A DNA stretch of 64,000 bases, taken from NCBI GenBank assembly GCA_965112155.1, contig OZ218099.1. One strand, 5' to 3'. Shown piece after piece: positions 1-64,000 of the stretch (positions within the stretch are counted from its first letter, which is position 1; each line of letters begins with the position of its first letter). Under the pieces are notes generated by a model. It was not told the origin of the DNA. It was given only the letters and a program-made list of their open reading frames with translations, and did not search any database. The position numbers and the translations under genes are program-made. The stretch comes from Podarcis liolepis (taxonomy: Eukaryota).

Positions 1-3000
1 CTTCAGTTGCTCTACTTTGAGTAGGACTAGTGTTAGATACAAGCCAACAAGGGCTCCCACTAGCATAACAGGGCTTCTTCCGCCTCTACTCCACCTGCAG
101 CGCCAAAATAAATGACTCTGGGGGATTAGGAGAATCCCCAGAACACAGTGAATGGTACCCATAGTTTAAGTCACCATTTGAAATTGAATACAGATTCTAA
201 TAAAATTTGCAGGTAATTTTTTGTTGAAACCAGCATGCATTACTCTGGTTAATTTAATATTCCTGTTTTGTGTTTCAAGTACAGTAAATTTTATTGTTCA
301 GAACCATCAACAACAGGAAAACCCTTTACCCATTGTTAGTAATTTTTAGAATTTATCAGTTATGCTCATGAAGTAAGTGGCTTTTGCAGTAGCTTCCAAA
401 AATGTCTGTCTTCTGGCCTAACAAAGCAAAAAAGCACACACAAAGAAACCCGCCTTGACAGGATAGCCTTTGCAAAATTATTGAATCTCTGGAGACAATT
501 CTAATATTAATAAATTTCAAGGGAATGAGAAATACTTTTATCACTTGGAAAGGCTAGAAGAACATTTATCCAGCACAATGTCTAGCAATAACGAGAGATT
601 TTTACAAGGTCGTTCATCTCTTCCTTCAGTAAATTGTTATATTCATAAATTACATTTTTAAACTTCTCTGTTGTCTTCCTGTTTTCCATTACATTTATCC
701 AAGGGTTTTCAAAGTTGCTGCTGTTTCTATGACCTGAGTACCAGTATATTCCTTTTCTGTCCTAAAATCCATTGGCATATACATAAGAAACAAAAACTTC
801 AAGATACTAGGTTTTTTAAATTTCAGAAATGAGTATAAGTTTTGTTTAGAAAGCTACATAAATTAGGTTGTTTCATTTCAACAGATAAATCATTTTGAAC
901 TACTAACTTCTTGGTATTAACGAGCAGAATACTGTAATCAGTTTACACTTGTTTAACGCTACATACAGTGCACTAGCTATTTCTTCTTTTGTCCACCATC
1001 TGTTAAAACTCCTGACAATTATACTTTGGTTTTAAGATGAGCAAATATTCTGCACATATCCTACTGCACATATCCTACAAATTTGTTTGAGGGTTGATCC
1101 ATCATTCTACTTCCTATGTGCCATAGTGAACCCAGGGAATGGGCAGCTGCATCACTGCAACAGAAGACCTTGCAGAGTACATAATGTGGGTGGTACTATT
1201 AATTAGTTTAGAAGACTGATTAAAATCAGTGGACATAACTAAAGTAAATAACTTAAATGAATACTACCCTGTTGATATTTGGGAATTCTAACTGTAAATC
1301 AAAATGAGAAATAATCTGTTCTTTCTTTGCATGAGATGCTTAGCTTCCATTTATAAATCTGAGTCTACCACCCCCATCCAGCTGTCCTCATCCATATCAG
1401 GGAATGTCTACAATGATATGGGCTTTCATAATTACATTTCCAGATGGTTTGGAAGTCATATATACAAAAGGTGTGACACATATGATGCCCAATATCTGGA
1501 CCTTGGAGCTGCTTGTATAGTTATTGATCCCAGACTGGGAGCCACTGAGCTGATGATTGATGCCAACAACTTTGTGACAAAGATGGTGGTGGTAGATTCA
1601 CTATCCCCATTCATTCCAAAGAGGTGACTGGTGCTATCAAAAGTGATACTGCTGACCACCTGTTGGACAATCAGGCATTGACAGATGTTGTTTTATGTAC
1701 ATAATATCTCTTGATTGGAGCCAAGGAGTATAGCACGGAGATGAATATGCAGCAATTAATCAACTACTTGTGCTCCATATGCTGATTTACCCCTTTCATT
1801 TGAGAAATGTTCAACCCTCCTTCCAACTGCAGATCTCGTATAAATAAAAATTCCATTGGGCCATTTCCTGTAGTCAAAATGAAAAGAAAATGCATTTGCG
1901 ATCTGCATTTGAGCATCAAACACTCTTCTAATTAAATTGTTCTTTTAGATCTTTTAGATATCCTATGGAGTGTGTTAAACCCTCTACAACAGATTAAATA
2001 AAAATGTTTTTTTAAGAATAAAATTAGCCTGATGGGAAAAAGAGACCCAATCAACTGGGGATTATTTCAAGTGCTACATGAGAAATGCACACTTATCATC
2101 TATGTAATTAGATTTTAATAAACACTTTTGATAGATACCTTTAAAGATATATTTTAATGGCAAAGTGGTGTCGGTGTCATGACTAACAGTGTGAAGAGAG
2201 GGGCTTTTTTAAAGTTGGATTTTTAATTACATTTTAATTATGATAAGCTTTTTCTAAACTAAGGTATTTTCCCAAATGATTATTAATGTTATAAATCAGT
2301 GTTCAGAAAGTGATGCATTACTACAATGCCTCAGCCAGTAAAATAAACATAGGAACTGCTTGTATTTTTTTGTTCTAAGCTAGATAAAAATAATATTAAA
2401 AATGTGCAAGCTTTGGCACACATGGGCTCCACTGAAAACAGCTTCTCCATGCGAACCAGGAAGTGACCTTTCCAGATAATGGAATGACTCTTCTTTTCGT
2501 ATCTCTGTGATCTCCTGGGTGACACCCTTAGGCAGCTGGATGTGCATGCATACTCCGTCTGTTTCCCTCTCTCCCACGTCCCCTCTGCACAGCACTGGGC
2601 ACTGGCAGCCCACGCTACACCACTGCTGGTTAGCAGCTTGTTTGCTGGAAGAAAACTATGAGAAAAATTGATTCCCCCTCATTCTAAAATAGCCTTTTAT
2701 GAATCAGTCACATTCATACCACTCATTTAAAGCTGCCTTAAGGCTGCCAACCTCACAGACTGACATATCCCAACACCCTTAACAAACTACAGTTCCCAGG
2801 ATTCTTTGATGGAAGCAATGGCTGTTAAAGTAGTATAAGAATACTTTAAATGTATGACACAGAGAAGTTCCATTGACACAGCTGCTTCTCATCAATATCA
2901 ATATTTGGTGAATGGTATTTGGACAGGGATGCTGATTGTTTATCTTTCTACTTAAGTGCACCCTATAGTCCACTTAAATATATGTCTAAAACGTAAATTT

Positions 3001-3019
3001 ACCATAGTAAATGAATATA

Positions 3020-3025
3020 TATCTA

Positions 3026-3072
<47 letters not shown>
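3020..3072. repeat. (CTAT)n microsatellite
   Basis: About 11 tandem CTAT/ATCT units read directly. Confidence 0.95.
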
Positions 3073-3073
<1 letters not shown>

Positions 3074-6000
3074 CCCTCCGGTAAATGATAGTATTTACAG
3101 TATGTTTTGCATTCATTGCATTCTTAGGGTCAGACTAGGTGTAAAATCTGTAAAGTTAGATCTATCTCAGTCTTTTTCTTTCATTAAAGCAACTACAGTG
3201 CCCTCAGATATGACCCATAGTTCTGGGGAAGGAGAGGTTACCTCCCAAAGTAACCTCTCTATTAGCAGTGGAGAAGGAAAAAAGATACCTCTATTGTACC
3301 TCCATTTCCATCTGCTGTGTATACTGTTGGCATGGGAGGAGTTTATGTCAGTAATGGTGCATGAGGAAAAAGTTAACCCCTGTGGCCAGTTTTCCAATAT
3401 GCAGTAGATTCTTTCAGCAACAGAAACAGTTTTAGATGATCAAATGATGTGTCTTCTATGTCATGCCTAATGTGGCCCTTATTGGCTGCCTAGGCTTTTA
3501 TCTGGTAGGATTAAAAACTCTGCTATATAAGAGTGTGCAAACAATACTGCACTGCCCATCAAGTAAGCAATTTTTCCCCCTGCGGTGTGGTATAATACTG
3601 CTTTGTGGAGAAACTGAATTAGTGGCCAACTTACTGTTCTGACTATGCACACATATTTCTTTTCAGCTAGGCAAGTTTGTATTAATAATGCTTCTTTGGG
3701 GAATAGTGACAAAGTGCCAGGATGTCTAGAGTAAATTTTCTATTGATCAGCAAGACCCAAATTCACTCCAATTCGATATTATTTATGTTGGTAATTACTA
3801 AATAGAGTAGGCAGAGCCTGGACTGGAACCAAGATTGACATTCAGGCTTAATACTATAATGAGGCTTTAATAAACCAGTAATAGGCAGCTTCACAAAATG
3901 AAATGAGCAGTGATCACAAACACATAAATCAGTTGTGCAGATCTTAAATACATAAATGGTATTGATTTTTAAAAAATACTTATTTTTTGGTCCAAATATA
4001 ATTATAGACCAAGATAGCATTGCTTGATATGGCAACAGACCTTCGCAAAAAATAAAAAATTAAAAATGCAAATATTGAAAAATGATACACTATGAACATT
4101 CTTGCATTTTTTTTAAAAAGAAGCTTGGAGGTACACAAGGAAGGCAGAAGGGGTTATTTATGATGTCAACTGTACTATGTCAGAACCCATCTGGTATCAT
4201 ACCACCAAGAGGTTGAGCTCCAGGGGTCATCAGTTTTATTTGTGGGGGAGACAGATGTGAGAAACCCTGTTAAAGATACATTCAGGTCCAGTTCCAGAGG
4301 CGCTAGTTGAAAGTCAAAGGGGGCAGAGTTACATAATGTAGTCTAATGCAGGTGCTCAGGTATCAGATTCCAAAAGGGGAAGGCGCAAAGGGCATTTTCT
4401 GTTGAAAAAAGTTGCTCCTCAGGGTGGAGATATGCAGGGCCAGGCCTTGAGATCCACTGATGGAGTTCTCAACTAAGTGACAGGAGTTGAAGTGTAGCAT
4501 AGTTGGCACTCTTGAGCTTAGTCTGGCTTTTGATTGGATTCTTGAGGTGCCTGGCTACGAGAAACCCTGGGCTGAGAACACCCCTAATGCCTTACAGCTT
4601 TCAGCAGTTAAACCTTGCCACAACAGCAGTGTCAATGAGAAAATGGGTAAGTAAAATCCATAGAATGGTATGCACTTCTGGAATGGGACTTTTCCTCCTC
4701 TCCTCCCCCTATATATGCTACACAGCCTTCCTAGGGGTTGGGGAAACATATTCCTAAAACCAGAGGTAGCCTAAATAATAGGTTACGCTCTGGACTAGGG
4801 TCACTGGAGAGAACCAGTCTAATTCCCCAGTATCCGCTGAATAAGTCTGCAGCACATTCTCTCTTCTCTGTCATATGCCTTATTCAATTTTCTTGAAGTA
4901 AGTATTGTTTGGGAGAAGTTTCAAAACATGAAAACCACTTAGTCAAAAGGTCTATTATTTTATTAGAATGCAGGTGGAGGAATAAAAGGGAAATAGTTTG
5001 TAAAACAAAAGATATTTTTTGACTCACCTACACATTTGAAATTCTAAGATCGCCCTAATCTCAGATACTCACAAAATAATTGTGAAGGGACAGTTTCCTG
5101 AAGTCGAAAGGAAGAGCTGAGAGCTGTCATAGGGCAGATAGGTGATGTTTTTGTGGTGCTCACAACAATGAAGAATGAACCATGTGTATCTTTCCGGGCA
5201 AAGCCTTGACACTTAGGGCTAGGCAGGAGCATCATAACGTTGAAAATGAGACTTTGGCAGCTGCCTAAAGATCAAAACAGGTGAGAGTTGAAGCTCAAAA
5301 TCTCTTCTTTTAAGACAGGCCACTAATATGATATTCAGTTAGCTGTGGACATATTGGATAATTGGTATGTGCTGAAGAAGTTAAGTGTGTGATGGTGCAG
5401 ATAGGATACTTGGAGGACAAAAACTGAATTCTAAAATTCTCCACAAGATCCATCTTAAAATCCACTCAAGTCCTCTCACGTGTTCAGTTTCCAAACTTTG
5501 CAGTTTTGGGTGGTCTTAGTTTCAGTAGTTGTCATAAACAAGGGTTCCAACCTGGACTGTGCATCAGATAGAGGTGTGATATTTTAATTTTAAACTATTT
5601 TAATTTATTTCTACATTTTATTGCTCGCATGAATATGTCTGCATATTAGAGCACTAATAGCATTTACTAGACCTATATTAATGTTTGCCCTAATCTAGCA
5701 AGGAAGATCCATGTTCAGTAGCAGCATCTTGCTCATGTAGCCGGTGCTGATGCATGTCTGAATGTGCACTGCATTTTTAAATTGATTTGTTTCTTTTAAA
5801 ACTTATATAAAACATTAAGCATCAGTACCTGAAGACTCTTCATTGGCAGGGTGTTCCACAGAGTGTTTTCCACTGCAGAAAAAAATCCCTAATCCTCAGG
5901 TCTGTCCTGCTGAGGCGCTGGAGCAGTACATCAGATGAAAACCAGAGCATTAAGGGGAAAATATATGAAAGAAGGTGGTCCTGCAATATAATGCTGCTCT

Positions 6001-8844
6001 CAATCCTATAAATGGCCGAGATACATATTTCATACACATGTAGACACATTTTGATACACAGACTGGTATTGTACAATTGCATTAGGTTGTGCATACACAT
6101 ACAGCTATATGAAAGCAGTTCCCTGCAACTAGAGAGGGTCAAGAGGGTTTCCTTCCCTTGTATGCTATCTGGGAGTTTTCCCGACTCTCCAAAGTGGATT
6201 TGGAGGAGGCACAAGAGGCATAGGGAGAGAGGAAGGGGCCCCGTGGTGCTAGTGTGGCTTACACTAGTGGAATGAGTTTGTTGATTCCAGGCCATTGTAT
6301 GTACAGGCACAAGTATGTAAACATTGAATAGATGGTATAACAGATTATAACACTTTTATTAGTATTTGTGTTTGATTTATTTTATACACACACACACACA
6401 CGCGCGGCCTAGTAGGAAAACTTCATTAATTAAAATTTTATAGAGGTCATGTGCTCATATCTGGATATCTTATTTGTGATACATTTGCAAAATATTAAAT
6501 GTGAAACTGTCAATTAAATTCACATATATAAACATACAAAACCTCTGAGAAATATCAAATGTGACAGGTAATATAGCATTAAACATTTTTTGAAAAACAA
6601 TTGGATGTCTGGATTCTGACAAATCAGTTGGGAGAGGGTTTCTTAGAAAAAACATAAGAAATTATGCTGACACAATTTACTTTTGCTGATGAGGCACTGG
6701 TAAAGCAATGATGCAAGGAGCCACCTTAGACTAGTGTAGAACAATCAACTTCATTGCCATTGCACTAGCATAATTGGTGACTAGTGTCTAATTGGTCTGA
6801 TCAGCTGTGATGGTAAATTATTTATTTTTATTAAGAGATAGAAGCAAGGGCCACTTTCGTGGTTGTCCTAACTTGCAAATTGCACTGTTCTTAGCTTCAC
6901 TCTGAAGGCTTGTGGTGTAAGCTTGTATACTGACTGTCTAATGGTAGTATCTACATATTTTAATGAGGAGGGGAATACAGAAAAGTGTATATATGCTGGC
7001 TCTTCATAAATCTACCTCATGCATTCTTCCTCTTGAAAACTGAATTGTTTCTTTTCATTAACATATGATAACTGGAATAGGTTTCGTATCACTATCCACC
7101 ATTCCCATTTGGCTTGACATTTGCAGAGTTCAGATGCAGCGCTAATAATCTTTCTGTGCTGCTCACTCTAATGATGTCCATACAGTAAATGAGATGTGAG
7201 TACTGCCACCCTAATGAAAAGTATATGTGGGGCCAGAGGGGGGGGGGAGAGGGAAGAGACCTGCTTAATTACAAAAAAACCCCAAAACTGTTGTGGGAAT
7301 GAGTTGTTAGAAACATAATTGTTCTGATTGATTACTGAGATGTTAGAGAACTTATTTATGTATTTGTTTCTCTGTACATCTGTCTCCTTCCTTTGCTGCC
7401 TGTGTCGCTGATTTGCTGAAGTCACTTGTGTAATACTTTATTCTCCAACTGAATCCATCTTTTTATTCACAATAGACAGAGGAGGGCAATGTTAAAGTTA
7501 TTTCAGAGTCTTATCTCACACAAATCCTGAACGTGTTGCAGATGCCTAAACTCACAAATAATTGCTGCAAGCAAAACATTGTTCCACCACATTATATCAT
7601 CCAAATGTCTAGATCTCACTTGATATTATTCAGTAATTCAACACATGATAGAGCAAGCAAAATAAGGTAAGCAAAAAAGTTTGTTTGTTTGCTTTCTAGA
7701 TAGGAGTCTTTTTGTCCTCATCTTTCCCCAGAAGATCTTTAATAATAAATGGTTTTAGAGGGGCTTGCAGGAAGAGAAAAAGGAGCAAATATTTTCCCTT
7801 CAGAGCTCAGGTTTAAGAAAAGAAAGTAAATAATTAAGAAGTGTGGTGGCTGGAAATGCTCATAACTCTTCCACCATTTAATCTTTGACTTGTAGGCAGA
7901 AGTACATAATTGCCCTCAGTAACCCACAGGAGTGCTGACCACTTGCAGAATCCCAGTCCAGCTAATGGGAAAAAGTCAGTCATCTGCCCTGTACCAAGAC
8001 AAAACTTAGGCTATTTTCACAGATGATGTTTAAATCAGTTTTTGTACTTCCTCACATAATATGGATGTGCATTGGATAGAATTCAGATTCAGTTTAATAC
8101 ACCTTGGAACTTAAAAAAAAGTGAGCTTAACAAGCAACTCTTAAGGTTTCATCTTTGTTGTTCATTCTTTTTCCTTTCTTTGAGTATTTTCTAGCAATCT
8201 TTGGATCTATGTTTTTATCTTATTTATTTACTCACTCTACATTATTTACTTTTAAGAATACAATAAAAAATACCACTTTAAGAAAGGGGTACATTTTGTA
8301 ATGCAGACACCATATGCACTGCCAGCCTGAAACTGCCTCTGGGTGGCAAGAGCTCCTTGCAGCAAGCCATTTTGTACATACTGGTTTGTCATATAGATCA
8401 GCCCTGACCTCTTAATTTGGCTGCATGCTATGAAAAGCCACGGGAAAGGATATTTGCCAGTGAAGAATAAAAGCCACAAGGTGTATGGAACAGTTTCGTG
8501 TGGACTCCTTTTGGTTGTTGTATTGTGAGAAGCAGTCCTCAGCGTGGCTCATGAAAGTGTCCTTTACTTAGAGATCAATCTTGGGCAGTTCTGTTCATGT
8601 CCTTTTAGTTTCAGGAACACAAACAAACATTCCAAATCTAGTAAAAAAAACAGGAAATGTGTCATTCTCTTATGTAACTCTGTACCACCACCACCCCAGT
8701 CAGGAACATGCGTGTTATGATTAGGGATGAGGGACAAATTCGATTTAGTTCTTATTGAAAGCTGAATCTACCAAATTCATACTTTCTGAAACAATATGAG
8801 AACCAAAATACAGCCACCCTTCAAAATTCCACGATTTCAGACAA

Positions 8845-8943
8845 GGAAACCGTTCTCAGCACTACCTGGAAATGCTGGTGACTGAACCTGAGACCTCATG
8901 CATAGAAAGCAGATGCTCAACCACTGAGTTACAGCCCTTCCCC
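8845..8943 (-). mobile_element. tRNA-derived SINE, 5' fragment
   Basis: Reverse complement reads GGGAAGGGCTGTAACTCAGTGGTTGAGCATCTGCTTTCTATGCATGAGGTCTCAGGTTCAGTCACCAGCATTTCCAGGTAG: A/B-box-like head, same family as 13289-13492 and 30590-30757. Confidence 0.7.
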
Positions 8944-9249
8944 AGTACCATCACATTCTGTCTTGAACATCACCTTGAAATTCAATAATTTCTTATGCTT
9001 CAGATAGACAAACACCTGAGCAAAGGAAAGACCTATGTTTCTTCTTAGCTTTTCATATTGTTAGGTGATTTGAGACACTTAGCTCTATTTCTCAATGCCA
9101 TCTCACTAAGGAGGCTATGCAGGCCTGGACCAGGACCTGGATACAGTGGTGAGCTAGATTAGAGTGAATAAAGTAAGTTTGAATTCCAGCAAGTGCTGTG
9201 GATGAGTGGTTCCTCTATCTGAAAAATGGACCTGTTTACTAGAGGCCCA

Positions 9250-9640
9250 GCTGACCCCTGTGGCTAGGAGCACCTTCCCAGAGTCTCATCAGATGTGGCA
9301 GTGGTAGCCATTCCTGGAGCTTGATATCTTGACCGCAGTAATTCAGACATTGGTAACTTCAAGACTGCATTACTGCAGAGCAATCTATGTGGGGCTTTCC
9401 TTGCAATTTGTCTGGAATCTGCAGTTACTACAGAATGTTGCAGTTTGGTTGCTGACCCAAATGAGATTCTGCTAGCATAGTACACATCTGCTCAAAGTTC
9501 TGCACTAGCTGCCAATTTGCCACTGGCCCACATCCAAGGTCTCCAAGTATATGCAGCCCTTAACAGCTTGGAACTTGTTTAGCTGAGGGATTGCCTTGCC
9601 CCCTACATGCCTACTGAACCACTTTGATCTGCGGAACTTA
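9250..9640 (+). mobile_element. Degenerate LINE (L2/CR1 group) 3' ORF2 remnant
   Basis: Decayed motif ..ATTACTGCA..CTATGTGGGGCT..CAGAATG similar to 36250-36830 and 48200-48705; family assignment from recall. Confidence 0.5.
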
Positions 9641-9679
9641 AACACTTGCAAGTACCATATGACATTTTCTCTGTATATG

Positions 9680-9864
9680 GTTTCCGAACAGCTTAGTTCT
9701 TGAACGTTTTGGCTCCCGAATGTAGCAAACCTGGAAGTCAGGTTCCGGTTTGCAAACTATTTTTGGAAGCTGAACGTCCAACGGGCCTTCCGTGGTTTCC
9801 AAACATTTTGGAAGTTGAACAGACTTCCAGAATGCATTCCATTGGACTTCCAAGGTACGGTTGT
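9680..9864. mobile_element. Partial Tc1/mariner (pogo/Tigger-like) MITE, one end retained
   Basis: Ends ...CTTCCAAGGTACGGTTG followed by TA; reverse complement has a degenerate AATCCGTTCCGGA-like scaffold (AATGCATTCTGGA) as in neighbouring MITEs. Confidence 0.55.
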
Positions 9865-9933
9865 ATCTGCAAGGACTTGGGCTTCCTGTGTGGCACCACC
9901 TGTGCTCTTCTAAAGAAGAAACAAATGTAAATA

Positions 9934-10158
9934 CAGTGGTACCTCGGGTTAAGTACTTAATTCATTCCGGAGGTCTGTTCTTAACCTGAGGCACCACTTT
10001 AGCTAATGGGGCCTCCTGCTGCTGCCGCGCCGCTGGAGCACGATTTCTGTTCTCATCCTGAAGCAAAGTTCTTAACCCGAGGTAATATTTCTGGGTTAGC
10101 GGAGTCTGTAACCTGAAGTGTATGTAACGTGAAGCGTTTGAAACCCGAGGTGCCACTG
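9934..10158 (+). mobile_element. Non-autonomous Tc1/mariner (pogo/Tigger-like) MITE, family A
   Basis: TIRs CAGTGGTACCTCGGGTT / AACCCGAGGTGCCACTG, TA on both sides; near-identical copy at 13528-13769. Confidence 0.9.
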
Positions 10159-10664
10159 TAGTAATTAATCAGCCTAGGAATTGCATCACTCAATTTGTCA
10201 AGTTCTATGTTAGGAGCTTGAAACATACACAATGGTGGGAGAGGTTTTCAATATCATCTGATATTTATCTGATAACTGGAAACATTCTGTTTGTGTCAGG
10301 CATTTTTGCATAGTGTTCACCGTGTGCGAACCTTTTCATTACGTTTGAACTGTGTGTTTCTTGTTTGTTTGCTACCAAGCATATGGCAGCTTCCCACCAT
10401 CCCAGTTGGGCATTGTAGCACCCACCTGCAAGTCCATAAAATGTCCTTGGAAAAGGCAGAGCCCTTTGCAACAGAAGATTGCCATGCCAAAGGAACTAAG
10501 AGCACTGCTGTGCCATATGACAGGATACTAATGTCAACATAAATTAATATCAGGAAGGCAGAAATAATTATAACAAAGATATAGTGCTAGAAAAGTTGTG
10601 CTTTACAGAATTTGAAATGAAACTGGTTAAGATACCATGACTCCATTTAGACAAAGAATGCAGA

Positions 10665-10790
10665 GCCAGAGCTCCTTCAACTGTTGTTGGACTCCCAGTT
10701 TTCATTGGCCCCAGCCAGCGTGGCCAGTGGTCAGGATGTTGGATTGGTAGTCAAATAAGATCCGGAGGGCCACAGGTTCCACATTTCTGA
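10665..10790. mobile_element. Old palindromic hAT-type MITE fragment
   Basis: Degenerate internal inverted repeat (TGTTGTTGGACT..CCCA / TGG..AGTC..AGATC) and GGAGGGCCACAGGTT end; family from recall. Confidence 0.5.
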
Positions 10791-11132
10791 TTCAGGCCTG
10801 TTCCCAAAAGCTTAAAGAGGGATGAGTCAGAAAGATCAGGGAATGGTGTTTACTGATGTGTTTACATTTTTACTTTTACTGTAGTATTGTCTTTTTAGGT
10901 TGTCTGCCACATATACATTTATGGTTTTGCTTTAAATGGCCTGGGTCTAAGGTAACTGAAGGCTTGCCTCTTTCTTTTTGCTATCTGCATTTCTAAATTC
11001 ATTGGGCGAAACACTGCCTTTCTGGTGTTAGGCATTTGGCTAAAAGAAAGAGGGCTTTCTCATTGCCGGTGTCTACTTTGAAGGACGTTCTGCCAAAGGA
11101 CACCTGCCAGGCACATTCACTTTTCAAAGACA

Positions 11133-11653
11133 CAGTGCTTTTTTTCTAGAAAAAAAGGTGCAGGAACTCATCACAAACAGACCTTTGTACAAGTAGTAGA
11201 GGTGACTTCCTCTGTGCAGAGGTTCCGTTTTGGGCCCCTGCGGGCATATGCAAAATTGCATATAATGGGCAGCACCCTGGAGAGTCCTAGTGGCTCAAAG
11301 AGGAGACCCACCCCAGAGCCCAAAGAGGGCGGCTTGCAGAGCTGATGTGCAGGGAGGCTTCTTCCCTGTGCCTCAGCTCTGACAGTCCATGGAACAGCCT
11401 TGCCTCTTTGGCTTGCGCACAAGCAGGAGAGACAGGGCAGCTTGCAGAGCTGATGCACTGGGCTTCTTACTGTGCATTAGCTGTTAGCCGGGAGACTGAA
11501 GAACCCTTCTGGGCCTCCAGCTCACAAGGAGACCTTCTCTGGAGCCCATGGAGGATGTCCCCTTCATGTTCTGGGGAGGGTCCTCCTTGGGGAGGGATGA
11601 GGTGAGAGGTGCTGGAACTGTGGTCCGGCACGTTCCAGCTCAAAAAAGCCCTG
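11133..11653. mobile_element. Non-autonomous hAT DNA transposon
   Basis: TIRs CAGTGCTTTTTT / AAAAAAGCCCTG; degenerate 8-bp TSD CAAAGACA / CGAAGACC; internal duplicated GCTTGCAGAGCTGATG. Confidence 0.75.
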
Positions 11654-12559
11654 CGAAGACCGATAAAGACTTTTCCTTCTTGTAGGAAACCAACAAGAAC
11701 CATGAATGATGGTAGACCCCCTTAATAGAATTCCTACCCTTACACAGGTTGTGAAGCCCAAAGTTCTATGTCTTTATCAAGTAATGATATGACTGTGGAA
11801 AAAAACAAAGAATAAATGCTTCCTATAGCGACCTTGCTTGCTTGTGTGAATTGTCATATTCAGAGTGTGCCATGCTACACATACATTCCTCCCCAAACAC
11901 TCTATAATATATATCTAAATAGTATTTAGGTTTTAATATTTAATAGGTTTATATTGATACTTCCTTCCATTAACCTAAAAGTGGATGAATTGAATAGTTT
12001 TTTCTGTTGAGACTAGGTATAGATTAATATGCTAGTCAACTATAAATGCAGAGAACAGGGCATTATGAGTAGGTTTATAATTTTGGGTGATTGCCAACAA
12101 TAGATTTTGCTTGCTATCCTTCAGTGGTTGTATTTATCAAGTGAATGCATTATCCTCACATTTGATTCCATATATTAGGTGTAGAGAACATCTTAGCTCC
12201 TACGCAAGTGGTATGCATGATATTCATGCACTGGTCATCTGCCAGACTGTTTTGTGCTACTCATCCTGTTATTAAACTGAAACTTGGGGGTGATTTAAGA
12301 GTGTGTGATTGTCTCTTGAAATAATTGTGCATATAAAGGGTACAGAAAATATTTGCTAAAGTGAAACTGCTTTTGAGAACGTTTAAGTTGCAACTGAATA
12401 CTAAGGGTGCAAATGGCAGCACATAGACCCACTACATAGAAGCCAGTATAGTCCACACTGCCAGTAGTATGGCCAAGCTATTCACTCTAAGCAGAGAACC
12501 TCCTCCAGAAACAATTAGAATGACCAAAATGTGTTTCAGAGATTTCAAGCTAAAGTCAT

Positions 12560-12775
12560 TCTTTTCAAAATAGTTTTTCACCCATGATTTCTGCATCTTG
12601 GCTTTAGTTCTGTTAAATAAACCATGACACAGTGTAACATATCATGTGTTATTGTTCACCTGAGGTTGTATTTACCTAATTTTAAGACCTGCTAAGAAAC
12701 AAATGATTGCTATTATGTCCTGATATGTAAAACCACAGAATTCAAAGAGGGTGCACTTTCTTTTTCCCATGACTG
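12560..12775 (+). mobile_element. Tc1-family transposon terminal fragment
   Basis: Ends GAGGGTGCACTTTCTTTTTCCCATGACTG followed by TA (reverse complement TA-CAGTCATGGGAAAAAGAAAGTGCACCC, a Tc1-type end); other end not seen. Confidence 0.65.
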
Positions 12776-13114
12776 TATTTGTTATTTTATAGAAACAATA
12801 TGATCTGTGTTGGTGTGTGTGAAATTGATATCTTCCAATGCGGCATACATTGTCTTGCCTTGAGAAATTTCACATTCACTTATATGCATATTATGGAATT
12901 TCAATTGCAGTATTGGTGGATTTTATTGCCTATGAAAATACTGAATTTTCAGGCTTTATCCTATTCCAGATTCATAACAGCTTAGTAGTGAATGGTGAAA
13001 TGTCTATGTTCTTCAAAAAAATATTCACGAAACTGCATGAATTGGACAGATACTCATCCTAAGGCTGTTTAGTATACCTCAAACTTTTATCTACCAAGAT
13101 TCCTAGAACCCAGG

Positions 13115-13255
13115 CAAGAGCTCAGCTGGTATAACACAAGACTCTTAATCTCAGGGCTATGGGTTTGAACCCCACGTTGGGGAAAAGATTCCTGCACTGC
13201 AGGGGGTTGGACTAGATGATCCTAATGGTCCCTTCCAACTCTACAATCATAGGAT
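13115..13255 (+). mobile_element. tRNA(Lys)-derived SINE with CR1-type 3' tail
   Basis: Head AGCTCAGCTGGT..GACTCTTAATCTCAGGG..GGGTTTGAACCCCACGTTGGG followed by GGGTTGGACTAGATGA..GGTCCCTTCCAACTCT (CR1 3' end); second copy 36854-37267. Confidence 0.85.
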
Positions 13256-13288
13256 ATTATTAAGTGTGTTCAACTACAAGACCATAAT

Positions 13289-13492
13289 GGAGATGGGTCA
13301 TAGCTTAGCGATAATGCATGCTTGGCGTGCAGTAGGTCGCATGTTCAATGCCTGACATATCCAGGTAGGGCTGGGAATAGGAAACCCCTCCCAAAAAACA
13401 CCTCCTGTCTTAAACACCGGAGAGTTGCTACCAACCTGAGCAGACAGTACTGAGCTAAACTAACCAATAGTCTCAACCTTGTGAAGGCATTT
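13289..13492 (+). mobile_element. Old tRNA-derived SINE
   Basis: Degenerate head CATAGCTTAG..GTTCAATGCCTGACAT then CCAGGTAGGGCTGGGAA..AGACAGTACTGAGCTA; several related copies in the window. Confidence 0.7.
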
Positions 13493-13527
13493 TACATACT
13501 CACCCTCATACTCCACTATACATATTA

Positions 13528-13769
13528 CAGTGGTACCTCGGGTTAAGAACTTAATTCGTTCTGGAGGTCCGTTCTTAACCTGAAACTGTTCTTAACCTGA
13601 AGCACCACTTTAGCTAATGGGGCCTCCTGCTGCCGCTGCGCCGCGACTGCGTGATTTCTGTTCTCATCCTGAAGCAAAGTTCTTAACCCAAGGTACTATT
13701 TCTGGGTTAGCGGAGTCTGTAATCTGAAGCGTCTGTAACCTGAAGTGTCTGTAACCCAAGGTACCACTG
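13528..13769 (+). mobile_element. Non-autonomous Tc1/mariner MITE, family A (second copy)
   Basis: TIRs CAGTGGTACCTCGGGTT / AACCCAAGGTACCACTG; left TA, right CA (mutated); colinear with 9934-10158. Confidence 0.9.
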
Positions 13770-14847
13770 CATGTTGTTATGGTTACTGCACTGGAGATCC
13801 TATATTTGAAAAGGAAATCCCATTAATTTTCCTGCTTTTGTCTCTCACTCTCCTGTTAGTCTTACGAGAGCTCAGGAAGTTCGACTTTCATGTTTCCCTG
13901 TCACAATGTTTCAGTTGCAATACTTCATGTCAGCCTTCAGTATGTCACTGTGCGCCATTTCCTTACAACCTCTCAATAAAGTTATGGCATCTGTTCACCT
14001 GAACATTTACCCTCCCACTCACGCCTACTTCCACCTGCCTACTGAAAAAAATATAAAAAGAATAATTCACAGGAATCTTTTTTTCAAAATATAAAAATAA
14101 TGTACTCAGTGAATCTGGCTGTGACAAACACAAGCTTAATCAGTAGTTTTTGCAAATAATTACCCTTTTAATGGATTCAAGAAAAATAATAATACACAAA
14201 TGGGAAAATGTCCTCAAGAGGCAAAAGAATGATAACTTTAAGCCCTTTAAAAGTTGGAGACATGGTTTTTAAAAATTCACCATTTTAAAACAATAGGTGG
14301 AATTCCTTTGCAGGATTAATTTGCCATCCCATTTGTTTTACTAGTCCCTTAAGATCAGTTTATCTGCCAATGTTATGCTTCATTCTTAAATGCTGATAGC
14401 CTTCCTGAAATAGTGTTTCTGGGAATGGAGTTTCAAGATAGCCTTTTTGATTCTCCATGCTGAGTGAGATAAATGTAAAATTTTTACAATTGTCAATTAC
14501 ATCCTAGGTTAGTTGACTTGGCTTTCTTCACTCGTATATGTGGCTTAGACGTGGTACGGGGAATAGAAATGGTGCAACCATGATTTTTACAACTGTAAAA
14601 ACTGTATTTTCCTTAAATGAATATATTTTACTATTCAAAAATATAAATACATTTCAGTAAAAATATAAAGGACATGGGAAATTTAATTTCCTTTTATACT
14701 TTTTTTTTTTGAGATTTTAAAAGGCTGGGCAAATAAATAAAAACTACTTAACTTGGCCCCAACAAGAATGCTATGTTAGTGCCAGTCTTACTTCCTTTTG
14801 GAGGGTATTCCAAAGCCAGGATTCCCCTGCTAAGAAAGTCCCCTCCA

Positions 14848-15190
14848 AACCACTGAGCCTCGCGCTTGTCAATTGGAAGGTCGGCGGTTTGAATCCCCGC
14901 GACAGGGTGAGCTCCTATTGTTCGGTCCCAGCTCCTGCCATCCTAACCAGTTCGAAAGCACGTCAAAGTACAAGTAGATAAATAGGTACTGCTCTGGCGG
15001 GAAGGTAAACGGCGTTTCCGTGCACTGCTCTGGTTCACCAGAAGCGGCTTAGTCATGCTGGCCACATGACCCAGAAGCTGTCTGCGGACAAACACTGGCT
15101 CCCTCGGCCAGTAAAGTGAGATGAGCGCCGCAACCCCAGAGTCGTTGGCGACTAGACCTAATGGTCAGGGGTCCCTTTACCTCTACCTTA
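14848..15190 (+). mobile_element. Sauria SINE, lacking about 20 nt of the 5' head
   Basis: Diagnostic core AAGTAGATAAATAGGTAC, GGGAAGGTAAACGGCG, GTCATGCTGGCCACATGACC and (TTTACC)-type tail; aligns with 32838-33194. Confidence 0.93.
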
Positions 15191-15300
15191 CATGGGTAAG
15201 TACACAAAGCACCTCTCTTATATACAGAACCCAGATAAGGTTCTCATTCGAGACCTTAATGTACAGGCAGCTTGATATATGCAAAAAGGTGCTTCAATAC

Positions 15301-15730
15301 TGTAATGGTTCTAGGGGTTGCTCGTGCGTAAATCGTCGCCACACCTGGCTGGGTTGCCTGGGTGAACCCTTTCTGTCTGGACAGCCACTCGCCCGTGGCT
15401 GTCTCAGTCGCTGGCAGAATCCGTCAGTGGGCGTTTCTTGAACTTCTTCCAGCAAAGAAGCTCTTTGACGCCTAGTCTCCGCCTAGTCTCCCTGCGCAGA
15501 AGCCTTCTGCACAGGGAGGGTGTGGGCAGCGGAGGACCCGTGCTCTCCCCGCTGGTCCCCGGCGAGGAGTCGTGGAGCCTCCTCGCTGATTCCCCCATCT
15601 GCCCCCCTTCTCCACTGGTGCTACGCTGATTTCCTTCCCCAGAAGATGTGCTGCTTCTCTCCCTCCCCGCTCTCCGGAACCCCTCTGGAGCCCTCCTTCT
15701 CCCTCAGGCTCCGATGGCAGTTCCCTGACA
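15301..15730 (-). mobile_element. Solo LTR (probably Gypsy-type), young
   Basis: TGTAA...TGACA termini, perfect 5-bp TSD AATAC (15296-15300 and 15731-15735), GC/CpG-rich 430 bp in an AT-rich background. Strand inferred by analogy with the LTR at 57168. Confidence 0.88.
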
Positions 15731-18700
15731 AATACATATTTGGGTCCTTAGCAATTGAGTTTACCTTTAAAGGTAAACACAAGCATTTTTAATTGAGTTT
15801 GGAAACAAATAAAAACAGTGTAATTCCTTCAGAATAGATGTAATATGATTCTATCTAGACTAACCAGTCAGAATTCTGTGCTAATTGCATCTTCCGAACC
15901 AGCAGCCACATGTGCAATGCATTGCATTTATCCAACTGGAAGGTTGAATTACCATAGCCAGGTTATTTTTGTCCAGGAAAGGCTATAGCAGACAAGCCAG
16001 CCAAAATTGGCAAAAGGTGATCTAAGGCTACTTGGATCTATAATTACAGTGTTGGAGTTGTATGCTTATTCCTTTGGTGGGAATGCAAACCCACCAGTAC
16101 TATTTGCACACCCAGTTCCTAGTCCTGGGAAGCACCTACTCTGCCTTGTCAGGGTTCAGCTCCAGTTTATTGATCCTCATGTAGTTCATCACCAAGTCCT
16201 GATAGTGGTTCAGCATTTCTACAGCCTCACCTGATCAAGGTGACAAGGAGAAATAGTTGCCCTGTGACACCTAACTCCAAATTCCCAGGTTATTTCAACA
16301 AGCCATTTTATATAGATTTTTTTTTAAAAAATGGGTGATTAGATGGAAACTTATGGGACTCTATAAATCAAATGCCATGAACTGAGCAAAAACCAAAACC
16401 AATCTTACCTTCCGAAACTGACCTTGCGCATATGTACAGAACCAACTGATTTTGAAAATTATTGTCTTGTGTCCTTATTTCACACTTGACCCTTCTGAAT
16501 GGATATTGCAGTGCAAAAGTGATATTAGTGGCTGCATTCACCCATAACACTAGTGTCATGAGGATGAATCTATACAAGTCCCCCTTTCCTGTCTGATGTA
16601 GAATTGTTTTTGTTTACACATGTAAACTTCTTAAAACAAAATGTAGTGGAGGGAAATGCTTAATTACTGTGGTGCTTGCAAATCTTAACCAGGCAATTCA
16701 TTTGATAGTTTAACCTTTCCAGTGTAAATTATTGTTTGAGATACACCATTTAGTCTTCTGTAAAAGTGTTTTTTTTTCCTACTTGCCTGAGTGACAAAAA
16801 CATGTCACATATTTTATTTTATCCTGGGGTTACAACACAGTGTCTGTATAAACAGATGTATTTTATATCAACATCATAAATAATAGAATTCAGATACTAA
16901 TTAAAATATTATAGCAGGAGAATCTAATATTTCATTTACACTACCCTGCTTAATGTGTAAGTATAACAATAGTGTGAATGGGATTTCAATTCAAGGAATC
17001 TACTTGAGGTCATAAAAATCTTACAGGGAATGGGGAGTAGAGTGGCTGAGCTCTGCTGAATTAGATCCTATTACCCTGCACTAATTAAAACAAAAGTTTC
17101 TAGCATGAAAGAGGTCTAAGTGACAGTATTTTAATAAGCAATGGTTGGTTTGTGTTACATAATAGTTACAGCATACAATCTTTCTGTGCTAACCTTATCG
17201 TACTTACTAAATGCTTGTACAAGTAGTACACACTTGTAACAGAGCCACATATTATCTTAATAAGAAGTATAAAGCTAGGATTAAATTTCATTCATCTCTT
17301 TAGCTAATGCATTTCTAAAATCAAGTTAAATAAGCAGTTGGCTGAGCACACAGGTCACGTTAATAAGTTCTGAGTCCAAGATTTAAGGCGGAGAATCTCT
17401 TGATTCCTTTATGGCCATTTGAAGATTATATAAAGAGCTGTATAACCATAATTTGCTTTTCTCTTTAAACAAGGAATGTTTATGAGTAAATATAGTCTCA
17501 ACTCCTATAGAAATTATAATATTTAGCATTAGTATTAACCCAAATTACTTTCCAAATAGCAGATAATAAAATATAAGTCTTTTTAAATATGTAGTGTATC
17601 TCATATTTCTATGTTGCAATCTTTTATTGCAAGCCACACCCAACACAGCATAGAAAGCAAAAAAAATCCTAAAATAAAAATGTCATGATTAAAATCATCA
17701 ACAGAAATGTAAGTATGCATATGTGGCTTTCAAAGTGAAATTATAGAAATAATAATAATTTGCTAGTCCATATAGTTCTTTTTCCTCCTTAATATTCAAT
17801 ATTCCCTTATGGATCAATTCTTCCAGGCCCAGAGTACCTTCTGCAGGGTGCTAAACTGAACTGATAGTGCACAGTAGAGGTTACAGTTTGACACTGTAAA
17901 TGCTTCTGCATGCCACTTTTCATTAATGTTCCAAATGTGGATATGTTTGCCAGTGCAAGATTGTAAGATATGTTTAGTGGATAACGGCTGTTCTCTGTAA
18001 GGTATTACTCCTTTCAGCTGCTTATGATTTGATTACAGTCAAAAAGGCTTTCACAGTAGCCTTAATTATAAATGGAGCATAGTAATCTGAAACCTGACAT
18101 CACACAAACTGTAATCTTCCTCTGTCAGCATCAATTTAAAGGCATTCTCCTTCCTTCCTACCGTTCTCATCTCTACCCCCCCCCCCCATTTATTTTAAAT
18201 GCTGATTTGATCTTTCTGCTTATCCTTTTTTTTCTTTACGGGGTGTGTCCTACAATAATCCTTGTTTTCATTAGAAGATAGGGCAACACACACAAAAGTA
18301 CTATTATCCTTAGGTGGGCACTATTCTCCCAGAATTTTCCACCATTCATTAAGCGTGTGAACTGTTCTGTCAATATTTATAATGTTAGCACAAGCCCATG
18401 ATTGAGTTACAAACTTGTATTCAATTAGGGGGCATGTAATTTTGTAAATATTAATAGCATAAAATAACAAAGATTTTCCATCTGTGGTACCAGTCCTGCT
18501 CCATGTCTACCCAAATAATTTTTCCCCAGGATGATATTACAACAAAGCTAAAAGGAAGAGAAGAAATCAATGACAGGCTCTCTTTTCTATTTATGTCACC
18601 CTTTCACATTCAGCATTGTGGTTAGAGCAGCTTTAAGAATGAGTTGAGTATTTAATGGAATAGCAACAATAGTTGATGTCAATTGGAAATGAAAAGGACT

Positions 18701-19669
18701 AGCATAGAATTTAATCTATATTATCCCAGAAATTGGTCAGAGCATGCCCCAACCTCATTTTAGCCTTGAAGGATAGACCTGTAATAGTGTGATATATAGT
18801 TCTCCAGACATAATAGATAGAGGGTAGTCTTTCTCTGTGTTGTGGAGGATTGCTGAGAGATTGCAAAGAAGAACAAAATAAAACATCTTATAAAATAGAG
18901 AGAGTTCTGGAAATGATGGAACATTGCTGGAGGAGGGGGGAAGTAGTGCTCCAGGTATTCACAGTATTTTTAAAATCCCTACAGAAGTGCTGTCATGCTT
19001 GTATAATATGACTAGTGATGTAGTAGAGTTGTCCTCAAGTTTCCTGTTTGAACAAACACTGTTGATTACTAAAATAACACTAAATTGTTTTAATATAAAA
19101 TGCAATTAAGATCTAGGGCCTCTAAGAACAGTCAACCATCTTATCAATATCTCTGGGAGACAGATGGCCCTCCTACAATTATTAACTCTTCACTCTCCCA
19201 GTAGAGTTGCATGCACTTTATCAAGGAAGTACTTGGTGTTTGTTGCCACACATTTTACTGGCACCATCCAATAGGTACCCAGCTGCTTGTGTAACCACAT
19301 TTTACAGAGCTTTCTCTACCACAATGGTATAGCTGGTGGTGGTAGTATAATTTCCCAGTGTCAATGTATTGCACTTTGAACACTGAGGAATCTCACCATT
19401 TTCATAAAAATATACCCTTGGCAGAAGACATCTGGATTCCCCACAGTGACTGAGTAACTGCTGCATTTTAAACCCTCAAAAGGAACACCATTTTGGTTGT
19501 ACTATGGCCCATCAACCCCCGTCTGGGCAGCCAGACAAAAGTACCTCCCCTTGGATCCCTTTAACGGATACCCTGATTCCTTGGACCGTGGTGGGGTGCT
19601 CCCAACTCTCTGTCCATCTAGACTCAGGATCCAACCTAATGCCTTATCCATCACTTGAGTCGACCCAAA

Positions 19670-20205
19670 ACTACTCACATCTGCAACCCCAATCCCTAAT
19701 GCCACTGCACACATCAAGCAACCAAACCTCATTGCCAGCTGACAAAAACACACCAAATTGGGTCTGTATAGAGCCTCATTGTCAAATCTGATGCCAGGGT
19801 GCCAAATGATCTGGTCTTGAGTGCCAACATGTGCTGCATCACCCTGTTCATTGACTCATATTACAGCAGTTCTGACCACAGAATTGTCATTACTGGGTGC
19901 ATTGTGTACAATGCCTCGAGGTCCAGTACTGCTGCGAATGTGAGGTTGATGTCTTTCTAGTTTACCAGATTATTTTCACCTAGCTGAATGATTGGGGCAT
20001 CTGGCAGGCTCACTACTGAATTGCATGAGGTCAGACAAGGCTTCAGGCCTTCCCATGTCATACCCCTTTGACAAAGCCATGTAATATGTAATATGGCCTC
20101 AGCCCATGTGTTCAGGCTTAGGTGTTGGCTCCATGGTGTTTGTGCAGCTTGCATCCATATCCAATATACAATGTTGTGACAGATCCACACAATCCACAGA
20201 TCCAC
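19670..20205 (-). pseudogene. Decayed SGNH/GDSL-hydrolase ORF of a DIRS/Ngaro-type tyrosine-recombinase retrotransposon
   Basis: Hand translation with stops and frameshifts: VWIC-HNIVYW..ITWLCQRGMTWEGL..PDAPIIQLGENNLV..P.MTILWSELL*..WHPGIRFDNEALYRP/.GVFLSAGNEVWLLD. Order matches SGNH blocks (W.xGHS, G.RGM.W, IxLGxND, DGVHLS). Confidence 0.75.
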
Positions 20206-23200
20206 ACAATCAACAGCAAGCTTTTTTAGCTCCAGCCATGCTGTTTCTCACCTTCTCCATTCTATCAGGAATGGGTGTTTGGGTCATGGAATAACCAAAA
20301 GAAATAAGTTATAGGGGTATAATTGTATAACAAACGTCTCTTTAACCCTGGATCTAGAAAACAGTGGAATTTTAAATGAAGCAAGTAACAAACATTTGTC
20401 CCTAGGGTGTAGGTTGTAGGAACATTGAGCAGGGGGAGTGGGGAACAGAAAATTGAGCATAAGGGGAGAGAGAGGGTTTCTACCTGAAGAACTGTAACAC
20501 AAATAACATGATGACTTAGTTCACATGATCAAATCCTTGTTTAATATGTCAGAGTACACACAAACTCTTAGTGCCATATTTAGGGCAGTATGGGTGGATC
20601 CCTCACACAGGGTGCCAAGTCGAGGAGGTGCAAAATTGAGAAGACATAATTTAGTTGATCCATTTCGGAGTGCCAAATTTTGGGCTCCCACAGAGCATCA
20701 TATGCAGATACTACATTTGACAAGCTAGGGAAAACAAGCTAGGAAGCTGCAGTCAACCATTTTGTGCAAACCAGGAACTGTGGATAATGGCCTGCAAACA
20801 CCCAGGAAGTGAAAGCCAACTTAAAATCATGGTTTCATATCTTAGCTTGTTTAGAAACCATTAACCATAGTTTCCTGATTCACACCTAACAGGAAGCTAT
20901 ACGTAACTGCAGAATCGTGGTTTGCTTCTCCACTCACGTGACGTGAGTAGCAAAGTAAGAGCTCATGCATATCCTGATTTATTAAGCCAAATTTGATCAT
21001 GTCAATGTGTTCATTGTAACACTGGAGGAAAATTATATATTACGTGTGGACCGTGTCTCAGAACATTAACAATGACAACCATGACAGAGCAGGCAGCCAA
21101 AGCCTATTTAAACTAGAGGGAGATTATTTATATGCCTTGCTGCTCACCTCCTACTGCTTAACTTCCTGCTTGGCCTAAAATGCCAAGAGATAGCTTTGGC
21201 TTTAACAGAAGCATCATGGGAATTGTAGTCATCACCACAGGGAACTCTGCTGATTATCAGTGTCCACAGCTGCCCTCTATAGGCCTACAACCTCCTGTTT
21301 TGTGCACTGGGAACAGTGTCTAAGGCAAAGGGAGGGTGGGGAGAAAAGAACAGCATTCCTTATTAACTTGAAGAGGAACACAACATATGGCTAAATAAGA
21401 AACAGGTATTTCAGCTGACAAACCTAAGCCTAAACATTATGTTGGACTGAGGAAAATACCCCGAGTCTGATTACAGGCCTACTCCTTCACCTGCATTCAC
21501 CTCAAGACTTCACAGCAGCTCCATATGACATTCAACTCAGGGGATTTCTGCCAGTTCTGCCAGTGCTTACCTTGAGGACTAGTGAGAGAGGGGATTGAAG
21601 AAGCTTAAGCTTTATTTCTTACCTCCAGCCTGAAGAAACAGGTACTTTTATATTTTTATATATATAAATGGGACATCAGTTATTTGAATGATCTGATTGG
21701 TGGTGTTGGGTTAGAGCTGTGCTACCCTGTTTTGTAGTGATTAGTCAGCATGCATGAACATGCTGCACAATCACAATAAACCACAATAAGTGTTTGAAAG
21801 ACTCTTTATAAATGAGATATGCAAACTCTCTCAGATTAAACCATTCTTTAGACTAATGCATAGTATCACAATAATAACTGGATCCAAATAATTTGGGTCC
21901 CAAATAATTTAGACCCAAATATATGCAGGATATCAGAGACAACCCTTGTCCAAATTCCATGTTTAGGAGAAGTATATCACAGGTATCTACAAAAAATGGA
22001 GGCCTTATCTATGATGGTGCCACAACTGTGAAATACCCTCCTGATTGTGGTACTCCTGGAACTTAAACTACTGTATTATATCTCGCACCAGATTAAAACC
22101 TGTTTATTGGCTCATGTATTTTAGATGGTGGTGTTTTTAGTTAGTTGAATGCTTTTATTTCTCTTAATTTTATTGTATCGCTGCTTGCGTTTTATATTTG
22201 TGTCCCACCCTGAAAAGTATTTTTGGGTATAGGTCAATTTATAATAATTTAAAATAAGTATATAGAACTGAGATGCTTTAAATTCTGTGCTCACAATGCA
22301 CTTATGTGCTGTATTTTTAAATTGGTAGAACTGCTTGAAAGGAAATTTGTTAACGTGAAGTAATAAAAAGGCTACTTTTCATTTCCATAGCTTCAAAATA
22401 TTAGGAAAGATACATTTTCTTGAAATAATAAGTGGGGATTTGATACGAATTTTTTAAGGAAAGATATCTGAAGGTTTATTAGCTTGACAATTTGATGCTA
22501 CTCCTGGGGACTACACGATTCCTTGACCATTCCTTGACACTCTGAAGTCCTTGTTGTGACACGAGCTACAGGGTCTTGGATAAGTGCATAAGTGTGACAC
22601 ACTTAAAATTTCCCAAATTTTATTAATTTGGGAAAGAATATATTGGTTTGATATTTTCAGCCATCAAATGGCAGTCAGGACCACTATAATATGATAGGAA
22701 AATAAATGATAGCTTTCTTAAGATTTACTTGGTAAAAGACATGCCCCATTGTTCTGAAGCATCCTATAGCAGCTCAGCCCTTTATACTGTGCTTTCCCCC
22801 CTGCAGCCAGACATTTCTACTCCTTTCTTATTATGGTCTCTATGTTCTTCTGTATCTCCAGCAGAACATGTTCTTCAGTGAGGTGGTTGTTGTTTTTTGA
22901 TTCCCTGGTGGGCAGGGTTTAAGCACTGTAAATCTCCCAACCGTGCCTCTCTCATTAAATATCATTGCTTACAGCCTTTTATCCCATTGTAGAAATTGCC
23001 CTGTGAGAACTGGCAATAATGAGGATGGGGATAGATCAGTCAACATGTGTCCTAGATATCTTGTCAACATTTTGCACTGTCTTCATTCATGTTTCATCAT
23101 AAATTCCACAGTGACAAGCTAAAAGGTTACCATTTAAAATGGTGATTAATGTAGTTGTGTTTGAAATTAGATCCAACACACTGCAAATAATATGAACATA

Positions 23201-26139
23201 GATCTTATAAGTTGTTTCCAGCGCCTTTCTAAACTGGGGTACAAAGTGTGTTGCACATGTTCTTGGGTTAAAAGCTCAATGAGCATATGCTGGGGTTAAT
23301 TATAATTCTCCCTATTTGAGATTACTAGGGAGGTGAGAGGGAAAAGGTTAGGAAACAGAACCACAGCTGACATTTATAAGCTTATCTTAATTAATATATC
23401 TTCTGTCCGGTGCATGAAATTACTTCCTTCTTTGCATGTGTCTGCATTAAAGCTATGTGAGCAATAAGCGTATCTGTACTTTTAGACTATAGCAGCAATA
23501 CTTCCTTGTTAAATAAAATTATTTCATATACTCAAAACTGAATATAAGGCATAAAATAAACAAGACACTTTGACTGTGGTATAAGAAAGCAAAAGAGACT
23601 AGCTAAAAATGTGAATGACAGGAATGACAGAAGACTAGAAAGTGATAGAATGAGGAACCCATGTGTTTTGCTTAAAGTGTGAGACAGATCTCAGTAACAG
23701 CTGGACTTTATATTTTCAAAAAATGGAGACGCCATTGTTTCCTTATCCCATAATTCTGTGGGTGACCTGATAACTGCAGCACCTAACAGGGACTAGTTTA
23801 TTGTTTGCAATCTCCATCTTAAGAATGCATTTAAATGCAGACCTCATGACTACAATATCCAACCTAATATTTATACTTTTGTTTTTGATTCCTCATCCAT
23901 CTCTGTGTACCATTTAGCCTGATGAAGAGTTCTGGAAAACTTTTAAGACTTCCTATTTTGTGATATTTTGGGTGGATCTTAATATGCATATAGCCCAGTT
24001 GTGGATTTTAATATTGGCTCTTATGGACCAATGCAGCTGTATTTCCTTTTTATGCAGTTTAAAAGTAACATCCAGCTACTGGAAATATTGGTTAGTGTCA
24101 TATTGATTCAGGTAAAATGAATTGAGCTAGAAAACTGGATGTTCTTGGAAGAATAGGTGACCAGTAGGAAAGCAGACCATAACCCTTCTGATTCAGCCAT
24201 AGTGATAGAATTTTAGAGGAAGACAGTGTTCCTTTGACAAAATTACAATACAAGTCCTGCATGTATTCAAAACATATACCCAGCTAGATTAATATATGTA
24301 TTAACATCAGCAATTAATTATTCGAAGGCATTACATTGCCTGCAACATTTGATACAACTGACAGAATTTAGCATACTGAATTAGCATATTGCAGTGTACT
24401 GCTATGGATGACCTATTTCTCTGTATCCTTTGAGAATTAAGATAGAGGAAGCTCTTGCAAGAGAATCCTTGACCTCAGCAGTTAGGCAGCAAGTCGATGG
24501 GTAGATGAAATACTGTAATCTCTATCAGGGCAGTGCAAGAGAACAGGGACGTTTGTCAGCATGAAGCAACCTTTAATTTTCTGTTTATATGACATTGACT
24601 CAGACTTGGCTCATGTTCTCCTGTATAAAACTTCATAATTGTGAAGTGCACACAAAACCACATACATACAAATTACCAAGTTTCCACATATTTTCTCACC
24701 AGAGTTGCCTTGGCAAACGTCCCTTCTGCAAATATCCGTCCCTCCAGTGATAATCTTAAGCTGAGTGCAACAGGGATGAGCCTCCATTTTTCCTCCTGAG
24801 CTATGGACTAAGATGGAGGGCATGGGGTTGTTCCTATCATGCTGGTGTCGAATGTCTGATGTCAAAGACAACACAAGGGAGGGATAAGCCCAGCCATAAT
24901 TTCTGACCACTGCAAAATGAAAATATACATTCAAGTTCCTCTAATCTAGCAAGGCTGAGCCATTTAAAGGGCACATCTACTGCATACTGATCATATCAGC
25001 TAACCACCTGTTGTGAGGGGATTTTTTTACAGTATAGCAGTGAGCACAATTGTTATTTATGATGATCTCTTGATTGGTTCCCATCTAAACAACTATAATT
25101 AGAACTGCAATTGCTGCCCAATGTGGTATATATCTAGTGCCAAAAAAGTGACATCTGTGTATTGGAACCCACAATGTGCAAACACCAATCAAGCTGGATT
25201 TTCAAATTCACATTGTTTCTTCTTTTCATGATAATAGAGCACTGTGATAGCAGTTCTGGACACACACACGGTATACAGGAAAGTGAATGCTTTGGAAAAA
25301 CTTGGGGATATTTTGGGGGTTGCTATTTAATATTTTCATACATGAGCTCAGCAGTTCCTGCAATAAAGTGTTTGTAACAAAGCGTTTGCAAGCTGGGTGT
25401 AATGGAGGGGGTTGGTATTGCATGGTAACAAGATGACTTTTTTCTAGTATGGTTTTTAAATGTGATATTTGGAAACCATGATTTTGGTTTTTAGGTATCT
25501 TATTTAATCCAACCATAATACAAACACTAACATTTGCTCAATCTACTTTATAAAATGTAGGATGAAGGTCTTACTTTAAGAAGGGCTTTGGTTATACAGT
25601 ATGTTAAGAGAAGGAAAGTGGGTCTCATGTTGGGTTAAAGTCTGAGGTAAGAATGTGTGTATCTCCTCATGCGATAAAATGTGAGAATGCCTTTCCTGGA
25701 TATTATACTGGAAGCATGAAAACTAGATGCACAAATCTCTGGCCGATCCACTTTCTGCTGACTTGCCATAATGTTGAAAGCTCCTGAGAGTAAAAGGGAG
25801 ATGTTTTAAACAGGAAAGGGTTTCCTTAAAGATGTAGGTAGGCAGCTGACCCTGAATAAAGTACCCTTCACTTTCAGTTCTGACTGTGAAAAAACTACTA
25901 AAGACTCTTTCTAGCTCTTTTAACGCTGGAATCATCTTTAAAATTCAAATAAATTTTGGAAATAGAATGTGTTCTAAATAAAGCAAAAGTCATGAAGCAA
26001 ACTCCTGCAGAAAATACAGAGAACAGATAAATAAAACACACATTTCTGCATATTTTCAGTTGAAAAATTATGATAACTATAAAAGTGCTTACTATAAGAA
26101 ACACAAATACTGTATGTCTGTGGAATTAAAACCTGAGAT

Positions 26140-26352
26140 GGAGTTGTAGCGTTGTAGTAGACCACATATATTGCATGTAAAACTCCCAGGTTATTTCCCT
26201 GAGTTCTTCAGGTAGGACTGGGAAATATTCCTCTTGGATACCGGTTGCCAGCCAGTTTAGAAAATATTAGACTGAAGAAACGATACAAAATATGACAAGT
26301 TTTATAGAACATGGTTCAGCTTTATTTCCTGCACATGGACTGCAGCTTCCTA
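26140..26352 (+). mobile_element. Old tRNA-derived SINE
   Basis: CCCAGGTTA..CCCTG..CAGGTAGGACTGGGAAA..GCAGCTTCCTATG, same family as 13289-13492. Confidence 0.55.
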
Positions 26353-29300
26353 TGAGATACACAAACACAAACATAGGAAGCATATGGTTTACAGCTCATG
26401 GATAGTGATGATTGAGCTTAACCCATTTCAGATGACACGGTATGTCAAACCTTGGCTGAGCTCAGTGCAGTACAGGAGCAAAAGGACCAGGAAGATGCAG
26501 AGTGCCATCCCAGTAAGCCATAGGTTGACATACCATATTGTATGAATGAGGCCATTATAGATCTTTGTCCAAAATACATTCTTAGCCTTCTGAAATTTTA
26601 CTTTAGTGTTAAACTAGATGTATTTTCAAGGAATAAATGAGTAACAGTATATATCTTTTTCAGCATATATATATTTCTCTTCTTAATTAATTGAACATTA
26701 TAGTCTCAGAGAAGATAGTGAATGTTAAATTAAGATTCTCACTTAAGGCACTTACCTTATTTATTAATAACCTACAGAATGTTGATGCATTTTATGAGAA
26801 AGACATTTAAAAGGAGGGGAAAGGCTTTTGTAGAAGGAAAGGGCCTTACACTTAGTCAAAAATAATTTTAAAACTAAAAAATATCCATGAGGGATGGTCC
26901 AGTAAGTCCCTAATGTATGCCTTAGTTGCATAAAACTCTTCATGTGTAGGTGGGTAACCGATGGGGAGATGGATAGATCAGGCAAGTTGCTTGTGTTCTT
27001 GAAAGAAACATGGTAAAAAGCCTTCAAATTATTTCACAAAGTTAAAGAGTAGTTATCATCCAGATCACATAAAGCTAGTTTGTTTTTCTCGTGATAATTG
27101 GGAAGGGGACTGTCTTAAAGGTAATTATAAAATTTATAATTGGGTGACTTGTAAAGGCAAACTGGGAGTTTGTCTTCTGATCCCAGAACTGAACTAAACC
27201 CTGAACTCCATTGACATTTAGGCCCAACTTGTAACAGACTTGCCCATGCCATCCTCCCCACACTTTCCCACAATTTATATTTAAAATGTGAATGTTCCAG
27301 TGTTATCAACAGTAGATATTTCTCTTAAGTAGAATTCTATTGGTATATATTTTTTTCCTAAGTAAATTTGACTGACAGAATTCAATTTACATGAGATAAA
27401 ATTTGGATGGATTATCTGGAAAGCATTCTTAGAATGGTACTGATGTTGAATCACTCACTACTTCTTATACTACAATTGGTGCAAGCACTATATTCATATG
27501 AATGAGCTCATTTTGTATCTCTAAGTTATTACCAGAAGCAGGATTGTCCTTAGGGTGGTATTCAATTCTCTGATTCTTCCTTTATATTTGTTCTGTATGT
27601 AATAGATAAGCACATCTAGTGCAAGAATATGTGCTTTACTTACTAGTATTTAATGATAGATAATTTAATCTTTGTACATACTCAACCAAATAGTATTCTC
27701 ATTATTTATTGTACTATGAAACTGGTTTTTTAAAGTTTACCCTAATGTAAATTACAGAAAAGCAGTGTATGGCACATGGATTTGTTTTTCTTTTCAGTGC
27801 TTTGATAACTAAGTCATCAGAGCTGTTTACATTTGAAAAAATCTATAATACTTAAATGCTGATCCCCTTTTTTTCTTTTCTAAGTCTGTATTTAAATCTG
27901 TTTTGTGGAAATAATAAATATAAGGGGTAAGGGGTGTAGATTTCCTCTACCAATCTGATTTAAATGGAAAGCAACAGCCAAGCTAGCATAAGCTATTATG
28001 GTAGACATATATAAAACTTGACAACTTTGCTAAAATCCTCTTTCCTCTTCACTTTATATCTTTTCCCTTGTCTAACTGTAAACACCAGGACACTTGGGTA
28101 GCAATCCTGGATACAACAGGAAGTCCCATAAGAGAGAGTGCAAGTACAACTGAATGCAATTATTTTACTGTAGTGTGTAAAGTCCAGTGAACTCACATTT
28201 AATGGAGATTATGTTTCAAATCATATTCTGTGGTTGGATTATATATATATATAAATTATTAGTCTTCATTTCTAGAATGCTTACAAAATATCTGTCTTGT
28301 AATGGAAACAAAGCTTTGGACTACCAAATTACTTTTAACTTAAGCAGTTAACAAATTTATTTTAAATTTTCTGCTCAGATAAGGTCATACACATCTGTCC
28401 TATTGATTCTCATGGCCATTACAGCGACTTCTTGTCCTGTGTATCATGTTGAGGTATGAGGCTTGTAAAGGTGTGGCTGCCATCACTTTGAAGTTTTCAA
28501 ACAGACTTCAAAGCTATGTTTCTCAGCACCCATCAGCTGCTTGGTGCTATGTAGTTTCAGGTGTTTGTTTGTTTTTTTTAAAAAAAGTTACCATAGAATA
28601 CCAGCTCATCTACATTTCGTCCCTATGCTACCCCCTTTGCTCATAATTGCTATGTTGTCTGCATTGTCTGAACCAAGTTATTGTCTGTTTGAAGGACTAG
28701 TTCCCACTTTTTGGTGATAAGGGCAAATGAGCATTTTCACCTTGATGCCTTGGCTAAGAAGTCTCCAGTTTTCTAAACCAATCAAGGCAACACCCAATTG
28801 CTTATCGATTACTACTGAGAGCCCTAAGCACTTACATAACCTTCCAGTTAGTACCAAAACAGACCAACCAAGAGCCATGTATCCCTCTATTCAGAAAATT
28901 ACAGGCAACCTCTACCTTTTGTTCACCTTGAAATCTCCCTTTCAGTTTCCACTGTGCTTTTTTGTTTTTCGAAAGCAAAGTTGCTGGACTCCTACATCAG
29001 TGATGATCTTCCTCTTCCATTCTCCCCACTCACTCACCTGGATGAAATCCCTAGTTGCCTATGGCAACTAGGTAACATGTTAAACATGATTAAAATCTCT
29101 CGCTCTTCTTCCATTCCTATTATTTCTTCTCTCTTTCTATCCACTTTCCAGTTTATACCACTTTCCCTTCCCTTTTCCCCACTTACATTGAAGCATCACA
29201 GCATGTCTACTCTTGGCTTGTAGCCACCTCATCTTTCTCTTTATCCATATCTTTTTCTCCCTTCCTCTCTTTTCTGGGACAAGCCTTCAGTAATTTGCCT

Positions 29301-30589
29301 TACAGTGTGCCTTTTTTAACTTTAGCAATAAAACCTGTTTTTTTCTGGAACAGCTCTATGCTCATATCAGTTTCTCCCTCCCAGGTGCCTAATGAGGGCA
29401 TTCTGCTATCTAGACTTAATTTCTCAAAGTTCTTCATGTGCTATGCCTGTGTCTTTGATTAAATGTATCTGGGCTAGCTCTGCCAGCCTGACAGCAGCCT
29501 GTCCTCAGGCCCAATACTGCCAGGGCTGTAGAGAATAGAGCTTCCCAGACACAAGACTAGAGTAATTCACCTACCATCATTGCATTGCTCACTCCTGAAC
29601 CAGGGAAATTTGGTTTCAGATATTCATAGAAATGTGTGTCCCACACTATAGAGGTGTAACAAACAAATATAAAAAATACATTTTAAGAATGCCCAGCTGG
29701 GGCTTGGAGATGTGAATGGCACAGTAAAGTCTAGCACATATATTTTAGCATAAGGTTTCATTGGTCAAAGTTCACTTAAATCACCAAATCACCTAAGTAT
29801 CTGGATCCAGACTCATACAACAATGTATTGGTTAGTCTTTAAGTGCCATAATGTGGTGTTTCTACTACAGCAAACAAATGTGGCAGATGCCTAGTGGGAC
29901 CTTTGATTTCTTCTTGAACAGCACTCTCCAACTCCACCTGCTCTAAAAATAGGTTGGCTTGCAGCACAGAAGAGGTGGAAGAAAGCAACTGTGAATAAAA
30001 CACATGAACATTGCTACTGACTGTGCAGGTGTAGTCATGTGGTTCTCTTGAGTGCAGATCTGATTTGTTTACCACTACACGCCATTTTATTTCAAAGTTT
30101 AGTTAATCCACTACAACTTTTGATTTAAGCAAACAAATGAGTCTTTTTATCACAGAAGCTGCCTTTTTAGGGATACATTGAAACCCATGATGTGTCTGAT
30201 GATATTATGCCTAGAGGAAAATATTTAGTGCCATCATCTCTGAAACGTTGGCACTAATAGTGAGCGAGTTCATAATATATGCAGGGGCATTGAGAGAAGA
30301 AATTTATTAGCTGCCATGTAAATAAGATGTGTCAACAGAACAGAACATTTAAATTGTGCAGTGTTTTCATGATGTAAAAAATACAGAGGTGAAGTGGGGT
30401 TTTAATTAAATATATACACAGAGGTTAAGCCAAGATGTTTAATCAAGGTGTTTGTTAAAGCAGGATATAATAATGTCACGATAATGTTGTACAATAGTAT
30501 CATATTGTATGATTAAAAATAGAAAGGCATGGTAGCATCAAACATTGCCGTCACCTAGTGAATTGCTATGCTTTATGTAAAGGTATCAG

Positions 30590-30757
30590 AAGCTGCCTTA
30601 GGCAAAGTCAGATCATTGTTCCACGTGACTCTGTATTGTCCACTGCTGAGCAGTGGCTCCTCCTGGTTTCGGATATGGGTCTTTGCCAGGTGTCAGGGAT
30701 TGAGGCTGGAACTGTCTGGATGCAAAGCATGTACTCAGCAATTGAGCTATGTTTCCC
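30590..30757 (-). mobile_element. Old tRNA-derived SINE
   Basis: Reverse complement CATAGCTCAATTGCTGAGTACATGCTTTGCATCCAG..CAATCCCTGACACC..TAAGGCAGCTTC. Confidence 0.65.
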
Positions 30758-31560
30758 AATAGAAATGTAGTAGAGGACAGTTTAAGAAAACCAGCTTATT
30801 CCCTGCAGCAATGCAATGGCCTTCAAAAAGCAATTAAGCTGCCTTCAGTAAACTGATATTCCTCCTCCAAGATCAATACTCAGCTGCACTTCTTACAAAG
30901 CTGATATGAAAATTTAAGTAATCTCCACAATTTAGGAGCTGACAAGGTAAAGGATAGTTAACTAGAATTAACCCTGATAGCACAGACATGTGACAGACCA
31001 ACATTTCATAACTCCATTGTAAAAGTGCAAATTGCTGTTATTCCTCCTTTGCAGTAATTTCCTCCTTTGCTGTTATTTCCTCCTTGGGGGTAAAAAAAAA
31101 GTTGCTGTGGTGTTTTTTTAACTGATCTGAATAAGTAACAAATCATTTGCAGAGAAACCAGTGACATAGTCTATGCTTCATATTTAACGTGTACATACCA
31201 CCTTTTCAAGTGAGCAAGTATCAGTGCACTACATAAATAGGAGAGCTAAAGATGTAATTGCTGCAATTTAAACTGAAGTTTGCTTCTGAGTGGAAGTTAA
31301 TTTTTGTGCCTATTTTTAGTGAATAGTTTTTATTGTAAATAAGAGTTGGTAATCAGGCAAGTGATTTGTTGACACCGTTTTCATTTGTTATTGTATCATA
31401 CAAGAAGTTTCTTTAATGTAGGACTATTTGATGGTACTCAGTCAATTATGGCTATGCATAAGAAGGGAGAATAAAAAGTAAATCTCTTAATTTCTGTGTC
31501 TAAAATAACCAGTTTGATTATTTTAGATTCAATTATATCTTGCTCATTTTTTATGAGTAA

Positions 31561-31650
31561 GGCTGCAGTCCTAACAGTAGTTAACTAGAAATAAGACCCA
31601 TTGAATCTAATAGTACTTACTTCTGAGTAGACATGGCTAGGGTTCCATGG
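31561..31650. repeat. Short palindromic MITE-like repeat (related copies near 43980-44045 and 48707-48763)
   Basis: Shared motif ..ACTTCTGAGTAGACATG..TAGG(A/G)TT and GGCTGCA.TCCT / AGGATTGCAGCC ends. Confidence 0.5.
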
Positions 31651-32124
31651 TAGGAAATTAATATTCAAATTCAACCACTGTTTTCTATATGAATTATGTT
31701 AAGATTTTATCTATTTACATTTTCCATTAACAGTTTAAAAATCATGCATTCTCTTGAATTCACTTTTTTTTAAAAATGAAATGAAGCTGAAAGAGCAAAT
31801 GTGCTTCCTGCCCCAGTTCAATCAGATAGAAACTCAGGAAGATACTGAATTATTTTAACCTTTAAGAAGAAGGAGCAGGGGGAGATTTATTGACAGGGTT
31901 CCAGAAATCCCTCTGCATGTATGTATGATACTTTTCTGCACACATGGTCTCTGTGTCCTTATGGCATGATCCCCCAGAGAGCTCTTGATCTTTAAGAAAG
32001 TGAAGCATGTGGAAGCACATGGCAAAGCACATGGTGGGGGTGGCTTAGTTATTTCCCTCTCTTTGGACAATAGGACCTTGACGTCATTTGTGAGTGATGA
32101 ACCTTCATGCCTTTTCTTTCTGTG

Positions 32125-32126
<2 letters not shown>

Positions 32127-32164
<38 letters not shown>
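32127..32164. repeat. (AC)n microsatellite
   Basis: About 18 AC units. Confidence 0.95.
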
Positions 32165-32167
<3 letters not shown>

Positions 32168-32289
32168 ATATCTATATATATCTATATCTATATGTACCTT
32201 TTTGGCCTTGCTGCCCCTGACCATAAAACCCACAAAATTACTATTGCTGTGCAGTATTCTGGAAAACGGGACACGAGTGGCGCTGTGGT

Positions 32290-32839
32290 GCAAGGCATTG
32301 TGTCCTTTAAACACTATATGAATGGAAGCAGGTATTCATGATCAGGACCCATTTTACATTTCAGATTTCAAGCCCAGCCTAACGCTGCCGCTAGTTCCAA
32401 GAAAGCCTTAAATTTGTTACAAACATGGCAATGCAATGTGTATTCTTTGGATACTTAATGTCCAAATGAAAGACGACATATACATCCACACCACAGACCA
32501 CTTGATGATTAAGAAAGCATACTGAAACCTGCTGTCTTTACTGACCTGAGAAACCTAGGAGGATGAAGGAAGTTTCTCAAAATTTCTATCTCACTCACCA
32601 GAAAACCAGGTCCTGAATTCAAGTGTCTGTATCTAGGTTTAGTGTCAGAGTTTGGATTCTGTTGATGCACTGTACTGTCCAACCACATCCCAGTCTGAGT
32701 TGGTCTCTGACCTAGTATTACAGACACACAGGATTATTGTCTTTGGGGCTTCAGTATTTGAGGCTACCCCATTTGAAGTAGCTCAGATCTTCACGGTGTT
32801 GTCCAACACATCAATAACCCTATAGCTTATACTATCTGG
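32290..32839 (-). repeat. Inverted duplicate of 44813-45375, embedded in a SINE composite
   Basis: Hand alignment gives about 21 substitutions and 3 indels over about 550 bp; ORF-track entries 32509..32727(-) and 44937..45155(+) are near-identical. Confidence 0.97.
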
Positions 32840-33194
32840 GACGCGGGTGGTGCTGTGGGTTAAACCACAGAGCCTAGGACTTACCAATCACAAGGTCAGC
32901 GGTTCAAATCCCCACAATGGGGTGAGCTCCCGTTGGTTGGTTCCTGCTCCTGCCAACCTAGCAGTTCAAAAGCAAGTCAAAGTGCAAGTAGATAAATAGG
33001 TAGCATTCCAGTGGGAAGGTAAACGGCGTTTCCGTGCACTGCTCTGGTTTGCCAGAAGCGGCTTAGTCATGCTGGCTACATGACCCGGAAGCTGTATGCT
33101 CGCTCCCTCGGCCAATAAAGCGAGATGAGCGCTGCAACCCCAGAGTCGGTCACGACTGGACCTAATGGTCAGGGGTCCCTTTACCTTTTACTTT
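32838..33194 (+). mobile_element. Full-length Sauria SINE
   Basis: GGGACGCGGGTGGTGCTGTGGGTTAAACC head, conserved core, CCCTTTACCTTTTAC tail; followed by TATTCTGGAAAAC, which also occurs at 32255-32267. Confidence 0.95.
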
Positions 33195-36100
33195 TATTCT
33201 GGAAAACAGAAAGATAAAGCACTGGCTCTGTGGGCTGGCATTAGTGAGACTATTGAAATAAAAGTTAAAATTTTATTCAAGTGACACAACTTTGGTACTG
33301 CATAAAACATAATCTGCAGGTATTGTATGATAATATGCATTACTTCAAATGACATGTTTCTTTTTGGAAATGGCTACAGATTGTGATTAGCTGTTATTTT
33401 AGTTATAGAAGAAGAAACAAATAAATAAAATACTAAAAATACAAAATTGCATTGCGGTTTTGTTGCCATCAGCAGGAAGTTGAAATCAGTTTGATAGTAA
33501 ACGTGGTTGTAGTTAACCAAACTACCTGCAGCTCGGTTAGCCAGTGAACTGGATTTTGTTGTATATTTTGTATTACAATTTGAATTGAAAATTGAATTGA
33601 ATTGAATATGTGCCAGGTGCAATTTTTTGCTGTGTAATATTTTAATTAAAGTAGAGTTCTGTGTTTGTGTACAGTTTAAACAGTATGGGTGAAAATAAGA
33701 AAATAAAAGAGAAATGTCTTGTGTTAATCATAAATAAAGGACAGTTGGCTGTTGCTTCACTTTTGTGGAAGCCTTGTGTTTGAAACATGTAACTTCAATA
33801 TGATTGTTATATGTATAAAATGCTTACTAAATTTGTGAAATGTGTCTTAGTGGTTGTATATACTTGTGGTAGTTTGACATACATAGTTATGATAAAGTGT
33901 TGTGCATATAGACTTGTCTTTCTTTTTAAATAATTTTTTTCCCCAGCAAAATATGAACAAAGCATTAAGCTTCCCCCAATTTCACTCGCTGGAACAGAAG
34001 TTTAATGTACTGTATCAGATTTTGTCATAAGCCTTCATTAGTGCCAGTCATCAGAGTGCTTGTTCAAATATTTTATAAAGGGGTACCATATTTTGATCAA
34101 ATTGTCCACATCAGATATATTGTTCAAGGCATGCATCCTTTTTGTCAGTTGTTCAGATAAGGCAATTGTCCATACATTCTGTCTCCATTGAAAGACGTGT
34201 AGATGTTCAGGTCCTTTCCAGTTCTGTGCTGTGAGTAGACATAGACTTGTCATGTGGAGAACCTCTGGCTCTTGGGACTAATGAGGTCTCCCAGGCTTCC
34301 CATTTGGCCTGCCAGACCATTTTGGCCAAGCCACATCCATATGCCACTCACCTGGCAGTATAACATGGTGTCTTGAAGTCTCAACACTCAGCGGATTATC
34401 AATGCTTAAAATACCATATTACCTGATGCCATTGTGCTGAGTGATTGACAGGTGGACAGCCCCACTCACCTGCCAAATTTTGACTGTAGCAGATGGGGAG
34501 TTAAGGACCTGGTCCACTGGCTGGATCCAGTTCCCCACTCTTGCCTTATAATGATCAAACAGCTTTACTCTGTGCTCTATAGCAGATAAGAAAGACAATG
34601 TCTGTGGTTCACAACTGGCCAAACAAGTTCTTTTCTCCAGCACTCACATCTCTTTAATATTTAGATTCAATAATTTTAGGTCATTTAGTAGGATAGGCAT
34701 AGTGTGTGCTTTTGTGTATCTTCCAGGGTGAATGTTTATCTAACTGAAATGTGCAATGTTTTTGCCATTTCCCTTAATAAAGTTCCTAATCAGTGGTATT
34801 GTATTCTTACTTGGACTTTATCCATTCATGTTATAAATGTAATAACAAATTTTCTAATCCTCTTTGAAGCCTCATATTATCTTATTTGAAGTGTTTTCTA
34901 TAAGTCTGCAACGTTATAGGGAACAAGATCATTCTATAGCCTTTAGCCATATTCCCTTTTACTATGAACTTGTGAGCCTATTAAGGTTTCTTCTGGTCAT
35001 TTGTTAGGTTTTGTTCTATTGTCTATTATAAAAGTGCTGCAGGAAGTGAGGCTGTTCTGATGAGCCTTTAGTTCTGGGGTCAGGCAATTCATGCAACAGA
35101 CTTTTAAGGAGCATTACATTCCTTTGTAAGTGTTTGGGGTTTTTTAAAATGTGGAATAAAGTAAATAAAGCTCAAAACTCCTGAAGATGTTATGGCAAGT
35201 TTTGTGAAAAAGAAAGGAAGAAAAGGGAGGGGTTAACCTTAGGGTAAATTCAAACTGGTAAAAACCAACCAATTGAAAACTCAATCTCTGCTTTCAGTTA
35301 AGCAGTTTTTAGGTCAGAAGAGACTGCTATATTATCAAGTGGTCTGCCCTTCTGAATATCAAAGTTATTTTCTATCAATAATACCTGCTTCAGTCTCAAA
35401 ATGTCCACAAGGATATTCACCTTTTTATAGATTTAACTTGATGAAACATACAATTAGATCCTTTTTTAAAAAATTACCTATGCCTTCACTGGCAACTTTT
35501 CTTAAACTGGGAAAACACAGTGGTCTGTTGGGAGATGAGGACTGAACACAGACTATTTATCATCCTATGCACACTTATATTTGAGTAAGACCTGAACATA
35601 AGCCTCAGAAGGAGCAGCGGCATGTAGCAGACCCATTAGACTTAGTCCAAACAGAGGAGAGGCAATAGCAAGGAATATGTGCCGTTCTTCTGAGAAGCGG
35701 CCATTGGTGCCTGGACTTCGTGAGAGAAAGTGAAAGAGCTGTGCTAGAGGAGGGAGATAGAATTGTAAAGGCATGTTTGAGTGAGGAGTGGAAACATCAG
35801 GTCCTAGCTCCCAGTGATTGATAGCTAGCTGTATTGGGAGACATTAAAAAGGAGCTAGCCATGGGCAAAGGATTAACCATTCAGAGGTTGGCAACCCTGA
35901 AGGAGTGACTCCAAAGGGAATATTCACAAGTAGCCATGTGTTCAGTATAGTGGGCCCAATTTTGTGGAACTCCCTTCCAGCTGGGGTCAGACACTCCCCC
36001 CCCCCTTTGTTGAACTCCCACAGCTTACTGAATACTTAGAAAAAATTATTCCAGGAGGCTTTTCGATTGACCTCTGAGTTAATAGTTTTAATTTATTTGT

Positions 36101-36249
36101 AGTCATATTGTATTGTGTCTCTTGTATGCTGCTTAGAGTTTACTATGATTAAATGGTATACAAATTGTTGAAATAAATAAATAAAGTAGCTTCTGTGACT
36201 AGAAATGCAAACACCCAGCTTTGGCTGCTTCACCAGCTATGATCGTTCC

Positions 36250-36830
36250 TAGACTTGGCTAACAATGTCTCAAGCTTTAGTCATGTCCTACCTGAACAAC
36301 TGTAACATGCTATGCTTTCAAGGACCACTTTTGAAGATAGTCTGGAGGCTACAACCAGTGTACTAAGTTGGTAAGTGGGGAAGCCTGATAGTACCATGTT
36401 TCACCAGTCTGAAAACACTGCATTGGCTGCCAGTAAGCTACCAGGCTCAATCCAAGGTATTAGTACTGGCATATGGATTCCTAAATGGCTTGGGATCCAG
36501 GTAGGTAAAGGAATGCCTTTCCCAAGATCAACCATGTCAGGCCCTACAATTTGCAAGTGAGCCCCTGTTGCTGCCACCTGGATTGTGCCTAGTTAGTACC
36601 GACCCATGACGAGTCCTGCTCAGTAGTGGTTCCTCATTTGTGGAATGTCCTCCCTGATGAGGCTGCTTTGTCTTTCTCATTATTAACTTTCAGGAGGCAA
36701 TTTCAAACATTTCCATTTATCCTAGCATTGGATGGCAGAAAGATACTGTTCCTGTCAAACTTGAAATTATCAGCTTTGAGAATAGGTGATTATTTTACAT
36801 GTCTTAAATGGTTTTAATTGTTTTAAATAT
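36250..36830 (+). mobile_element. Degenerate L2-type LINE 3' fragment
   Basis: ACTGTAACATGCT..CCACTTTTGAAGA..TGCATTGGCTGCCAGT..TGTGGAATGTCCTCCC followed by a T-rich tail; similar fragments near 21960-22255, 35925-36185 and 48200-48705. Confidence 0.6.
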
Positions 36831-36853
36831 GTTTTACTGGTGTTTTATCAGTT

Positions 36854-37267
36854 AGAATCACAGAATTGTAGAGTTGGGCGGGACCACATGGGTACTGTAT
36901 TTTTTGCTCTATAAGACGCACCTAGTTTTTAGAGGAGGGAAACAAGAAACAAGAAAGCAATGCAAAGCCTCTTGAGCAAGGAGGCAGGAGTGTTCCAGCT
37001 GCGCTCAAGAGGCTTTGCATGGCTTTTGCGCACTGATCCATCTTGATCTTCTGACTTCAGTGATAGCTGCGCAGCCTGCATTCGCTCCATAAGACGCACC
37101 CACATTTCCTCTTACTTTTTAGGAGGGAGAAGTGTGTCTTATAGAGCGAAAAATACGGTAATCTAGTTCAATCCCCTGAAATGCAGGAGTTTTTTGTCCA
37201 ACCTGGTGGTTGAACCCATGACTCTGTGATTAAGAGTATCATGCTTTACCAACTGAGCTATCCCAGC
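36854..37267 (-). mobile_element. tRNA(Lys)-derived CR1-tailed SINE, split by a MITE
   Basis: Reverse complement GCTGGGATAGCTCAGTTGGTAAAGCATGATACTCTTAATC..GAACTAGAT [MITE] ACCCATGTGGTCCCGCCCAACTCTACAATTCTGTGATTCT; matches 13115-13255. Confidence 0.85.
36895..37158. mobile_element. Non-autonomous Tc1/mariner-superfamily MITE (CCGTATTT-type TIR)
   Basis: TIRs CTGTATTTTTTGCTCTATAAGACGCAC / GTGTGTCTTATAGAGCGAAAAATACGG, TA on both sides, internal third ATAAGACGCAC motif. Confidence 0.9.
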
Positions 37268-39261
37268 ATAGTGAAGAGCAGGTGTCCCTTCCTCTCAGAA
37301 GAAAGCCACACATTATGTCATTTCTCCTTTTGGAGGATGAGTAGGAAATTTTAATAATAATAATAATAACCATAATGAGACTCATTTCCTCATATACATG
37401 CATATGATTGTATAGGTAGAATTCCTTAAGGAGACAGACCAGAGCAGCTAAAATGAGCCATTTACTCAATTCTAAGGCAAAACAAGAAGCTTCATGGAAG
37501 TCCATGAGCCTGGATCATCCTTCTGCCAGAAAGAATGATGGTCAGGGAATTTTAATGCTGATTTTAAAGATAGATTTGAGTTTTTAAGTGTTGCTAGCTT
37601 TGTTAACCAAATTTTGAAAATTAATCTTAGTGGAATATAAGACAGTGGTTTAGTATACATAAAGAAATAAACACACAAGCATGCAAGGAAACTGCTGCAG
37701 AGGTGTTTTAATTCCTCTTCCATCTGAAGAGCAGGGCCTGAGCACTGATGAAGCAGTCTTGTGTAGAAACAACCAGAAATCATTAAAAATAGGCTCTCAA
37801 CTGAAGTATATGGTTCTACTTTTCTTGTTCAACATGGTAGGGTCAAATGCAAACTGGTACTAGGTATCTTTAATTAAAATTCAAAATGACAGCACAATCC
37901 TATGTATATCTGTCAAAAGTGAGCTCCTCTCAGTGAGACATATTAAAAGATAAGTTAATACAGGATTGCAACCCGAAGCTGAGATACTTGAATCCTGTGG
38001 CTTTACAGAACCGCTGTAATCAAGAATGGCAACATGAGATTGTTGGGTGTCTGCACTATCAGTCATAGAATGCAGTTATGAAGAAATATTAGCATGATGA
38101 GGTCTTCAGTTATCTGATAGTCTAACCTGCCCTTTCTCATCCTAGATAATATCTTGGCCCTTCTGGGAATCAGTGGTGACACACATAGCATTAATTTTAC
38201 AAGACTGGCACACAGTCTATAGTTTTAAATATCCTTTCAGTATGTATATCATCATATACATCATACACAATGCCAATGCTTCCAAAACAAATATTTTTGA
38301 AATTTCTTACACTTACAAAAATTCATTAGCAATTTAAACTGTAAAATCTCCACTAGTGTTTTTGAAAGTGAATTAATTCATGTATATAGTATGTCTGAAT
38401 TCGTTTCAATAGCAGTTTATGATTTTTGTAATTTAAGTCATTTATCAGGGCTGTACTGTAATTTTCCTCTTTTCTAGAATATATTTATATTGGAATTTTT
38501 TTTCTTAATGCCGAAATTAGTTCTGGAATACATTGACCACTTATACTTCTGTAACAAATGCTTGAAAGGTCATATGCACATATAGAAGAAAGGCTGAAGT
38601 ATTTGTGCATTTAAAATGATTTTTCATATTTTCTATTAAGTCAAATTATGTGGATAAAATCTGTGGTTTCTAGAAATGACAGAGACATTTATAAAGCTTA
38701 ATAGCTATGTTTGGTTCATTATTGTAGTTGCATTTCTAAGGAAAACTTATAAAATGACTAATCTCTCGGTAAAGTGCCATTCACACTTACGGCATTGTGG
38801 GAATGATAATAATAGTCCTTGTAGGAACGAATAGAGCCTATTATTTGAAGTAAGCCAGTTACTTAAAAGATTGACAGTGTAAGGGGGATGTTGCCCTTGT
38901 AGACAATGCATGATGCTATGTTTGAATTTTAAGATCTTCTTTCCAACTTGAGTAAGGAGTGAGATTATAACATTGCTATCAGTGATTAAGTAGCAAGTTG
39001 CTGCAATGTTGTATTTCTTCCCAGTCTTCAAACTGGTGGCCACTAAAACTATCCAGGCTTCAGCAATACACTTAGCATGTTTAGTATGCTACTACTCTCT
39101 GGCAAATGTGATAAGTGGCTTTCCTTCCTCCCAACTCCAAAGCTGCATAATTGGGCTGGTGTCATTGATCTCTTCCACCATCCCAACTGCAAACTCAGGA
39201 GGAAAGTTGAAAATGGTTTGCTTGTTGTGTAGCCATGGTTCCTGAAGAGTCCAGGCCATGT

Positions 39262-40140
39262 TGGTATCTGTCTGTCTTCAGAGACAATGGAATGTGTCTC
39301 CAGTGGTGAAAGCAAACCACTGGGGAATCATAGCGCCTGCTGTGGCTGAAGACTGGTAACTTGTAACTGCTGCCTCCCACATTGTTTGCTGCATTAGCAA
39401 CAACAAAGTGACCTCTCCAGGGCACAAGCCTGAGCAGTGTGTATGGAAGTCCTGGCCTACCCAGACGACAAGGCCCCACTCTCAGCCTTGCTGATGTGGC
39501 CTAAGGAAGGCACAGCCATGCATCTGGCACCAGTTTGGCTGCAGGAGTTTTCGGAAGGAGGCGTACAAAACACCATCCAAATGCCTTAGGAGCTCCACTC
39601 ATGATTTGTGTAGGGTTTCCTCCTTAGCTTTTTCTTCTCCCAAAGATGTCCTGAAATGCAGTGGGTACAGATTTTTTCCTCAGGTTTTACTCCTAAAACT
39701 TTTCTCATGAATGAGTATAGCTGCAAGATAGCAGAGGTTTAGGTCAGAGTTTTCCTTGTAGATGGGTTACCTTCCCAGGTTGATGAGCCCCATCTGCCCC
39801 TCACTTCCCTCTACAGCACATGCACTAACCACCTTATAGACCGAAGAAAGGCTCTGGCAGATTGAATGGACAAGACCAATCTTCGTATGCAGGGAAAGTC
39901 CCTCACTGAGTGTTTGAGACCCATTGGCTGTCCTCACCTGGATTAGATGATCAATCAAAGTTGTTTCCTGGGGGTGTGGCCGCTGTCGCATGTTGACAGC
40001 TTTTAGGAGTCACAGGCGATAGCTGAGTGCAGAGAAGGGACCAAAGGTGAACAAACTACCTCAGAAGGAGCATGGTATGTCCCCCACCTATGGTACTGCC
40101 CCTCCCCTAACACCCTGTGGCCAAGTAGAGTGAAAACAAT
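39262..40140 (-). mobile_element. RTE-clade non-LTR element remnant (internally deleted or SINE-like)
   Basis: Reverse-strand 3' end CCATTGTCTCTGAAGACAGACAGATACC resembles RTE tails; GC-richer 5'-UTR-like block; no intact ORF. Family from recall. Confidence 0.6.
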
Positions 40141-40186
40141 AAGTATGAAAGAATGATGAAAAGGTGCCTGCCATATTTCTCTATGG

Positions 40187-40438
40187 CAGAGGTCATCAAC
40201 CTTTTTCAGCCATGGTCCCTCAGACCATGTGGTGCGCCAGACTATATTTTTTGGGGGAGGGGGGAATGAATGAATTCCTATGCCTCACAAATAACCCGAG
40301 ATGCATTTTAAATAAAAGCACGCATTCTACTCATGTAAAAGCATGCTGATTCCCAGGCCATCCACGGGCCAGATTGAGGAGGCGATTGAGGAGGTGGGGG
40401 ACATATCCAGCCCCTGGGCCTTAGGTTGCCTACCCCTG
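40187..40438. mobile_element. hAT (Charlie-like) MITE
   Basis: TIRs CAGAGGTCATCAACCT / AGGTTGCCTACCCCTG; perfect 8-bp TSD CTCTATGG (40179-40186, 40439-40446). Confidence 0.9.
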
Positions 40439-43075
40439 CTCTATGGTATAGGGAGGATTGAGGGGCCACAGTGAACAGATAAACACAGTAAACAAGGAAA
40501 ACTAGACTGAATCCCAATTTTGGAGCAGAGAAGAAAAGAAAAACCCAGTAATAATGTTCCACACAATACAGAACAAGCTAGTGGGAGTGTCAGCTTATAT
40601 TACAAAAAAGTGAGCTTAGCTTTTAAAATAGATGCAATGTAGACTTTGGTTTTTCAAGGATAGAAAGGTTAAGAGATATTTTTTTTAAGGTGAAAAAGAC
40701 TCATTTGAAAGTTTTACCTTTCAATTCAGTTGAAAACCAGTTAAAAACTAGTCTACTTTATTCAAGCTAAAGTGCAAATTACAGCGTAAAACTACAGGAT
40801 AACATGCACTTTAAAAAGTACTTTCAGTTCAGTATAATATCAGGTAAAAGCTAGTTAGTTTTAATTTTTTTATTTAAAAAAAGTTTTTAAAAGGAAGCTT
40901 CAACAAGAAGGAAGTAATCTTCCACAGGGAGTTAATTCCCCACTAACTTGACACTCATTGTCTACTCCACACTTAATCAAGACCCATTTTCTACTCCCTA
41001 TCTCCAAGGAACTAAATTGACCTAAAAGTTATACTTTGCTCACCACCTTCTGCTGGTGCTTGTCTGGATCCAAAACAAAATATGTAGGAATAACACTCAA
41101 AATGAGAAGAATAATTGCAGGACAACTGTATATGGCAGTGCTATAGCTATTAGACCATCGTGAGCAGAAGAGTAGCTAATTTCGTTTCTGATTTCTTGGG
41201 TTTGGGACATAAATGATTATTTGTGTAAGTATACTCTATGCATGTGTTACAATTTTGTGTTGAAACTCATGGTACCATGTAGATGAGTCGTGCTGTTGTT
41301 TTAAGTACCTAATTAAGGAATATGCAGTTTGCCTAGAAAAGTATTCAAAACAAAAACTTAGGTGTATAAGTAAGACACTTGCAGCATGAGCTTGCTGACC
41401 ACTACCCACATTAATCCACAATGGGGCATTATTGCCAGTTAAGTGTAGCATATCAGTCCTCCAGAAAATGCAAATGCATTCTTCTCTTCCTTTTAACCTA
41501 ATTAAGCCACCCAAGACACATCATGATTTTATCTGGTTTGACAAAGAAACCTTTATGACTGAGGCACTACCAGCACCAGTAGTCACATTAGCACTCATTA
41601 GCATTACTTAAGATTTAGAGCTCACCACCAGACACACAAGCAGCTCTTTTTGTGCACTACATAATCCTGCACTCATCACCCTGGGTAGGAAACTAAGATT
41701 CCCATGAGATGCTGGTGTATAGACCTTTCTCCCACTTTTGTTCTATAAAAAACCCTCCCTTGGGTAGGGATGAGAAATTCGGTTCAGTTTGTATTTTAAT
41801 GTGAACCTACTTAATTATTGCTGGTATAATCATCCTTTTACATCTGTAACAATCTTTGTCTTCTGTAACAAATGCATTTTATTTTATTCTAAATTTTGGC
41901 TTGCTGTCTGATTAAAGACTCGATACAGGTTCCTCCCGTGTACCTGCATTTTCCCGCACATGGAAACAGACAATACTGTAATAGACATGTGCAGCGCAAT
42001 GCTCCATATATGAGAAAGTAAATGTAAACTCCTTGGCAGTTTGTAAAGATGTGGTAAAGATGATCATGAACTGGGTAAACAACCTTGGCATGCATCACTA
42101 TGTAATATATTTTTGGAAGGGATATGTTACTTGAGTGGAGTGCAGACAAGATACTCCCATGCCCCATAGAGGTTTTTGCTGGTGGTTGTGTAGAATAAGC
42201 CTTCATACTGAAGTGAAATGAATTGATGCTGTTGAACATGAAAGCCAGTCATAAGGTGGATGGCAAGTTTCATGTGTACCCCTGCCATGTACTTTTTATA
42301 CACAGCCATTTTGGCTTTGCATTTTAGTATTTATTGGCTGCTGAAAAAGACAAGTTCTGCTATTTAACTTCAGGGACTTTTGTGACAGAGCTACACCAAT
42401 TTTATTCCACGTGAATATGTTGACTTCAGCAGAGTTACATCAGCATGAAACTTGCACAACAGAGGAATAAATCAACCCACAAGATAAGCAGTGTGACTGC
42501 TTTACTGTGTAATTGGCTGTAAGTTTGCATTAGTGTACCTGGGGTGCATCTTTTATGGAAAGACTGAAAAAATAATGGAGGCTGTCCTAGCTTTTATTAC
42601 CTTTTAACTTTTTTTGCTCCCTTAACACAAGGCTGATGGCAGCCGAGCAAATTCTAAGGAAGCTGTAACTTTCAACAGCTGCTCTGTTAAAACCTTATGT
42701 AGCGACATGGAATCTCTGTTGGAGGCCTTCACGTCACCCTGTTGCTTCATGAAGTATTTATTAAATTTACAAAATATGTTGAAGCAGCACATCACTAATT
42801 GATGAGGTTTCTTTGGTTTTCTTTTGTGTAGACTAGGGATATGGGGAAGATCATTTGTGATTCTGGAATAGTACTTGAGAAACAATAACTTGGAGAGATT
42901 ATGCAGGGTATATTACATAATTTTTGCACATGACATTTCTTGCATTCCCTATATAAATTGTTACAAATATTAGGCTGCAACCCTTCACCCAAATCCATGA
43001 TAGAAAGCCCCACTGAACTCCCTGAGTAAACATGCATAATTTGAACTAAAAAACATGAGCTTTGGTCTCTGGAGT

Positions 43076-43900
43076 TAAGAACATAAGAGTTGTGTTGGAT
43101 CAGACCAAATGCATAGCATCCTGTTCTCAAAGTAGCCAACCTAATTTCTGTGGGAAGTCACAAGCATGACTCAACAGTGTTGAGTGTTCCCCAATTCCCA
43201 AGCAACTCGTGTTTAGAGGCATATCATATCTGATACTGGCTGTATATATACTCATCATGATTAGTCACCATTAAGATCAGTTGTGTAATCCCCTTTTTAA
43301 GCTCTCCAAGTTACAGCAGTGCCTCGCAAGACGAAATTAATCCGTTCCGCGAGTTTCTTCGTCTTGCGGTTTTTTCGTCTTGCGAAGCACGGCTATTAGC
43401 GGCTTAGAGGCTATTAGCAGCTTAGCGGCTATTAACGGCTTAGCGGCTATTAACGGCTTAGCGGCTTTAAGAAAAAGGAAACAAACTTGCAAGAACTCGC
43501 AAGACGTTTCGTCTTGCAAAACAAGCCCATAGGGAAATTCGTCTTGCGGAACGACTCAAAAAATGGAAAACTCTTTCGTCTTGCGCGTTTTTCGTCTTGC
43601 GAGGCATTCGTCTTGCGAGGTACCACTGTAGTGAGCATCACTACATTGTGTGGCAGTGAATTCCACTGAATAAGTACTTTGTCTGTCTTGAATCTTCCAA
43701 TATTCAACTTCCCTATATGACCCTAGGTTCCTATATTATGGGACAGGAAGAAAAACATAATACTGTCCACATCATGTCACCCATTACTTGGCCTTTCCCC
43801 CACTTAACTAAAAAACCCCAGATCTTGTAACCTTTCCTCATAGTAATTGTTACTGCCCGGGATGATAATTTGGGTTACCTGGTTTTGCACCCTTCTTAGC
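43076..43900 (-). mobile_element. CR1 LINE 3' fragment interrupted by a MITE
   Basis: TAAGAACATAAGAG..TGGATCAGACCA..AGCATCCTGTTCTC end; CR1-like sequence resumes after the MITE (CATCACTACAT..GGCAGTGAATTCCAC). Confidence 0.7.
43314..43628 (-). mobile_element. Young Tc1/mariner (pogo/Tigger-like) MITE, family B
   Basis: TIRs CAGCAGTGCCTCGCAAGACGAA / TTCGTCTTGCGAGGTACCACTG, TA flanks, 9 copies of CGTCTTGC (both strands), 4 x 18-bp internal tandem repeat. Confidence 0.93.
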
Positions 43901-44418
43901 TCTAAAATATCATGTTCAGATTGCTTAGGAATCATGGCTTCTTGGCTTCTTTGTTTAGGCTGAAGTCTTTGCTGACTTATGTAGGAGTGAGGCCTACTGA
44001 ACTCAGTGGTACTGACTTCTGAGTAGACATGTTTAGGATTGTGCTGTTGGGGTATATGTATACCTCCTTTAATAAAATCTTATTCCAGGACAATTTACAT
44101 TACAATTTGAAATGCAATATGATAACTACCGTAATCACACATATAAGAATAAGAATAATATTCAAAATGCTAAAACCATAAAATGGCTAGCAGTCAAGTA
44201 TTTAAAATTAATTTAAAAAAAATAAAAAAGGTTTTAAGCACAAAACTTGGGAGTGATCATGTCAACTGCCCAATCATCTCCATACAGGAAGACTAATTCT
44301 CTTACAGGCTGTAACTCATTTTAAATGAGAACTCCTTGATGGCTTCAAGGAATTCTTCAGATTCCATCAGCCTCTAGGGGGCAGCATAATAGTTCTTATC
44401 CACTTGCAGAATGAAATA

Positions 44419-44705
44419 CAGTGGTACCTCGCAAGACGAATGCCTCGCAAGACGAAAAACACGCAAGACGAAAGAGTTTTCCGTTTTTTGAGTCGTTCCG
44501 CAAGACGAATTTCCCTATGGGCTTGCTTCGCAAGACGAAATGTCTTGCGAGTTTGATTCCTTTTTCTTAAAGCCGCTAAGCCGTTAATAGCCGCTAAGCC
44601 GTTAATAGCCGCTAAGCCACTAATAGCCGTGCTTCGCAAGACGAAAAAACCGCAAGACGAAGAGACTCGCGGAACGGATTAATTTCGTCTTGCGAGGCAC
44701 CACTG
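44419..44705 (+). mobile_element. Young Tc1/mariner MITE, family B (inverted second copy)
   Basis: TIRs CAGTGGTACCTCGCAAGACGAA / TTCGTCTTGCGAGGCACCACTG, TA flanks; reverse complement of 43314-43628 with 3 rather than 4 18-bp units. Confidence 0.93.
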
Positions 44706-44812
44706 TAGTTGATGCAAGTCTGAACCTCATCAGTAAACGTTTTGACCTTATAAAAGGGGCTAGACAAACCCTTCCATAATTTGTACATTATCCTCGTATC
44801 CTGCAGAAAACA

Positions 44813-45375
44813 CCAGATCAGAGTATAAGCTACTATAAATATAGGGTTGTTGATGCGTTGGACAACCCCGTGAAGATCTGAGCTACTTCAAATGGGGTAG
44901 CCTCAAATACTGAAGCCCCAAAGACAATAATCCTGGGTGTCTGCAATACTAGGTCAGAGACCAACTCAGACTGGGATGTGGTTGGACAGTACAGTGCATG
45001 AACAGAATCCAAACTCTGACACTAAAGCTAGATACAGACACTTGAAATCAGGACCTGGTTTTCTGGTGAGAGAGAGAGAAATTTTGGGGAACTTCCTTCA
45101 TCCTCCTAGGTTTCTCAGGTCAGTAAAAACAGCAGGTTTCAGTATGCTTTCTTAATCACCAAGTGGTCTGTGGTGTGGATGTATATGTCGTCTTTCATTT
45201 GGACATTAAGTCTCCAAAGAATACACATTGCATTGCCATGTTTGTAACATATTTCAAGGCCTTCTTGGAACTAGCGGCAGGGTTAGGCTGGGCTTCAAAT
45301 CTGAAATGTAAAATGGGTCCTGATCATGAATACCAGCTTCCATTCATATAGTGTTTAAAGGACATAATGCCTTGC
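44813..45375 (+). repeat. Presumed donor copy of the segment duplicated at 32290-32839
   Basis: About 96% identical to the reverse complement of 32290-32839; no SINE sequence or TSD at its own ends. Confidence 0.95.
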
Positions 45376-48199
45376 GGCGTGTTTCTTGGTCTTTGGAAAC
45401 AGGAATGGGAGCCAACCTGAAATTCAGGCTTGAAAAATAAAGAGCAGTGTGTTTAAATGTATATATCAACAGTCTTGAAGCCCAAAATGGTTATGCATAT
45501 TCTCTATACCTTTGAAAATTGGTTCATGTTTAAAATTGTCATTTGAACTCGTATCTGAGAACCAGAAAAATATATCTAATATCTTAATATTCATTAGAAT
45601 AATCAAATTCCAACAGTTTCAAACAAATTAAATGTGAAATGATCAAGGTGGGCCAAATATCTTATTTTGCTCAGGCAACAAATAGATTTGGATAATTAGG
45701 CATTTTTGGTTATTTCTATAGAGCACATTGTTGAAATAATTAATTTGTAGGTGTGTTCTTTTGCTGGTCATCTGCAAAGGCTTTCACTATGTAGCTTGCA
45801 TTTCCTCCCCATTTGATTAATTGTTTAAGAGTTAAGGATTATTATTTTTTAGAAAAGAGATGTTATTCCAGATGTTATTCCAGTTTTGTCTGAACAATGT
45901 AAACTTAATTACAGAACTAACTTCAAATGTTCTGATATTTTAAAGAGCATAGGGCATTCCATTTGCTCTTGACATTTCAACACATTTCAGACTTCTAAAG
46001 AGTTAACATTCAGTCTTAGCTTTGTGGATATATGCAGCAAGAGAGCAATACCTTCCACAGAATAATTAGAAGAGGTTATTGTTCTCCATTAGAAAATTCA
46101 GGCACTTAGATTTCATTCACTGACATTTCTTTGGCAAATAATCTCAGCCTCCTACCTGTTCTCTGTAGGCAAGTGATTAGCGGTGCTTATAAACAACGTT
46201 ATATAAAATGTGGCTTAACTATACCTCTCTTGACTAGTAAGGAGATATATGAATCTTTGATTCCATTGGATCAGACTTCACATTATTTGATTTTTTTAAA
46301 AATTAAATCATTGTTTATCTTAGGGATGGGCAATTGCCCTCACAGAGCGTGAGATGTTTAGAATTCCTGAATGGGCATTCCACGTGTGCTTTTATCCACA
46401 CATTTTAGAATGTCATTTTCCTCCCACAACTGTCTCCACCACTCTTCCGTTCTCCACTTTTCCCTGCTCCAGGGGAAGCCTTGTAATTAATGATAGCCAT
46501 AGGTGACAAAGAATTCCATGCAGGTGAGTTTTCCAGTGAAGGAGGGACAGAGCACTTAGTCAACCCTCTGCAGCCAACATAAAAACTAAGTCGGAGAGAG
46601 GAAAACCACCTCCTCTGCACCCAGCATAAAAATGTAGCAGGCTCTCCATCCTTCCTCTGGCAGCCCCCAGCAGATTAGTAGGGTGAGGGGGTTTTTATTT
46701 TATTTTTGCAAGCTAGTAACTCTTGAGGGATTATTTATAGGGTTGCACAATAGTCTCAAAGCTTATCTTGGGCAGGTGAAAGTGGCACAGAGGCCAGGGA
46801 CAGTGACACAGGCGCCTTGCCGACTTTGAGACAGACTTTTTGCATCACCTCACAAAAATTGGATACAAGAATGCTTGTTTGAGCGCCTCATTCAGTTTTT
46901 CAGAATGCTCTTTATCTGGCTCTAGGCCATATGTTAAGTGGGCCTGTATGAAATGGGTTGGGTTTTTTACCATTTGGATTAACATCCTGTTCTTAATTGG
47001 TATGAAAAATAAGAAGTGTACTAAAAACAATATAGCTGTCAGAAAGTAAGCTTATAATAATTCCAGTGACAACAGGATTTTTCATTGATCACTCAATATA
47101 TAAAGCTGTTCTGTATCCAAAAGTGAGATGATTTGACTGCCAGTTGACTTGAGCTTTTTCTTTCATCTATGCATCTTCTTTCAACATCCAACAAACAGCT
47201 GATCAGAAGTCAAAGGACTGTAGGAACTGGAGCAGCCCCACTATCATAATCCACCAATTGTTTGGGAGCAGAGGGAAACAGAGTTTTCTCCCTATAGTTC
47301 TAAGATCTGGAAATATCTAAATTGCAGGCCCAACTAGGGGTGGAACACACAGGTACCAGAAATGGCCACAGAGGGTTGGCTAGGATGATAAAGGTGATGT
47401 GTGATACCAGGTATAGGCAGCAGAGAGTCGTTGCATCAGAACAAGGTTTGCAGCACCAGCAGTAACTCCATGACAGCCACAGATGTTGCAAAGGATCATA
47501 TATATCTGTCTTGATGTCTGCCAGAGTTCCATCCCAAAGAGTTACAAATTTGACTAAAAAGAACAAAAAGTCTGGCAGTCCTATTCCTTTGTATCATACA
47601 CACTGTTACTGTGCAAGAAAAGTCATTACTGTTTCATCCGTAGCTTTGATTTTATGCTTCATTCATGCCATCACAAAATCTCAAGGGGGAGCAGGATTGC
47701 AACCACTTGCCCTGTGCCAGTTAATGTCTGCCTGCTGGTCCTGCTTCTAATGCCTGTACCTTTAGTGGAATGTGAGAATGGGCTCTATAAGCTCAGAACT
47801 ATGCATGTAAGCAGTAATCAACATTGGCCCAATGGGATCTAAAATGGATTATGTGAGGCAGCTTATGCCAGGAATACCTATTGACAGAACAGGCTATTTC
47901 TACAAAAGGCCCAACCACACACCCATGCTAATCTTAAGGAAAACCATTTCAAAATATCAGATTGTTGGTTATAAATTAATCAGCAACAGTGCTTTGGTGG
48001 AGAGTAGGGTCCAGAGCGTCATGCTTGGAGATTGTTGCTCAACACCCTGGCTTTTGACTTACTGAGTTCTACAAAATTTCATCTTGTCTCCTATGCATCT
48101 ACATGAAGCTACTGGTTTCAATTTAGTCTAAAGTGTTACAAAAAATGAATGATAATAAACAAACTTTATTTTTCATCTGATCCTATGGAGATGATAGAA

Positions 48200-48705
48200 G
48201 GCCCTGAGCTAGTGTTTAGGGGCAGTATTAGACTGAATGTGATCAAAGTGAAACTTAATCCTAATAAGCCGGAAGTGCTGTTGGCTGGGGATGTTTTTAT
48301 CTGGTTTTAGGTGGGTTTCATGTTTTGGATGGAGTTGTACTCCACCTTAAGAAACAGGTTTGTAGCTGGCGGGTGCTTCTGGTTCTGCCACTACAACTGG
48401 ATGCCAAAGTTGTAGAGGTGGCTTTGGCAGATTTTGATTTGTTCACCATATGTGACCTTTCCTGGAGAAAACAGTCTAGCTATGGCTATTCATGCCTTAG
48501 TAACATACATCTTGGATTAGTGTAATGTCATCCACATGGGACTACCTTTTAAAAACATCCAGAAACTTCAATTGTTTCAAAATGTGGGCAGCAAAGAATT
48601 AACTGGGACATAATGCATGTTGCATATTTTCTGATATTTTATTATTGGCACTGATTACCAATTTGTTTCTGGGCTCAAATAGTAGTGCTGTTTCTGACCT
48701 TTACA
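48200..48705 (+). mobile_element. Degenerate L2-type LINE fragment
   Basis: GTGAAACTTAATCCTAATAAGCCGGAAGTGCTG (KLNP.K.EVL-like), TTGGATTAGTGTAAT, CAGAAACTTCAATTGTTTCAAAATG. Confidence 0.65.
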
Positions 48706-49692
48706 TTGCAACCCTAATCATGCCTGCTTTGGGGTAAGCCCTATTGTAGTTAGGATTGCAGCCTAAAGGTGCAGTTCAAACTCCTCACCCCCTTCTACAG
48801 GACTTTGCAGCTTGGCAGGGCCACTGCTGAATGTGCAGGCTTGCCGCTCATGGAGATTGCATTTGAACAGGGGAAGGACAACTGCACTGGCTCCAGGCTG
48901 GATTCGATGTTATCATGTGATGGCAGTGAGACCAGCTTGGGAACTACTGGATTCCAGGCTCACCCAGCCTCTCCCTGTCCTAACAACATTCCATTTAATG
49001 GCTTTCTGCTGGCTCTCAGAGGTAGAGATCCTGACAGTGGCCCACCTGCCCAAAAATTTGGTGGCCCACTGGAGGTTAAGGGGCATTTAGATTGCTCTGC
49101 CCGTGTGTGTGCATGTGGTATTTGCTCTATTTTTATATGCTGCCTAGAAAGTGTTCTGTCCTATAAGTGACCTAAAAACATGTTAAATACCATTTTCATG
49201 CCTAAAGAGGATATTTGAGTCATGGTCAGGAACTCAAATGCATGCTGATTTTCAAAACATGTAACTGAAATCTAAGTTTAAAAAAATCTATACATTTTAA
49301 AGTTTAAGAAATAAACAACATATGTCTTAGAGTGTGTAGGAAGGAGCTCTAGGATGCATAACAAGTTAATCAAACTACACCATCAATGTTTGAAGAATTA
49401 TAATGTTGACATTCTGCTTGTATGCTTCACAAGAAGTCGTAGGTAGACAATAACCTTTCATTAAATGTGCAACTAGTTATTCTAATAAAAGTAATCAGAG
49501 TTGGGTGAAGTCATGAATGAGGGTAAGAAGTCATGAAAATGGAAGAAATTTAAAGTAGGTATTTGTCAGGAGCTGGATTCAAGCATAAATCAGCAATAAA
49601 AATATGGTGCCAGTGAGTTAACTCAACCAAAACTGTGCAGGCCTAGTAATCCCAACAACTCTTCCCAGTAGGTTTTGCCCCAATAAGGAAGT

Positions 49693-50180
49693 TGTAAGGA
49701 CTGAACGTCCCCACCTTCCCACAGCTGCTTAAGTCATCTCTCCAGGGTTTTTCCTAAGCAGTGGTAGACTGTGTCTACACACAACCAATCTTTTCCTGCC
49801 GTTTTCATTTTTCTGTGTGTTCTAGGAGACCAGGGGAGAGAGGAGCTGGTCACTTATAGGATAGAACACATCTGTGTGTTCTAGGAGGACCAGGAGAGAG
49901 AGGAGCAAGAGGGGGAGACTCATCAGCCTGCCTCATAGCTGCCTCTTGGCCCCTGTCCTCTCCAGTCTCTTTGCCCCTGAGCCTGGACTGCTCTCTGCCC
50001 CAGCCTCTTCCTGCTCACTAAACCCTGTTGCCCCTTCAGCTTCCAACACCTCCTCTTCCCAGTTTTCTCCCTCTTCTTTGACCACACACGGTTTTCTCAC
50101 CACCGTTCACCTGGCTCTGAGCCTTCTTCCCCTGGAGTTCCCCGACTGGTGCCGCCTCTGTATCCAGCCAGTCCATGACA
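49693..50180 (-). mobile_element. Solo LTR, older
   Basis: TGTAAGGAC...GTCCATGACA termini, GC-rich; TSD degenerate (GAAGT/GTATT); internal ~35-bp duplication TCTGTGTGTTCTAGGAG..AGAGAGGAGC. Confidence 0.7.
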
Positions 50181-50782
50181 GTATTTTAGTGATGGATTTA
50201 TATAGGATAATGTTGTATAATGATATGGTTAATTAAAATCTTAAATTCAGATTTTTGTTTTTTCTTTAATATATATTATTTCTTTAATATATATTATCAA
50301 TCTGAAATATCACAGCTACCTCAAAGTAGCTATTCCTCCTCCTCCTCCTCCTCCTTCTTTTAGTTTGGCTTTTCCTGTTACTGTATGTTGTATAAAGTGT
50401 ACGCAGGATGCATTTAGGTTACATTTTGTATTTATGTGTTTTAAGTACCTGTACAACTTTGGTGGTATTTTTGGTCACACTCTATTCCTACACTCCATCC
50501 CTACTTTTTGGTTCCTCTGATCCCACTTCATATGTTGGGCATGATCACTGGCTTGCTGAGGGTTGTGGGGTGAGGTGGAGCAATTGTAACACGTTGCAAG
50601 TGGCTCTTTCTTGTATATTGCTAAAATTACTAGTGAGATATGTCTTACACAGTTATCACAGAGGATCAAAATACATTAACAGGAGGGATGTATTAAACTG
50701 CAGGATACTATTGTGACTTTAGAATTAGCAGTCATCAATAACACCCCCCCCACACTTTTGCAATTCTCTCCCACTAACCTTT

Positions 50783-50784
<2 letters not shown>

Positions 50785-50822
<38 letters not shown>

Positions 50823-50830
50823 CCCCCCCC
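50785..50830. repeat. (CT)n microsatellite with poly-C
   Basis: Read directly. Confidence 0.95.
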
Positions 50831-51674
50831 CATTTCACACTGCCTTAGCTTAATTTGTCATCTAGTCTCTTTTTAGAAAGCAAACTTCTGTTTCTACTTC
50901 CCATTCCATAATCCATGTCTGGTTGTTTTAACCGTGATTGCCTCAATGACTTCCTATATCTTTCCATTTCGTGTATATCAGTGAGGATTTTGAGTTGTGT
51001 TACTTGTCTCTTAAAGACTACTTCCAGTGTTTTAGCATCATGTTAAAAAGGCTAGTCAGACTTCTGTGCTAGCAGCTTCATTAAAATTCTGTTCTGCACA
51101 TCATCTGACTCACACTTTATAATCTATCAGAACACCTGTTTTCTTTACAATGGCCACAAGGCAGCTCAAAACACTGTGGTATTTAGCATTTAATAATGAG
51201 CACAAGATATGTATTTTTGACACTTAAAAATTTCTTTGGGAAAGTGCATGGAAAAGAGCCAAGTCTGAAGGAACAGCCCTCTCTTCCCATTCTATTAGAT
51301 ATATTTTTAAACCAAACTTCAACCAAACTAATGTGTGAATGAGTAATATTCTTTGTTATTTGTCAGTGGACTTTATTTCAGATTCTTGTAAAAAACTGCA
51401 CAGCTTTTGCTCTAGGAAATCTCCATATGCAAGTAGCGGGGCAGAAATTTTGAGAGATTTTTATCTCCAATTAAATAAAAGATCAAAACAACTATTTACA
51501 TGTAATACATTCCACTTTGAGGATGCTTTAAAACTGAAAAAAAATATTGTCAACATCTGTTGCCTTAGACTTCACTTACTAACAGCAGCAGTGCCTACTG
51601 TTCTTTCTTGTAGTTTTAGGTTAAATTGAAACCTTTTGTATAAAAGTTAGTTTGATGTGTAAGAGCCAACATAC

Positions 51675-51880
51675 TTATTATTATTTGACCCATCTTTAAT
51701 CCAAGGAGTTTAAGATGGCACACATGGTTATTTTCCTACGTACCTGCAAAGCAACTCTGTACAGTAAGTTAGAATGAAAATTACTGTCTGGTCTTAAGTC
51801 ACCCAGTGAGCTTCATGGCTGATTGGGAATTTGAACTCAGACCATCCTGGTCCTAGGGCAAACTGCCAACTACGACATAA
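51675..51880 (-). mobile_element. Old CORE/MIR-like tRNA-SINE
   Basis: AAGTCACCCAGTGAGCTTCATGGCTGA..GGGAATTTGAACTCAG (reverse B-box) and (TTA)n tail. Confidence 0.65.
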
Positions 51881-54800
51881 TCATTTGCAGGTGTGACTGT
51901 GGCAGATCTGTGTATTTAACTGTAGAAACAGTGGAGGGTTAGGGTGCAATTTTAATAACAGAAGGATGCACATGTGAAGTATATTAAATCCTTCTCCAAA
52001 CATTACTTTCCTCCCCTCAGCTACTCTTTTATCCCAGCTGGGATAACTTCCACTCTTGGAGTGTGACTGATGGAAAAACTGACTAGGAGAGAAAGGCTTT
52101 GGGGCAATGAGCTACAGTGATGGTAAGGATTTAGCATCCCTTATTTAGCATGCCCACTGTTGATTTAGCATGCCCACTGTTGACATCAGGCTCCACCTAC
52201 TGCAGTCTATATGATTGCAATAGAACTCGTTGGAATCAGTGTGTCACAAAGTGTTGCAAGCAAAGAATTGTCCATAATGGGCAAGTAATCCTATAGTTTT
52301 TGCCTCCTAACAGAGGACATTCTGCTGTGTTATCTTACCAGTGAGTGGATTAATGCGCTTCTTTTTTTGCTGAAGGGTCTGAATAAACATTTTCATTTAC
52401 TCCCTGCTGTGTCATTGACAAACAGAGCTGTTATCTAGAAACATTTTAGAGCACACAGTAAACAAAACTACACTCACCTACCAGTAATGCCTGTCTGGCA
52501 TTATACTGTTACGAAAACTCTCATGCAGTCATCTGTATAGCCATGAAGAACAAGGGGAAAGAAAGGTAACCTTGTCATTTGACAAAGACACTTGTGCAGT
52601 TCACTAAGTATTGTTTGGTGTTCAGCTGTAGGGCAATTTGTACTATACAGACATATAGAGGGGAACTTTTAGAAGCTAGTCACTCTGGAGATCCAGAAAT
52701 TTCAGAGCACTACTTTAGTTAAAAAACAAGAAGAAATGTTTGTATCCATTACCAATGTTACAGCTGTGAGTGGGGTTTTTTTTGGGGGGGGGGTCCTGAT
52801 TTTTAAAGCATACAGTAGTGTGATTTCAGTTCCTATGTACTCTGTCAAAAGGAAACCGTACAAGCTAGTATCAATAGTATTTATGTTTCTTTCTTTCTTC
52901 CTGAAGCCTATTACTTATGGATACTGTTATTAGAGAGATCTCTTCTGAAAGAGGTGATTTCAATGCACATTTTCACTAAAGTACTCCAATCGTTCAGCTG
53001 CCAAGCCAGATGTGGCTTCTGAACAGTGAACATATCAGGTGTGGCAGCTAATGGAAAGGGAGGAGAAAAACATTCTGGAAGGAAAAGGAATGTCCAGACC
53101 GATAGAGCAATAGCTTGGTCTTCTAAACAATATTAGGTCTAACCTATTGCCACAGGTCACATCATTGTACCACAGAGATTTTACAAATGGATAAGTAGTC
53201 CTCCCTGTTGTCAGTAGAACAGTTAACCTTCATTTACTCGTAGCACTCACATATTGCATTTCCAAAGAAGACAATTTATGTGGTTTTGGTCTTTAAGAAA
53301 AACTAGAAAAGTTTTACATGGAGTGCAATAGCTTGTTTTCAAGTTACACAAAATAACAAACAGATGCCTATTATTATAACACAGTATGTTCTTTTCAATA
53401 AATTGAATTGTAAAGGTTACATTCTGCTTTTTGATTACCTTGTTGTCTAGTCTGTTGAATAAAAAAAACACATTTTAGCCAAATAATTCTTAGGCTGCTT
53501 TTGAACTAATTAATCTGATAAATAATTCATTAAATGTATACATTGCAATACATCAATAAATGTCCCCTGTTTTTAAAGGAAAACTTTAAGGAAAGTTTTA
53601 CTTCTGTGAAGTGTCAAAAAGAAAAAGCTGCCACTATTTTAAAAATAGGAAGTCATATTGGCTATTCTTCCTCAGTCATGTCAAGCAGGAAATATTTGTA
53701 CAGACTTAGATTTGTGAGTTTAACTGACTAGTTTTTGAGACAATCAAAATGCTCTTTAGTTTTTATGTTATTCATTTTTTTCAAAGTTGAAGTATGTGAG
53801 CATTTTTTACAATACAAATGGGAGAAGTGTGCATTCAGACCTCATATAACTGGGATATACATTTTTTTTCATATTTCTCCATTTCTTCAAGCAAATTCAA
53901 ACAAAAAGAGTTTCTTCTAGTAATTAATTTCCTAATGAATTAGTATGCATTTTAAATCTCTTATTAAAGTTTTAATTGATTAATTCCACATGATGGCTGA
54001 TTAGGGATCCAAAAACACCCCTCTGTTTGGCTTAAAAAACAATCTGGTTCTTGTGAATATTTCCACTGAGGACTTGTAAAAACTTGAAAGAAGACATGCA
54101 AAAACCCACTTGCTAAAACCTGATCATCCTTTGCGTTACAAGCAAAGGTAAGTGAAAGAGGTGGGGTAAATTTAAATCACCTTTGCTTACATGGAGGTAG
54201 AATAACAGAAATAGGAGCAGAAGGGAGCATATTTCACTATCAGAAGCGTTCTGAAGTGCTGAAATAAAAAATGCTTCTAAGTATGTTCAGAAACATAATT
54301 TCTTTAAAAATATATAATTTTTTGGAAACCATAATTATTCTGAACCTTGAAGATGTTTTTGAACTTGCTCAGAAATGTTATATTGAACAAGAATCATAGG
54401 AACTGGAACTTGTGCAGGCTTTAACCAAGTATCTTCAAAACAGAGGGCTTTATGTAACTGCAGCTCCTCTGTTGTGATGGACTTCCATGCCTGCAAAGGA
54501 GCTTCCTTTTTCTCTCCAACGCCCTGCAGCCTATCAAAATCAGCTCTAGAATGTTGGGGGACCCTTCAAAGCATATATTTGGAGTGCATGGGGTAGGAAA
54601 GGAAACAGAAGTCCCAGAACTTCACTGGTATAGCATTGGATGCATTTTTAGCAAAAGCAAATTAAACAATGCAGATCAGTGAAATAAAACATGCTGTATG
54701 AAGGAGTTCAAGCGCACACAGGACAGAATCCAACACTGCAAAAGAATTTTTTCTAATCTAAACTGTTTCCCAATTGTCCAGAGTAGATTTAGAGAGGGTG

Positions 54801-57167
54801 AGACTGCAGGGGAAGGAGAGGAAGGTGATGTTCTGGATCTCATTCACTTTTGTCTTGAATATTTCCAGAAGTTTTATTCTGGAATTCATGACAATGCCCA
54901 AACACAGATCAGGTTTTGCAGATCAACAGTTAAAATGGAGCTTTACAGTTCTTGATTAGGCATAAGCAAAGCTGTTGTCCAGCCATTGACACAGTTAATG
55001 CTAGGGATATATGATGATACTGAAATGGGACTTCCTCCTAAGAATCCAGTTGGCTGCTCCCTGGGATCAGGTACCATAGTGCCTTCCAGTTCTTCCTTCC
55101 CTCTCACCAGCCCTACTATGATGTCTCCATGGGGTTCAGAATACGTGAAGTTATGTTGCAGGATCTGAAATTTGTTCTGCTCACACTTGGACAACTTTAG
55201 ATTAGAATGTTTTAAAACCAAATAGGTATTTTATTTGTAAATTAGAAAAGCATCAACAAGTATAGGATTTGTTTATATTTGTTTATTTTTCTGTTTCTTT
55301 CTTTCACACACATGTATATTTCTCCCAAAAGGACTTTGGGAGGTGAAATCTTGCTTTGGGGCTCTTGGTCAATGAGGCAAGGGAACCAGAGATTATTGTC
55401 AGTTGCAGATTTGGACCATGCAGAGAGAAAGGTAGTTTTGAAGTTTGTCTTTCTCAGTGTGGCATTCATTCTTAAAGGCAAATGGGAGAGGAAAGCAATA
55501 ACTATCAGTGTAAGTCTGCCCTATTCCAGCCCCTTTTCTGGCCACTTCTGGGTTGCATGATGTCCGCATGCATGATCGCATGTGTGCTGAACAAGTGTAA
55601 AATGGTCATTGCCTGCAAACAATAGTATAAGAAATAATTACAGATTTTTGTTAAATTATAATTGGAAAACTATGGTTTACAACTTCAGAACAAGCCAAGA
55701 TATTAAGTCATGGTTTGAAGTTGGCATAATAACTTGTCTTGCTCTGATGCTGTTAACCATAATTTCCCAATCTGAACAGAACGAGAAACTATACTTAATT
55801 TAAAAGGTCCTGATTTGTTTCCTCACACCAGAAGGGAGGGAAGCAGAATGACTCCATGTGTGCTTACAAATCTTGTTTGTATCAGAGCTTATTATGCAGA
55901 AGTACAGTTGTCTAGATCAGTCCTATGGCCCAGTTCATACACAACACTACCATAAAAATACATAAAAATACATTAAAATTGGCCCTGTGCACTTCCTCTC
56001 TCCTCAACTGGGGCAGCTGCAATAAGGAGAACAGAAGCATCAGCTTCAGTTTTCAGCTTACCAATTTTATCTAAGCATAGGCAAAATGAACCCTGGCAGT
56101 TTATTTGCTTTGTCCAGGAAAATGACAAGTCTGCTTTTTTAATTAGTCACTGATACGTTTCCAGAAGGAGGTTTCTCCATCACAAATATAACAGAGTTGG
56201 CTATTGGTAAATGAATTTAAGTACATAAACATACAATTACAAAAAATAAAATAAAAAATGGCAGGCATTGTAGATTGCAGTGATAGAAAAATTGTTTGAA
56301 ATTGTTTAGTTAGAATCAAAACTAGACTTTCAGCCTTTCCTCTTCATGAGCAATAGGGAGAAGATCTTCAATGTCATATCAAAGCCACAGTATTATTTAT
56401 TAAATTTTAGTTAAGAAATACAGAGAAATGGAAGCTGGCTCCACAGGACTGGGATCTCTTTCAAATAGAGCCCAGTGGAGATAATATATTGTGATGAAGT
56501 TTATTGCATAGCATCAAAGATAATAAGGAAAATTATAGGTGTGGTTTTGTGTAGGTTAGTTCTTATTTTTAATCTTCTTGCCTATGGTGACTGAGGGTTG
56601 GGGTTAATGCTGTTCATGTAATGAATATAAATCCATTAAGATCAAAATATCAGTTAAAATTACATGGAAGTGCCTCTAAAACTGCTCAAAGCCCCAGACT
56701 TCCTGTCTCGTGAATTAAGCTATTTTTAAACTAAGGAGACAAAATCATCCATGATACTGCAGATAAGCCGTGCCTCTCAATATGGCTGGATTGATGAAGG
56801 GTCTGCAACTGTTATCTTGATTCCTTATGCTGCCTTTCCTTCCAAGTAAGAGGAGAGCATGGCATTTTCCTTATAATTATGATAGCATGTGAGTTTTCTA
56901 GTACTATATTTTATTGAAACTCCCCCCCCCCTTTTCATATGACATGCTTTAATATTTTTAATTATACTGAGATATTACAACCACAAAAATCAGAAGAAAG
57001 TAGGTACCGTACATGATATCAGTCCTTTACAACCTGATTGGGAGGTAATCACCACCATTTTCCTTTCCAGTGTATTTTTAAGAGACATCATCTCTCTTTT
57101 TTGGGAAACGTACACAGGAGAACTCCTTTTCTTTTTGCATTACTATTCTGCTCCAACCCCAACTCCT

Positions 57168-57744
57168 TGTCATGAGTTGGCAGGACAATGGGGAGGAGGG
57201 TGTAGCTGGGATTGGGGCACACCAGGGAAAGCTGGGCATGCGGAAGGAGAGGTTGGTGTAGGAAGTACAGGGTGACAGAAGGTGATGAGGGGATGGGGGT
57301 CCATGCACAGGAAGCAGAGCAGCAGGACCCATCACCAGAGCCAGAGGGGCCTGTGTATCCACAAACACGGCGGGCTCTGAGGCATAGGGAGCAGTGAGCA
57401 GGGCGCTCCAGGAGGCTGAGGCAGGGAAGGGTCCACAGCCCAGCTCACTGGCTGACCAGGTGGGACTTGCTAACTCTGGGAGATGTGTGATTCCTTGACT
57501 GGAGTAAGCTTGGAACAGGTGAGGGTCACATGCCTCATCAAGCCCAGATGCTGAAATCATGCAAAGGTATAAAAGGGCAGCAGAGCTGAGGTCCTGTGTC
57601 TGCTCACTGCTTATGTTGATGGACCTGAATTTGAATGCTCCAGGGTGTCTGCAGGACTTTGCCTCTGTTTGGACATGTGGATTGACACTGGACTGGAGAC
57701 ATGACATACTGGCTTGTTGCCAGGTAGGCCAGGATTTCAGGATA
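57168..57744 (+). mobile_element. Solo LTR, older, with TATA box
   Basis: Starts TGTCATGA, ends TCAGGATA (CA to TA), near-TSD CTCCT/CTTCT, GGTATAAAAGG at about 57566-57576, purine-rich 5' half like the other two LTRs. Confidence 0.7.
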
Positions 57745-60700
57745 CTTCTTATCAGACCCATTGATTATATGAAGACATGTCTCTGCCATGACTTTATTCT
57801 CCCAGTTTCCCAAATATCCCTTTCCTGTTCTCAGGGCAGTTGTGAGTTTTCCTTCAATGTCCCACTCCCCCCCCCCCCAGGTTTTCTGAACTTCATGGTT
57901 CCCTTCTCTTTCAATTGAAGCTTCCTTGCCAGAACCACCTGTTACTTTGTCAGGTCCCTTGTTAATATCTATCCAGTTCTCCTTCCTTCACAACCTTTTC
58001 CTTCAGGAACTTTGATTCTTCCTACAGGTACATTGACACCTTGTTTGGCTTACCAAATGTTGGTTGGTATCCCATGCTGCATGAGTGGCATTTCACTCAC
58101 ACAATGGGACTTCTCTATCAACTCCTATCTGTGTACCCCCCAAATATGCCCCAAGGGGGCCCCAAACCCTCAGGAAAATGAGGGTGCCTAAGGGTTTGGA
58201 AAGGAGGGGGAAGTTCTATTTCACAAGTGGAAGTCTGTTGTGCAAGCAGAAAGAAAAGATTGGATACAGCCAACACATCCTCAGCTTCCAAAGCTTCGCT
58301 GTTTGGCTTTCAAGCATGATTGTTGTTATTTAAAAGAGGGGAGGAGAAAATTCGGAATTCCAGTCCACACCTTTCTTTTAGCTTTCTATTCCAATGTCTC
58401 CTTTACACGTCATTCAAGACACTCAGCAGCATCCCCAAACTCCAGTTGGGCATATAACATCTATAACCCTAATATATTTTCTGAAGGAAGCACAGCTGTT
58501 GTAGTTACATAGGAAACATATTGGCTGTGTAAAATACATTGGAGGAACCCCTATTTCAAAGGATTTTGCAGATTTGGCAGTGATATTCTGGTGCAATACA
58601 TTTCAATTGGTTAACAAATTCCCAAACAACTGGCCAACCATTGGTGCAATACGGCAGATAATACCAATCATGTAATCCAAGACGGCCATAATGCAGGCCA
58701 GAAAGAAGTGTTGTTGTTTTTAAACTACAGATGAGCACATGGAGAAAAGGGCAAGTCAGTTTCCCATTTAAAACTTCCTTGCTTCTTCAGTTGGGTGATC
58801 AACTGCAGCAAATAATTGACAGCTACATGCCCATTACTTTCCCCCGCACACTGTGGCTGTCTAGGATTCTCCAACAGAGTACAAAATTTGATCCTTATTT
58901 AAAAACATTCATAGAGTGTGACCTGGCTACAGCGCTTTTATGGCACCAGTAAATGAAACAAGCCTAAATGTCATTTTCTGAAAAAAGTGAATATTCTTCT
59001 GTACAAGCATTTAAACTAGTGTGTAAATAGCATTGGGTCCGTAGCCCTTCACATTTATGATGTGTGAAGTAGCTGAATCCAGTCTCATTAAGTACTTTTA
59101 ATAACTTCTAAAAATATGTTGTGCGTTATTCATTGATAACAGTATAAAATCAGCCTTCTGACAAATTCCTTGTGCCACTTTTGTTTAGATAAAAAAGGGT
59201 TTATAATTAAAAATCACCAATGAAACTCAAATTCTAATTAACAAGTCAGAGGGGGTAAAAGCTCAGAAACCAAATTATTTATATGACATTGTGCCATAAA
59301 AGAGAAAGTGCTACACTATTTAAAACAAAATGAGGCATATATAGCTGGATAAATAACACTGGTAAGAATAAATCAGTCAACAAAATCATTTACCTAACTG
59401 AAAATAAGCCTGTAATGGTTCTTGGGGTGCTTTGATATTGGTGGGTAACTATGTGCCACTACTGCAACTAACTTTCATTCATACTTTTGTGTGTAGTCAC
59501 AAAACAGTATCAAAATTATTTCAGTTACAATGGGCGGATTTGCATAGTACAAGAATGAGTTATTTGCATTCTGTTCCTTATAGCTACAACATAGATTTTC
59601 GAAATCAGTTATGTTCACTGGTTGTATTTAATAGCTTTCCAAAGCTGACTTTTCAAAGTTGTTTGCTGTAACTGCATAAAATGGCAGCGCTCTGTCATCT
59701 GTGAGCAACATGAACTGAACAAGATAGTTGAGAAGTGAAAAGGATTAATTCTATTGTTTTGCATTCTTCATTTCAGAAGCATCAAAGATGAGCCAAGTTT
59801 AAAAGTGGCACCAGTTAATGCAGCATAAAAGTGATGTGTGAAATGTGACATCTCTTTAACATTGAGAGAAAACACTTGCCTCCATTGAGTGCTTCTAAAT
59901 GCAAAATATTGACACATCCTTATTATATTATACAAAAGGCTTTGTTCAGAGAGATAATTTTATAGAATGGGTAGTATCATGTGATCTTATTCATATTTAT
60001 GAAATGCGATAACACAGAAAAAAGGTGTACTAGTGTACAGTAACTATCTTTCTAGACCTGCTTCAGTTTCAAAATGTTTTTCATTTCACACATCAGACAC
60101 TAATTAGCAAATATCTAATTAGTGTTAGAAGATTGCTCATGGGAGTTTTGAAGCTTTAAGCTTTCGTGCATGCAGAAATAGTGACACTTTAGGTGCATTT
60201 GTTAAGGTACAGTAACTTTAAATGGACCAACTTTTATTTTCCTGTGAAATGCCAGAAATTACAATTAATTAAATAAATTAGAAGAAGCTGAATTAAACGC
60301 AAAAACAGAAAGTACTTATAAAGAGACAAACTGAAAGAAAACTTAAAATGGGAAAAGTGAAATTATCTCGGGGCTGGTGTACACATTATAACAGCTTTAT
60401 TACCAGTCCTTCTAGATCAACTCTCCCCATATAGACCTGTCCTCACCCTATGCGTATGGCTGGATGGACCCTCTGTGTGTCTCACTGTTGGCTAAAGAGC
60501 AATTATTGGGAACCAAGAAGAAGGGCCTTGGTTGTAATGGCACCCAGACTGTGGAACTCCCTGTCCCAATAAATTCCTAATTTTGATACTGTTCAGACAT
60601 TTTGATCAATGGGGGATAAATAAAGCATCACATATTGGTGGCATTTTATAAAGAAAGTGATAACAAATAATAATGAGTTTAACTTCACATTTATTGTTGC

Positions 60701-61915
60701 TATACAAAATGAGAAAGAATGTAATAATAAATTATGAGTCCAACACTGATTTCAAGTTATTCAAAAGCTAGGTTATATTTTTGATTTAAGATTAATTTTT
60801 AAAAAGTTATGAAGAATATTGTTGTTGCATCTGTTATATAGCCAGTCTTCAACAATTAAATTACTAGTGAAATTCATTTCTTACAAAAACCTTCAAATAC
60901 TTATTGAGATTTTACAAGGAAAATGAAGGAGATTTAAGAGAAAAATGGATTGTAATTTTTTCAGCATCAAGCAGCATCAACACAACAAGTCTTTAAGGGT
61001 AAAGCAGCAATTCAGAGCAGAAATGTACTCCTGCTTGAAAGGAAGAAATAAGATATTAAAGGCTGGTAAAACAATGCTAAAATCTGTTTTACACAGGATT
61101 AGTAAAAGGGTGGAGTTGTTAATTCTAAACAGGCTGTATTCATCTGAGTTATCAGGTGTCAAGTGCTTTTACCTTGACCTGAATTCCATTTCAGTGTTTC
61201 TTATGTGTGCTTCTCACTCCCTCCTCAATGAATATCTACACAAAGAAACAAGCTGCACTTTGATCATGATTTCAGTATAAGAATATGTATATCGAGTCTA
61301 ACTTTTCATTGTGCAGATTACACAGAAACTGAGAGGGATTGGGAGGGGATCTTTTTGAGCTGATGTTCTTCAGAAATCGAAGACTTCTTTTCATACCTTT
61401 GTGCTTACATTTGCATTGCTTTTAAACTCACCTTATTTGTGCCAAAGCAAAAAATGCTATGACAGGAACATTTCATATTTAATGGAGGGTACCTATGGAA
61501 AGGCACCCTTAACTATGGAAGCAGGATCCATTCACTGGCTTTAAGTATGCCTCAGCACTGCATCTTTCTTCTCTTTCTCAAAGAGTGAGCTAATCCCTCT
61601 GTCAGTATGAGTGTCCTAATTTAGAACTCAACACCCTCAGGCAATATTTTTGCCCTTTTCTTGTAATTGACATCTCAATGAGAATGCAAGAACATTCACC
61701 CACCCCCCTAGTAAATACTGCACCACACAGATGTCATTAAGGATTAAGGATGTTTAGTATTCAACAAATGTTATATACAACAAAGCAAAGTGCAGGCATG
61801 TTTGTTTATCTGAAATAAAAAGCCCCATTAATTTTATGCTATCATATGTCATGCTCTAACCGAAGCTCTGGGATGGGAATCATATTCTGTAAGATAAAAC
61901 TAAGAAGTATGTATT

Positions 61916-61990
61916 GCATTACATTACATTACAATGCATAACATTATTATATTATATTATATTATATTATATTATATTATATTATATTGT
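61916..61990. repeat. (ATTAC)n/(ATTAT)n pentanucleotide microsatellite
   Basis: Read directly. Confidence 0.95.
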
Positions 61991-63369
61991 TATAATTTCA
62001 GATTCAATGGGCTTAAGATGGCCTAGCTGCATAATGACTTGTGGTACATGATGAGTGTATATGCTGCCAAAGAAAAGCCTAAACAGAACTTACGCTGCCG
62101 CACGAAAAAAAATTAGATTTAGGCAAGTCACTGGAGGTAGGGGTGGGTTTTTTTTTTGGTTAAGAGAAATTACTGGAATGTCTCCTATGTGTCTTTGCTT
62201 TGCTAAGCATAGTCCTAGTCAAGCTGGTTGGGGGAGGGGCAAGACAAATGTTGTATGATCTAAGCAGGTCCGTTTTAAGAGGAGAGGGCAGTATGCCCTA
62301 GAAATCACACATAAAGGAGATCAGATTAACAGTGAGGGGAAAACAACACTCCCAGAGGGTGCAAGTGAGAAGTGAAAGGTTCAAATGACAAAGGACTCAA
62401 ATGAATCTTGCCACCAAAACTTTCAATAGTTTTAGAAGCAGGGTATTTATCAGTCAAAATAAGAAGCTTGAATTGTGCCCAGAAATTTTGTAAACAATGG
62501 TGATGCATCTATTGTTTCACCTGTCTTTTCCAAAACAAACAAATGATCACTAATTTGTATTTACTTAACCATTTACATTCCTTTGTCAAGTGGATCATTG
62601 AATGTCAATGTCAAGTGGATCATTGAATGAATGCGATTATGGTTGCAGTTTCCAAAGATAAAATTACCATATATCATACAGCTGAAATTGTCTATGTGGC
62701 TAAACACCTTACATTTCTAAAAATGTCTTCCTGCACATGACCAGCTGGCCTAATTTATTTTCAGTCATTTGATTTAAAGATGCATGACTGACATCATGAT
62801 GGCAAAGTTACATTAAGGCATTGCTTTATGCTCTATACATCCCATAATTATTTAATAACAAATGTGACATTCTTGAAGCAGTGGAGGAAGAGCTGCCTTT
62901 TTAATTTGGGTTTCACGTGCTTACATTTTCAAAAATGAAAAATGCAAAGAATTGCCACTATATTGTCTGGCATAACCATATTGTACATTTTATACTGTCC
63001 ACCTCCTTTAATTGTTTTATTTACTTCCTGGTTTGTGTAAGTATAGCTGATGTCCAGAATGCAATATATGTGAAGACACACTTTTGCATTTGTTGATATA
63101 TATGTTATTTGCTGATGGCTGCATTGCATTTAACTGTTTCCAAACATTTTTGGCTTAAGGTGCTTTTCTTTTCCTTGGAGCTTATACCCCCTTCACTGGC
63201 AAACACTGTATTTCTAAAAATGTTTCAAATTTCTGCCTTCGAGATAAATAATATTGAAATGTCCATTGTTGCCTGAAATGTGTTCTTTTTTTTAGAACAA
63301 TGAAATAAAAATCATATAAACAACTATCACTTTCTGAGACTACATTTTATTTCTTTCAGATCTTCACAT

Positions 63370-63396
63370 TGTGTGTGTGTGTGTGTGTGTGTGTGT
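63370..63396. repeat. (TG)n microsatellite
   Basis: About 13 TG units. Confidence 0.95.
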
Positions 63397-64000
63397 TTCA
63401 AGAGCAATTTCAGTTGTTTTTGCAAGAGTGAAAATGGAAGCTTGTAAGAGGCACATCCATGAGAAATTCACAGGTTGTAACATTGTATTGGAGGAGGAAG
63501 AGTTGCCAAAATTTGCCTGTTTCAGGCTGATGAAGCAAAACTAGACATCTGCTAAATTATCATCTACCTAACATTTTTCCTTTTCAGTCAAATGCATTAG
63601 GAAAAAAATATTTTTAGCTGTTGAAACAATCTGACAAGATATTTACTTAACTGCTTGCTTGAGTTAACTGCACAGCACTCATCCTCTGATCTATACTGCC
63701 CACCAGCTCTTAAGATTTGTGCTGGACTTCAGCTGCAGAACCTGTTTTTCTGGACAGAATTTAACCCCAAGGCTCATAAATCAGTGGTGAGGGAAACTGC
63801 TTCTGAGCATGTACAGAATGAATTCCCCATTAAATTGAATTACTGAAAGCAGTCTTCATGTACTAGGACTTAGGAAGGAGGGTTTTGAAGTTGCAGAATA
63901 TGACTTCTCTAGAACACTCCAGAGCACAGGTCTTTAAACATCTAAGTATTATTGTTGGAAAATCCACACTACAGTCTTCTTTTTAGTTTGCAATAAATGT

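What the first reader, a model, noticed from the sequence alone, without database searches (positions are those of the whole stretch)
32255..33207. Chimeric SINE insertion that captured ~550 bp of local DNA from 12 kb away, inside one target-site duplication
Seen in sequence: a perfect 13-bp direct repeat TATTCTGGAAAAC (32255-32267 and 33195-33207) encloses three parts. These are a 22-bp Sauria SINE head GGGACACGAGTGGCGCTGTGGT (32268-32289), an inverted ~96% identical copy of 44813-45375 (32290-32839), and a full Sauria SINE (32838-33194) joined through a GG microhomology. The 44.8-kb copy has no SINE or TSD, so it looks like the donor. Established: Sauria SINEs are mobilised by target-primed reverse transcription using RTE/BovB machinery, and LINE RTs can switch templates. 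Inference, model 1: RT copied the SINE, jumped to a nearby minus-strand template (nascent RNA or DNA), then jumped back to a SINE 5' end. Inference, model 2: a later templated insertion landed in the SINE head and duplicated 21 bp of it. Either way it is a route for SINE-associated local duplication that puts captured sequence behind a Pol III A-box fragment.
Basis: partly seen in the sequence, partly recalled or inferred. Interest (0 to 1): 0.8.

Follow-up and report, generated by a model that had tools for sequence, protein, structure and literature searches.

The report
SINE insertion carrying copied neighbouring DNA
A lizard jumping element (a Sauria SINE) sits inside one insertion scar together with a 550-base inverted copy of ordinary DNA from 12.5 kb away and a second copy of its own first 22 bases; this is real and shared between related lizards, and it most likely records copy-and-paste machinery straying onto a nearby template, a process already seen with human LINE-1.

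Summary
A perfect 13-bp direct repeat, found nowhere else in the window, encloses three parts:
- a 22-bp SINE head;
- a 550-bp inverted copy of 44813-45375 (21 substitutions, 96.2% identity, 3 indels);
- an exactly full-length Sauria SINE.

It is not an assembly artefact. Contigs from an independent sample of the same species label and from a second species bridge the junctions, and a third species shows the SINE tail against the right repeat and flank.

I favour one event at about 0.57: Bov-B-type target-primed reverse transcription copied the whole SINE RNA. The cDNA tip then primed through a GG microhomology on a template tethered nearby. A second copy of the SINE's first 22 bases ended up at the 5' side. 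The main rival, at about 0.3, is a later DNA-level templated insertion into the SINE head. It needs its return point to coincide with SINE base 1.

[quoted passage not shown] So this is a new member of a known kind. The Pol III A-box idea is not supported.

The parts
32255..32267 (+). Left copy of the 13-bp target-site duplication TATTCTGGAAAAC. It starts with TA and has TT at -11/-10.
   Evidence: The Tn-TA signature of Sauria SINEs is described in PMC13295347.
32268..32289 (+). Second copy of SINE bases 1-21, plus one T. It differs from the neighbouring SINE head at positions 6, 9 and 14; two of these three lie in CpG context.
32290..32839 (+). Captured segment X, an inverted copy of 44813-45375. 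Its last two bases (GG, 32838-32839) are shared with SINE bases 1-2. The 9-bp and 3-bp deletions relative to the donor lie within 30 bp of this junction.
   Evidence: Low copy number: (1-4 contigs per position).
32838..33194 (+). Full-length Sauria-type SINE. It has a tRNA-like head, a B box GTTCAAATC at 32902, a Bov-B-like 3' region (AGAGTCGGTCACGACT) and a decayed terminal (ACCTTT)n.
   Evidence: (family ends at 32838 and 33188/33190; 91-128 contigs per position)
33195..33207 (+). Right copy of the 13-bp target-site duplication.
44813..45375 (-). Donor locus of X: 563 bp, with no SINE, no direct repeat at its ends and no TE boundary at its ends.
32352..32355 (+). TTTT run in X, about 85 bases after the head start. 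It would terminate any Pol III transcript started from the head fragment.

Best explanation
The composite was most likely made in one event, during integration of a Sauria SINE by Bov-B (RTE-clade) target-primed reverse transcription.

Shown:
- One TA-initiated 13-bp target-site duplication encloses everything.
- The SINE is exactly full length.
- X abuts SINE base 1 through a GG overlap.
- The donor lies 12.5 kb away in cis and is inverted.
- The composite is old and shared between species.

Inferred sequence of steps:
1. The endonuclease nicked the bottom strand before TATTCTGG.
2. The whole SINE RNA was reverse transcribed.
3. The free cDNA 3' tip (...CC) annealed to GG on a template tethered nearby that had minus-strand sense at 44.8 kb. 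This template was either single-stranded DNA or nascent or chromatin-bound RNA.
4. The tip was extended by about 550 bases, slipping twice in the first 30 bases. That slipping would account for the 3-bp and 9-bp deletions.
5. The upstream (reciprocal) end meanwhile carried a 21-22-base copy of the SINE 5' end. This came either from an aborted start of second-strand synthesis on the cDNA tip, or from a second jump onto SINE RNA.
6. The two ends were joined almost bluntly, with one extra T.

The product has no evident function. It is a fossil of a non-canonical integration that duplicated local DNA.
For: - The X/SINE junction is exactly at the family's 5' end. Between 341 and 419 contigs per run end their match at 32838, and a 2-bp GG is shared with the donor. 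A polymerase that ran off the end of the RNA explains this directly.
- The outer repeat starts with TA, and the SINE ends in decayed ACCTTT units. This is the signature reported for Sauria SINEs (PMC13295347). The inner 21-bp repeat starts with GGG, and X has no retroposon tail. A separate TPRT of X is therefore unlikely.
- The two larger indels lie within 30 bp of the X/SINE junction. Chance is about 0.003 for both, or 0.009 for at least two of the three indels. This fits unstable synthesis just after a template switch.
- The ages agree. The SINE differs from the majority letter of its >=90%-similar relatives at 9 listed sites out of 357; 6 of them are not CpG, about 1.8%. X against its donor gives K2P 3.9%, or 1.96% per lineage.
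- A donor only 12.5 kb away in a genome of gigabase scale points to a template tethered in cis.
- Precedents exist. [quoted passage not shown] Tripartite chimeras made by double template jumps have been found inside one TSD (PMC2104539).
- In each of the four runs, 15-26 contigs join a SINE 3' end directly to a SINE 5' end (joint 33188 to 32838). This is compatible with frequent continuation past the SINE 5' end in this genome.
Against: - No empty-site or SINE-only allele was seen or excluded, so the order of events is inferred rather than observed.
- The age comparison rests on a truncated list: up to 18 further variable places in X1 were not shown. The numbers are also small.
- The origin of the 22-base head needs an extra step, either aborted second-strand synthesis or an internal jump with no microhomology.
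- Contigs from other samples carry donor-like letters inside X. These may be assembly mosaics or gene conversion, which would blur the dating.
- Minus-strand transcription at the donor was not tested, and the gene context is unknown.
Confidence: 0.57

Rival explanations
1. Two steps. An ordinary full-length SINE insertion came first. Later, a DNA-level templated insertion landed in its head, either by replication template switching of the MMBIR/FoSTeS kind or by patch repair of a staggered break. It copied 550 bp from the inverted locus 12.5 kb away. It then returned 21 bp upstream of its point of departure, which duplicated SINE bases 1-21.
For: - A local, inverted, cis donor, a 2-bp microhomology at one junction and a near-blunt junction with one extra base at the other are all typical of such events.
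- A small duplication flanking a templated insert is the expected footprint.
- The three differences between the two head copies fit decay since a duplication.
- No observation here fixes the order of events.
Against: - The return point would have to fall on SINE bases 1-3 by coincidence. That is roughly 1% if it could land anywhere in the SINE, and a few percent if it is restricted to within tens of bp.
- The SINE does not look older than the duplication: 1.8% non-CpG against 1.96% per lineage. A SINE twice as old would give about 13 non-CpG differences against the 6 seen.
- The L1 data show that the same outcome arises during integration itself.
Confidence: 0.3
2. X is an independent retrocopy or transposable element. 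It inserted into the SINE head by its own TPRT or transposition, and the 21-bp head repeat is its own target-site duplication.
For: - A direct repeat of about 21 bp flanks X.
- Earlier first-reader notes on this genome mention long target-site duplications and retrocopies nested in SINEs. These notes are unverified.
Against: - X has no poly(A), no microsatellite or Bov-B-like tail and no terminal inverted repeats.
- The 21-bp repeat starts with GGG, or with CCA on the other strand, not with the TA signature.
- Only 1-4 contigs at >=90% identity lie on X in each of four runs, against 91-128 on the SINE.
- The only other copy in 64 kb is the donor.
- The nearness of the donor would be unexplained.
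Confidence: 0.05
3. Assembly artefact or collapsed chimera of reads.
For: The SINE part is highly repetitive. Short-read graph contigs break inside it, so no single contig spans the whole composite.
Against: - Contigs from an independent sample of organism A, from another study, bridge TSD-head-X with more than 31 bases on each side. So do contigs from organism B.
- X4 also bridges X/SINE.
- All four runs hold the SINE tail followed by the right repeat and flank.
Confidence: 0.02

Closest known systems
[quoted passage not shown] 2024 preprint, PMC11702581)
   Same: A retroelement copy and a piece templated from nearby chromosomal DNA lie together at one integration site. The extra piece sits on the 5' (reciprocal-end) side. 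The authors attribute it to processing or extension of DNA ends before the final ligation.
   Different: - Those are L1 ORF2p events in cultured human cells. This one is an RTE-clade (Bov-B) partner SINE, fixed in the germline of lizards.
- Here the element's own first 21-22 bases are duplicated around the captured piece.
- I could not read the L1 supplementary figures, so sizes and distances were not compared.
Bipartite and tripartite chimeric retrocopies made by LINE RT template switching (U6-L1 and others; Gogvadze et al. 2007, PMC2104539; L1 chimera census, bioRxiv 10.1101/2025.02.02.635956)
   Same: Several parts lie head to tail inside one target-site duplication. The 3'-most part is the element that the RT recognises. 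Double jumps have been documented.
   Different: - Known partners are abundant RNAs (snRNAs, Alu, mRNAs, a fungal non-coding RNA) drawn from anywhere in the genome.
- Here the middle part is unique, unspliced sequence from 12.5 kb away.
- The 5' part is a 22-base piece of the same SINE, not a full small RNA.
Microhomology-mediated replicative template switching (FoSTeS/MMBIR) and templated sequence insertions at double-strand breaks (TSIP class 2, PMC5110952)
   Same: A templated insert without a tail, microhomology or one or two extra bases at the junctions, and a donor in cis that may be inverted.
   Different: Those events are independent of transposon ends. Here one junction is exactly at SINE base 1, and the whole structure lies inside a TPRT-type duplication. 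TSIP donors are described as distant regions and as derived from RNA.
Twin priming and 5' transduction of LINEs/SINEs
   Same: Both give unusual 5' portions inside one target-site duplication.
   Different: - Twin priming inverts the element's own 5' part. Here the head is direct, and the inverted piece is foreign only relative to its donor.
- 5' transduction needs a source copy lying downstream of X. The donor has no SINE beside it.

Membership tests
Sauria SINE (Bov-B/RTE-mobilised squamate SINE) | tRNA-related head with Pol III A and B boxes | tested here: inconclusive
   The B box GTTCAAATC is at 32902. An A-box-like TGGTGCTGTGG is present but fails a strict consensus pattern. ARAGORN and Rfam call nothing.
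Sauria SINE (Bov-B/RTE-mobilised squamate SINE) | 3' region shared with Bov-B LINE and a terminal (ACCTTT)n | tested here: met
   The SINE has AGAGTCGGTCACGACT, against AGAGTCGGACACGACT at the 3' end of Podarcis muralis Bov-B copies printed in the supplement of PMC13295347. I compared these by eye and they match at 15 of 16 bases. The copy ends in ACCTTT TACTTT. The ACCTTT repeat is reported.
Sauria SINE (Bov-B/RTE-mobilised squamate SINE) | Target-site duplication beginning with T (TA), about 10 nt downstream of a T run (Tn-TA) | tested here: met
   The repeat starts with TA. TT lies at -11/-10 and T at -13, so the T run is only partial. The signature is described.
Sauria SINE (Bov-B/RTE-mobilised squamate SINE) | High copy number in lizard genomes | tested here: met
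Summed depths are 10^5-10^7, against 10-50 for the flanks, in four runs.
LINE-RT template-switch chimeric retrocopy | All parts enclosed by a single target-site duplication, with the RT-recognised element at the 3' end | tested here: met
LINE-RT template-switch chimeric retrocopy | The parts are copies of RNAs (transcribed, often processed) | not testable with these tools
   X is colinear with genomic DNA and shows no splicing or tail. DNA and unspliced RNA templates are equally allowed.
TPRT-coupled local templated insertion (as in L1, PMC11702581) | [quoted passage not shown] | tested here: met
   The donor is 12.5 kb away on the same contig. X lies on the 5' side of the SINE, inside the duplication.
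MMBIR/FoSTeS templated insertion unrelated to retrotransposition | Breakpoints independent of transposon termini; microhomology at junctions | tested here: inconclusive
   There is a GG microhomology at one junction and a blunt join with one extra T at the other. One breakpoint coincides exactly with SINE base 1, which this family does not predict.

The most novel reading that the evidence does not exclude
RTE-clade (Bov-B) integration intermediates in squamate germlines may regularly prime DNA synthesis on nearby chromosomal DNA or nascent RNA. SINE or LINE insertion would then be a recurrent source of small local, often inverted, segmental duplications. Such duplications would be recognisable genome-wide as head-X-full-element composites inside one Tn-TA target-site duplication.
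Probability: 0.2. Interest if true: 0.6.

Novelty: new member of a known kind. Interest (0 to 1): 0.38.

Why it matters
If the one-event reading is right, this locus is a naturally fixed germline example, in a reptile and for an RTE-clade LINE/SINE pair, of something shown so far mainly for human L1 in cultured cells: an integration intermediate that copies neighbouring chromosomal sequence before it is sealed. It gives a concrete search pattern for measuring how often retrotransposition seeds local duplications. That pattern is a short element head, then unique local DNA, then a full element, all within one target-site duplication. The locus also preserves junction details that bear on how 5' ends are attached: GG priming, slippage next to the switch, and a near-blunt join. 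As a single locus with no evident function, it is of modest importance on its own.

Tried and rejected
- tRNA and Rfam scans of the window found nothing.
- Pfam on nine of the ten ORFs of 110 aa or more gave no real hit. The gene context, and hence transcription of the donor's minus strand, stays unknown.
- Earlier notes of this scan had nothing near the locus and nothing by sequence. A blank there carries no weight. Notes elsewhere in the genome mention snRNA chimeras and long target-site duplications, which are leads only.
- I looked for a Podarcis Sauria SINE consensus in the supplement of PMC13295347 to date the SINE properly. None is held as text. I used the majority letters as a weaker substitute.
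- I considered short similarities between the donor flanks and the target site (CTGCAGAAAAC against TCTGGAAAAC), and an imperfect 9-10-bp inverted repeat around the donor. I rejected both as probably chance after many looks.
- I considered a SINE dimer with a later replacement. It needs the same coincidence as the two-step rival, so it gains nothing.
- I considered reading donor-like letters in other species' contigs as proof of gene conversion. I rejected this because graph contigs of two 96%-identical copies can be mosaics.
- The share of about 0.6 of sampled words in other runs first suggested an empty site. One search showed that the junctions are present, so the missing words are mostly the SINE and diverged words.
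Full report
**1. What is in the sequence**

- TATTCTGGAAAAC occurs at 32255-32267 and 33195-33207 and nowhere else in the 64-kb window, even with one mismatch allowed. Dinucleotide-preserving shuffles give a mean of 0.18 matches, and none of 100 gave two.
- Immediately inside the left repeat lies GGGACACGAGTGGCGCTGTGG followed by T (32268-32289). This matches the first 21 bases of the SINE at 32838-32858 with three mismatches. The pattern has only these two matches in the window, and shuffles give 0.00.
- From 32290 to 32839 the sequence aligns to the reverse complement of 44813-45375. There are 21 substitutions in 550 aligned bases (96.2%), and the donor has 1, 9 and 3 extra bases at three places. 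blastn, counting gaps, gives 95.3% over 549 bp.
- The homology ends abruptly on both sides. At the right end the last two aligned bases, GG (32838-32839), are also the first two bases of the SINE. At the left end there is no shared base, and one T belongs to neither the SINE head nor the donor.
- The donor has no SINE beside it, no direct repeat at its ends and no repeat boundary there.
- A self-comparison of the whole window finds only four repeated pairs. This is the only young pair that is not an interspersed repeat.

**2. The SINE**

The element at 32838-33194 has the following features.
- A B box, GTTCAAATC, at 32902.
- A 3' region, AGAGTCGGTCACGACT, that matches the 3' end of Podarcis muralis Bov-B copies printed in a paper's supplement. 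I compared these by eye and they agree at 15 of 16 bases.
- A terminal ACCTTT TACTTT.

Nakatsuka and Ohshima (PMC13295347) report that Sauria SINEs end in (ACCTTT)n. They also report that their target-site duplications start with T of a TA, about ten bases downstream of a short T run. Here the duplication starts with TA, and TT lies at -11/-10. This fits, although the T run is only partial.

Public contigs define the family's ends. In each of four runs, 341-419 contigs stop matching at 32838, and 378-499 stop at 33188, with further ones at 33190. The copy is therefore exactly full length, and the X/SINE junction falls on SINE base 1.

**3. Is it real, how old is it, and how many copies of X exist?**

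The stretch 31800-33700 is held by runs of five coded organisms. The share of sampled words is 0.92 in the probable source sample and 0.56-0.60 in the others. I laid the Logan contigs of four runs on 31300-34200 at 90% likeness.
- The left junctions (flank, repeat, head, X) are bridged by three contigs. One is from X1 (32204-32360, no differences). One is from X4, an independent sample of the same organism label from another study. One is from X3, organism B (32219-32362, one difference).
- The X/SINE junction is bridged by an X4 contig (32618-32913). An X1 contig reaches 26 bases into the SINE.
- All four runs, including organism D, have a contig that holds the last 27-28 SINE bases, the right repeat and the flank.
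- The unique right flank differs from the window by about 0.4% (D), 0.9% (B) and 1.3% (X4).

The composite is therefore not an assembly artefact. It predates the split of these lineages.

At positions inside X, only 1-4 contigs are laid per run. In X1, exactly two contigs cover 32545-32694. One has no differences. The other has the seven donor-specific letters. X is therefore not a high-copy family at 90% identity or above. A complete genome search was not possible with these tools.

The K2P distance between X and its donor is 3.9%, or 1.96% per lineage. The rate implied by Table 2 of PMC13295347 (21.4% for 134 My, as quoted) puts the duplication at roughly 12 My. This is a rough figure.

**4. 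How it arose**

Because one duplication encloses everything, the ancestral site was a single TATTCTGGAAAAC and all 927 bases between the repeats were added. Three routes are possible: one composite integration, a SINE followed by a later DNA-level templated insertion, or a SINE followed by a separate transposition of X.

*The third route is weak.*
- X has no tail and no terminal repeats.
- The 21-bp inner repeat does not start with TA.
- X is low copy.
- The nearness of the donor would be a coincidence of the order of 10^-5 in a genome of gigabase scale.

*The first two routes both explain the local inverted donor and the junction features. Four observations tilt towards one event.*

(a) The inner junction is exactly at SINE base 1.
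- This follows directly if synthesis ran to the end of the SINE RNA and then continued elsewhere.
- In the two-step model it is a coincidence of about 1% to a few percent.

(b) The 9-bp and 3-bp indels both lie within 30 bp of that junction.
- The chance of both falling there is about 0.003, or 0.009 for at least two of the three indels.
- This is what slippage just after priming on a new template would produce.

(c) The SINE does not look older than the duplication.
- Against the majority letter of its relatives at 90% or more, it differs at nine listed positions out of 357.
- Six of these are outside CpG, about 1.8%, compared with 1.96% per lineage for X.
- A SINE twice as old would be expected to show about 13 non-CpG differences.
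- The listing was truncated, so this argument is supportive only.

(d) There is direct experimental precedent.
- The authors attributed this to processing of DNA ends before ligation (PMC11702581).
- Tripartite chimeras made by double template jumps inside one duplication are also known (PMC2104539).
- Large sets of L1 chimeras with other RNAs have been catalogued.

In addition, in each run 15-26 contigs join a SINE 3' end directly to a SINE 5' end (joint 33188 to 32838). This shows that SINE 5' ends are often followed directly by another template in this genome. It could also reflect insertion into SINE tails.

**5. Favoured sequence of steps (inference)**

1. The bottom strand was nicked before TATTCTGG.
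2. The SINE RNA was copied in full.
3. The cDNA 3' tip (...CC) paired with GG on a template of minus-strand sense at 44.8 kb. It was extended by about 550 bases, slipping twice at the start.
4. The reciprocal end carried a copy of SINE bases 1-21. There are two possible sources for this. Second-strand synthesis may have begun on the cDNA tip and come off, or the extended cDNA may have made a last jump onto SINE RNA.
5. The ends were sealed with a near-blunt join and one extra T. This is the kind of 5' join described for full-length L1 insertions.

The three differences between the two heads (positions 6, 9 and 14; two of them in CpG context) are what later decay of a CpG-rich 21-mer would give. 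They do not discriminate between models. Whether the X template was DNA or RNA cannot be decided here. X is colinear with the genome, and I could not test expression.

**6. What is not supported**

The suggestion that the event usefully places captured DNA behind a Pol III A box has no support. X has no match to the B-box pattern, and a TTTT run at 32352-32355 would stop Pol III about 85 bases after the head start. No function is apparent.

**7. Caveats**

- Contigs from X4, X3 and X8 carry donor-type letters at many of the sites where X and the donor differ in the window. One of these is the X4 contig that runs into the SINE.
- With two 96%-identical copies, graph contigs can be mosaics. Alternatively, the inverted copies may exchange sequence by gene conversion. 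I do not rely on these letters, but they make the dating soft.
- The substitution spectrum between X and the donor is 9 transitions to 12 transversions, unusual but based on small numbers.

**8. Comparison and verdict**

The locus works like a non-canonical TPRT product with template switching or end extension on a local template. It meets the structural criteria of that class and of the Sauria SINE family. The RNA-partner criterion of classical chimeric retrocopies could not be tested. It is a new member of a known kind: the first such case I can point to for a Bov-B/Sauria SINE pair, germline-fixed and shared between species. I found no paper describing one among those searched.

My confidence figures are:

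| Reading | Confidence |
|---|---|
| One event | about 0.57 |
| Later DNA-level templated insertion | about 0.30 |
| Separate mobile X | about 0.05 |
| Assembly artefact | about 0.02 |

Interest is moderate. It is a clean and informative fossil, but a single locus, and its mechanism is not resolved between close alternatives.

Noticed in passing
window 31591-31687: This is a high-copy repeat containing ...CCCATTGAATCTAATAGTACTTACTTCTGAGTAGACATGG. Its summed contig depth is 1300-4000, against 10-50 for unique flanks. Several contigs in all four runs join about 21 bases of it directly to a SINE 5' start (31635 to 32838). One contig joins a SINE 3' end to it through 22 intervening bases. The element may be a common neighbour or partner of Sauria SINEs.
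   Followed up: no
window 32838-33190 (family level): In each of four runs, 15-26 distinct contigs join a SINE 3' end (33188) straight to a SINE 5' end (32838). Head-to-tail SINE dimers are therefore common in these genomes. They could come from end-to-end template jumping or from insertion into SINE tails.
   Followed up: no
window 32290-32839 versus 44813-45375: Contigs of other samples and species carry donor-type letters at many X/donor difference sites. One of these contigs continues into the SINE. Either the contigs are mosaics or there is gene conversion between the inverted copies. The spectrum of 9 transitions to 12 transversions is also odd.
   Followed up: partly
window 14847-15182: A second Sauria-type SINE, 5'-truncated (it starts near AAACCAC of the head) and 82.7% identical to the one studied.
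   Followed up: partly
window 44417-44707 and 43312-43630: An inverted pair of an interspersed repeat, 88% identical, rich in CGCAAGACGAA-like units. It lies 120 bp from the donor's end. A similar motif appears in flanks of P. muralis Bov-B copies in a paper's supplement.
   Followed up: no
window 13526-13769 and 9932-10158: Another direct repeat pair, 83.6% identical over 244 bp. It is unclassified.
   Followed up: no
window 32128-32203: A (CA)n run followed by an ATCT/ATAT-type microsatellite lies just upstream of the insertion site. The read tool skipped 32115-32203 as a repeat, and X4 has small deletions at 32238-32244.
   Followed up: no
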